This document shows, piece after piece, positions 1 to 64,000 of a stretch of 64,000 bases of DNA. The notes beneath the pieces were generated by a model, which did not search any database, was not told the origin of the DNA, and saw nothing but the letters and a program-made list of their open reading frames with translations. The stretch lies in NCBI GenBank assembly GCA_965112155.1, contig OZ218103.1. One strand, given 5' to 3'. Every line of letters starts with the position of its first letter. The first letter of the stretch is position 1. The translations under genes and the position numbers were made by a program. Source of the DNA: Podarcis liolepis. Lineage: Eukaryota.

Positions 1-1857
1 ACTTGCAGGGTCACAGCTCAACTGTCCCACACAGAGTTTCCATGCCACCTCAAAGACAAAACTTTTAAATGGAAGCCATTCATACATTCCACATCAGCAC
101 ATCAAAGGGTAAAAGATCAATTGATGAGCATGTGTGAGTTGCCCTATTTTCCTCAATAGTGTAAAGCAAGAGATCATCGGTTGCTTTTATCTCAGTGGTT
201 CCTTTGTTTATTAAGTGTATTTCTTGGATGGATGCCAAACTGCCCCTTTTCCCCATCCTTTCATGTTCCCCTGCCTTAGTGTTGTCATACTAGTGGCAGA
301 GAATGAGGCTGAAAGAGGTGGTAAAATAGTAACACTTCAGCCTGCAAGTGAATGTTTCTCTATGTAAGCAGAAAGCTAGTAAGCAAAGCAAGGGGTAGGC
401 TTGAACTCTGTTCCCCGATCTGTTGGTTTTCTATCAACAGGGAGGTTTTTAGATGAAAGAGCTATACAAAGCAATGATCTCCTACCTGCAATCTGAAGTG
501 GTGCTTCCTCATTCTGCTCTATGTGTAGACTAGGGCTGCTCCTCAAGTGAAGCCATGGTGATGCCTTTCATTGCGCCCATTTTTGTAGACATCCATATAC
601 CTGCTTTGGACATTTTAACAGAGTTCTTCATTGAGAAATAATAGGAAGATTGGCATGTACACATTACCTGCAAAATAAATAAAAAACTCTGTCTAGCATA
701 GATATATGCATTTATCTTGGGGCATTAAAGTACGGTTTTCCTTCAGTGGCATCCAGAATTTATACATTATTATGATTATTAATTTCCATATAGGAGGAAG
801 TAACATAGAAGTCTGTCCTGAGAATTTGTGGCTGCTATGAGACCGTTGGAGGAAAGCAATAAAATGAATATGCTATGTGTAGAAACCATCTTAGGTCTGC
901 CCCTTAAATTTCTTAAGAATGTATTGTATCCCTTTATATATTACTGAAGCTTTAGGAATGAAGGCGTAGGTGAAATGCTCTCCCCAGGGAGGTTTGCCTG
1001 GCACATTTATTATATACCTTTAGGCACCTCTTCAACCAGGCCTTGGGCTGACTAGCATCCTGTTAAATGTGTTGTGAGTGGGAGCATTGTTTTATTTTGT
1101 TTTGTTCTTGTTTTTTATGTATTTTCTGTTTTTATCTTGTATTTTTATGCTGTGAACTACCTTGAGAGATCTATGGATGAAGAGCAACATACACATTTTA
1201 TAAATAATAATATAGAAAGTACCCACACTGGGTCCCTTGCCCTCTAGGCTTTGCAATGTAAATGGTAGTTATGCATACCTGGGAATCAAAATGGCGGCTC
1301 AGCCTTGTCTGTGGATTGGGTGTCTTATTCATTTGCCAACTAATATGAGGAAATGTCCCTTGCCCCTACTTTTTTCTCTTTCTTAATATTACTGAAGTGC
1401 AAAACTGCTCTGGAGATTTAAGTGAAGGTTTCTTGGTGTTGCCAGCCAATCAGCATTGTGCAGAGCAAGCTGGAGCTACAGGTATCTTGAGCATTCCCTC
1501 TTCCCTAATAGCTGGAAAGGAAAATTGCATTTTAAAAAAGTTATGTCTGTCTTCGCCCTTAGTGTAGATTTTTAAAATTCATTCATCCCAGAACATTAAA
1601 GAAAATGTTTTCTACAAGTGTGCAGCTGTAGAAGGAGGAGGTACCACTGTTAATAACACTGTTTGAAACATTTCCCATAGCTGTCGAACTAAGCTTTTGC
1701 CTTCTGGGAACTTATTATTCGTGTGATTAAAATCTCATCTCTTAAGAGTTTCCTCTGCATTTAATACCATTTCCTTGCTACCTAGGGCAGGCACTGCTAT
1801 GCAGTTCCAGTGATGCGAGGAGACTTTCATTACTCGTTTAAACAATGGCACTAAATC

Positions 1858-1867
1858 CCATAAAAGG
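1858..1867. promoter_or_regulatory. Consensus CArG box (SRF site) in presumed intron 1
   Basis: CCATAAAAGG fits CC(A/T)6GG. A SOX-type AACAATGG lies 10 bp upstream, in non-repetitive sequence. Confidence 0.35.
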
Positions 1868-2326
1868 TATATTTTCTGGTGCATGCAGCAGTCAGCAATG
1901 GGGTCATGGAAGCGGCTGAAAAAATCAATAGAAGTTGCAGGTTAAAGGGCATTTTCCAAGCTACTCATTTCTCCCCTCTTTTTTGCTAGCAGGACTTTGT
2001 ACACAGCTTTGACAAATATATCGCTCTAGCTAATTCCAGCCTTGCATCGCAAAATTTTGCACTTGCTGCAGCCACCATCATCGCCACAGGTGCTCCCAGT
2101 GATGTGTTACACCTTTTCTCCTGCTGCAGCCTCTGCCACTAATTGGCACTTTGGCTTGCTTCTGTTTTCTTGTTTATTGCCTTTGGAGATGTGTTGATCC
2201 TCCTCTGATTATTTATTGCACAACTTCTGTGCCTTTAACAGATGCATCATAGGAAATAATCACACAGGAGAAGTTTTCTAAAGCATGGAGCAGGCTAAAT
2301 GTCAAATACCAAGTGCCATGCATTTA

Positions 2327-2568
2327 CAGTGGTACCTCGGGTTACATACGATTCAGGTTACATACGCTTCAGGTTACAGACTCCACTAACCCAGAAATAG
2401 TACCTCGGGTTAAGAACTTTGCTTCAGGATGAGAACGGAAATTGTGCTCTGGTGGCGCGGCAGCAGCAGGAGGCCCCATTAGCTAAAGTAGTGCTTCAGG
2501 TTAAGAACAGTTTCAGGTTAGGAACGGACCTTCAGAACGAATTAAATCATTAACCCGAGGTACCACTG
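2327..2568 (+). mobile_element. Tc1/mariner (Tigger-like) MITE, family A
   Basis: TIR CAGTGGTACCTCGGGTTA...TAACCCGAGGTACCACTG with TA target duplication. Confidence 0.92.
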
Positions 2569-2657
2569 TATGTCTCCTGTCAAAGTATGCCAATAACCTG
2601 TGCCAAAGTAAATCTAAAGTGCCTGGGTGAAGCAGGTGGGGGGCTTTGTGGTGCCAT

Positions 2658-2915
2658 TGTTGTTGTTTAGTTGCTTAGTCGTTTCCGACTCTTCGTGACC
2701 CCATGAACCAGAGCACGCCATGCACTCCTGTCTTCCACTGCCTCCCACAGTTTGGTCAAACTCATGCTGGTAGCTTCAAGGACACTGTCCAACCATCTCG
2801 TCCTCTGTCGTCCCCTTCTCCTTGTGCCCTCAGTCTTTCCCAGCATTAGGGTCTTTACCAGGGAGTCTTCTCATCTCATGAGGTGGCCAAAGTACTGGAG
2901 CCTCAGCTTCAGGAT
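2658..2915 (-). mobile_element. Bov-B (RTE clade LINE), 5'-truncated
   Basis: (CAA)n tail on the minus strand. TSD TGGTGCCAT at 2649-57 and 2918-26. Homologous to the copies at 28033 and 41700. Confidence 0.9.
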
Positions 2916-5267
2916 TTTGGTGCCATAGACTAACACAAAAGCTATTGGGATTTCTGTCCTGTAGAGCAACCTCCCCCAACCTGTTGTAGTCCAGAGGATT
3001 TGGAGGGCACCAGGTAGGAGACAGCTAGGCTATTTTGCTCTTGCTCTTCCCACCAGCATTGCACTTGATGGTCAGAGCAATGTGTCTCTTCTAGAGTCTG
3101 GTGGGAAACCGCCATCTTAGAAGAGGTTACTAATCATTATGGAAGGATTCCTTAATTGCACTCTCTGATTCCAAGTTCTAATGATTCTGAGATGGCAAAT
3201 GGGAATGAACTCTTTCTTCCTTCTCTGGAGGCTTAAGGAAAGTGGGACGTGCAGTCTTGTGATAAATCTTTTATTCATATTTGGAAGGATGTCAAAGTGC
3301 AATGTCTGCTCATTCAGTAGTTCCATAATTTTGAGTTTTTAAATAAAGACTGAAAGATCTACGCCCTGGTATTATAGATCTAGTGTAGCCAATGTGCGGC
3401 CGCAGCCAGCATAGCCAGTGGTCAGAGATTATGGGAGCTGCTGTCCAGCAACATCTAGAGGAAGGGGCAGACCTTGGTAAAATGCCGCCCTTTTGTGAGG
3501 CCATTTGACACCCTCCCCCCAGCCCACATGACACCGGCTTAAGCTGGGGCTTGGGAAGAAGGCATGAGGCTCTGGCAGGGTCCTAGAGCCCTCCTACCTC
3601 CTTCCCAAGGCCACTTGTCTAGTTTTGGGAATAAGGAGTCTAGGACCCTGTCAGAGCCCTCACACCAGGCTTTGAAGTGCACCTTCCACACTACTCACAC
3701 TACCCTAAATCTGCTTCTGCTAGAAGGCCCCACATCAGCTGTCCTGTTATAGATTGCATCAGAGGACCTAGAAACTAAGGCAGTGGGGTGACCTTTGGGA
3801 GGATATGTCCTTTCTGATACACATGTGCATATGATTGTGACTTGTATGGCTAGGTGAATACAGAGGCATAGCGTGGGAGGGGGCTGTGGGGGCCATGGCC
3901 CTGGGTGCAATTTTGAGAAGAGGCCAGAAGGAGCTGCAGAGCAATCAATGAAAATTTGATGGATGTTTGTTCCAATTCAGCAATAATTTGTGGGCTTTCC
4001 CAGGGAAAGTAGTGGGACAAAAGAAAAAACCTCTCAGACCCATGCCTAGAAATCATGGGTCAAACAAAACTGTGGGTCATCCCTGTCAGAAATGTAAGTA
4101 ACACATACCAGGAGGTCAGCACAAAAATAAATGGTTTTGTAGCTGCACCTACAGTTTAGCTGATTCCCCCATTTGTATGGTGGAATGAGGAGACAAGTTG
4201 AATTTCTCCCAAAAGATTGCTGTGCCTAGTTTCCATTCTAATGGCCCATCAAGCCCATTGCAAATTCTTCCCAATGGCTTTCCATTTTATTTTGTTGCTT
4301 AAATGAAACTTTAATGCAGCCCTGAGTCTGGTTACGAAAGCAACTTGCTTTTGAATACCATTGGATGTTATTCAAAGCAGTGACTCTCTCTGCAGCTGCC
4401 CTATTCTGAGTACATGTGCTTTCTTGTTTGGAATTTGAATATACAAAAGCCTATGGGTGGCCTATGAAATCCTAAAGTGCAGGTCAGCTGCTCAAACCAA
4501 TATGTAGATCTGTCTTAACTTAAGACAGCAATAAATTTGGCAGCATAGAGAGCGCCCCGGAAATGCCCCCCCCCACACACACACACATTGCCATCTCTGC
4601 AACAAGCTATTTGCGCAAAACCTTCACGGGATCAGCGCTGATGCCTCCATGTTTTTTGACTATGGACACTGGATGTGTATTATAGTTCAAGATTTTAAAT
4701 ATGTTTTAGCCCAAACATAGGGTAGGGTACAAATCCTCACTTGGACATGAAGCAGCCTCTCAGCCAAACCTGCCTCACAAGGTTGCTGTGGGGATTAAAT
4801 GAGGAGGGGGTGGGAACCAGCTCCTTGGAGAAAAAGCTGGGATATAAATGCAATAATTAAATAGAAATCTGATGTGCCATTGTAATGGGGATCTGCCAAG
4901 GGTGAAATAGACCATCACTCAAACTCTTAAGGGGCAAAGTAGTGTTGTGAAAAAAATATTACAAAGACACTTACAGCTTTGTTCACACTTCTGTGCACCC
5001 CATGCCTAAAAGCATTGGGGGTTGAGTGGTTTTCCATTTGCCGCATTGCTTTCCCCAAGAAAACCCACTGTTTACTGCTGAATCACAGAAGAAGAAGAAG
5101 ACGAAGACGAAGATGAAGAAGAAAACAATTGACATTTGTTCCAATTCAGCAGTGAACAGCCGATTCTCCCAAGAGATAGCAGGCAGGAGAAGTGGAAGTG
5201 TGGACAATCCCTAAATCCTTGGGACACACCCACCCACATCCCGGGGAAATGGAAATCCTGTTTGAGG

Positions 5268-5752
5268 AAGGGCCATAGCTCAGTAGTAGAGCATCTGCCT
5301 TGGTACACTTATGAACATTTAACATATAACTAAGACCTCAAAATTCCTATCACACATGCAAGTTATCCCAGGTTCAGTCCCCAGCATCTCCAGGTGGGAC
5401 TGGAAGAGAACCCTGCCTGAAACCCTGGAGAAATCACTGCCAGTCAATGGAGACAATATGGAGCTAAGTGGACCATTGGCTTGTCTCGGGACTCATCCAC
5501 ACTTCACTAGGCCTGCACCTAGTGAGCACAGGTCTGAGAGGTTTCCCACTTGTCCCCTGCTTTCTAGGCATGAGCCTGAGCAGTTTTCTCTTTGCCCTAC
5601 CACTCTGTATCATGGAATCAGAGCAAACATCAATCCACAGAAAAGTCGATTGACGTTTGCTCCAATTCAGCAGTAAAGAGTAGGTTTTCCTGGGGGACAG
5701 GACAAGTGGGTGTGTGGATGAGCCCTCGGTATAAGGCAGCTTGCTGTGTTCC
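5268..5752 (+). mobile_element. tRNA-derived SINE interrupted by two insertions (other copies at about 11820-11935, 23850-23970, 35910-36070 minus and 45310-45460 minus)
   Basis: A-box TAGCTCAGTAGTAGAGC, B-box-like GGTTCAGTCC, and tail TATAAGGCAGCTT...TGTTCCT resuming after the MITE. Confidence 0.72.
5489..5725. mobile_element. PIF/Harbinger-like MITE inserted into a SINE tail (related copies at about 3940-4090, 4978-5211, 18079-18335 and 49721-49914)
   Basis: 14-bp TIR GGACTCATCCACAC / GTGTGGATGAGCCC with 3-bp TSD TCG. Shared core TTTGCTCCAATTCAGCAGTAAA across copies. Confidence 0.72.
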
Positions 5753-6260
5753 TAGCTTGCTGTGTTCTTGTCCTCCTGCCCTTGGGAAAGTGGGGGTTGG
5801 GTAAGAATCCCTTTCAGTGCAAGGGAGTGTCCGCATAATGGAATGTAGGTGAGTGGGAGGACAATGAAGCCTCCTCTAGTAGACAGCATGTACCGAGTGT
5901 CTCGTAAAGTAAATTGTTTGCACTGAGTTTCCACTGTTTACTCCTGCATTGAGTGCATGCCCAGAAGATCTTTGCCCACCTGCATGAGGGCTTGGAAGAG
6001 GCAGCCTGTCTCTGCAGGAAGCCGTGGGTCTGGTCACTTTTTAGGCTCATTACGAGTGGGTGGTGAAAGAGACAAGATGATGTCCTCGCTGTGGCTTGGA
6101 CTCAGCCTGCTTCACAAACGCTGCAGCCAGCAAGCTGCATTTGTTGCATCACAATAAAGCAGAGCATCACATCCCTTGAACAATGACTCGGTCCATCTCT
6201 TCTGTGTGGAGACTGTGTCACCAGGAACTGTGGGGCTCTTACGTGATTGCTCAACTGCAG

Positions 6261-6262
<2 letters not shown>

Positions 6263-6298
<36 letters not shown>
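6263..6298. repeat. (TG)n microsatellite
   Basis: Seen directly. Confidence 0.95.
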
Positions 6299-6302
<4 letters not shown>

Positions 6303-6415
6303 GAGAAGGCTAGAAGACAAGAGGGTTTAGAAATCTCACTGGGGAGAGAGGTTAAAAAGAAAGCACTACAAGTGATGTTAATGGTTTTGGGAGGAACTGC
6401 TATTCATTGTTATAG

Positions 6416-7412
6416 CAGTGTTTCCCAACCTTTTTTGGGCAAAGGCACACTTGTTTCATGAAAAAAATCTCGAGGCACACCACCATTACAGCCCCGTGAC
6501 GTCAGCGCGCAGCGTCACGCCGGGAGGGACGCACGAAAGTGTAAGTTTCAATTTTCCCCCCTCCCCCTTGCCTTCCTTCTGTGCCAACCGCCAAAAAGCC
6601 AAGAAAAAAGCCAAGACTTTAGGGCAGCAGGTCGACACGGAAGAAGCTCCTACCTAAGGACAGGTGCGACGGCCGTGTCCTCTTCTGCCACACTTGGCAG
6701 CCCTGCCTCACGGTCGTGACTCCCACCCTGATTTCTCCCCGCAGGTCGAGCGGCACAGGCAGCCCAATGTGTCCAGCCCAGACACAAGCCCCGCTTCCCC
6801 ACTCTAGATCCTGAATGCGACCAAGTGCTCTGGACTCCCGAGCAGGATGGGAAAGAGGACTCGCATCTGGTAGCCTCCAGGCTCCTCGCCTGCTCGAGGG
6901 ATGGCATTGCAGGCAAGCTGCCGGCCGTCGCCATCGCTGCCCCCTCATGCGAGTGGACCTGCCCAGAGTGGTGGGCTGGGGGAGGCTCGCTCTCTGTGGG
7001 GATGTGGCCCGCACGCGCGGCCCCGCTTCCTCCTGCCCAGGGCTGAGCTCCTTACCCGCGATCTCGGTCTCGCGCACGCGGATCCCACTTATTCCGAAGC
7101 TCGCACCACTAGCCGGGGCTCTCACACCGTGCCAGGGCGAGGCGGCGCGGCCCACTGACGTCATCGCGGCTCGCCGCCGCCCTCGACTTCCCTGTTCCCT
7201 CCCCTCCCTCGGGTCGCCGTGGTTACCGAGGACTGCAAGCTGCTCGGGCGAGCGTGGGGCATTAAGTGGGAGAAGGAAAATTAAAATTAAAACTCGCCTG
7301 AAGGCCGCCTCTCCGGATATGAAGCTATCTTTCGAATTTTTTAATTTTTCCCGCGGCACACCAGGCAACATCTCGCGGCACACTAGTGTGCCGCGGAACA
7401 GTGGTTGGGAAA
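6416..7412. mobile_element. Non-autonomous hAT element with CpG-rich interior; right end clipped
   Basis: Left end CAGTGTTTCCCAACC. Right end GGTTGGGAAA lacks the final CACTG and the TSD. Subterminal (C)GGCACAC repeats. Confidence 0.75.
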
Positions 7413-7433
7413 GAACTCCTCTCTCTCTCCCTC

Positions 7434-7481
<48 letters not shown>

Positions 7482-8887
7482 GGGGACCACCCAGTCCAGA
7501 TCTGACCTCAAATCAATTTGCAGGCAGGGCTAAACCCTACTGAACATCTGGATGGGGAAGGAGATTGTGTGTCTCCTCCCCCACCCCTAAGGAGAGCCAA
7601 AGTGTTCAGTCCTGTGGAGGTGCTGCTTCACAGGCTAAGGAACACTCTGCACCCCACAGGATCGAATCCTCCACTCACTAGCTGGTGAGCAGAGGATTCA
7701 CTCCTTCTGGGGCCTGCTTCCTTTCCTGCCCATGACAGAATAAGATCCACAAGTAGCCACTAAGCCTCTAAAACCCTTTTGTCGTTCCCATCCCTTGTAA
7801 TATGTGAACTGAAAACCTGATAACAAAAGAACTTTCCTGTGGGAAATGAACTGATTGCCTAAATGCTACAATGCGCCTCACTACTGAGGTTTGTTCCTAC
7901 CGTCACTGAAAAGGTTGTGTAAAACCGACTTTACCTTTGGACTTGTACATGCGGGCGAAGGCGGTTTTACACATACCTATGCAGAGCAACTCTTTGTAGT
8001 AGCTGCAGCACTTTTAAGTAACGTACCAGGAAAAAAGCAATTGCTTCTGAGTAGCTTGTTACTTGAAGCAGGTTACAGGAAGTTAGTTAGTCAGACTGTG
8101 CACTGAATCTCTTGATGCTAACATCCTGAGTACCGTGATGCAGCATTTTTATGCCTGACAGTATGCTTAAATGCTTACAGGCTTAAATTTACTCTTTTAT
8201 CATTATGATCAAAGAACTGTACAGCTTTGATTTGTACAATTTAAAAGTTACTATTTTCACATTTGTCATTGGAGCGTTCTGCCCTTTTCTACAGGGTCTC
8301 AGAGCTTGCGTGCACATTGTTGTTTCTGTGGAGTTGTGCGTGGTAACCTTAAAAGCCCTCTATGCATCAACAGGAGGGGTCTGAATTGTGCATCTTATGA
8401 GGCTCCGCTCCCCCTTTATTCTCTCCCAGGGTGGCCCTGCCCTCTGCCTGCCCCTCAGAGTCAGTGCATGAAAATGAGTCCCTCCTGTTCCTGTCCAGTT
8501 TCATTCACTATTCCACCTGCACCCGCTTATTCATTTGAGCAGCAGACAGCAGCAGAGGTGCAACAGGGGTCAAACTCCACAGAGATGGAGGTTTTAAGTA
8601 GCTCCAGCTTGCTACATTGATGGCTCTTTGCTCCCTGGCTGCGCAGTAAACAGCAAGAGAGAATGCAGAAGGGTGATCTTTCAGGTTGGAAGCCTGGTGA
8701 GATCTGATCTTTACTTTTCCCCCTTTTTTAGAAAGAAAGATGAGTAAAGTAAATGGTGAAGGAAACTGGTTTACTTCAGGTATTGCTTTAATTGAGTAGT
8801 TTTTGCCAAACAGGAAACCATGTGGGCATCTAATTTCAAGGGAAGGTATTCTGAATCAGATCTTTGGGTTGTTTTGTCAATAGCAGG

Positions 8888-8921
<34 letters not shown>

Positions 8922-9277
8922 TATTTATTTATTTATTTGTACCTATTGTGTGGCACAGTGGAACACATGTAATGAAGTGTCTGAGGCGCATTGCATCTGA
9001 GGATTTGTGGGTGTTTTATCAGTCAGCGGTAGGAGTGATTTAGCCATGTGAAGATGTTGATGTTTTTGTTGGAGGGCTTCTGGGGTTTTTTGTTTGTTTG
9101 TTTGTTTCCTGACATGATCACCTTGATCAGTTGAAATGTTTGTTGATCTTCCATGATAATGCTGTAGTTTGGCCAAATCAGAGCCTTAGGTTTCACCACT
9201 GACGCTGCTTTAAAAAAATAATAATCCTTTGTGTTGGGTGAGCGGGTGCCGCGGCTTGAGTGAAATGGCCTTGCAGG

Positions 9278-9287
9278 CCAAATTAGG
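9278..9287. promoter_or_regulatory. Consensus CArG box (SRF site) in presumed intron 1
   Basis: CCAAATTAGG fits CC(A/T)6GG and sits in a small CpG-retaining patch at 9200-9300. Confidence 0.4.
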
Positions 9288-9914
9288 ATTCCCGCAGAGC
9301 CAAATTGCACCTGCCAGCTGGAGGCTCTGCATGCCTCCCATATAGACTGGTCTCCCTGCTGGCAACACAAATGTACCAGACACTGGAGAAACCTCCAGTG
9401 TGAAGGCTGTACAACAAGTCTGCAGTTGAAGTAACTGCTGTGTGACTAGCCTATGCCTGCCACAAAAACCAATGGAGGGTATCTGATACCTGCTATTTCT
9501 TCCTCCTACCATGGCGATAACTGCCATGACCTCTCCACCTGAAGTTCAGTTCAGCCATGAACTCATTCAGTAGCCGTCTCTCTCAGCCTCAGCTGCCCAT
9601 CGGCAATTATGAGCATAGCAATACTTCTGTGCCAAATTACAGGGCTGTTGTAAAGATTCCTGGTGCGTGTGAAGCGCTCTAAAGCTCTATATAAATGCTA
9701 GATGTTATTATCATTACAAAATGCTGTGGGGTTTATATCCACTCACCTTGATCTAAATTATGAATTGACCTAATTTGACTGATTGATCAAATGTGTCTTT
9801 TCCTCACACCTGAGACAGTCCTGAAGTGAAATAATCAACAGACTGTTAAACACAAAGTAATATTTTGTAAATATGCCTATCGCTGTGTATGCCCTGGCAT
9901 ATTTTTCTTTCTCT

Positions 9915-10652
9915 ATAATAATAATAATAATTAATAATAATAATTTATTATTTATACCCCGTCCAACTTGCTGGGTTTCCCCAGCCACTCTGGGCTGCTT
10001 CCAAAAAACACTAAAATACAATAACCTATTAAACATTAAAAGCTTCCCTAAACAGGGCTGCCTTCAGGTGTCTTCTAAAAGTTTGGTAGTTATTTTTCTC
10101 TTTGACATCTGATGGGAGGGCGTTCCACAGGGTGGGCACCACCACCGAGAAGGCCCTGTGCCTGGTCCCCTGTAACTTGGCTTCTCGCAGTAAGGCAGCC
10201 GCCAGAAGGCCCTCGGCGCTGGACCTCAGTGTCCGGGCAGAACGATGGAGGTGGAGACACTCCTTCAGGTATACTGGACCGAGGCCGTTTAGGGCTTTAA
10301 AGGTCAGCACCAACACTTTGAATTGTGCTCAGAAACGTACTGGGAGTCAGTGTAGGTCTTTCAAGGTGTTATGTGGTCTCAGCAGCCGCTCCCAGTCACC
10401 AGTTTAGCTGCCGCATTCTGGATTAGTTGTAGTTTCCGGGTCACCTTCAAAGGTAGCCCCCACATAGAGCGCATTGCAGTAGTCCAAGCGGGAGATAACC
10501 AGAGCATGCACCACTCTGGCGAGACAGTCTGCAGGCAGGTAGGGTCTCAGCCTGCGTACCAGATGGAGCTGATAAACAGCTGCCCTGTCCCCCAAAAACA
10601 GTACTTCTGTCTTGTCAGGATTCAACCTCAATCTGTTAGCCACCATCCATCC
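9915..10652 (-). mobile_element. L2-clade LINE 3' fragment with an internal deletion
   Basis: Minus-strand peptides NRLRLNPDKTEVL, VHALVISRLDYCNALY and LVLTFKALNGLGPVYL...WNALP are typical L2 ORF2 C-terminal motifs. (ATT)n tail. A short 3' end of the same family lies at about 32430-32526 (+). Confidence 0.9.
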
Positions 10653-11509
10653 AAACTACTAGTTGTTAGTTTTGGCTAGGATGAGTTTACACCGAGAAAG
10701 ATTCTATTAGGATAGAGGGGCAGTTTGTTCCTCTGCCTAAAGTGCCCCTGCATTCCTCCATTGTAGCTGAAGGGCATGGGATCAACTTCTCCCTCTATCA
10801 TCTACTGGAAGCACTAAGAGAGCTCCTCTTTTCCACCATCGTAAGGCACCGCTTCCTTCTTAACAACTTAGTCTTTAGGGCTTGACTGCTCCCAGCTGCC
10901 CCCCTCTCATGCCTGCTGCACACACAGGTCTCTGCTTTGCAGAGCTGCAGAACCGCCCAGCAGGGTCCTTGAAATTGCTCTTGGCAGCAGAGCCTGGCTC
11001 CCTGCCAACAACCCAGTCTCTCTGGGAGTGCGCTGTTAGGTGAAACTGCCAAGGGGGGTGTTTATTTCCATTTGGGTCTGTGATGATGTAAAGGGATTTC
11101 TTTGCCATTGGCAGTTTCTGTCTGCTTTAAGCAAGTCGCTTCCTGGAACCACACTGTTTGTTAGCTTGGGTAGATTATTGTTCAAAAAAAGCCAGGAGGT
11201 ATTGAGGCAGGCACTACTAAGGCTTATCCTACGCAGAGTGCTGCATCGTATTTTATGGCAACCCCTTACTTCTGCTAATGGTTTTGTATATACCAAATGG
11301 GAAATCCACCCATGGCAAAGATGCAATAGTGGGTGTGGCAAATTAGGTTACCGGCAAAGGTAAAAGAAGTACTGCTGCACTGTTAAAAGTAAATGTTCCA
11401 GATCTCTCCTGAATATTTATCCCATACGTAGGGAGAGGAGAAAGAAGCAGTACAATGTGATCATTTAGCAAAGGGCCATGGGTCGGTGGTAAGAGGGGTT
11501 CGAGAGGTC

Positions 11510-11820
11510 CAGGGGGTGGCAACATGAGAACGGGCCTGCTCTGCAGTGGCTCCCCATCTGTGGAATGCTCTCCCCAGGAAGGTTTGCCTGGCGCCTTCGT
11601 TATACACTTTTAGGTGCCAGGCAAAAACATTCCTTTTTAACCAGCCCTTTAGTTGATCCGATTTACATCCTATGCCCTTTTAAAATGTGCTCTTTTGTGG
11701 GGGGCAGTTGTTGTTTTTATTAGGTATTTTGTGGTTTTACGTCTTGATTTAATTCTGTGAATCGCCCTGAGACCCCAGGGTATAGGGCGGTATATAAATT
11801 CTAATAATAATAATAATAAT
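11510..11820 (+). mobile_element. L2-clade LINE 3' end (older related copy at about 970-1210)
   Basis: TGGAATGCTCTCCCC (WNALP) motif, T-rich 3' UTR, GGGCGGTATATAAAT and (TAA)n tail. Confidence 0.75.
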
Positions 11821-14244
11821 AGCAGCATCTGCTTTACATGTGAAAGGTCCTGGGTTCAGTTTACAGCATTTGCCAGTAGGACAGGGGGAAATCCCCTTTC
11901 TAAAAGCCTAGGGAGCCACAGCCAGTCAGTGTATACTGTTGCACGCCATCCCAATCTCCGAACGGTGTGAGATTCCAGGGGTTCCAGGTGCTTACCCAAG
12001 GTTCAGTTTCCCTGGAATGAGGGACAGTGGAGACTGTGGCATCTTTATGATATACAGTTTATTTACACAGATATACAATAAGATGGAGGGGCTCGCAGCA
12101 TTAACACCCCAGCAGGTCTTGCTTCTCCAATAGCCACAGCTTTAGATCCCAGCAGAAATCAGGCATGGCTCTGCCTCTCAGCTGTCCAGCCTGCTTTTTG
12201 TCGTTCTTTTTGTCTTTTACTTTTTGTCTCTTGCCTTTTGTCTTTCTAATAGACAGTTGAGGCACAGAGCCATTTCTGTTGTTGCCATACTTTTGGACCA
12301 ATTCTTTTGGAGCCATTATGGCCCTTGCCTGGCTCTCTACTCTCTGCATGTTTATCTGGTGCGTGAAGGGGCTGTACTGAATGCAAGTATTGCAAGAGTG
12401 TGTACCTGCTGTGTCAACAGCACCGTGTGGCCTCACATCTCCACCCCCCTTAAAAAAAAAGATATTTCAGTTCACTGTGGTGGGTGTTCAGTATGCTGCC
12501 TTGGTATTTCTTATAAATGAAAGGTAGTGCAGACATGCTTTTAATAAATGCAAATAAATAGCTACCTGCCCAACTGCCGGCAACGGAGAGCTGGACTTGT
12601 GCTTTGAAAGTGAATAGCAGTTTGATATACTGGCTGTTGGTCTCTCGTAATATGACACGGAGCAATAGTTTTTGATTGTCTGATGTTTCAGCTGTGCCTC
12701 TAATTGTGCTCAGCCTCTAATTGTGCTCAGCCTGTATATTTGCAAAGAAATGCAAATTTTACAAAACACCAATAAGCTTCAGTTAGCCTCTTTTCCAGTC
12801 CTCTGTTTTACCTTTCTATGTGGTTTCTGGGAAGGAGCAAGAGCTTTCTCCATCTTCCTCAGACTAGGTGGCTGCATTTCCTGTAACTGAAATTTGCTCC
12901 GCCCATTCACATACAGTACCTTCCAGTTTTTCACAGATACAGCAGATGCTTATTTGTGCGTATAAGGGTGATTCTCACACCGAGGACCACTGCCTAAAAG
13001 GTGGGCGAGGGGAGCACACAAACACAAACACGCCTCCTTTTCTGACTCATTTACTCTGCGATTGCTGCTGCTGCTGAAACAGGATGTGTTCATAAACTGA
13101 CCACAACTGTTTTCTTTTTTTCTTCTTTTTCCTTTTTTAAACTTCAGAATCATTCCTTCTATTGCTGGTGTTCAGTCTGGAAGTTCCATTGCTCAAAATG
13201 GCACCACCCACAGACAAGAGGGGGGTATAGGCAGACCTGGGGGAACTCCACGTTTACCAAGTAGAACAAATATTTAGAGGGGAGATTAAGGGTAGGGGGA
13301 CCAGACCAATGTGGACTGTGCATGCTCAATGGCTGCAGCACACTGAGTGTGTGGGAGCAGAGAGGAAAATGGGGGCAGGGAGAGTGGAATCGAGTGACTG
13401 GAATCCTGGACAGCAGCATTCCACACTATAAAATTTTGCTACAGGTTTCACTTGTGTTTAACCAAATTTTCAGCTTTACTACAGATCAGACTGTTGTGGT
13501 ATGTGTGTGTTTAATATCTGCAACATGTTCAGCAATATTTACTAACTGTTTAGGTTGTTCAATAGGGAGAGGATTTGAAGGGACGCAGGGCATCCTTAAG
13601 AATTTTAGCAAACATGTGGGCAAGCAGTTTAAAAGTGTTCCCAGCATCTCACAAAAAGACAAACTATCATCACAATGAAAATAGCGTTTTTACCAAGGAC
13701 AGGTCCCAGAAAGTAGTACCTACTGCCCATGGTAACTAGGGACGATTGGAATGTATGAATGCCTGGGAAATGAAGATTCCTTTTCAGCTTTCTAACTATT
13801 TTTGGATGGTCTCAGTTTGATTGTATTGACCTGAATCTTTGAGCAAAGAGTCCCCTTCCGCCTGAGTGTTCTTGGAAGGACAGGGCCTTGCTGAAAGCGG
13901 GAGAAGGGATCCGTTGTGACTGATGGAGCTGCATCTCAGTGATGGGTTTTGACAGCCAGCCCCACTTAAAGGGACTGCTTGTGTTTGCCTTGCTAGGCTC
14001 CTGTGTGGGCCTTTTTTGTTGGAGTAGTTAAGTGAAAGGCAGCTCACACTCTGAATAAGCCGCTCATTCTCCCTGTGAAGTCTGAGGACCTTTTCAGCAG
14101 TTTGGCAAAGGCAGAGCTTGTAAGCAGCATATTGACAAGATCTCGTCTACAGCTTTCCATGGCAAGGGTTCCCTGAACGATAGCATAACTTGCACCTTTG
14201 GGATGTCACTGTCTCATTTACACTACAGTAGAGCAGTATCTCAG

Positions 14245-14390
14245 CAGTGGCGTAGCGTGAGGGGTGCAGGGGGGTCCGGCCGCACCGGGCGCAACATCTG
14301 GGGGTTAGGGTTAGGGGCGCAAATCCACGGGTTAGGGGGCGCAAATTACTTGCCTTGCCCCGGGTGCTGACAACCCACGCTACGCCACTG
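14245..14390 (+). mobile_element. hAT MITE, family B
   Basis: TIR CAGTGGCGTAGCGTG...CACGCTACGCCACTG with a perfect 8-bp TSD TATCTCAG. Confidence 0.93.
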
Positions 14391-15452
14391 TATCTCAGTG
14401 TAGAGTTTGAAAGGACCTTAGTGCAGTGTGACAAACACTGGCACATTGTTAGAAAGAATATTAGTGGAGTGTTACAAATAGTAATGTTTTGAGAGAATTC
14501 AGGTTTGCAACCAAGATATTCTGGGTGGCATTCGGAACAGACCAGATGGGTGGTATTCAATGTCACTCTCTTGCAGTTGTTCCATTTTCACAAGCATTGC
14601 AGCTTGCCAGATGAAACGATCTTCCCTCTGCCCCTCATTTTCTGTTCCAGGGGTTCTCCTGACCCACCCCATTTTTGTAGGGAATGGGGGGTGCACAGGG
14701 AGGGGGTAACTCTGTTGCTCAAGCAGAAGTCCTTGTGCAGGGCTTCCACTGATTGGGCTGTTTAGGTTAATCCCGCCCATCAAAATTAATGAACATGACT
14801 TAGGGTGATAAATTTCAGTGGGTCTACTCTAAGTAAAACTTAGTTGAATACCACCCACTGTTCCGATATACGCAAGTGAACTGGGACTTTATTCAGACTG
14901 TTTTGGGGAGTTCAGTAATCTGTAGCATCATAGGGGCATAGTAGAAGTCTTGCCTTGAGGCACAGAAAAGATAAGTCCTCAACAGCAGAGCTCTGCCCAG
15001 GCAGGCCAGCAAGACTACATATGATTCAGAAGTATGTGGCTCAATCACAACAGTTGTCCTGTTGGGTATTCATTTTTGTAGAGTGGGAGGTCACCTCCAT
15101 TTTGTGTATCTTTGAGAAGCCTTTGCTGTGGCTCAGAATAGCCTCCAGCCAAAGAGGGTTCCTGTAACTACTACAGAACTACGCTTGTGTTGAAAAAAGA
15201 GGCTGCCAGAGGATGACACCCTTCCCTCACACAAATGAGGTTCAACTCTACTACAGTGCAAATGAGTACAGAGTTGTGAGGCGGGTGTCCCTCAGCTGCA
15301 GCTGCAAATCGCACAGCAACACAAAGCTCTGTGTTGTGTGGCCTTGCAAAAGCGTTGGCTATTGTCTCTTTCTCTCTTCCATGAAGGAAAACAGGGTTGC
15401 TTCCTCAGCCTGCACCCTGGCCTCCTCTCCCTTCAGCTTCATTGGAGGAGGC

Positions 15453-15454
<2 letters not shown>

Positions 15455-15510
<56 letters not shown>
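15455..15510. repeat. (CT)n microsatellite (similar tracts at 7418-7478 with (CA)n, 17002-17053, 21826-21871 with (TA)n, and 29996-30036)
   Basis: Seen directly. Confidence 0.95.
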
Positions 15511-15511
<1 letters not shown>

Positions 15512-16780
15512 GTCTCCCTCTCGACTTTGTGATTGTTTGAGGACTTGAACTTCCCTAGCAAAGAGATTGCCTTCCCTCCACACTGTATGTTTCGTTAGAC
15601 ATTTTCTCCCTCTTAAAGGAGTGATTGGCCAACCGACACCAAAACTCTGGATTGAAGGGAAGCCATCGCCTCCATAGTTAGGGAATTATTCTGAATTATT
15701 CTGGCCTGAAATAAATTATATTCTAGGGTTAGTATCTGCCTTTTAGAAAATGTGTTTGTGGGTCTGCCATTCTAGTGATAAATAGAGCAGTTAAGTGTTT
15801 GGTAACATCACTTAGTTCAAGATGAGGTGACTTAACTTTTGGTTCCTTGCCCAAGGAAAAAGAGCTTTTCTTGAAAGCAACATGAATGGGATATTTATAA
15901 AGCAATGGGCTGATTTAAACATTTTGGAAACAGCTTACAAGCATCATGCAGGGAGACAATCATCTCATGTTCCATGGCCAGAGAAAATGCAACTCCTCAC
16001 TAAATGGATGTCAAAATATGAGTGCATGTAAAGGAACTGTCAGCTTATTTTCTATGTGTAGCCTAGGGGTGTGTACAAACATATATGCAAGCAAATCAGA
16101 ACTTACCACAATTCTTTCTTTGACATCTCATGCCTGGATTCCTGCTTCTAAGGTGGCACATTTAACAGGTACACTGGCCAACAACACTGATTTATTTGTC
16201 TGCCTTGCCCTTCCTGTGCCATGCTTCAGCTAGGTTGTTCAATTTATTTATTTTTAAAGCACTGTGGATACATTTATTGAATTAAATGTACTTTCCCCTG
16301 TGTTGTTTTTTTAAAAAAAAAAAACCAAAAACAAATCATAGAATCATTTTTACATGTTTGAATGCTGCTTTAGGAATAAGGAGGGAGTGGGCTAGTGATG
16401 TCACCAGTTTTTAGCCAATCGGTATTGTGCACAGCCAGCTTCTGCCATAAACACACACAACTAGTTTCCCCTGAGTTCAGTTAATGAGAAAAGTTTAGAT
16501 TCTAAATGAAAAAAAGCAAACAAACTAGAGAGCATTTCTGAGGTTATACATCAAAATGTCTGTATTCATCCTTGTTAGCACAGGAATGTTAATAGTTTTG
16601 GACAGAGACAAATGTGTGTAAATGCCAATAGCAATCTTTATACTGTAGTGTAGCATGTGAATTTGGACTCATCTGCTCTGGGAGTTTCCAAGGAGAAAGA
16701 AGAAGTTGTTTGCAGATTTTCTGTGCTCACCAACCCTTCCTTTAGCTATTAACCTTTTGAATTTCGTTTTGCTTTTCCAG

Positions 16781-16883
16781 TTGGCAGGCTCAGCTGTCGT
16801 CGCATTTGGGCTATGGCTGCGGTTTGGAAACGTATTAAGAGATTTAGCGACTGACAAGACCTCTCCAGAATACATTTACATGG
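16781..16883 (+). CDS. TSPAN2: Tetraspanin-2 coding exon 2 (end of TM1 and small extracellular loop)
   Basis: Acceptor ttttccag| and donor |gtaagt. 103 nt encoding LAGSAVVAFGLWLRFGNVLRDLATDKTSPEYIYM(G), matching my recall of mammalian TSPAN2 LAGSAVIAFGLWFRFG...KSPEYFY. Confidence 0.96.
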
Positions 16884-17001
16884 GTAAGTTCTGTGTAAAT
16901 ACTGACTGTGTAAAGATAAGTTTTCTGCAACCTTCAGACCAAGAAACTGGGTACCTGAATGGCATATTCTTCCACAACACACTAGTGGCACCCTCTGACA
17001 T

Positions 17002-17056
<55 letters not shown>

Positions 17057-19198
17057 CCCCCCCCTCCTCTTAGTGCACACATTTACATCCTGCTCTCGCT
17101 GAGCAGCAGTAGGAACAGAAGAGGGAAAGTCTGGGAAGGTTGGCTCTTTAGGGTTAAGAAACAAACATCTGTGCAATGTCAAACACACAGCATAGTAGAA
17201 ACAACGTTTACGATCACAGGGGTTTTCTATGCTAGCAATCCCTTGCTGGCAGATAAAAAATCCAAATTATATTACTGTAAGTACTACAACTTAGACAGTT
17301 TGCAAATGTTTGCTTCAAGCTCCGTGATGTTCATTGTGAAGGGACCCATGGTATTTCTCTTTTTTTTTAAATGTATTTTTATTAAATATTTTCTTGATTT
17401 CATCTCGCCACTGCCCCCCTCCCCACCACCACCTGAAGAATAGAGGGTGTAGCCTGAAGTGGAACACCAGTGCATGAGGAGAAGGGCTTCTTAACCCTTT
17501 CCCTTCACACAATATTTCAATTGAACCTCCCGCCCTGCCCCCCCCCAGCTGCTTTTACCCCACAAAATAGAAAATATAGGGGCACTCAATGTGTTTTTTT
17601 ATATGCCTATAGCTTTCTCTTAGGACAGGGTGCAGAACTTTTCTCTGCAAAGGCCACACTTCCTTTCAGCAATTTGTCAGGGGCCACACATCAGCGCTGG
17701 GTGGACCTGAAGCCAGTGATAGGAGGAACCAAAGCTAAAAAGTGGGCAGCCACCCACCTTCGCCACTCACTTCCTGCCATCTCCTTTTCTCTCCCATGCC
17801 CATCTGCCTGCCTGTCTAGTGGCCTGCTGAGGAACTGAGAGAGATCTCTCCCTTGCTAGAGATCCAGGCTCATTGCTGACAGGGGTTTTTTCACTTCTTC
17901 ACTTTCCATTGCTCCTTACTTTGTCAGATTTCCCCTCCCATTTTCCCCACATGAAATTAGGCTGTGTAAAATTAGGTCCTCAGTTTCTTACCGCATTTTA
18001 GGATTAGCCAAAGGTCAGACTCGGGAGGAAGGAACTGTTATCTTTCTCCTCACCCTATTTGTAGCAGATGGTGACTATGGGCTTATCCCCACCTCTGTTC
18101 GACCCTCCATTTCCCCCAGGAAAACCCGTGCTTTAGTGCTGAATCGGAACAATGGGCAATTTGGTTTTCTGCGGATTGCTGTTTGCTCCAGTTTAGCACC
18201 AAAGAGCTGGTTTTCTAGGGGGAAGAAGCAGCACAAAGGCAAAACCTCTCGGACCCATGCATAGAAAGCATGGGACAAGCAGAAAACCACTTGGGCCTCT
18301 GTTTTCTAGGATAAGCAGAAGTGTGGGGCGATTCCTAAGTTGAGCTCTGTTTGATTGAGCCGAGTCTGAGATAGGGAGGACCTGTTGGAGTTTTTAAAAC
18401 TTTTAAACAGTTGATTAATTTTTCTATTTAAAACCCCCACAAATAACTTTAAGAAAAAGAATGTTCCTGCTGTGTTCAAGCCAATAAAAGATGGGCAGCT
18501 TTTTGAACAGAGCAGGAGGGGAAAGACAAGCTAGTAAACTGCCATTCAGTTTGCTAATTAGCATATCCACCCAATGGGTTGCCAAGGCAAGAGGAATCCA
18601 TGCAGAGACCCCGTGTCTTACATTGTGGATTTGAATGTGAAGTGATCCACATGAGTAACATCCAGAAAGCACAGTCACAATACGTGGGCTGTGCCAAAAA
18701 GGCATTTGAATCCAGTTATTTTAGGGTTTTTTCCATTTGATGTGGATCTTGTGACAAAATTTTATTGTTCACGCTTGTTTCATCCTTATCCAGTCCCACA
18801 TGTGTAGGAAGGAAGGAAAGCACAAGCTTGCTTGCCTGGCTGGCTGTGTTAACTGTCAGGGCAAGAGAAATACTGGCAAAGCTGAACTTGTGACAAGGCT
18901 GAAGTATCACAGAGCCTCTGTTATTCCTCCCGAGGGCTGACATCTCTCCAGAGAGCTTTAAGTGTATCTCACAGAGTGAGGAGCTGGCCCAGAGCCCGGT
19001 GTTTCAAGCACAAAGAACCATCAGACCTGAAGAAGTACACAAGCCAGAATGTAGAGTGATTGGCACCCATTTTGTATCCCCTTGGGGATACAATTGTTCA
19101 GCAAGGTTTTAGTCAAAGGGGGAAATAAGAACTGGATTCATTAGAAAATCTTTCTTCATGGAACTGTTAATTCATCCAAGAATCAAAATGCCTTCCAA

Positions 19199-19339
19199 CA
19201 GTGGCGTAGCGTGGGTTGTCAGCACCCAGGGCAAGGCAAGTAATTTGCGCCCCCTAACCCGTGGATTTACGCCCCCTAACCCCCAGATGTTGCGGCCGGT
19301 GCGGCCGGCCCCCCCTGCACCCCCCACGCTACGCCACTG
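19199..19339 (-). mobile_element. hAT MITE, family B (inverted)
   Basis: Reverse complement of 14245-14390 with a perfect 8-bp TSD CCTTCCAA. Confidence 0.93.
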
Positions 19340-19690
19340 CCTTCCAATCTGGACTGTTAATGCAGTCAACAGGAGAGGCCCTGCTTGTGGTTCCACTGGT
19401 GGTGGCGGTGAGGTTTGTTGCACATGACAGGGCATTCTTGGTGTTGGCACCTTACCTGTGAAATCAGGTTGTCCCCACTCTAGTTCAACAACACAATTTG
19501 AAAACGAATGACTGGTGTTGTGACAGTATTATCTGCTGCTATTGTTATTGATGAGTATTTATTTGGTGTTTTGATGCATTGTCTTATGTCGTTAGCCACC
19601 CTGTGCTCTTGTTTTGGGAGTAAGTATGGGAAATAAAAATGACAATCTGAGAAATGCACAAATTAATGTAGGGCTCCTTTTCACCAGGTA

Positions 19691-21012
19691 GGGGGGAGGC
19701 GGGGCACATTGACGCACGGGGCACATTGATATACCAACAATATTTCAATATTGAGAAATGTTATTTGTGTCGTGACATCACTAAAACGTGTCTATACATG
19801 TGTGAGTACAACAGTTGTGACTGTGCCACCCGTTAGCCATTGGCGTTTGACAAGGGTAGGTGTGTTTTTAGCACGGCTAGCTAAAAAATTACGTGAAATG
19901 TAAAAGTGTTCCAACACTGTTTTACATCATTTACGTAGTTAAGATTTTAAAATACCAAAGGTAAGTTATTCCACTCAGTAATCAGGATTACACGTGATTT
20001 TTAAATAAGTTCTGTGGTTTTATTAATAGTTGTTAGTATTTTTGAAACTGTCTGTTGGGGCATTTTGATACACTAAGACACGGGGCACGTTGATACATAT
20101 AAAAGTGCCCCGCTAGTGTACAATAGTGGCCCAATATACAAGTTTGCATGAAATCTCTAAACTCATTAAATTTGAAACGGAAAAAAAACTGTTGTTTACT
20201 ACGCGGCCAAAGTCATTTCTAAATATAATATGACTGAATATCAAGTGTCATATCTCAGGAAAAAACCAGGATCTTGTATGTTTGTCTTCCCCGTTGTAGA
20301 AGATAAGGCAAGTGGATGTTGTTTTGCCGTTGCCAAAACCAAATTTCCCAAAGGGCACAACTCGAACATCATCTCTTTATACTTTTTCTATTGACTTAAG
20401 TGGATATAATGTGCAATAGAAGCTAAATGTTAAGTAATTATCTTATTTTTATAAGCATTTTGTTTAAATCACTGTTTTTTTACTAACTAACGTGAGTTCT
20501 TATACTTTTTAAGTTTTTACAAAGTTTTTTTTTATGGATAGGTGTTTGAGGAAAGATTAATATGTTTTGATGTTTTGTTAAGAAAACCTGTCATAAAGTC
20601 TATGATATGTGTGAAACACTGTTAGTTTTGATACGTAATTTAGATTTTAAGTAACAAATTGTAAGGCTGATTATTATCTCTCACAATAAAAATTGGTTTT
20701 TCATTAATTTTTTGCAAATAATTACCATTCTCATACAATTTACGCTTTGTATCAAAGTGCCCCGTCCAATGTATCAAAGTGCCCCGTAGGTGGGGCAGAA
20801 TGATACAAAACCCTTTTTTCTTTTCTTTTTTACTGAAGTCATTACATTCTCACTATCTTCTAACTTTATTGGTTCTTTTGATTGCTATTATAATATTGAT
20901 TAGTTATGCCATGCATCAAGCCAAATTTTTTATTATTTTATTATTTGACTCATTTTTTGTTACATGAAATATGAGATTAATTTTTTCCGTATCAATCTGC
21001 CCCACTTCCCCC
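19691..21012 (+). mobile_element. Internally deleted pogo/Fot1-like (Tc1/mariner superfamily) DNA transposon with a transposase C-terminal remnant
   Basis: TA on both sides (19689-90, 21013-14). Imperfect TIRs: GGGGGGAGGCGGGGCACATTGA and (reverse complement) GGGGGAAGTGGGGCAGATTGA. About 9 copies of a GGGGCAnnTTGATA-like motif. Frameshifted peptide at 20162-20419. Confidence 0.85.
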
Positions 21013-21175
21013 TATATAAAATGAGTTTAAGGCTTCAATCACATACCCACCTACCTAGGAGTAGGCCCCACTGAACTCCTTGTTACTTGCTTTTGAGCAG
21101 ACATCTTTAGGGTTATGCTGTTAGCCTGCATTTCTGTTGATATTTTGGAACCACACCCTTATGTGTCTGTTAGTA

Positions 21176-21412
21176 CATGGGTAGGCAAACTAATCTGGCC
21201 CAATCGCCTTCTAAATCCGGCCCGCGGACAGTCCGGGAATCAGCATGTTTTTACTTGAGTTGAATGTGTCCTTTTATTCAAAATGCATCTCTGGGTTATT
21301 TGTGGGGCATAGGAATACGTTCATCCCCCCCCAAAAAAAATATAGTCCGGCCCCCCACAAGGTCTGAGGGACAGTAGACCAGCCCCCTGCTGAAAAAGTT
21401 TGCTGACCCCTG
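21176..21412. mobile_element. hAT (Charlie-like) MITE
   Basis: CATGGGTAGGCAAACT...AGTTTGCTGACCCCTG with a perfect 8-bp TSD TGTTAGTA. Confidence 0.88.
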
Positions 21413-21819
21413 TGTTAGTATATCCCAAATCTGACCTCAATGTGTAAGCGGGGGGGGGGGTAGAGAGAGAGAGAGCTGTGTTTCAAGTAACATTTGCTAT
21501 GGGAATTTGAGGCAGACCATGTTCATTTGAACTAACCTTCAGATAATCCTAGAGGTTCTTATATTTGTCCTATGTCCCATGGATCTGTTAATGTAAACAA
21601 GTGGATCATTTCCTAGCTTTGCAGCTTGACAATACAGAGAAGCATATTGCAGTTTGAATAAAATTCCCTCCAGTTTCACAGGAGCTTGGCAGTAGCATTC
21701 AGTGTGGTACAGTGAATCAGTATTTATGGTATGATCAGATCTGGTTCAGCTCCTGCTGAAATTTTTGCTCAAAAATTATGGTGTATTAGAGGACAAGCAA
21801 AACAAGATTCATTTTCAAT

Positions 21820-21870
<51 letters not shown>

Positions 21871-23384
21871 TATTATAACAATTTTCAAATGCCTCCTGTG
21901 AAAAATGCTATTTGGAATTCTTAAAAACTTTTTAACTTTAACTGACAATGACATAAGACCTTGAGAACAATATCCTGATATTTATAAATAAAACATTTTT
22001 TTTAATGTTACTAGCCCCCAACACCAATAATATCATTAATATATTTCCAGGGATTGTGAACAACACAACACAAATTCATATTTTGTATATGTGTATGTTT
22101 CATCTTCATTTCCATTCAGTATCTTTTCTTTGATACTTCATTGTTGTATGTTATCGAAATATATGCTGTTGCTTAAATAAATGGATATCAAAAGAAAAAT
22201 AAGTAGGAAAAGATACCCAGGATTGGGGAAGTAAGAAACTTACTATTTTAAGTTTTATCCAATTGGAGGCCTTTAGATCACAATGTTATCAAGTCGAATG
22301 CCCATGTTTCTCAGTTACTATTCCTTATTAAACTACTTTTTTTTCATGTCCCTCAGTCAGAGACTCTGGAGGTAGCTGAGGACTTATTAAAACAATAAAG
22401 TGATAAAAATTTAAAACCGGATAAAAGCCACCCTAAATAATAAAAGAGATTTTTATTGCAGCAGTGGCAGTGAAAATCAGCAATAAAATCATATTCCATT
22501 AAACTTTAGAGAGGTTTTCAGCTGTCTCCCAAAAGCAGTAAGGGCGGGCGCCTGACAAATTGAAATGGGTAGTGCATTCCCCAAGGGAGTGTTGCCAGTT
22601 CAATTTTGATAAGATTTCTCAGTAGGAAGAGGGAAAGAAAAAAAATTATACAATCTAAAGAGAAACCAGAGTACAGAAAGAGATATAATCTTTTCAGAAT
22701 TTCTGTTACTTTTGGTAGAATACCCATTCATGAAGGGTATAGAAGAGTCAGAGAAGTTAGAAAAAAGAAAGACATTTTCCCCTCCAGCAGGGGGGCCAAC
22801 TTGAATAAAATATTGGGGGGGCAGGTAAGCCCCCACTGATATGCACACCATTTGAATGGCAATGCCCATTAACATGGGGGAGGCCCCCTCAAGTATTGGA
22901 GGAACAAAAGGGACCTCCGCCCTTTCGAGTTGGCTCCTCTGCCCCTCCCCTTGACCCATTTTTTGTTAGTCATGTTATATTATTTATATGTGTGCAATTT
23001 TGCAACAAGAAAATAAAGATATATTAAAAAACAAAGAATGACGTTTTGATTTATAGAGTGCCCAACTGCCTTTGTAAAGGACTCAGTAGGTAAACAAGCA
23101 GTCATGTCTCCCAGATGGGAAATGGTACTTCTCAAATGGGTCTGATATATTTAGTCAGGCACAGAGACAGTAATAGTGTGTCTTATGTGGTAGGGGATCT
23201 GCTTCCTGGTCAGAAGCCCACACAGTAGAAGTTGCTCCCAGTAACAGTCACCACACAGAAGCAGGGAAAGGTTGCAGAAGATAAGACTTAGCAAAACAGT
23301 TCTTGAAGTAGATCTATACAGCTTGTAGGCTTTTGCAGCTACAGATTTATACAGAAGTATAAAGTATCTCCATCACTCTAAATA

Positions 23385-23607
23385 CAGTGGTACCTTGGTT
23401 TGCATATGTTTTGGATTACAAACATGTCAAACCCAGAAGTATGTGTCGCGGTTTGCAACCTTTTCTAGGATTACAACCCATTCTTTTGGATTACGAACAA
23501 ATTTTTTTAGAGGCCCCATTCGCGAAACTGCGCCTTGGGTTACAGCCTGTTTTGGTTTACAAACAGACCTCCGGAATGGATTATGGTTGTAAACCAAGGT
23601 ACCACTG
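23385..23607. mobile_element. Tc1/mariner MITE, related subfamily
   Basis: TIR CAGTGGTACCTTGGTTT...AAACCAAGGTACCACTG with TA TSD. Internal sequence differs from family A. Confidence 0.88.
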
Positions 23608-24260
23608 TAAGTTCAGCTATTCAATATGTAATGCTGGACAAGTAACAATGACTATCGGTCAGATTAACCAGACTGACAGCATGGAGCTAACATGCATTAA
23701 CCACAGATATAGTGAGGGCACTAGGCCGTCACCATAGCAACTGGGTTTGCTGAACTTGCACCTCCAATGAGCTCATCCATGGGATGATTTACGCTCATGG
23801 AGGAAATTGACCACTTCTCATTTCCAGGGATCTCATTCCAGCACTTTCCAGGTTTGACTCCCATGCTCTCTAGGCAGGACTGGGAAACATTCTTTGAAAT
23901 GCTGGAGAGTTCCTTCCAGTCAGTGTAGACTCATTGCTTTGACTCAGTATGAGACAGCTTCCTATGAACCTATGTTGTTAGATCCCTATTTAATTGTGCT
24001 GTGGAAAATAATAAAAATTGGTTTGTAGGATGCTGTTCAATAGCACACCAACTGGTGGACATTTGGCAAAAAAGCATCATTGCACATGTGAGCAACCTTG
24101 GGAACGTTTCTCTGTCAAAAACAATTATGTAAAATTACCCTTACAATTCCACAGGACAACTACAGCATTCGATGATGATGTTCCTAGATGCCCAGATAAG
24201 TGTGGCTGGTGCAAGGCCTTAAAGTAGATTAGATTAGTTTACAATTTAGATTAAAACTTT

Positions 24261-24860
24261 TGTGCTGGTTATTGATCCTGATCGCTGTTTCTAGAGTTGT
24301 CATGTTAACAGTGGGGCACCGAGGACACCTCCGTAACCCATGGGTGGATGAAACCCATGGGAAGGCCATCTACACTGGTGTTACCTCTGTGTGGCATTTG
24401 CCTCCTAGGATGGGTCATAAGGAAAGGGTTAAAATGGGTGTGATGTGATTGGCCAGTGAGAATACAAGGGGGGAGTAAAAGTTAGAGTGGGAGGTTTTGA
24501 AAGTTGGTTGAGGTTTGGGGAGTTGAAGAAAGAAGAGGGAGGTTTAGGTGTGGGTTGGTAGAGTTGTATTGTGAGAGAGTGAGAGGAATTGTTAGGTGGA
24601 GTCAGATAGATAGTTGGAATAATCAGTTTGGAGTTGTTAGGAACTAAGAATAAGAAACTGACAAGAGAAAAATTAACTGAAACCATAAGCTTGTTCCTGC
24701 ATTTTAAAATAAACTTGATTATTTGTTTATGTTAACAACTGACTGGACTCCGTGTGTCCCCGTGAGAAGCGGGGTGGTGGCAGCGGAAAAAGCAATCGCA
24801 GTGGCGGCACAGGGTCAATAGACCATCAAACGTCCGGGGGCCCTGTGTGTGATCTCCACA
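24261..24860 (+). mobile_element. Solo LTR (probably Gypsy/Ty3-like)
   Basis: 600 bp bounded by TGTG...CACA. 4-bp flanks CTTT/CTCT. ATTGG box near 24448, G/A-rich strand bias, AATAAA near 24708. Confidence 0.6.
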
Positions 24861-27800
24861 CTCTGTAACTTTGAACATGCTGTACTGTCAAGGATGTTCC
24901 AGTAGTCTTGGGCACATTATGTAGGAAAGACAAAGGCTGTAAAAGTGGTTCACTGGATAAAAGTGCAAGCGGAGTGAAAAATCAGATGGGGGGCATCACA
25001 CTTTCCTGGTAAGAGTTTCTTCTCGTGTTCTAACCCTTTGCGTTGTGGCATTCAGAGCCATTCTCCTGGTTTAGGATTCAGCAGTACCTTTCACGAAGGC
25101 ATGCTCCTCTGGAAGAGCTCTGTGTGGTGTTCTCAGGTCCATTAAAGCTGGCAGCTGCAGTTTTCCAGCATGAGAGGGTTTTGTGGTTTTGTGTTTGTTC
25201 TCTTCGCCGGGGCAGCTGCTCAGGAGCCTGGCGGAAGAGAGGGATTCAGATAATCAATGTGACAGGGAGATGTAAATCTGTTCAGTTACATTAAATATCC
25301 CTCTTCCTCGCTTGTTTACGTTGGCAACCGTACAGATCTTCTTTGGCTTTGGACAGCTAGGCGCCTCCAATGAGATCGGTCCAAAGGCAGTGCTCCATTC
25401 CCTTCTTTGGGCATCCATCATCTATGGGTGGGTGCTGGGCAACAGAAGAGACACTTGTTTCCAAAGTGCAAGTACCTTCTCTTTCTATTAAGAATACAGC
25501 AGAATGCTTTTGTGGGAGATTCTCTTTGCAGTGGTGCTGGCTTCCCTGAAACAAACCCGAGAAACTAAGCTCTAATCTGGGACTCAACCTCATGTGAGGT
25601 GTAGATTCTGGTTGTGGCCACCTTTTTGGATAAAAAGGAGCTGAAGTTGGAAGCACCTTTGCACAACTTTGCTCTCCACAACGTGACTTTCAGTTCTTCC
25701 CCTTTGATCCAGGGATGAGGAACCTGCAGCCATCGCGGATTCCACCTCCCATCAGCCCCAGCCAGGATGGCCAATAGTCAGGGATGATGGGAGTTGTAGT
25801 CCAGCAGTGTCTGGAGGGACCATAAGTTTCCCACCCCTGCTTTAATCCAAAAGGGCAGACATTCTTCAGCAAGAAAATGAGTCCTGTGTTTCCATGTTGA
25901 ACCATGACGTTGCCTGGAATCAATATGCTTAAAATCTAAGCAGAAGTTTGTAAATTACGGTACGTGGTTAGTCAAGTCTCCTCCAGTTTTACCTAGAGAA
26001 CCAGGGCTTGTAGCAGAGTCTAGAGCAACATTAATTTCAACTGTACAACTATTTTCTCATTGTACACAGGAATTGATGTGTACTGAATTTTCTAACAGCG
26101 CCTATTTTATCAGGAACAATACAGCCTGATTTGCTCAGAAACTGGCTCTCACACGCTGACTGAATACTGAATGTTGAGATGTGCTATAAATGTGCATTGC
26201 AAAACTTTTGCGGGAAACACACATTTTACAGTCAGTATGGAAAAGGCTTGCCCGCTGTTACTATAGTAAAAAGCCTTCATTCGTTTAATATAAGCAGGTT
26301 TAGCTATTTTCCTTGAAGGGCATGTTGGGCAGCCCCTGTAAACTGGAGACTGAAAGGTTGGGTTATCCCAGGGAAGGGGGATGCTGCAAGAATCAGGCAC
26401 GTGGGGTTTAAAATGTGAAGTTAGTTGCTGATGCCACTCAGATTGGCCTATCCAGTATTCACATGGCCATTTGGAACTCCTGGCTGGATATCTCTCCTTC
26501 CAGTCTACAGCTTGTTTATGGAGGGATTTTCCTGGATCTGCAGTATTTTTGACTTTATAATCATTGGTAATTACAGTCCTGTACTTTCCACTGAGCTGGC
26601 TTGCGCCTGTCGTGCAGAATCCCGACTCTACCCACAAGCAGGCCTCCCCTGCCCTCTTGGAAGGATCCCTCCCCTGGCCTCCCTCTCAAAGCCAGGTCAC
26701 TGCTCATCTTTTCCATCCACTGACTCCGTCCCCTCAGCAACAGGCAGGCAGCTGTGCTAACAGCTCCAGCGTGTGCCGTGGCGCAAGGTGCAGGCCCCAG
26801 CCAGGTGGGCTGAAATTCCACATTGCTTTTGTGCTAAATATACAGCGCAGGAGTCAGGCTGGCAGGAAATGCATCTAAGCAGCACCATAGAAACCAAACT
26901 ATTTGATCCCTCTATCCACCTGCCATCTGGGTATGAGACAAGATGTCAGCAAATATAAACAAACAGCCAGTGGTAAGGAGGGCAAGTAGCCAAAGACTGA
27001 ACTGGTTATATATAGCCATGGCTCTGGTGTTCGCATGCCTGTCTGCAGAAGTGCCAGCGCCTTTCCCATCTTTCATAACTTTCACGGCTGATCTAAACAG
27101 GGGCATACATAGAGTTGCTACCCATTCACAATTCTTGTAGGCTGTTCATGCTTCAGTAACAACGGAGACTCTCGTGATACTTTTGAAGACTTACAGAGTT
27201 ATGCAGCAATCCTGTATACACTTATCTGCAAATAAGTCCCTTTGAACCTGCAGGATAGCTCCGTCAGTAGAGCGCAAGACTCTGAATCTCCTGGTCATGG
27301 GTTCAAAACCCGCTTTGGGCAAAAAGCAGGGGGTTGGACTACTTGAGCCACATGGCCCCTTCCAACTGAACAGTTCTATGGTTCTATTCTTCTAAATATG
27401 ATTGACTTCTGCATGAATGTGCACAGGATTGCAATGTGATCATGGTATAAGATTTTTAATTTTTTTTGTGGCCCACTGCTCAGCTGTATCATTTGGCAGG
27501 CCTGCACACACACATGCAGGTACAGACTGGTAGGGAGTGTAGAGAAGTCAAGCTGCCAGAAAATCAAGAAGCAGCCGTAGATCTTTCATGTTCCTATGCA
27601 CAGCCAAAATGTGTGCAAATGTAACAATAGCCACCCATTCGCTGCCATAGGAGCTTTATTTAACATATTTGGAAAGAAACTCCCAATCCTGATGAAGTCC
27701 AGATTTAATAATATCAAACCTGCTGATAAACCCCCATAATTAAACAGTGCCACCTGATGTCATAGCTATGCTGGTGTACATTGAATAGCTGGACTGCTCA

Positions 27801-28032
27801 TAAATTGCAAGGTTAAAAGGTGACAGCTCTAGGTTTACAGTGGAAGCTATTTGAGAAGAACAAGGGGGTTCTTATCCTGCTCATATACGGTAAGTGCTTG
27901 AATAGGTTATTTGGGTTATCTTGTTGCAACTCCATGCTTAGAAATGTTCTGCCCTCTAGCATTCAGCAGAAGCCTGTTCTGCATGCCCCTGGTCATCTTC
28001 TGTCCCTTATCCTATTATATATAGATGTGCCG

Positions 28033-28601
28033 TGTTGTTGTTTAGTCATTTAGTCATGTCCGACTCTTCGTGACCCCATGGACCAGAGCACGCCAGGCAC
28101 CCCTGTCTTCCACTGCCTCCCGCAGTTTGGTCAAACTCATGCTGGTAGCTTTGAGAACACCATCCAACCATCTCATCCTCTGTCGTCCCCTTCTCCTTGT
28201 GCCCTTCATCTTTCCCAACATCAGGGTCTTTTCCAGGGAGTCTTCTCTTCTCATGAGGTGGCCAAAGTATTGGAGCCTCGGCTTCAGGATCTGTCCTTCC
28301 AGTGAGCACTCAGAGCTGATTTCCCTAAGAATGGATAGGTTTGATCTTCTTGCAGTCCATGGGACTCTCAAGAGTCTCCTCCAGCACCATAATTCAAAAG
28401 CATCAATTCTTCAGCGATCAGCCTTCTTTATGGTCCAGCTCTCACTTCCATACATCACTACTAGGAAAACCATGGCTTTAACTATACGGACCTTTGTTGG
28501 CAAGGTGATGTCTCTGCTTTTTAAGATGCTGTCTAGGTTTGTCATTGCTTTTCTCCCAAGAAGCAGGCGTCTTTTAATTTCGTGGCTGCTGTCACCATCC
28601 G
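28033..28601 (-). mobile_element. Bov-B (RTE clade LINE) 3' fragment
   Basis: Minus-strand peptide RVPWTARRSNLSILREIS...LQYFGHLMRREDSLEKTLMLGK...RGRQRMRWLD is the Bov-B ORF C-terminus. (CAA)n tail present. Confidence 0.93.
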
Positions 28602-29991
28602 TAGGGTGTGCTTAATTGCCGAAATGAGAGAGGTGCCTGGAAGTCATGCCCATTTCTGTAGATTTTCTGCAGGTTAGAGAGAAGTAGCTGTGATTTGTTT
28701 AGTGGTGAAGAAGGGAAGGGAAGATACTCTGCGCATACCCAGAAGCACCTCCTGTCTTATTATTGTTGCGTGTGTTTCAGGGTCAAGCACTGGTATGTGA
28801 GTTCAGGTGTCTTCCCGTTACCTCATTGGTGCGTATAACTGATTTCCAATCTGTTCGGGAAATAGAGTAGCCCTGACGGTTACCTTTAACACACAAGAAG
28901 CAGGGCATGAAAAAGTGCTTAAAGGCAAAGGACAACTTGTGCAAGAAATAGCTGATATAGATGGGAAATCAGCAGAGAAGGGGCATTAGGTAATACAAAG
29001 TTGGGTAATGGGATAAACAGTGTCAAATCAGCTCCTAGCATTAATCAAACAAGGGCTGGATTTGAAGATGCTTTTGTTTCAGTGTGATTTTCAGCATGCA
29101 CACAACAATTCTCCTTATCCAGGTGGCAGCCTGCACCTCCCCCCTGCTAAATTAGGATTTTCCCAGTCTCTGAATAATCTGAAGAGGAAAGAAAACCCAA
29201 TATTAAATTGCATATTGGACACATTGTGTGGCCAGATTTTTTCACATATGTTGTAACATTTCGCTGGGTGCCATTTATCATCATGCCCCCTACTTCCATT
29301 TTGCATGTTTATGGCATTTATTTATTTATTTATTTATTTATTTATTTTAAAGACTCTTTTATGCAGAACTGCTCTTTTATAAAACAGCTGCATTAAAAAT
29401 TAAAATAAAATTTGCCCTTGCAGGTACATGAGGTGGGGAAGGAAAATGGGAGGAAAGGAAGCAGCAGCCTTTCATGTGAGTGACTCCAAATCCTTGCCTG
29501 GCTTAGAGCAACACACACATACTTTAATTATTATGTTTGACCGCTCTTTTGTGCAAATAATGAAAAACTTGTAATAAAAAAATATAAAAGGTGCCTACAC
29601 GCAGTAAATTGACGTCAGGTTTCCTGGCTTGGAGTGGCACACACATGTTTAAAAATTACTTTTGATCGCTCTTTTGTGCAAAACTGGCCGATTGAAATCT
29701 TGTATTACAAAAATAAAAGAATTTTCTGTGCCTACAATGGAACTCAAGTTTCCAGGACTTATGGTGGGCAAAAAAGCACGAATTGAAGGGAGGGGTACCA
29801 AATACATCCCATCAAGCCCTGCTCACTTGTGTAGCCAGGAAACAATGAGATAGATTTTTGGAGGTCCTGTTTAGAGGAAGGCACATATATAGAAATCATG
29901 ATCTACATACACATTAACACCCTAGTTAATGTGCAGATTTCCAGTGGATGCCAGATTCCACCTCTGGTTCTCTTTCTACCTCTTTTTGCTT

Positions 29992-30041
<50 letters not shown>

Positions 30042-30111
30042 ATATCATACAAGACATCTGGCAATATCCTCTCTTTCATAAATATCCTTTCTCAGTACAT
30101 GAGACTTGTGG

Positions 30112-30112
<1 letters not shown>

Positions 30113-30160
<48 letters not shown>
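30113..30160. repeat. (TAA)n microsatellite
   Basis: Seen directly. Confidence 0.95.
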
Positions 30161-30163
<3 letters not shown>

Positions 30164-30634
30164 TGTCTGCTCAGAAGTAAGCCCCAATGGGTTTAGTAGG
30201 ACATAACCCCAAGTGGTGTGTTTTGTTATAAGGAGGATGTGATAGCTATAACTGAGGCAAAGAGATCCATCAGTGTAGCAGAGGGATGGGGAAAATAGCC
30301 CTGGCTGGTAGTTCAATGGATGGGTTTGGTGTTCTCCTTATTTTGGCAATGGTAGGAGTCATTGAAATGAAAGTTCTAGGCCCATGATCCAGTGTTTCTA
30401 GTCTACCTAAACATTCAGTGTCACTGGCACCTAGAGTACTTCCATTAAACCTGGATTGCTGGAGGCGTGGAGAGAGAAGGAACGTTTCTGGTCAAGGAGA
30501 AGGGGGAAGGCACTATACATAAATCTGAGACCCACTCTAATAAATTCAATACTTTCTGCTGTAACTGAAATATAGGGAGCATAAGTGGTTCATCCTCACA
30601 ATTTTTCTAGCCTCCCTTCCCTCTTTGTATAGGC

Positions 30635-30769
30635 CAGGCTTCCTCAACCTGGTCCTCCAGATGTTTTTGGCCTACAACTCCCATGTTCCCTAGCTAGCAG
30701 GACCAGTGGTCAGGGATGATGGGAATTGTAGTCTCAAAACATCTGGAGGACCGAGGTTGAGGAAGCCTG
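30635..30769. mobile_element. Palindromic hAT MITE (more degraded copies near 3380-3480, 25710-25840 and 60680-60815)
   Basis: TIR CAGGCTTCCTCAACCT...AGGTTGAGGAAGCCTG. TSD GTATAGGC/GTGTAGGC. Confidence 0.87.
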
Positions 30770-31289
30770 GTGTAGGCTACTCATTTAATGTGGCAGGAAC
30801 ACTCCTGCTGAGCTTTTTTCCCTTATCATTTGTGGGTGCTGAATTTGCTGTGGCCAGAACATCTGTGAGTGGCGAGCCTGTTGTTTGTTTCAGAGAAGCC
30901 CTAATGAGACAGCTTCTGCTTTTCAAGGTATGAAGTCATGTCTGCCCTGGAAGGATACAAGGAGGTTTCCTCCATAGGGTTAGCACAGCACAGTTGCAGA
31001 AAGAGCAGGTTGCATCTTGCTCCCTGGTGTCCAGTTGAAAGCACCTGCTCAAATCCTGTCCTTGCAAACAGCAAGAGCTGAATAAAAACTGATGCCCAAG
31101 CCAGAAAGAAAGCCAGAACTGATTATTATATCATGCGCACAATTCACTACAAATAGAAAATGTGGGTCGGGAGAAGGGGGAACGTGCTGCATGATGCGCC
31201 ACATCAGTTCTAGGATAGAAATAGGCAGGGAGTGAGAAATCATGCCATGCTAAATACTGTTTTAATAAAAAAAGAGGTTGGTGAAGGTA

Positions 31290-31620
31290 GAACATTGCCA
31301 ACATGGTTAATAGCCATCGATAATCCTGCCCTCCATGAATTTGTCTTATTCTATTTGAAAGCCATCCAAGTTGGTGGCCATCACTTCTTCCTGTGGCAGT
31401 GAGTTCCACTGTTTAACTATTCACTGTGTGAAGAAGTATTTCCTCTTATCTGTCCTGAATCTTCCAACATTCAGCCTCACTGGGTGTCCACACGCCTGAT
31501 GTTATGAGAGAGGGAGAAAATTTTCTCTTTCTTGACTTTCTTTGTACCCTGCATAATTTTATAAACTTCTATCATGTCGCTTCTTACTTACCTTTGCTCT
31601 AAGCTAAAAAGTTCCAAATA
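31290..31620 (-). mobile_element. CR1 LINE 3' fragment
   Basis: Minus strand reads WNSLPQEEVMATNLDGF..DKFME, a degraded CR1 ORF2 C-terminus. Confidence 0.75.
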
Positions 31621-33032
31621 CTTTTTTTAAAATGACAGATGAGAAAAACATAATCATGGAACATGTACCTTGAGAGAAAAATCCTTCCCTACCCTATAAG
31701 ACCATTTTGTTTTGGAAAGCTGTCATATGAACACATACACTAAGATTGCCTAATGATAATGATTTGTGAGACTGCTCCTCAGCCTCAGTTTCCCCCCCCC
31801 CCTGTCTGTCAGATATGAATAACTCTCAATTCTAAGGTTGTTTGGGGGACTGAAAACCCCACAAAGTGTCAAAATGCTTTTGTATAGCACATTTAATGTA
31901 CCGCGATCAATATTCAGGCGGATTTTTGAGCAAAGGGTCATTGCTGCAGAAGGTATGAGATTTGTGCCTAGTTTCTTGTGTCAGTAACTTTGCACCTGTG
32001 TAATGTGATCTGCAGTGCAGGAGGTGATAATGGATTACATTCAAATCTGCCTCTGTGCCTCAGCTTCAGCTTCCATTACTTGTTTTGCACCTGCTTTCAG
32101 GAATTCCCCCGTGGAATTTACAGGCAAGCAGCACTAAAGGGACGAGCCACTCTGTTGTTTTAGCATTAAGAGCCAGCTGCCTTAGATTTCTGTAGGGAAT
32201 TGCACAGCTCCAGTAACAAGTATTTCACATAAACAGAAGCAGCAGCTGAGAATATGAGAATAGCCTGAAATGGGGAGTGTGGGCCATTGGTCAGGACATG
32301 GCTTCAGTTTCATACATTATCTGGGTTTTGATGATGTTGTCCACACTATAGCCAGTACAAAGCTCCGATTTGTCTTATGCAGTGATTATGAAGTCTCCCA
32401 TAGTCCTTGAAGTTTTATTCTCTTTTTAGTGTTCTGTTGGGAGCCGCTCAGAGTGTCTGGGGAAACCCAGCCAGAAGGGCGGGGTATAAATAATAAAATT
32501 ATTATTATTATTATTATTATTATTACTCACCAAAGCCTAAGCTAATGCTGTTTTTACATGTACAATGGCTATTCCATACAAAAAGGGGTTTCCAGTTCCA
32601 ACTGTTCCCTGTGTCTTTGTTGATGATTTCTTCTATTATAGGGTTAGTAATTGGTGTGCTTATTACACCGCAGTTTTTATATCTCTATCAAATTACATTT
32701 TAATTTGAGCAAAACAGAACACTAATTATTACCACTGCTAAAGAACAAAAACATGTACGTAAAAGCCAAAAGGCACGTGTGCTTGTGTGTTGGAGGGTTG
32801 GGGAGTTGTTTTAGATATTAAAACACTTTGGCAAGAGTTTGTCACTTTCCTAGGCACATAAAACCCATGAAGAAATGTGTGCATGTTATGCCAAAATGAT
32901 ACAAAGTAATGAGTGGTTGTAAAACACATAAATACACACAAACCGGGTGGAAAATAGGTTTGCCCCATCTGCAGTAACTTGGGAAGAACAATACAATTGT
33001 GGTGGGAGAGAGAGAATCTTTGGTGGTATAAC

Positions 33033-33160
33033 CAGTGCTTTTTTCTGGGGGGACGCATACCCCAAATATTTTGTGAATCTAAGTTTGGCCTCATTGAGGA
33101 GCAGTATTTCAATATGAGTAGGAAACTTAGAGTACCCCTAAACATTTTTTTTAAGCACTG
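33033..33160 (+). mobile_element. hAT MITE, family C
   Basis: CAGTGCTT...AAGCACTG with a perfect 8-bp TSD GGTATAAC. Confidence 0.88.
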
Positions 33161-33175
33161 GGTATAACCACTATA

Positions 33176-33400
33176 CAGTGCTACCTCGAGTTACAAATGC
33201 CTCAGGTTACAAACTCCGCTAACCTGGAAGAGTTACCTCGAGTTGAGAACTTTGCTGCAGGATGAGAACGGAAATCGTGTGCCGGCAGCACAGCGGCAGC
33301 AAGAGGCCCCATTAACGAAAGCACGCCTCTAGTTAAGAACAGTTTCAGGTTAAGAACGGACCTCCAGAATGAATTAAGTTCGTAACTAGAGGTACCACTG
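33176..33400 (+). mobile_element. Tc1/mariner MITE, family A
   Basis: CAGTGCTACCTCGAGTTAC...GTAACTAGAGGTACCACTG with TA TSD. Internal sequence is homologous to 2327-2568. Confidence 0.9.
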
Positions 33401-35326
33401 TAGTCGGTAAGTTAGCTCCAGGGCTGGCATGATTGTCTCCGATCCTGGGATCTTTCAGAAGAACAGGAGGAATTTGAGTCCGTACCTCTTCTGATATGCC
33501 CCTCCCAGCACCCTCTTTTAACCCTCTCCTGTTTCAGAGCCCTAACTAGGGATGGGCAATGGTGGTAGTCCTTTCTGCAGTGTCTAGGAGGTGGCCTCTG
33601 GTAGCACACCTCCCTCTTCACCCACTGGGAGGGGATCCATAAAGTCCTAGGCCCCTGGTACACTCCCCCAGGAGCTATAGGATTGTGCCCTGAAAAAGTT
33701 TCATAAAATAAATTTATTTTTCAAGAAAAAGAGAACATATGTTAGATAACAAAACCAAGTTGTTTCAGTGCATTTCATTTGCCTGCCTGTGCTAAATCTC
33801 CCCCCGTATGATTTTTGTTACTTTCTATTCCAGCATTGTCAATGGTTCCCCCCCCCTCCCCTTAATGACTCAGAAATAGATGCACAAGAGTCCATTTTCC
33901 TGTATTTAGTCCAGACAGATTTTGTGGCCGCTAACAGCATTTTCTCTCCATTACATTTAACAGGATTCAAGGCACCAAATTTACTACATGGCAAAACAAA
34001 ACAAAAAACAAGTAGTCATTTAAAAGATAGACACGCAGTATTGCTGAGCTTTTACACCCACAGTGACTAACTCCAAGCTCATGAGCCTGAACCGGCCCGC
34101 AGGCAAATGCTACTGAATCTGACACCATAAGTTTTGGCAGCAGTAGTAGAAAGAGGGATGGAGGCAATAGACACAGAATTGAGTGGAGTCCAATGCTTTG
34201 CTGGGAATACAAATGGCCTCTTCCCCAGCCATCGTGTTCATTATTAGCTGAAAGGAGAGGGGATAACCCTCCTTCCTTGACTGAACAGTGTGGATCAGCT
34301 GAGGTGAGGGCCTGGCTGTTTCTGTGTGCCCTGAGTGTGAATGTGTGTAAGGGAGAGTGTACGATTCGTGGGAGCACACCCATTTTTGGTCACATCCAAC
34401 ATGGGCTGATGGGACCACTAGCACCGAACACACCCCAGCATTGGCCAAGGTTGAATGTGGCCTTTGGCCAAAACAGGCGAGCTATCCCTGTTTTCCACAG
34501 TTCCATCATGGATGAAAGAAATCAGTCCCAGCATCCTGACGTGTTTAATATTAAAAAATGATAGTATGGTGTACCCTCTTAATGTTTTGCTACGGTCAGA
34601 GACCATCAAGCAGCACTTAACTCTGAGCTACTCATTTGTATCACTATGTCTCGGGGATACCAGGGCTTGTTCTTTTATCCATTTTCATTTTCTTTTCTTT
34701 TTAAATAATATTTATTAAGTTTTCCAATTTAACAATCCAATAAAAGCCACATTAAAAACATTCCAAATTATAAAATAATCAAACCAAATATTATGCCAAA
34801 TTATAAATCTTTGTTTGGCTTCCTATGCTCTGAGATTCTAATTATCTGATAGATATGAATGCCCTTGTCATTATGTCATCATTTTCATGAGAGTCGGCCC
34901 TTGGCTCCAGTTTCCACCTCTGTTCATTTTTTCACAAGGATGCAAAGGTTGTAATCACACATTTGGAAATAAAGGGATTGCAGCTGAAACTACTGGGGAT
35001 AAAGTGGCTGGTGACCAGCCAGGATTTCTTTAAAAATCCAAAATGGTGAGGGAAATAGATACTTGCAATCAAATATTTGTATGCAAACAGCCTCTTTTGT
35101 CCCTACAGAGAAAAGTCACCAAGATTATTTAGATTAAAGGATTTGTGTCAAGTGGCAGATGCCATAATCTTTATACATGACCTGCTTGAAGTTTTTTGCA
35201 TTTCTGCCTGAGTCGTCTTTCCATCTGGTTTCATTCTGTTAAAAGTCACTAAATGGTTCCGCTGTGAAAGAGAGCAACAGTGGAAAGAGACAACAGATCA
35301 GCCATGTGGCTTTAAAAATCTAAATT

Positions 35327-35452
35327 CGGGGCTTTTTTTCAGCCGGAACTCAGTTCCGACACCTCTCAGGTGGGCGCCATTGCCATTATAGTAGAACAAG
35401 GAAGGTGTTCATAGTGAGTTCTGACATCTCTTTTTCTAGAAAAATAGCACTG
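35327..35452. mobile_element. hAT MITE
   Basis: CGGGGCTTTTTTT...AAAAATAGCACTG with a perfect 8-bp TSD TCTAAATT. Confidence 0.8.
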
Positions 35453-35699
35453 TCTAAATTCATTCATCAAATTACATAGAGGGTTTATTAACTGGTATAT
35501 ATAATTTCATTGCATTTCTTGAGGTTTTGCCCAAAGGCAGGGACTTTAAACATATCAGACCACTCTTTCCTGGTCCAGGACTTTAGCAGCACCCCTGACC
35601 GGGGTCATTACTTTGTGTAATTCTGAGCCAGGAACCCATCTGATTATAAGCCATGCAGAGAACTCGCTTCTGATTTGATGGTGCAAAATAAACTCTGTC

Positions 35700-35908
35700 T
35701 CTGCTCCTCCACATGCAGCTGCTGGGTGACCTTGGGCCAGTCACACTTCTCTGAAGTCTCTCAGCCCCACTCACCTCACAGAGTGTTTGTTGTGAGGGAG
35801 GAAGGGAAAGGAGAATGCTGGCCGCTTTGAGACTCCTTCGGGTAGTGATAAAGCGGGATATCAAATCCAAACTCTTCTTCTTCATCATCATCATCATCAT
35901 CATCATCA
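35700..35908 (+). mobile_element. MIR-like (CORE) SINE 3' part with (CTT)/(CAT) tail
   Basis: GCTGGGTGACCTTGGGCCAGTCAC CORE-like motif, CTCAGCCCCACTCACCTCACAG and a microsatellite tail. Confidence 0.7.
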
Positions 35909-37763
35909 TAGGAAGTTGCTTATGCTGAGGCCGGCCATTTGTCCATGTAGCTTAGTACTGTCTGCACCAATTGCATACAGAAATCCAGGGTTCAGTCGAG
36001 AGTCTTCCCAATTCTACCTGGAGATGTTAGGGACCCTTGGCATGCCCAGCACATGCTCTAGTACTTAGGTGAGACCTGCCCCCAAACTTGCTTGCAATCT
36101 GGTTTCTCCACCAACATAACTTCTGCCTTCCTAGATTCAGTTCCAGCCTGGAAAAGTGAATACTCTGCGCATTATGTCTCATGCACACAATGATTAAGCA
36201 CCATTATAGCTGCCAGTGTCTGTTCTTCTACTTTCCCATAATGGAGAGAAGGGCTTCTTTTCAACTTTCTGCTGCTGTGTGGAGGCCATTCCATGTTGTG
36301 TTTATCACCTGGTGACATTTTCATATGAAGCAGCTCACCACAGGGATCATACAGTTTTTTCCACTAAGTTACTTCATGCATCATAAAAGATTTGTGGCAG
36401 CAGGGTGAAATCACCTGCTCTGAGTGTCTTGCTATGCAAATCAGGCCATTTTCACTATGTCTTTCTGCACCACATTGAGTAATTTAAATTAAACCAGTCC
36501 TCAGTAAGGGCACAAAAGTTCTTCAGAGAACAATAAAGAAACCCCTCAAATCCATTTTAATCCTCTGTTTTCTCTAGTTTAACATACAGTGAAGCATGGT
36601 GCCTACTACAGATACTGCGGTCTGTTTTTTTGGAAGCGTTGCATTCCAAATCCTAAATCATTTGTTAGGATAAATGTACAGCAGTAACAGAGTAAGCATT
36701 TGCACAATATTTTATTATCATTGTGGATTGTGTTCTGATTCCATAAAAGCTTCCAAATGCTATTGCAGTAAAAATAAGAGAGTGGAAAATTGAATTTCAC
36801 TGATGAGGAGTTATGAGAAGAGAAAGGAAGGGTGGACAATTGTCTAATTACTGTTTGTAATTATCTTGAACCATTTACTTCCTGAGTTGTAATTCAAATG
36901 GGAGGAGACTTAATTTCTTCTTAATATCTGGCTAAGTAGACTTGTCACTGGGAACCTTATTTATGGCTCTGAACATGACCAATATTCTTGATAATTAACC
37001 CTGAAAAATTACTCAGTAAAAAGAGGAAGTTTGTTGCTGAGACAAATATTCCAAGATACTGGTCCCAGTTCTCTATTCTACATTACCGGCTCCCTGCAAA
37101 CCTTAGCTTCACGGCACTGCCATGAAAAAACACCAATATATAAAATCACAATTAAAACAGGCACAGAACAATCAATACGGTTATGCTGAATCTTTATGGC
37201 TGTCTTGATTGTTCGTGTCTATTTTCACTGTACTCTATTGTCATTTTTATTGAGTGATATAATGACAGCTTTACTGAAATTTCTTTGGGGTAGAGCAATC
37301 CAAACCCTCCTTCTACCAGTGTGTGTGTTGCATTGCACAGAGGTCTCCCTCCACCCAGCTCTCCCTACAAATCTGACCTCCTGCCAGCTCCGTGCGGTCC
37401 AAGCTGCCCACCCTCTTGTGGGTGGGGAGGGCATGATACTCAGCCTGCCTGGGATCCTAAGCTTGTCTCACTATGGCAGTGGCATCGGGCCTGATCACTG
37501 AGCCAACCAGGAGCTGATACAGCAGTTGGGTCTGGCCTGCCCCTTCCCACATTCCGCTGTGACCACCATGAGTGGCAGGGCTGTGGCTGTGACCCCATGA
37601 CTCTGCAAAGCCCCATTGGCAAGGAGGTGGGAACTATATTTCTCATGCTTCCAGGTGCCTAATGGGGTTGGGGGGAAAGTCAGAACAGATTTAAGGGGTG
37701 CACAGGGGGGAGAGGTAGAGCTCAGTTGCATGAGCAGAATCCTTGAGCTGACAGAATGAAATA

Positions 37764-38004
37764 CAGTAGTACCTCGGTTTAAGAACAGTCCTGTTTATGA
37801 ACAATTCAGTTTACATACTCCACAAAACCAGAAGTAGTGTCCCAGTTTGCGATCTTTACGTCAGTCTATGAATGGAATCCGAACAGTGGAAGGGCACTGG
37901 CAGCGGGAGGCCTCATTAGGGAAAGCACACCTCAGTTTAAGAACGGTTTCGGTTTAAGAATGGACTTCCAGAATGGATTATGTTCGTAAACCGAGGTACC
38001 ACTG
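37764..38004 (+). mobile_element. Tc1/mariner MITE, family A-related
   Basis: CAGTAGTACCTCGGTTTA...TAAACCGAGGTACCACTG with TA TSD. Confidence 0.88.
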
Positions 38005-39121
38005 TACTTGGAGCTGCATTGGATACAACTCAAAAGTAGCACACAATTAACAAAATGACCACGAGCACATTTAAACTAATGAAATTTACAAGTGTTTTGT
38101 TTTTACTTACTCCCAAGTCTAATTTGTGTTGTGTAGATGGAAACTAAGCTTCATTAAAAGTTTCTGTGGATGTTTCCCTCCAAACTTACATAATGATGAT
38201 ACAGTAGATATTTTCAAAATCAGCCTGAACATAAACCACCATAAGCTCCCTGTCTAGCAAAGAATTGTCTGTTCCCAACTTGGGCTCTTTTACAATGGTA
38301 GCAGTCACGGACTGTTCTGGAAAGGACTTACATCATTAGGCAGGGTGTTATTGGTGCTGTGGGGTTTCGAGCGCGTTTCACGCCGGCTGCATAAACAAGT
38401 AAACTTCCTCTGAGGTTAATTATGTTGCAGAACACTGGCTGAAGGTTTGCATGTCACCTTAGAGACAGGACCCCGAAGAGGAGAAGGAACAAGCAATGCA
38501 CAGCTTGTCTGCCTGGAAGAGAGCCAGTTTGTGTCCTCAGCACACACAACACCCCCACCCAAGTTGCAGCTGCAAAGTCCTCTCTGCCCATAAGCAACGC
38601 AGAGAGATGGAATTCTGCATTCACCACTTGAGACAAAGACCCTGTTCATTCATGGTCATCGCACACACAAAAAGCCCTCTCCCCCCCCCCCTTGTTACTA
38701 GGTATTAAGCCATGTTGTGAGGCTGCTGCTGTCACCTCCACCACCACCGTGCTCAGAGGGAGCTCTCTTACTGCTCAGAGCAAAATGGAGGCGAAAGAGC
38801 AGCTGCCGCATAGGAGGCAGAACTAAGCAGGCGGATCCCTGGCTAACTCCTTGAAGTGTCTTTTGCATGGTCTAAACCAGAGGTGGAAAACTGGTGCCCT
38901 TGAAGCAATTTCCTTGGACCCTGGAGGATTTACCAAGGATGCTCCTTCCCCAGCCATCGCATCATGAAGGGGTGAGGGCATGTTGACAAGCAGGTGGGAC
39001 AAAGTGCCAATGCCAGCCATCATCATCATTTTATTTGTTTGCCGCCTTTCCACAGTTTAAACAGTGCTCAAGGCGGCTTACAATAGGAAACAATTTCCAT
39101 AATTACAAACATAGCAAGGTA

Positions 39122-39356
39122 CAGTGGTACCTCGGGTTAAGTACTTAATTCGTTCCGGAGGTCCGTTCTTAACCTGAAACTGTTCTTAACCTGAAGCACC
39201 ACTTTAGCTAATGGGGCCTCCTGCTGCCGCCGCCCCACCGATTTCTGTTCTCATCCTGAAGCAAAGTTCTTAACCTGGGGTACTATTTCTAGGTTAGCGG
39301 AGTCTGTAATCTGAAGCGTATGTAACCTGAAGCGTATGTAACCTGAAGTACCACTG
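39122..39356 (-). mobile_element. Tc1/mariner MITE, family A (inverted)
   Basis: Reverse complement of 2327-2568, with TA TSD. Confidence 0.92.
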
Positions 39357-41699
39357 TAGTCATAAAAATAAATAAAACACACCAAAAACTACATAACCAA
39401 ACTGAACAATTTCCACATAAAAATAAAGATACAAAAAAATCAGTATCAGTAACAGCAGCAAAAACTCCCAACAAAACTCCCCCCCCCCAAATACCCCAGT
39501 CCTCTTGGGCAGCAGCAGCAGCAGTCCTTAAGAGCCTGTCAGGCCCCACCTTAGGCCAGGTGGAGAGAGGCAGAGCAGGGCCCTCAGGCTCTCAGCAGGT
39601 CAGCCAGATGGCTACAGGTGTTCAAATCCAATTGAAGGAGGCCGTCAAAATGTTACCAAGCATCTTGGTGCATGCATAGACACCCTATCCCTTGGCACAT
39701 GGCAGGATGAGCTGGTCATTCAGGACCATGTAGGAATTCCACCCTCCAATCAGCATTGACCTTGGAGTGTTTTTGTTTTGTTTTGTATCTTGTCTATCCT
39801 GTACTGTCCAAGGAGTTGGTTCCAAGAGAAAGCAGTCACCCTGAAAATGAAGGAGTGGGGTTTCCTCAGAGCACTCTGCCATGGGTATCAAGCTGTAGAG
39901 GGCAGGAACTCTCTTGGGGACACGCCTAGCTCACCCCCCTAGAGCTGGCTACTTCAAGAGCGTGTATGAGTCAGGGAAAGGATCCGTCAATGCGCTATGA
40001 GTGGTGTAGGGATGGTGATGCAGAGGCAGTGCCCTGACAGCTTCTGGTTCAGAGCCAGGATAGAGCTTACTTGGAACAGGTTGTCCCTTAATGGAAATCC
40101 CCACACTGTAAATTAGCTAGCAAAGTTGTTGCTCCCTGCAGATCCTGTTCAATAGTTCATAAAGTTGTAGGCCTTGCTACCTCCCAAAGGTTGCCTCTTG
40201 CTTCTTCATTCACTTCTGTGCCCACAAATGTCTGAGCCTGGAGCTTTTCTACAAAGCCGGCTGCTTTCTTTATCTCAATAAGCTATGACGCCTTGAGGCA
40301 GGATGCCAGACCTTGGCCACTCCACAGCGCCCTAATTGCTGGGCAATTTGCCCTCGCTTCAGTGGCTTTTAGTGCTTCACTATGTGTGACTCACTCGGCT
40401 GAACTGTCATCTTTAAGCAAAGCTTCCCTTTTAAGGCATGTTAAGGGGAAGCACCTCTAACCTTACTCACTGAATAGACTCCCCTGCGGAAGAGAATGTG
40501 TTGCCTGCCCTTTGAAGGGCTTTCCTGGACAAGGGTGAAAAATGAAAAAACTTCTCACATTTCTCTTTAAGAGGGCTTGGCCTTTGCCTTGCAAAGATCT
40601 AGCAGAGCCTGGTACATCCCCACCCCATGCTGACCAGCTGGAAAATATGAATGAGAGAGATTTAAAAGACCTCATTGACATACGTATGCACTCAACATTA
40701 CTCAAGCAAGATAAGGTCATCTTGGTTCACGGCTGGTTTTATAATTCATAGCATGTTACGCCATGGATGGCCAACTCCAGCATTTTCCCTCTAGACAACG
40801 TAACAAGGGCTAGACCAGGACTGGGGAATTTTTTTAGCATGGGGGCCATGTTTCCTTCTGGGCAGGCATCTGAGGGCCACATGCCCGTGTTGGGCAGGGG
40901 CTAGAAGTGAAAGTGGTCAGAGCATCAATGTCAGTTTTACTTTTGTACAATCAGCATTGACCTTGGCATGGTTTTCTCCCCCTGCCTATTCTGTACTGAG
41001 CAGGCAGAGAGTGGTACCTTATGGGATGGTGGCCACCAATGGATTCGTTTTGGTCACTACAAGAAGGGACATTGTGGGCAAAGGAGAGAGCAGGCAAGAT
41101 GATCAAACAGCCTGGGAATCAAGTATCAAACTTGGGAAGGGAGGGACGGAGCACTCTTGGGTACATGCATTATTCGCCCACCCAGAGATAGCTAACTCAC
41201 AGGTTGGTGTAAGTAAGGCATGGCATCCCTCAGCAGGGGCTAGTTTCTGCACAACCTCACAACCCCTCTGCCCCCTCCATTCAGCTAAGCAAGAAGCATA
41301 TCAGAGTTCAAGGATACATTCCAACCAGACAAAAAGATTCAGAGGGTGAAGCATTGGGGTTTGCAGCTTGGGGAGCAAAGGGGTGTCTTGAGGAAAGTCC
41401 TGAGGCCCAGACAGAGAGGCTTGGAGGGCCACATTGAACCCCATGCCTGAAGTACTCATGAGTCAACCATATGAATTAGCCTCCCTCTTTTATTATTATT
41501 GTTGTTGTTGTTGTTGTTGTTATTATTATTATTATTTTCACTTATTTCACACACTTCACCAGCAGGTTCCAAGGTGGGTTGCTACAATTTAGAATTGAAC
41601 AAATTACAGTTAAACTTACAGTCACAGAAACAGGGCCCAATTCAAGGACAATGCATGTAATAATTGAGTTTATTGAGTTTGTGGTGGTCACAATGGCTT

Positions 41700-42246
41700 T
41701 GTTGTTGTTGTTTAGTCATTTAGTCGTGTCTGACTCTTCATGACCCAATGGACCAGAGCACACCAGGCACTCCTGTCTTCCACTGCCTCCCGCATTTTGA
41801 TAAAACTCATGCTCGTAGCTTTGAGAACACTGTCCAACCATGTCGTCCTCTGTCATCCCCTTCTCCTTGTGCCCTCCATCTTTCCCAACATCAGGGTCTT
41901 TTCCAGGGAGTCTTCTCTTCTCATGAGGTGGCCAAAGTATTGGAGCCTCAGCTTCAGGATCTGTCCTTCCAGTGAGCAGTCAGGGCTGATTTCCTTCAGA
42001 ATGGATAAGTCTGATCTTCTTGCAGTCCATGGGACTCTCAAGAGTCTCCTCCAGCACCATAATTCAAAAGCATCAATTCTTCAGCGATCAGCCTTCTTTA
42101 TGGTCCAGCTCTCACTTCCATACATCACTACTGGGGAAACCATAGCTTTAACTATACGGACCTTTGTCGGCAAGGTGATGTCTCTGCTTTTTAAGGTGCT
42201 GTCTAGGTTTGTCATCGCTTTTCTCCCAAGAAGCAGGCGTCTTTTA
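41700..42246 (-). mobile_element. Bov-B (RTE clade LINE) 3' fragment
   Basis: Same peptide (ORF 41853-42041) and same tail as the 28033 copy. Confidence 0.93.
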
Positions 42247-44917
42247 GGGTGTTATTTTATGAAATCATTGCTCTGGCATTTAGCCTACCGAAGAAGGGAG
42301 GACATCCTTCTCCCTGGCATTTACCTGGATGGGGATAGGGCAGGGTAATAGGACAATGAGCCTGGGAGCCAGGCCTGTGTGGGTGCACCAGTGGTGGCAA
42401 TCCAGTGCTCACACTGGTGTGTCTGCACAATTGTGACCTCACTGCCACCCTGCCCCATCCCCATCCAGGCAACCTGCATTGATGCCAATGACTGCCCCAC
42501 CACAGATGCACTTCTGAAAATATGTTGCACATTTGCACAGGGCGGCACTACGTCTAATACTGACATAGAAGTGGCATTAGGAGAGAAAAGGCATCTAACA
42601 TCTGTGGAGAGGGAGAAAAGAGGTGACTAGCCCAAATCATGTTAGTGTGATGATCCTGCCGAAATCACGTTCCTGGAATGGTTTGGAAACCGCAGTGTTC
42701 TCAGAAAGGTATCCGTCTTGTTGCTAGAGAATATATCTTGAAGGTTCAGGTTCAAGCAACTTTTTCTCTTGGGGAAACTTTTGTTTAAAATTTCAAAAAG
42801 CAGCTGAAATTTCAAAAAACAGGGAACATGGTATATGTCAGGTCCCAGGTATATACTGTACATGCTTCTGGAGAAACAGAAAACATGGTGTGCTTTATTT
42901 CTCAAACAACCTTTTTGGGTTTTTAACTAAAGAAACAGAAAACATTTTTGTATCAAAAGCCTAGAAAATAGTGCCTTAATGGGCAGCATCAAGTGGAGCC
43001 TAATGGATGCTTCTGCTGCCCTCTGGTGGAGCATCATTTGCTTTGCATCTCAGCACTCAGAAGGTCTTGTCTGAGCAGCCACACACTTCTCAGAGGGTGA
43101 ATATCAGTTGTGGAGCTACAACCTTTACCTGGCCTGATCCAGGGAAATAGCATGAATCCACCCAATGACTTCATACTGAGCCATATTTTGCAGGGAGGGT
43201 GGCAGGGAAGAGCATTATTACACTTCTGGAATTGGCTAGCTGAAAGTGAACAATGCTGGCAAACAATAGGACCGATTCCTAGGCATGCTGAATGGCATTC
43301 TGGTGTGTGGCAGAACACACTGTCATCTTCCAAGTTCCTCTCTGTCCTACCTCATTTGTTGGAGATAACAGCTGATGCTTCTCTTGACTATGGGCATAGA
43401 GTTCCAGTTGCTCATCCACAGGAAAAGTTCTATCCTAAATAGAGGTTTTCTCAAACCTCCATAGACTTCCCAGAACTTAGATTGCAACTCTCAGCAGTCC
43501 CAGCCAATGAAGTGTACTGCTGGGGCTGCTTTGAAGAATGCCGACTTTTAAGGAAATTGGACTGTTTCAAGGCCAGTCTGGATATTGCATTTGCCATATG
43601 GAATTCTTTGCAAAAGGACCATAGCAACTCTCCCTATCTGTGACACCTGGAGAAGCTTCATTGGTAACTTGTAGAAGTTTCATTGATACCTTGCATGGAA
43701 TCCTTAAACTGGCAAACCCAAACTTCCCTGTAGATTCCCTTCTTCCCTGTAAGATGCCCTTTCAGAGTCCACATTCAAGGCAAGATTCTGGAATTCCACA
43801 GCAAAGCTCCTCAATTCTTTAATAAGAAGAATAATGCAAATACACTAATGTATATACAGTGGGTTAATTTGCATTACAGTTATGAAGCAGCCACCATATA
43901 GAATGAGGCTCAAGTGCACACAGATATGTTATGATTGTGATACAGGAAATGATAGAGGAAGAAAACGCAACAGATGCTAAGAAGAACTTTATTGTTAAGG
44001 GCTGTTGCCTTCATGTTCTGTTTGTCTTTCTGTTCTGAACACCTTTATCTTGTACCCCACCCAGATATCTGTATTGACAAAGGGCGAGTTATAAATATTC
44101 ATAATAAAATTATTAATTGTCCTGATTGTATGTTTCCCATAAGCATTTGGCTGCCACTGTGGGAACAAAATGCTAGACAGGATGGACCTATACACCCAGT
44201 TCAAACACAACAATAAATATTCGTTTATTATCACATGCTGCTTCTCTCTTCTCCAGCATAGCTCCAAAGAGGTGATTAAAAGTTTCCAGTTCCACTTTTT
44301 ATTAACCACAGTTTAGTGTTGCACCCAATTCCTAAACCGTGGCTAATTTTAACTATGTTTTTTTAATAATAAACAACAACAAAAAACACACAAGCCAGCT
44401 TCATAAGCTAAGGTTTGGAGTTAGCTTGTTTCAATGACTATAGTTGAGACTAATCACAATGTTTCAGGGTTTCAGACTAGCAGTTAGTCTAAAGCAGAAG
44501 TGAAACTTCTGAGCTCATCCTTAGGCCAAGGAGTGGGCCTATCTATTGTATTTTAAGAGAACCTGCCTTTTATCACAGAGCCCCAGAAGAGGTGATAATC
44601 ATATAAACATGCAGTACTGGAATCCAATTAAACAATTTAAATCAAACTAATAGAGGTCTTACAATTATCAAAGGCTAGGATAAAGAAGTGTGTCTTCAGC
44701 AAACAAACAACAGAAACCATATAATGAAGATGCTTGATGCAGCTCTAGTAACCCAGGACATCATTGGCCTACTTGGTGCCAAAAATGGGTTGCATGGAAC
44801 AGTCCCATTTGGGGAGGGAGGGGAGGCAGACAAGAACCATCCTAGCACACAGGTAGGAAATGACATGGGGGAGATGTTCCTTGTATTCTTTCTCTGATGA
44901 TTCTGTCTTCCCCGTAG

Positions 44918-45015
44918 GACTCTATGTGCTAATAGGAGCAGGCGTGCTGATGATGACCGTGGGGTTTTTTGGGTGCTGTGGAGCTGCGCGAGAATCTCAG
45001 TGCCTGCTTGGAGCA
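44918..45015 (+). CDS. TSPAN2: Tetraspanin-2 coding exon 3 (TM2, GFFGCCGA motif)
   Basis: cccgtag| ... |gtaagt. 98 nt, completes the split Gly codon from exon 2. Encodes [33 protein letters not shown]. Confidence 0.97.
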
Positions 45016-45558
45016 GTAAGTAATGAAATTACGGCTTTTCAGACATAATATTTTGTTACCCCTTTAACCTTGTGGCAGAACCGAAACACCTAGTAAGCGT
45101 GAGGTCCTCTCTTTTCCCCTTCCCTTCACACTCCAGCTTTGACACTTCCATCCTAGATTTCTTAAAACCCCAGTTCCCTGTTACATCTGAAAAGGGAAGA
45201 TCTATACCAATGTCAGTTTACTAGCTAGAATCTTAAACCAAGATCAAACTATGATTTAAGATCCTCCATAATAAATCAACATTAAACAGGATTTCCTCTG
45301 TTTTGGACATACATAGGTTGCTATCTTATACTGAGTCAGACCATTGGTCCATAATGCACAATATTTTCTACTCTTAAGCAGGAGTCCTTCCCGGCCCTCC
45401 CTGGAGATGATGGGAACTGAACCTGGGGCCTTCTGCATGCAAAGCACATGTCACAGCCCTTCCCCTTTACCCTGTGGCCTGTGTAATATATTTACTGCAG
45501 ATCATCAGGAGAAGGTTGTACGACCTAAGCCTGTAATCCTGTCTCCATCCTTTTGCAG

Positions 45559-45633
45559 TTCTTTACCTGTTTGCTGGTGATTTTTGCTGCTGAAGTCACT
45601 GCAGGAGTTTTTGCTTTTCTTGGCAAGAAAGCG
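45559..45633 (+). CDS. TSPAN2: Tetraspanin-2 coding exon 4 (TM3)
   Basis: ttttgcag| ... |gtgagt. 75 nt, phase 0-0. Encodes FFTCLLVIFAAEVTAGVFAFLGKKA. Not in the ORF track. Confidence 0.97.
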
Positions 45634-46051
45634 GTGAGTTCAATGTTTGCTGTGCTCCACCCTATCCCCAGAGTCTCATGCTAACGAGTAGTTTATAAAG
45701 GTATAAAGCAAACAAAAGGTAAATGTGTCTTGGATGATAAACAGAGGAGGTTAGAACCAGATGAACATGGAGCTGTCATGGGTGTAGAAATCCCATTGAT
45801 TCCAGCGCATTTGAAGGTTTACACCTAAAAACGTTAAAGTGTGAATTAAACAAACACATGCAGACTTTTCAGGGAGCCACTGTGGCAAATTCAAGTTTGC
45901 TGCTGGTGGAAACATTTATTTCTTGCATAATGCAGACTAAGTAGTTTATTACCCCAAATATAAAACTACAGTACCCTGGCAGATTTTTCTTGCCCGTCAC
46001 CCATTGGCTTCACTTAACATGTTTGGTTGTGAGTGTGGTGGTGTTCCATAT

Positions 46052-46197
46052 GAGATATCTCAGTTGGTAGAGCATGAGACTCTTAATCTCAGAGTTGTGG
46101 GTTTGAGCCTCACATTGGACAAAAGATTCCTGCATTGCAGGGGGTCGGACAAGATGACCCTTGTGGTCCCTTCCAACTTTACAGTTCTATGATTCTA
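46052..46197 (+). mobile_element. tRNA-Lys(CTT)-derived SINE with CR1-type tail (second copy at about 27250-27390)
   Basis: Head CTCAGTTGGTAGAGCATGAGACTCTTAATCTCAG...GGTTTGAGCC. Tail GGTCCCTTCCAAC...TTCTATGATTCTA. Confidence 0.82.
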
Positions 46198-46490
46198 GGA
46201 AATCTGCCAACCCAAAAGGTGGTCAAATTCCTGCTTAGCCTTTTTCCTTTGGTACCTTCTTAGCCAAGTCCAGCCCCCAGGTCATGCTGTGCCCCTGGGT
46301 TTACATTTCTTTAAAGCTATGCAGTAAAGTCAGATTTCTTCCCTTCTGCTTGTCTTTTTTTCACTCATCTCTCCTTCCTGCCAAGTAGTAGAGGGACCAA
46401 GAGCCTAGAGGGAAGCCAAGAAACTGCAGAATAGCCCCTCCAATTGTCAACATCGTGATCTCATTGAGGTTGTCTGTCTGGTTTCCGCAG

Positions 46491-46589
46491 GCTGTTGAAG
46501 AGGTCCAGCACATCTATGAGGAAGCTTACGAAGACTTTGTGAATAATGTGGGGACAAGCAACAAAACCCTTATCCAGTACCATGAAGCA
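46491..46589 (+). CDS. TSPAN2: Tetraspanin-2 coding exon 5 (large extracellular loop helices)
   Basis: tttccgcag| ... |gtgagt. 99 nt, phase 0-0. Encodes AVEEVQHIYEEAYEDFVNNVGTSNKTLIQYHEA, with an NKT N-glycosylation sequon. Confidence 0.95.
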
Positions 46590-47780
46590 GTGAGTAACTT
46601 CTGAATTCAGATCTTTTGCTTATCAAGGCTGCCTTTATGAAGTTTCAAAAGAAGGCTTTGAGTCAGGCATACTGGAATGGAGGTTAAGGCTTGCTTCATC
46701 TTCACTGCTCTGACCTGGTGGGTGCTCTTTACTTAAAGTACCTGAATTTCCCATTCCACAGGAAGTGGGCAAGATTCCCTATGGCATCTGGCTTAAGCAC
46801 CTTTAACAATAAAGACCTTCGGTCTATTTATTTACATTTATTTATTACGCTGTTATCCTGCCCTTTTTTCCAACTAGTTCAAGATAGGGTGCGTAATTTC
46901 CTTTTTAAAAAAATCCTCACAATAACCCTGTGAGTTAGGTAAGGATCTGCCATAATGCTAGATAAAAATGGCCTAATCAAGCAGATATTTCTATTTGCAT
47001 ACAGATTGGAATAGTATGTGAACCCTGACTTCAATAAGTCCTTTAGTTTGCATGGTTGTGCTTGAATTCGCTTAGCTTAATTGACTCTGCTGAAAATTGA
47101 GCTTAATGAAATACATTCAAATTGTCAGGTTCAGCAGATTTTCAGCACTTCTTTCCCCCCCCCGCCCCCCCGACAATACTGCTAAAAAAATTTTTTTAAC
47201 AAGAATATGCTAAACATGTCTGCTTAGAAGTCCAATTAATTTCCTAGTTAAGGAGCCTGTTGGAGACACTACCTTTGGCCTAACCTCTGTTACTGCTGTA
47301 CCAACTAAGGATGTTGTTAGGAGCTAATATTGCCTGCATTTTCAGTGCTACAGAAGCCAGTGAGGAAACATCACAGGGAGATATGGACACATCAGACCAG
47401 TTTCAAATCTCTTTAAACTATCATCATGTCCAGCCTACAGCTGTGCTCAGATGAAGGTTTCCCCACTGTTGGTTGCACTAAACCAAGGGTTCAGGAGGTA
47501 GTACTCCATCAAAGAGATGCACAACAAACAGGGGAAAAAACAGTAGTAGAAGGGTAGACTCTGGGCAATATTATTGGTGCAAGTATATTTTGGAGCGTAT
47601 GAAACTTTAGCCTGGAACAAGAGTTTAATGTGAATTTACAAGTTGATGAGAGAACACTGTTATGGACTGACTCATAAATATAATAAAGAAATTTATTATT
47701 TACGAGGGGGATTTCTTTATTTAAAAAATCTGTCTGGCGTTTGGTGGTTGTTTTTTAACATGTTATCTCTGTCTTTCCAG

Positions 47781-47855
47781 CTTCAGTGCTGTGGGAGAGG
47801 AGGAAACGATGCTGCAGTGAAGCCCACCTGTCCAAAAGACATTGAACAGCCCAGA
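47781..47855 (+). CDS. TSPAN2: Tetraspanin-2 coding exon 6 (CCG motif)
   Basis: ctttccag| ... |gtaagt. 75 nt, phase 0-0. Encodes LQCCGRGGNDAAVKPTCPKDIEQPR, with the tetraspanin CCG and PxC motifs. Confidence 0.96.
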
Positions 47856-49491
47856 GTAAGTGGCTCTGATGGACATGTTGCAAAAAATAGCCCTGGGATG
47901 TGATAAGACATGTAAGTCAGAGAAGCTGGTGGGAAGCCAGATGAAATGCTCTGGACAAGGGCCATTTGGCACTGGTCTTTTTTCTTTCCATTAGTCATTT
48001 GAGATGCTACTGAGGAGTATGCCAGCAGGACTGACTTTCCAGCAGCTGTCAACCGTGCTAACTCTGGGCACCTTTATAGATCTGAACAATACCACTGCAA
48101 AGCACAAGCAATACTTAATGAAGGGAGAGCAAATTCATTGGCAGCCTGCTTGCTTCCCTTATCCTTGATACTTGCTTGCTGATTCACATGTATTCCTGCT
48201 CCATGTCACACCGAGAAACAAGGCCTAATTAGGCAACACATGAAATACATTTATCTGTTTTTATCTGCGCTTCTTCCCAGGGCAAATGGCAGCTTTGTGG
48301 GAGAGGGGACTTTCCCTAGGACCACGGCATTGCAGGAAAGGGTAAACCCATGCAGTGCAGTCCTTAAAGGTCTCTTGACAAACAAGAGGCCTAGCAGAAT
48401 CTGACGGAACCTGGCTGAATTAAATAAAGGTGCCCAAACTTTCATAGCAGGTTCCACCTAGGTAAGCCATGAATCCTCTTGGAGGTCTTAATTCTGTATT
48501 GGGTGAAATTAAGCAGCATACCTTATTCGTAGCATTTGCCGTTGTGGTGTAGATTCAGATTATGCAATTTGTGGCACACCGACTCCCTTCCTCTGCACTG
48601 TTCCTCTCTCTGCTTCAATTCTTGGCACACAAATGCCACACATCTTTGTGAGAAAACCAAACAGGAAATAACTAGGAGAAGCTGCAATAAGGAAAGGAGA
48701 GAAGTAAAGTACCTGGTATGCCCAAGATTGCTTCTTGGATGTTTGTACCTGTCAGAAGGAAGCAGCAGCAGCAAATTGATCCTTGTTTACAGGTTTCACC
48801 AAGCAAATTATAAGAGCAACATCAAAATCACAGCAAAACTTTATGGGTGCTATTCAATGCTATTCCTACTCAGAGTTGACCTATTGAAGTTGATGGACAT
48901 TGCTAACTTAGGCTCATTACTTTCAGTGGATCTACTCTGAGTAGGGCTTGATTGAATATGTGTATGATCTTAAATGAAGAGTACTGTATAGTTTTAATAA
49001 AAGTCATCAGGGCCCAGGGCTCGGGCATTCTAGAGTGGTGATGTGAGGTCCAGTTGGGCTTACAATAAACACAAATATCAAACATTTAGGAGATTATGGT
49101 GGTTCAAGCCAGTGCTTCTGTAGTGGTGTGCTGGGTTGCCTGAAAAACCAGAATCCCAACCACAGCAAAGACAAGAAAGGCAAGATGGAGCAGAGAGACA
49201 AAGCTGGTGAGGGATGGGTGAGAACTGCTGCTGCTGTCACGAAGCTCCTCAAGCCACTCTTCTCAAGGGTAGCTCAGAGGAAGCAAATGTGGGAAGGCAA
49301 TTCCTACATCAAACAGGACAGTCAGGGGCAGAAGTTGTGAAGAGGAAAGGGGTTTACTAAGGTAGATTTTCCCCATGGTTGCCGCCAAGATTGTGTCAAC
49401 TGTGTCAACTGGTCCTTAGTAGAAACCGGAAGGGCTCTTCAAGACTGCTTTGATGTATAAAGCATTGTCAACACCTTCATGTCTCTAACAG

Positions 49492-49575
49492 AGTTGTCTG
49501 GCTGAAATCGAGACTCTCATTGACACAAATCTTCGTTTAGTTGGCATTGTTGGGATTGGAATCGCTGGGATCACA
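49492..49575 (+). CDS. TSPAN2: Tetraspanin-2 coding exon 7 (last EC2 cysteine and start of TM4)
   Basis: ctctaacag| ... |gtgagt. 84 nt, phase 0-0. Encodes SCLAEIETLIDTNLRLVGIVGIGIAGIT. Confidence 0.96.
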
Positions 49576-51002
49576 GTGAGTAATTATCTGATGACAATGC
49601 TGGTACTGCTGCTTCTGTTGTTGCTAGCCGTGTGTTTGCGAATCCCCCAGGTCCTTCCAAGCCAGTGGAAATCAGGTTGCTGAGGAGCTCAGAGTATGAA
49701 TGTCCTATGTGTGGAACTTAGGGCTCGTCCTCACTTCTGCTTGTCCTGTGCCTTGAAAGTATAGGTCCAAGTGGTCTTCCACTTGGCCTGCTCTTTCTTG
49801 GCATGGGTCCAAGCACTTTTGCCTTTGCGCTGCTTCTTTCTTCCAGAAAACACGCTCTTTGGAGTTAAATCGGAGCAAATGGCAGTCCAGGGAAAACATG
49901 ACAGAGGCAGCCCTGATTATTCACATGTCTGCCTTCATACTCTTCTGCTTCAGACACCTTTCTCCCCGGGTCAGCTCTGATATTGGAAGTAACTCCTATG
50001 AAAATTAGATCCCCAAGCCACTTGTACACACCCCATTTTGCACATGAGTGGGGTAGACATATGAACAACAAAATGGATGCCCTGTTCATGTCTAGTTGGG
50101 CCTGACTCAATGCATTCTGCTGAGAACATTGTTTTCCCCGCTCTGATGCTGGCTACTTAGCAAGTTGTACCATGTAGCCTCTAGGTGTCAGCATTATATC
50201 AATTTGAATTGATTTTATGTCTGTACTGTTGTTTGAACTCTTTCTCTCTCTATGTATGTGCATATTTGAAAATTGTTACAGGATGCCTCATAGAAAGCAA
50301 TTCATAAATGAAATAAGTGATAATAATTATACACAAGACTGACAGTTGTAGCCGATCCTCAGGGCCGGAATAAATGTGGCCTTAATTGCATAAAAGGAAG
50401 CAATGTGCATGATTTTTTTTCATATTTAGAAAGGCAATGCAGGGAGTGCCTGCGTAGGACTGAGACATGGCAGATGGAAAAGTATGGTTTAACCCCTTCC
50501 CCTACACCACAATTTATATGAATAGTCCTCTTCCCCAAAGCTGCTGCCATGCCTCAGAGGGAAGCCAACAGAGGTTTCCCTCACAGGACTAATAGCAGCT
50601 CAAGGAATGGGATAGTTTCATCAGGATTGTGGTATAAATGACAATATTAAGACCCCATCTACCTAGCATGGTTTAACCCCCACTGCCCAGCAGCTATTTG
50701 CATTCTTTAAATGTGCATCTTAAATGCTTTCATGCAACTAGCATTGTATTTTAGTTTGGCTCTAAGTCATCATATGGGCAGAAACACACATCAAATGAAC
50801 AGAAATTTGGATTTGTAAGGATTGCTCCAAGCGATATCAGCCATGCCCTGCTTCACATTAAGGATTAAGCTCCTCTCTGATGACTCGGCTCTCCACATCT
50901 GCCTGAGAGCAATCACTAAAGTTCTCTGAGCTGCCAGGCATAGTGACAAAAATCTCCCTGCGTTTCCTGTGCATCCTTTAAAATATGTTCCTTGTGTTCT
51001 AG

Positions 51003-51068
51003 ATCTTTGGCATGGTCTTCAGCATGGTCCTCTGCTGCGCAATCCGGAACACAAGAGACATGCTCTAG
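51003..51068 (+). CDS. TSPAN2: Tetraspanin-2 last coding exon (end of TM4, cytoplasmic tail, stop)
   Basis: tgttctag| then IFGMVFSMVLCCAIRNTRDML and TAG at 51066-51068. Typical CD9/CD81/TSPAN2 C-terminus. Confidence 0.97.
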   Translation: MFGMVFSMVLCCAIRNTRDML

Positions 51069-54000
51069 AACTCTTGCTTCGTAGCATTATCTTCATCCTA
51101 GGGACCAGAGACCGGAGGACTTCTGGATGAATCTGCAAGTGCACTTGTCCGCTCAGCTTAACAACTGTAACCATTTTAATTAGTGGCGTTAACCAACTGA
51201 CAGAGAGAGAGAGAGAGAGAGAATGAGAGGTAGATGTTTGGTGAGCGTGAGAGTTTTACATTGTTTGCATTTAAATTAAGACGAGGAAATCTGAAGCAAA
51301 CAAATAGGATGGGCATAACAATGTCTTCTTCAATGCAGTGGCAGCATTAGAAACTAAAATTTATTTGAAACATGACTTTGCACATGTGTGCAGGTGATCA
51401 GTGCCTATATCTCCATGTTCAAGTACATGTGTGTTTGTTTGTAGGCACACAGATGCATGTGGTGCAGCTGCACAGATATCTGTATATATGGTACTCCATA
51501 TGATTGTATGTATGTTTCGTGGGTGTCTGTATTTTTGCATGCACATTCCTGCAGTATATATACACTTGGGTGCATACCCAGGCTAAAGCCCTTTCCAAGT
51601 GGCCTCCTCATTGCTGATAAGCCATCTCGTTTATATCCAACAGTGTCCAAAGGTGACTACATTTAACCAATTGGATTGGAAGTAAATGATACACGATTGG
51701 CTCTGTTCCTGGACATCTCACCTTGGAGAGTTTTGGTAGCTTTCTTTGTCACATGCAGAATTGTCTTTAATCCCTGAAGGCTCCATGGGAAACACTCTGA
51801 CCTGCACAAAAGAAAGTAGAGGCTTTTCTTAAAAGATGGCAGCATCCAGTCAAATCAATTAATAAGTGTAAAATGGAATTAACTGGGAACGAGGGAACTT
51901 TTTGCGAGACCTGTGCAGCAATGTTTTTGAAAAGGACCTCTCTCTTTTTTCCTTTTCCAAAACTCAGGTTGCTCTTGATGGGAAGCTTAACCTTGTTCTA
52001 TATACACTGGGCTTCCTGATTGTTGCTGTTTTCTCTAATAAACACCACTTTGTGCCTTTTGATTTAATTATTTTTAGTATCCGCAAAAGGAAAGGTCCTT
52101 TCTGCACAATTGAAAAGCTGTGCTCCCAACTACATTGGGTACCTAGCATCATAATCACACAGGTTTCTTTAATGTTTATATCACACCTTCCAACTTTTGG
52201 CTGTAAAAACTGTGCCCTTCACAACTGTGCACTAATATTTCCATATTCTGTCACACCCATGCCACACAGTCCTAAACACATTTATTCAGACATTACAGTT
52301 GTGTCTCTCTGTTCCATGACTGCAGCCTTCATGAATATGGATCATAGATTTGCTGCACGGTATAATCATGGTGCTGTTCACAACTTTTCGTTTGCTGCAT
52401 GAGCATTTCTGCACTGGCTTAGCACAGAAATAGTTAAAAAAAAACAGCAGTAGACAAGCACTGAAAGAGCACCTCAGTATTGTAGTTGCACAGCTGATGA
52501 GGACACTGAACCATTTTTTAAATTACATTTAAAGAAAATGTTCCCAGTATTTTGCAGACATGGAGTGGAGCAGGTGGGCACTGGGTCACTTGGCATTAAT
52601 GAGCTTTCAGACAACAATCAGTTGGTTCCATGAAGCAGTTATGCTGAGAAGCTACAAGGAAGTTGTTTGAACTCTGTGCAACAAACTGATAATAACTGTG
52701 GCAAAAGGATTCTCGCTTGCGCAATGGAACTTCCCCCTTCCCGCCCCATGTGTGTCCCATGTCCTCCCCAAATCTGCTCCAGTTGGGCAGTTGGGGAACC
52801 CCCAGAACAAGCTTAAGGGTGGGAGGGGAAAGGAAGGGGGGGGCCATTGCTCATGTGAGAATCCTTGTGTTGACAGGATATTACTTAGCATTCCAGTGAA
52901 TCCAAGCCTGGACATTTATTTTGCTAAAAAATTGATTGTTTGGAAAGGACTAGAGACAAAAATGAGAAACTCTGGGTGGTTAAAGCACAGCATACTGTGA
53001 GCATCCTTCCATGTCATCTGTAGCACAGTAAGATGTAGCCGCCAAACTAGCCTTTAGAGATTAGTTTTGAAAGTAAATGTCAAATGGTCTATCTTTGCCT
53101 TATCCCTGTTTTAGGAATGAAGGTAGTTGACCCAGACTTATTGCTTGAACAGAGGCTGCTCAGTCTCCTGGGACTATGTGTGCATAGGAGCCACTTTATA
53201 AAGGTGATGCCAGTGAAAAAGCTAGCTTCTCTGGCTAACATGCACTGACCTTTCTGAAAATCCCGTCCCTGGGGTTCTGGCAAACCGAGGGGGGGGGGGT
53301 CAAGATTTTGGAATGAGAGAAGTAGCAATACGACACCCTTTATTTCCACCAATTCTTTCTGAGAATCTGAGGCTGGCTTCCAGCAGGGCACTTCAGTTAG
53401 GTCCTTGTCCTACGTGTGACCAAGTCATGCTATTATTGTCCAAGATGCATTGTGGGTGAAAAAGAACACTGTATGATTGAAATACCTCAGGAGTTAGTTT
53501 ACTGTTTGCCTCTGTGTTTTACATTGTTTCTATTTATTTCTACTAAAAATGTTGCATGGAGAAAAATAATCTGATGGAATTAAACCAGCCAGTCGGTGGG
53601 AAATATTTTATGGTGCAGTCTTGATTCATCACAATCACTGGGGCCTTGAGCTGCATCCTTGGAATATTTATATATATGGAGCCCATTTCTGGCAAGCTGC
53701 CATTTTAAGAGTCAGAACTCTGTTATTTTGTCCTTTTTAATATTCAGTTCTTTTGTTTTGTTTCATGTGAGAGTAGGCCTTCAAAAAGAACAGGTTAGTG
53801 AAAGAGCATGTGTTTTCTAAAATGCTATGTACCTCATGAGCCTTTGTTCCATCAAAATTTCTTCAAAGGTTTGAGAACTTAGGGAAAGTGCTGTGTGCAC
53901 CCAAGTGTGTATGTGTGCATATGTGTCAGAGAGAGAGAAACACCAAGTTGTGTGTAACCTTTTCTTCCCATTTCCCCAAACATATGTTCATGTGAACCCC

Positions 54001-57000
54001 ATTTCCCCTAGATTTCAGTTAAACCACTTTATCAGTCTCTACTGCTTGGCCCAGTTCAGATATCTGGACACATGGTAATGCCTTTCACATGTTGGGGGCT
54101 AGGCACAGTCTCAGGAATCCATGCATCATGTGCACAATTCGCCCGACTCACACAAGAGGCCATTTGCTGCAGGCCGCACATGCTCCTAGCGCCCAAGCCC
54201 AGCTCCCAGCTTATGAAAGACACTTCCAAGACCCTGAGAGGCTCAACAAGGTCCCTGTTTTGGCAGTGAAGCAGAATTGTCTGCATCGCACATCATTTTT
54301 ATCTGAGATTTTCAGGTGGGGGTGGTCAGAAATAGCTGGATATACCGTAGTCTGTGTGTGGAGAGGGTGTGCATCATTGCTCTAAAATTGTCATCTAGAT
54401 GAAAATATTTTAAAATGAAGACTTCAGGAATTTCTGCCAATTTTCCATGTGAAATATAAGATTTTGGCAGGGAGAGTAAAGCCCACTATAGCTGTGAGTG
54501 GTATATGTGTCCTTTTATTTATTTCTAAGCATCTCTACTTTGCTCTTCTCTTTGAATAATTAGTATTTCCCTTAGGAGTCAGGTCATCTTCTCCATTGAA
54601 ATGCCCACAAATTCTCAAATGAAGCCAAATGCGGAACAGTCACTAGAGAACAAGAACTTCTGGGCCTTTCCATACACTACCCTATCCTTCCATCTGTGAG
54701 CTCTGCTTTTGTCCCTGCCTCCTCCATTTTCCTTTCTTTTGTCCCTGACAACTCAGGGACAACTTGTGCATTTGGATCCCATTTCAGGAACTAGGAGTGT
54801 TGTCCCAGACCCTGTAATACAACTTTCTACAGTGTTTTCACACTTGTGCTGATCCTTGTCAGCTACCATCCACTCTTTGAAATGCCTTGCCCCCCCCCCA
54901 GTTTTATGCTTCAGGGTCAACCCAGGAAGCCCCTTTTAGCTGAGCCCTATTTTCATTTGCATAGCTGCCTTATACTTATGAGACAAGTGAGCCATTAACC
55001 TAAATGCAGCTTGAAGGAAGAGTTCTACTCTGCTTCATTCTGACTGTCACATTCCTTACTGGCAGAGAGAACTATACCTACTCCCTCTGCTAAATGGAAA
55101 CTATGAATACCAGAGCAAAGTCGTGGGATGGCACCAGTTCAGAAAAGACTCCAAGCTGGCAACTTCTCCACTTTTGTCATTTCTGTGGAATGGCTCTGTC
55201 CTGTGCAGACCTCACCCTTGTCTGCTGAATAGTGCTGATAACTGAGCCGTGGGTTGCAAGCCAAGGGTGGGGATGTGGTATCCACACAGACAGATTGGGC
55301 AGTGCTGTGAAAGTAGAGCAGCAGGGATATACACATGCACACACACACCATTATTTTGAATTAATGGGCACTGCTTGTTCGGCCTCAGAGCAGCAATGAC
55401 ATTCTGGCTTTTGTCTCTTTCATCACCGACTTCATCAGAGTTGCCAAGCTTGGAGAAATCAGTCTTGCTTCCCAAATACCATCTGTTGTTGCTTGGTTGC
55501 TTTTTTTTTTACCTCTAAGTGCCTTCTTGGAAACAGGGCTGGGAGCCAGTTCTGCAAGTAGACCTGTCTTTTTCTTTCTTTTTAATCAAAGTCAGACTTT
55601 ACTCTACTGCTTTCTGGTGAATTTTCACTTCCCTGCATGTCTTTCTATGCATGAAATTGTTACACCAATCCTCAGCTGCTTTCCAGAAATAATAAAATGA
55701 TTAGTTTGGAATTTTAGATCAGAAGAAATGTAGTGGCACCTGGTGCCTATTTTTCTGGATTTATTTTTTGTGTGTGTCCCAGAAAGCAGTATATATTAAG
55801 TCTATTGGTGCCTTTAAAAAGTTCACAGCTGTAGCCTTCCCACCTCACCATGTCAGAAATTATTTACAATTGCATACTGAAGGATATATCGGCAAATACT
55901 GGTGAATTATTATTTAGTTCTATCACTTTCTTAACCTTTGTACTTTTCTAAGGTGTTTACTAATGGTATGCAATCAGGGAGCATGCTGTCAGTCTGTTTT
56001 TGGAAACACGGGTTCCAAACGATTGCCCAGGCTGCAGGCATTGTTTCAACCAAGTTGGCAGCTTGGCACACTCAGATGACCATACCAGGCCTTGATGAGA
56101 GTAGCACAAAGAATCATGAGACAGCTTCTCCCTCACATTTAGTAGACCTACAATAATGTTTACAGTGAACGAGAGCTGTGCCTATTGGTGGTCATTGCTG
56201 TGGCAGGCAGGCGCCACCTTGGGTTCCTGTGGGGAATTTCCCCCTTTCAGTGTGCTGCTACTTCTGTGCCTGAAGCATGATAATATTCTCTTTCAATTTC
56301 CAAGCTCTGATAAGGAGTGCAGTGTCTTTCCTAGGAGGGATTAATGTGAGAAATGTAGGGATCCAGCAGGAACACCAGACAGCAGATAGAGGACACCTTG
56401 GAGCTAGTGTGGTCAGATTCTCCCAAATGTCTTCAGGATATCACTGCTGCTGAGCAAGCAACACTCCCCAAGCTACCAAACACAGCACATGTGGTCTACC
56501 TCAGCACTAGGACTCTGCAGACTCACCAAGCGACGCCGTGCTGCTTTAAGCAAGGGAGGGTGAAAGAACAATTTGAGAGCCCTTTAAAATACATTGAATA
56601 AGCCCCTACTTGGAGGGGAAGCTTTTCTAACCTTTGTCCCTTGTGGAGCCATGGGTACATTATGCATCTAATAGATGCTCTGTCCTCCTGCCTAATGTAA
56701 ATATGGGCATTCTCACTAGCCATGGGAATGACTGTTTACACTGAGTTCGGACCTTTGGTAAGTGGTGTGTCGAAGTGTCTATTGAAGAGTAGCACCTGGC
56801 CACTCCTGGGAACTTGCAGGGATCAAAGCAAGGCCTAAAGACATAGAGCTGCAAAATAGCCATGCCTCCTGTGCTGATACCCCCACTGGAAACACGTGCC
56901 CAGTTTCTAGTGAAATGGATGTGCAAAACTGTTTTTTATTTCCACCTTTTAAAGCCTATGTGTTAAAGTTTATAAGAGACTTCATTAACTCTTCAAATGT

Positions 57001-57250
57001 TAGTAGAAATATAAACATAGTCCTCCTTCGCAGCGTGGTTGATATCTGACAGCATCAGTGCATCAAGTTCCTATCATGGGAAAGCAAGTATGTTCACCAT
57101 CTAGCCATTCCCTCTGGCTGTGAATGTTATTAGCCCTTGTTCTGTTAATGAAACGTGTTCTAGTTTGGCCTGCTTTCTGAATGCATTTTTTATCAGCCTT
57201 TCTCTACTGAAGTTGATGCAGAAATCTAATAAAAATAATCATCTGATATG
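51069..57250 (+). other. TSPAN2: Probable long 3' UTR of TSPAN2
   Basis: No recognisable transposon between the stop codon and 57300. AATAAA at 52037, 55691 and 57228. The end point is inferred. Confidence 0.5.
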
Positions 57251-57275
57251 AAAGTAGTGGTTGTCTCTTTTTGCT
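57228..57275 (+). terminator. Candidate distal polyadenylation signal
   Basis: AATAAA at 57228-57233, followed about 25 nt later by a GT/T-rich element (gtagtggttgtctcttttt). Transposon insertions resume at 57305. Confidence 0.5.
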
Positions 57276-57304
57276 GACCAACATTTTAATGCACATTACA
57301 TGTA

Positions 57305-57530
57305 CAGTGGTACCTCGGGTTACATACGCTTCAGGTTACACACTCCACTAATCCAGAAATAGTGCTTCAGGTTAAGAACTTTGCTTCAGGGTGAGAACAG
57401 AAATCGGGCTCCGGCGGCGCGGGAGCAGTGGGAGGCCCCATTAGCTAAAGTGGTGCTTCAGGTTAAGAACAGTTTCAGGTTAAGAACGGACCTCTGGAAC
57501 GAATTAAGTACTTAACCCGAGGTACCACTG
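57305..57530 (+). mobile_element. Tc1/mariner MITE, family A
   Basis: Perfect 18-bp TIRs and TA TSD. Confidence 0.93.
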
Positions 57531-57662
57531 TATTAGCTTCCTTTCTCAGATATATCTCGGATGGTATGTTGTGAGTGAAACAGACTGGTTTGGGATGTGG
57601 AGGGGGAAAGTCTTTGGCTCCAAAGAACATTTGCACTAACAATGCAATGCATGTGTGCTAGG

Positions 57663-57792
57663 CAGTGCTTTTTTTCCTTTAAAAAATGTTTAGGGGTACT
57701 CTCATTTTCCTACTCATATTGAAATACTGCCCCTCAATGAGGCCAAACTTAGATTCGCAAAATGTTTTTCCCCCCCCCTGAAAAAAGCACTG
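57663..57792 (-). mobile_element. hAT MITE, family C (inverted)
   Basis: Reverse complement of 33033-33160 with a perfect 8-bp TSD GTGCTAGG. Confidence 0.88.
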
Positions 57793-58710
57793 GTGCTAGG
57801 ATATATACTAGTAGCATGTTGAGCCTAGTGAATGATGGGCATGGCATGTTTTGATCCTGTGCATTACACCTCATTCAAGCTGTAGTTCTGCATAAAGCCC
57901 CAATGAACTTAATAGCATATCCAAGTAGACGTGCATAGGATTCTGCTTTTACTCTCATTTGCCATTTCAATATTTGGTTGCTCTCCTGCAAATCCAAAAT
58001 ACATAGACAACTTGTGGCTCTTTCTTGTAATGCAGTATTGGCTGTGGTGGAGGGTTACTGCTTTTATCTTTGTGCTGCAGACTTCACTGACTGTGTAGTT
58101 TTGCTTCACTGACTACCCATTTTCTTAGTATCAATTAGGGAAGGTTTTCCCCAAAAAACACATATCATGGAACGAGTTCTTCAGGAAGCCAAGCTAGCTG
58201 CCTCTTGTTTCTTACAAAGTCCTTTTTCAGATGACTGGTATGTTGTGGTATATGATATTACAAATATACCATGGAAAGGGCACTTGCAGAGCAAGGAAAA
58301 TGCAAGGAAAACAGTTTGAGAGAGCTGTGGTACATATTTATATAGGTGTCAAAATGGCTGCTGGTGGTTTTTTGCCTGTTTAATATTGCAGTCTTATATA
58401 TGCTTACTCGTAAGTTAGTCCCATTGAGTGCAGTGGAACCTACTCTCATGTAAGTGGGTATAGGATTGCAGCCTAAAGTGCTCCATTTTCGTTGGACAGC
58501 CATACCAGCCTCCACTGGTGGAGAAGGAGAGGATGGGCTGGATTGGAACGACTAGACAGAAGAGGTAGGTGGAGGATCCCACCTGAATTAAAAATATGTA
58601 TGTGTGTTCCTTACCTGTGAATTAAGAGGCTTGGCTGTGAGAGATGTAGTTCAAAACTGTATCAAATCAGCTAGTATGAGCCTCAAGAGCACAGATATCA
58701 AGAAGAGATG

Positions 58711-59185
58711 CCTGTTTCCCCGAAAGTAAGGCATCCCCCCCAAAATAAGACCTACTTCCAGTTTTGCCTCTCGCTGTAATATAAGGCATCTCCCGAAAAT
58801 AAGACCTCTCTGATAATAAGGCCTCCCCCCGAACATGAGGCCCCCCCAGAATATAAGGCCCCCGAAGCTACCATAAGGCATCTGACTCCTCTGGACCGTA
58901 GCGGCGGGCGCCGCTGCAGAGCTCACTGATTGGCCGCAGCACAGCCAGAGCTGTTCAGGCAGTGCAAGGTCTCTATAAATCAGAGAGACTGCGCCACGGC
59001 CATGACAAGCTGCCACCTGCTGCTCGCTCTACCCTGACGGAGTCTGGCTGACTCACAATTAGACAATAAATGTGTACCGTATTCTTCTTCATGGAAAAAT
59101 AAGATATCCCCTGAAAATAAGACCTAGCGCATTTTTGGGAGCAAAAATTAATATAAGACAATGTCTTATTTTCGGGGAAACAGGG
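58711..59185. mobile_element. pogo/Tigger-like non-autonomous DNA transposon
   Basis: TIR CCTGTTTCCCCGAAAGTAAG...CTTATTTTCGGGGAAACAGGG followed by TA. Multiple subterminal AATAAGRC repeats. Confidence 0.8.
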
Positions 59186-59545
59186 TATTTCCAAGCTCTT
59201 ACAGTGTTTAAATCAGGTGTGAGGAACCTCGCTAAACAACTCCCATCAGCTCCAGCAAGCTGCAAAAGAAGAAGGCATAAACAAAGGGTGAGGGATCTCC
59301 ATTTGGCCCTCTGAACTCTTCCCCTTGTAACCTGCTTCTCAGCAACACCCTCTCTCCCCCCAGCCACACCTTTCACTAACCTTACCTGTCCCGGAATGGC
59401 TGGAATGTATTGCTGAACACTGATAATGCCTCTTGCTTGCCTGGATGGAAGATGGAGCAGATATGTGTGTTTAAAACTGAACTACTGTGCAAAGGTAGCA
59501 TTTATCTTTGTTGCACCACCCACTTTTACCTGGGGCCCTGCCCAC

Positions 59546-60043
59546 CATAGGCGCCGACTCCATGGGGCCTGAGGGGGCCCGAGCCCCCTCAAAAATTCGT
59601 TTGGGGGGGCTCCGCCCCCCCAATAATTTAAGAAAATTATTAGGCACCTTGCCAAAAACCGCGCAGGGGACTCCGGCGCGCGCCTCCCAAAGTGACCGGG
59701 AGCTCCTGAGAAGGGGTAGGCAGGTCGGTCAGTCAGAGGAAGACCCCCAGCGACGGGACTTTAGAAAGGAATGGAGCCGCGGGGCCGAGGAACGGCGTAT
59801 TCGTCGCCGGCGAGGGACCGGGGTGAGGGGAGAATGGAGGGGACGGGAGTTCCCGCCGCCGGAGCGGGGCTTTTTTTCTGGGTTCGGCTAAGGTGACGTT
59901 GGTAGGAGGGGGTGGCCGCCTCCCGGCGCGAAGCCTGGGGAGGGCAGGCCGGTTCTTGCATGCAAAAGCACCACTGCCATCCTGCCGCCAGTATGGACCC
60001 CGGTATGGGCCCCCCCAATATTTTTTATAAGTCGGCGCCCCTG
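59546..60043. mobile_element. Young hAT element with CpG-rich interior, nested in an older hAT element (about 59214-60126)
   Basis: TIR CATAGGCGCCGACT...AGTCGGCGCCCCTG with a perfect 8-bp TSD CTGCCCAC (59538-45, 60044-51). Confidence 0.88.
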
Positions 60044-60970
60044 CTGCCCACCACTGGCATGTGGCCCCCAAAAGGTTGCCCAAAAAGAAATGTGGCCTTT
60101 GGTCTGAAAAACTTTCCCCACATCTGGTGCAAACTATGGATTTTATCATGCATGCTTTTTCTCTCATTGACCTTAGCAGCATTCAAGGCTTATGCACCAG
60201 TGTACCAAACTGCAGCCAGTAAGAGTAACTGAGCAGTAGGAATAAACTTGCACACAACCACAGCAAGTTTTCAAGGGGGTGGGGGGGAGAACACTTTTGA
60301 CACAATTTTATTGATAGACCATCTGCAGATTTTCCTGGAATAGAGGCATACACAATAATTGAAAACGATGTTCCTTTTTGCACTGCTGCTAAAGGTACAA
60401 GAGCCCCAATAGAGGCTGAGGAAAGGGGAGAAAGCCAGGGAAAAATGGAACATTATATGTAAGCCATCCCTTTCTCATTTCTCCCTCAGGCAGTACAGAG
60501 TATCAAATAACGCTGAACTGAAGCTGGTCTTGCACTGAGGTATCTGGGCTTGTGCTGAGATGAGCAACTGCCTGCCCCGCAAACCATGTTCCTGAGAAGT
60601 TTCACATTACTTCTCCTGGAGAGCCCTATAGCTTTCTCTGCTGCCAAGATACAGCAGGCAGGCATCAGTGGTTTTAAAGCAGGTTTGGGGAACCTTCGAC
60701 TCTCCAGATGTTGCAAAACCACACCTCTCATCCGTCTCAGCAAGCATGGCCAAGGGCTGAGGGTGACGGGAGGTGTGGTTCAGCAAAATTGGGAAGGCCA
60801 AAAGTTCCCCTCACATGTTCTAAACAGAGATGTAACATAACTATTTATCTGAAAAGTGGCCCTTTTCTTTTATCCTAGATGTAGGCTGACAAGGTGAAAA
60901 AAAAGCAGAGCTACACCGACCCCCAAAAGACACACACATAAATCTTGCTTTAAGAGCCATCCATGAAACT

Positions 60971-61010
<40 letters not shown>

Positions 61011-61040
61011 TTTATTTATTGAATTGAATTGAATTGAATT
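60971..61040. repeat. Compound microsatellite (CTTA)n-(TTTA)n-(GAATT)n
   Basis: Seen directly, immediately upstream of the Sauria SINE. Confidence 0.9.
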
Positions 61041-61064
61041 TATATACTACCCTATACCCAATAT

Positions 61065-61306
61065 CTCCTGCCAACCTAGCAGTTCGAAAGCACGTCAAAT
61101 GCAAGTAGATAAATAGGTACCGCTCTGGCGGGAAGGTAAACGATGTTTCCATGCGCTGCTCTGGTTCGCCAGAAGCGGCTTAGTCATGCTGGCCACATGA
61201 CCCAGAAGCTGTACGCTGGCTCCCTCAGCCAATAAAGCGAGATGAGCGCCGCAACCCCAGAGTCAGCCACGACTGGACCTAATGGTCAGGGGTCCCTTTA
61301 CCTTTA
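61065..61306 (+). mobile_element. Sauria SINE, 5'-truncated
   Basis: Recognised core CCAACCTAGCAGTTCGAAAGCA...GCAAGTAGATAAATAGGTACC...GCTGGCCACATGACC with an (ACCTTT)n tail. Confidence 0.88.
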
Positions 61307-61649
61307 TACCCTATATATAAATTCTTGCCTGCATCGGTGCACTGGCTCAAGTGGGGTGCCTTCTCCTCTTACATTTTTACGGTAACCCATCCAATACCTT
61401 CAGCAGAAACTATTCCCAAAATATTGGCAGGTAGGTTGCAGCAACATTGGACAAAGGAGTGCACAAGAAAGCAGGAATTCATGTGGACTTGTAGCAGCCC
61501 GTTCAAACGGCTCTGTTGGTTCCGAGATCATGGCAGCTAGCCTTGTTGCCAGCCACCTGCAGAATGAAGCTTTTGATTGATTGCTCACCAATCAAAACAC
61601 ACACAAGCTGCCCCTTTAAAATATGCTCCAGGCTGAGGACCTGGAAGAG

Positions 61650-62060
61650 CGGAGCTGCGAGTGCAGAAGGAAGGAGTGGAGCGCTGAAAGGAAGGAGATT
61701 AACGGTGAACAGGCTGCCAATGTGACCCATATAGAGTATTTTGAGCAGCGCGCCTTTCTGACGGCGACTGAGCGGGACGGGGGGAAGCGAGCGAGCCCAG
61801 CCTCTTCCTACCATTGGGTGGGTTGCGGCAGCTCTGGCCAATCGCAGCGCGCCTTCTGTAGAGGCGGGAGACGCACAGCCGGCTGAGCAGCGGCGGCGGC
61901 TGTTCTTTCCTACCTGTCTGTCAATGGAGCGGCGGCTCTTCTCGCGGCGGCTGGGTGAGTAAATGCGTAGAATTTGAAACCGAGAGACGTTGGCCGTCAG
62001 TTGACCCGAGGGGAGGGACAGCTCGTGTTGCCTGGTCACCGCTCCGTTGCCATTTGATTT
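61650..62060 (+). promoter_or_regulatory. CpG-island promoter and first exon of an unidentified downstream gene
   Basis: CpG-dense, with no TIRs or TSD. ATTGG near 61813, CCAAT near 61838, GC-box-like GAGGCGGGA at 61861, GCG runs, and a consensus donor CTGG|GTGAGT at 61954/61955. Confidence 0.7.
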
Positions 62061-62162
62061 CAAATACCGACCCCCTCCTTGGCATGGCATATAAGGGCTA
62101 AGAATATTCATGGCCAAGGGTGGCTCCTTGAGATAAATGGTACTGAGGGGCAGGGATATGGA

Positions 62163-62635
62163 CAGGGCCGGGTTTAGGTTTGATGAGGCCCTAAGCTCCT
62201 GAAGGTAATGGGGCCCTTTATATGTCCAGCTGTCCTTTGTCAACAACAAATTGTCACAGTTTTTTGTGTTGAATATCTGCTAAACAGTACGGTAATTTAT
62301 GGACCAATTGCTCATAACAAAATATATATTTTATCGAAGTAATTGTTGAACTGAAAAACAATTAAGAAGTATATTAATAGTGAAATAATTATTAAGCTCT
62401 AACTTAAAATGATTTTTATTCATAACAAAATGCAAACACATTGGCATTTGGAAATGACAAAAGTTCCTTTAGATACCCAGTTTACAAAGACTCATCTATT
62501 TTAGTTGTTTTTTATCTTATATTTTGGAAATGTACATCCAAGTTTTGTTTTTTCTTTAATTTTTTTGGGGGGGTTGGCCAAGAAAGTGCAGCCCTAAGCT
62601 ATAGCTTGTTTAGCTTATACGTAAATCCGGCACTG
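62163..62635. mobile_element. Non-autonomous hAT element with AT-rich interior
   Basis: CAGGGCCGGGTTTA...TAAATCCGGCACTG. TSD GATATGGA/GATATGGG. GCCCTAAGC repeated near both ends. Confidence 0.85.
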
Positions 62636-63687
62636 GATATGGGTACGTGTATTTGTGTTAAAATGCCCTTTTCTAGAGCTCCTGTGTCTCGCTGAACTAC
62701 TGGCTGACAGGTGGAAAAAAAGGTGTTCCTCATGCTGCATTGATAAAGCTGCACTAAACACAATTTTTATGTCTGCTGTGCAGCTGTGAAAAGGGGGGGG
62801 GGATTATGGCGCCCTTTCTTGAAGCCTGTTATCTGTTTGTCAGCGAGAGGGTGATAGCCACCCACATAATTTCCAAGAGGGTGAGCTGTTCTAAGTCCGT
62901 TGGCAGCAAAAATAAGGAAGGGGTGGCTCCTTAAAACCACCTCATTTATTATAGCTTAAGTTTTTGTGGGGTATAGTCCATCAGAGGCATGGTGTTTGTG
63001 AAATGGCACTCTTACCTACCCACCGCCAGGGGATGAGAAAAGTGGGGAGAAGCAACATAACCACTAGCCCTGCCCCACCCCATGTACGTTCTGTGCAGAC
63101 CTCTCCCCACCCAACCTCACCTTCTCTGCTTGGGAAAATAAGAGGAATCAACCACAAAAGGGTAGTGGGGCTGGTACCACTTTTTGTTTTTTGTTTTTGC
63201 AAATAATATTAAACTTGACAACACAAACATCCTGCCATTGCTTTCCCCTGCATGCCTGTAGTTGAGCCTTTAGTTATTTGATGTTCCCAGAATGGCTTGC
63301 ATAAAAGCAGGTGGATAAGTAAAACAATAAAAGCAGAACAGTTGAGCACAATTAAGACCCTACTGTGGGACTTACTCCAAAGTAAGTGAGTATACGACTG
63401 CAATTTAAATGCCTCCCCTTTAAATCCAGATTGGAAAAGCCTGGAGGATGTAGAAAGTATCAACTTTTGTCAAAAAGAAAAGGATACAGAAATGTGACAA
63501 ATGCAGCCTGTCATGACGGTTTAATGATGGAGAGTGCTTTATGTGTATAATTGTTGCCAGGGCATGGAGCTGTTAAAAGGCCCAGGAGACCTGCCAGAAA
63601 AAAGCTGTAATCTTAGAACGGCATGCAGAGTATATGGACTAGAATTACCAGGAGCGTTTTGTAGGACGCAGGTTGAGAGAGCCAGTA

Positions 63688-63915
63688 CAGTGGTACCTCG
63701 GGTTACATACGCTTCAGGTTACAGACTCCCCTAACCCAGAAATAGTACTGAAATAGTTAAGAACTTTGCTTCAGGATGACAACAGAAATCGTGCTCTGGC
63801 GGTGCAGTAGCAGCAGGAGGCCCCATTAGCTAAAGTGGTGCTTCAGGTTAAGAACAGTTTCAGGTTAAGAACGGACCTCTGGAACGAATTAAGTACTTAA
63901 CCCGAGGTACCACCG
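63688..63915 (+). mobile_element. Tc1/mariner MITE, family A
   Basis: TIRs with one mismatch and TA TSD. Confidence 0.92.
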
Positions 63916-64000
63916 TACTTGTATGTAGACCATCGTTGGGTGAATTTGAAGGAAGCAGCCGTGGACAGGGCTGAAATAAGCTATCATTGCTGGGCTCATC

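Follow-up and report, generated by a model that had tools for sequence, protein, structure and literature searches.

A dead, internally deleted pogo-type transposon in the Podarcis liolepis genome, likely of horizontal origin from an arthropod-type lineage

The window analyzed here is a 64,000-nt stretch of the Podarcis liolepis genome (assembly GCA_965112155.1, contig OZ218103.1). Between positions 19691 and 21012 it contains a discrete block of 1322 bp with a TA dinucleotide abutting each end. The features of this block, apart from its coding remnant, are as follows:

19689–19690, no strand: left TA, one half of a putative 2-bp target-site duplication, from the sequence
19691–21012, plus strand (that of the transposase remnant): the whole 1322-bp element, classed as a non-autonomous pogo-type transposon; read depth about 30–40x inside versus about 1–3x in the unique flank
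19691–19714, plus strand: left terminal inverted repeat (TIR), G-rich, holding the first 14-mer (19701–19714); aligns with the reverse complement of 20989–21012
19718–19731, plus strand: second outer 14-mer, an exact GGGGCACATTGATA and a putative transposase-binding site, from the 14-mer scan
20057–20111, no strand: inner left cluster of three 14-mers in orientations +, +, −; the first two recur in inverted orientation at 20748–20785
20685–20690, plus strand: AATAAA, possibly the polyadenylation signal of the former transposase gene, from the sequence
20750–20805, no strand: inner right cluster of three 14-mers in orientations −, −, +, from the 14-mer scan
20989–21012, minus strand: right TIR, holding the 14-mer at 20990–21003, from sequence and alignment
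21013–21014, no strand: right TA of the putative target-site duplication, from the sequence

The TA pairs at 19689–19690 and 21013–21014 constitute a putative 2-bp target-site duplication, and the 2-bp TA target site of the pogo superfamily is present at both flanks. The TIRs begin with GGGGGGAGGCGGGGCACATTGA at the left end and, read as the reverse complement, with GGGGGAAGTGGGGCAGATTGA at the right end. They are imperfect, G-rich and about 23 bp long, and align with one gap and three mismatches; terminal inverted repeats are likewise a property of the pogo superfamily. In the available text of Gao et al. (2020; PMC7386202), both the Tc1/mariner and the pogo superfamilies target TA, and TIRs of 40 bp or less are assigned to type 1, a class that the TIRs of this element fit. 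The flanks do not fit an 8-bp hAT duplication, a 3-bp PIF duplication or a TTAA site as alternative ends. The idea of a second element nested between the inner 14-mer clusters was likewise rejected, the inner left end having no G-rich terminus.

The 14-mer GGGGCACRTTGATA occurs nine times inside the element with two or fewer mismatches, against a chance expectation of 0.66 for the 64 kb; a tenth match lies outside the element, at 29276. The left tip has two of the nine, the right tip one and each inner cluster three, the inner copies sitting 366–421 bp from the left end and 208–265 bp from the right end. This arrangement suggests that the 14-mers served as outer and inner transposase-binding sites. 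Beyond the 14-mer clusters, no continuous stretch of inverted similarity was found between the two arms of the element. The 5′ non-coding part also contains a consensus-like splice donor, CAAAG|GTAAGT (19955–19967), and a pyrimidine-rich AG acceptor (20016–20030), which may together delimit what was once a 5′ intron in the transposase gene.

The block differs from its surroundings in composition. Its GC fraction is 0.33, compared with 0.456 in the 3 kb to the left, 0.392 in the 3 kb to the right and 0.441 in the whole window. It holds 26 CpGs at an observed/expected ratio of 0.72, versus 0.27 on the left, 0.23 on the right and 0.28 across the window, and, were the flank ratio to apply, the Poisson probability of at least 26 CpGs would be about 1e-5. 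A similar ratio is reached elsewhere in the window only in two CpG-island-like regions, near 6–7 kb and 61 kb. The initial annotation had described a discrete, TA-flanked block with G-rich TIRs, AT-rich and with about two dozen CpGs among CpG-depleted flanks, and these measurements bear out that description. High CpG combined with low GC is compatible with foreign DNA of relatively young age. In most other copies of the family, however, six of the 26 CpGs read TpG, CpA or ApG, so the CpG count of the window copy serves only as a rough clock. As to the two CpG-island-like regions themselves (6000–7600 and 60800–62300), they have observed/expected ratios of 0.65–0.71 and GC fractions of 0.46–0.59, with (CA)n/(GT)n runs near 6150–6300. 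No coding signal was found in either of them, nor by Pfam in the eight longest open reading frames of the window.

The coding remnant occupies 20162–20419. Its three-piece translation, proposed previously with two frameshifts, was reproduced exactly in frames 1, 3 and 1, with a stop codon at 20417–20419:

20162–20185, plus strand: tail piece A, LIKFETEK, frame 1, and then the first frameshift, which is undone in about one third of family reads by the absence of 2 nt at 20180
20185–20313, plus strand: tail piece B, frame 3, 43 codons; 82% identical to the tail of the Parnassius protein P0060
20312–20416, plus strand: tail piece C, frame 1, 35 codons, after the second frameshift; 82–85% identical to P0012/P0037 and 74% to P0060

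The family reads without the 2 nt at 20180 indicate that the remnant derives from a once-intact frame. At the second frameshift, about four codons present in the relatives are missing. A phmmer search with the 46-residue stretch encoded by 20176–20313, which contains piece B, against 1.84 billion representative proteins gave 31 matches with E < 1e-3 (best 7e-11), located at the extreme C-terminus of the matched proteins. P0010, P0032, P0036, P0046 and P0060, whose C-termini the tail pieces match, all have the DDE_1 domain (PF03184). Pfam searches with the three short pieces yielded no meaningful match (a single one, to a phage ring protein at E 0.015, was below threshold), and the ESM Atlas search with the 46-residue stretch was uninformative, with a best score of 0.75. 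When the full-length relatives P0046, P0032, P0037 and P0038 were compared with the window by tblastn, they matched 20182–20416 only; hence just the last ~88 codons have been kept and ~590 codons have been deleted. The same comparison finds the DDE catalytic and DNA-binding domains absent from the window copy. Judged by its sequence, the remnant represents the final ~88 codons of a transposase gene of the pogo superfamily, and the window copy is dead, internally deleted and non-autonomous. Both the internal deletion and the assignment to the C-terminal tail of pogo/Fot1-like transposases common in insects, as opposed to Tigger, had been anticipated in the initial annotation, and the named family members are indeed almost all insects.

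The domain structure that the parent element would have had can be read from the relatives. Pfam finds HTH_psq, HTH_Tnp_Tc5 and DDE_1 in P0032, and HTH_psq and DDE_1 in P0046. A motif search confined to the relatives places the catalytic Asp residues 108 and 35 residues apart (DD35D) in P0060, P0046, P0032, P0059, P0058 and P0036, and the spacing of 35 residues between the second and third Asp recurs in P0044. The transposases P0046 (Galleria), P0036 (Maniola) and P0001/P0035 (Cryptolaemus) are 92–98% identical over their shared parts.

The tail of the relatives (P0003, residues 1–89) is a conserved C-terminal domain of about 89 residues that has no Pfam family. An AlphaFold2 model of this tail (m3f366e9a35a0, built from a 25-row alignment) is all-beta, with a mean pLDDT of 73.8. 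Foldseek gave no match to the model in the PDB at E ≤ 0.001, and its weak top rows were tandem Agenet and Tudor domains. When the model was compared with 48,161 chains by VIA-align, BAH domains filled 10 of the first 11 rows (Z 4.4–5.7, 68–80 residues aligned), a range in which, as for any Z below 8, a match can mean merely a common arrangement. These rows include MTA1, DNMT1, ZMET2, EBS, AIPP3, ORC1, PBRM1 and TNRC18 and are followed by chromo, Tudor and PWWP domains. The model thus offers a weak hint, a lead rather than a finding, that the tail might be a chromatin-reader-like barrel.

Public reads allow the insertion to be followed outside the assembly. Twenty runs from eight studies and 10 organisms hold 21–32% of the 31-mers of the element, and none of the 20 reaches half. 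Four runs were aligned to 18900–21800. Contigs from X15 (organism H) span both junctions, covering 19317–19728 with one difference and 20888–21220 with two; this near identity indicates that organism H is the species of the window, perhaps even the sample it came from. In X1 (organism A), a 2068-bp contig spans the left junction, covering 19338–19762 with 10 differences in 425 bp and two gaps, from which it follows that the insertion is common to a relative whose flank is ~1.4–2.4% different. The insertion therefore predates the split of at least two related taxa, and the earlier expectation of a real germ-line insertion with spanned junctions is upheld at both ends in X15 and at the left end in X1.

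Read depth at the left boundary climbs from ~1–3x to ~30–40x. In raw whole-genome reads of organisms E and K it is ~31–32x over the whole 1.3 kb compared with ~1.6x in the unique flank, which corresponds to ~20 copies at 85% identity or more; word depths in the X15 and X1 contigs suggest 20–45 copies. Because depth is even across the open reading frame remnant, the deleted 1.3-kb form is the unit that was amplified. Contig pieces place the other family copies ~10–12% from the window copy. The window copy carries private substitutions, seen at 25 or more positions as letters that nearly all family reads contradict, and at 20204, 20238 and 20360 the family-majority letters agree with the residues of insects or P0012, from which the window copy departs. 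With squamate substitution rates that we assume here, ~5% divergence per copy would suggest, as a rough estimate, tens of millions of years. Given the shared insertion and the divergence among copies, the family is young only in relative terms. The description of the element as recent holds to that extent and no further.

Several other repeats lie close by. The X1 contig is precisely without 19189–19337, a gap that matches a 141-bp hAT-type MITE at 19199–19339 with the TIR CAGTGGCGTAGCGTGGG and the 8-bp duplication CCTTCCAA at 19191–19198 and 19340–19347. Its depth is ~6000x in runs with ~1.6x genome coverage, and the X1 contig shows its precise empty site while carrying the pogo insertion. 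This MITE is a very high-copy family with insertions younger than the split of the taxa. A second very high-copy, palindromic MITE lies at ~21176–21413, with ends resembling CAGGGGTCAGCAAACT and a depth of ~8000–16000x; the consensus of loose read ends at 21193 marks an internal deletion in the window copy relative to its family. Directly to the right of the pogo element, 21034–21130 is repeated at ~14x, all reads having A at 21064. This segment resembles the tail end of a further interspersed repeat, and the pogo element accordingly sits beside or inside older repeat sequence. The sole Rfam match in the window, a tRNA-like one at 46056–46113 (31.1 bits against a gathering threshold of 29), probably represents a SINE head derived from a tRNA.

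What kind of element this is, and where it came from, must be judged largely from its protein relatives. Two thirds of the protein matches are run assemblies without an organism name. The named ones are all from arthropods, with the exception of one Hydra and one diatom protein. Lepidoptera are represented by Parnassius, Galleria, Maniola, Eumeta and Mythimna (also Plutella, Vanessa, Pieris, Spodoptera and others) and Coleoptera by Cryptolaemus, Aquatica, Gonioctena and Henosepilachna (also Coccinella, Onthophagus, Leptinotarsa and others); the named insects amount to the genera outside these brackets and ~25 more. Two Hemiptera and one tick make up the other arthropods. No vertebrate name, including Tigger/TIGD, occurs among the named matches of the tail and relative protein searches, which is weak evidence because vertebrate annotations usually mask transposons. 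The relatives closest to the window tail are listed below:

P0012 and P0033, run assemblies: 81–84% identical to the window tail (63 residues)
P0037, run assembly: 80% identical
P0038, run assembly: 77% identical
P0060, Parnassius mnemosyne, 719 residues, full length: 77–78% identical, the closest named relative
P0046 and P0036, Galleria mellonella and Maniola hyperantus: 72–73% identical
P0001, Cryptolaemus montrouzieri: ~71% identical

The nearest of these, P0012/P0033, P0037 and P0038, could themselves be vertebrate. Identity between the lizard and butterfly tails (77–78%, at the protein level and over ~84 residues only) exceeds that of many insect–insect pairs, which reach just 38–63%; Galleria compared with Aquatica or Gonioctena, for example, gives 49–63%. 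The similarity is in this sense higher than vertical descent would predict. In a maximum-likelihood tree of the tails (89 columns), the window sequence has a very short branch, of 0.075, and falls among the Parnassius, Eumeta, Galleria, Maniola and Cryptolaemus rows, with bootstraps of 86–90. The remaining moth and beetle rows branch at a greater distance, with those of the tick and the Hemiptera outermost. The tree has a midpoint root and one lizard tip, it gives no strongly supported clade with the window row, and the nesting of the window row hinges on where the root is placed, so that its topology is supportive but not decisive.

Exchange among the insects themselves is also apparent from these comparisons. 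The Galleria and Maniola proteins share one 90% cluster and are ~92–94% identical to the Cryptolaemus copies, and Pieris with Gonioctena (together with a Vanessa row) and Spodoptera with Coccinella form pairs on the tail tree. Such pairings imply that this pogo clade has probably been transferred recently between insect orders, the family moving readily between butterflies, moths and beetles. A distant relative is present in the tick Haemaphysalis longicornis as 58 member sequences.

Taken together, we interpret the block as a fixed, dead, non-autonomous pogo element whose family is of arthropod type and was horizontally transferred into the lizard lineage, a reading to which we assign a probability of roughly 0.72. 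A tail that lies among lepidopteran and coleopteran elements at 72–78% identity most likely belongs to a lineage that arrived by horizontal transfer, and an origin from an arthropod-type lineage is likely on the protein comparisons. The earlier proposal of acquisition from an invertebrate is upheld in part, by the distances and the tree position at the protein level. With a best named identity of 78% over ~84 residues, no donor can be named and the transfer was not very recent.

Three other accounts of the block can be set against this interpretation. Arthropod contamination or misassembly in the lizard scaffold would agree with a block whose GC and CpG are unlike those of its flanks. It is so improbable as to be negligible, and is excluded by the junctions bridged into unique flank in X15 (both) and X1 (left), which come from different studies and organisms; in addition, the family is present at ~20–45 copies in four runs and partly in the 20 runs of eight studies, and the TA/TIR junctions are precise. 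Vertical inheritance of an old pogo lineage within the vertebrates is improbable, though far less so than an artefact. The insect look of the element would then reflect unmasked insect entries and few vertebrate ones in the databases, and both the many matches from run assemblies without an organism name and the shared insertion, with copies too far apart to be brand new, could be accommodated. A separation of more than 500 My, however, would not leave a tail branch of 0.075 or a likeness to moth and butterfly proteins greater than that of many insect–insect pairs. A CpG ratio of 0.72 in a genome at 0.28 and a total of only ~20–45 copies also speak against long vertical residence, and the available text of Gao et al. 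(2020; PMC7386202) reports only Passer and Tigger as widespread in vertebrates.

Somewhat less remote, but still unlikely, is a horizontal transfer whose immediate donor was something other than an arthropod, for instance a different vertebrate, a virus or one of the parasites (ticks, helminths), or one in which the element passed from reptile to insect. The closest tails (P0012, P0037 and P0038) come from run assemblies without an organism name, and the family evidently jumps hosts, as the Galleria/Maniola/Cryptolaemus, Pieris/Gonioctena and Spodoptera/Coccinella groupings illustrate; the many tick sequences would also agree with such a source. The tick protein is only 35% identical, however, and searches of viral contigs (with P0046 as query) and of metagenome contigs (with the tail alignment) found no relatives. 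Moreover, the diversity of the clade lies in insects and all of its named close relatives are insects.

If an arthropod-type lineage did enter the lizards horizontally, the following sequence of events can be proposed. The parent element would have encoded a transposase of ~680–720 residues, and an internal deletion left its 5′ non-coding part, the last ~88 codons and its 3′ non-coding part. Entry into the lizard germ line would have been from an arthropod-type pool, either directly or via an intermediate host. An autonomous parent would have supplied transposase in trans to mobilize the 1.3-kb derivative, the protein presumably recognizing the terminal and inner-cluster copies of GGGGCACRTTGATA via its psq/Tc5 helix-turn-helix domains, and the derivative would have moved by cut-and-paste into TA sites. 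Amplification to ~20–45 copies took place within closely related lizards. The window copy was inserted before at least two taxa split and later gained its two frameshifts and point substitutions.

A more ambitious version of this account is tentative, and we consider it doubtful as a whole. It would make the element the first recorded vertebrate entry of an insect HTH_psq/DD35D pogo clade with a C-terminal beta-barrel tail, with an insect-eating lacertid lineage as recipient and, as source, a Lepidoptera/Coleoptera pool exchanging the element between orders at >90% protein identity; the tail would be a BAH/Tudor-like chromatin reader that tethers the transposase. The locus itself, a dead insertion, implies no function. 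Its interest lies in a probable cross-phylum transposon transfer into squamates, involving a pogo lineage that the available text of Gao et al. (2020; PMC7386202) does not report in vertebrates. Such cases help to map the routes of horizontal transfer, for example through diet or parasites. The transposases of the relatives also share an uncharacterized conserved C-terminal beta domain, for which chromatin binding is a candidate role.

Among known systems, the Fot/Fot-like family, which we take to be the 'TcMar-Fot1' class of RepeatMasker, resembles the element in that HTH_psq with HTH_Tnp_Tc5 and DD35D are found in the relatives, not in the window copy. In the available text of Gao et al. (2020; PMC7386202), HTH_psq and/or HTH_Tnp_Tc5 and DD35D are the traits of this family, with TA among its target-site duplications. 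There, Fot is assigned to fungi and Fot-like to protists and algae, not to animals, whereas the relatives of our element are insects. The insect elements may correspond to the 'unclassified pogo' of that survey, the available text of which does not describe the conserved C-terminal beta domain of ~89 residues. The pogo superfamily as a whole (IS630-Tc1-mariner group; Gao et al., 2020, Mob DNA, PMC7386202) shares TA flanks and short TIRs with the element, and DDE_1 with psq/Tc5 helix-turn-helix domains with its relatives; the window copy is unlike it in having lost the whole catalytic and DNA-binding part. Vertebrate Tigger, TIGD, POGK and CENPB belong to the same superfamily and have the DDE_1 core. 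According to the available text of Gao et al. (2020; PMC7386202), Tigger combines CENP-B_N with HTH_Tnp_Tc5. The relatives of the element, in contrast, are arthropod proteins in which Pfam finds HTH_psq and not CENP-B_N, and they do not have the Tigger combination.

Sleeping Beauty is an IR/DR-type Tc1 element with outer and inner transposase-binding sites, and the layout of the 14-mers recalls this arrangement by analogy. Insects also harbor unclassified pogo elements with very long TIRs (392–856 bp), restricted to them in the available text of Gao et al. (2020; PMC7386202). The binding-site-like 14-mers at the tips and in the inner clusters may liken our element to both of these; outside the clusters, no continuous inverted similarity was found between its arms.

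Documented cases of DNA transposon transfer between arthropods and tetrapods include SPIN, OposCharlie1 and mariners in which Anolis and blood-sucking bugs take part. Between arthropods and squamates, the transfer of Tc1/mariner-type and hAT elements is likewise well documented, and non-autonomous deletion derivatives are the rule. A literature search for the pogo family in lizards and for the insect pogo clade in vertebrates found nothing specific. The present case differs from SPIN, OposCharlie1 and the mariners in the family involved and in being known at the protein level only, with no near-identical donor. It resembles them in presenting a young, low-copy squamate DNA transposon with its nearest kin in insects. 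Transfer of this general kind is already known, and, as far as the literature searched goes, an insect pogo clade in a vertebrate would be the new part.
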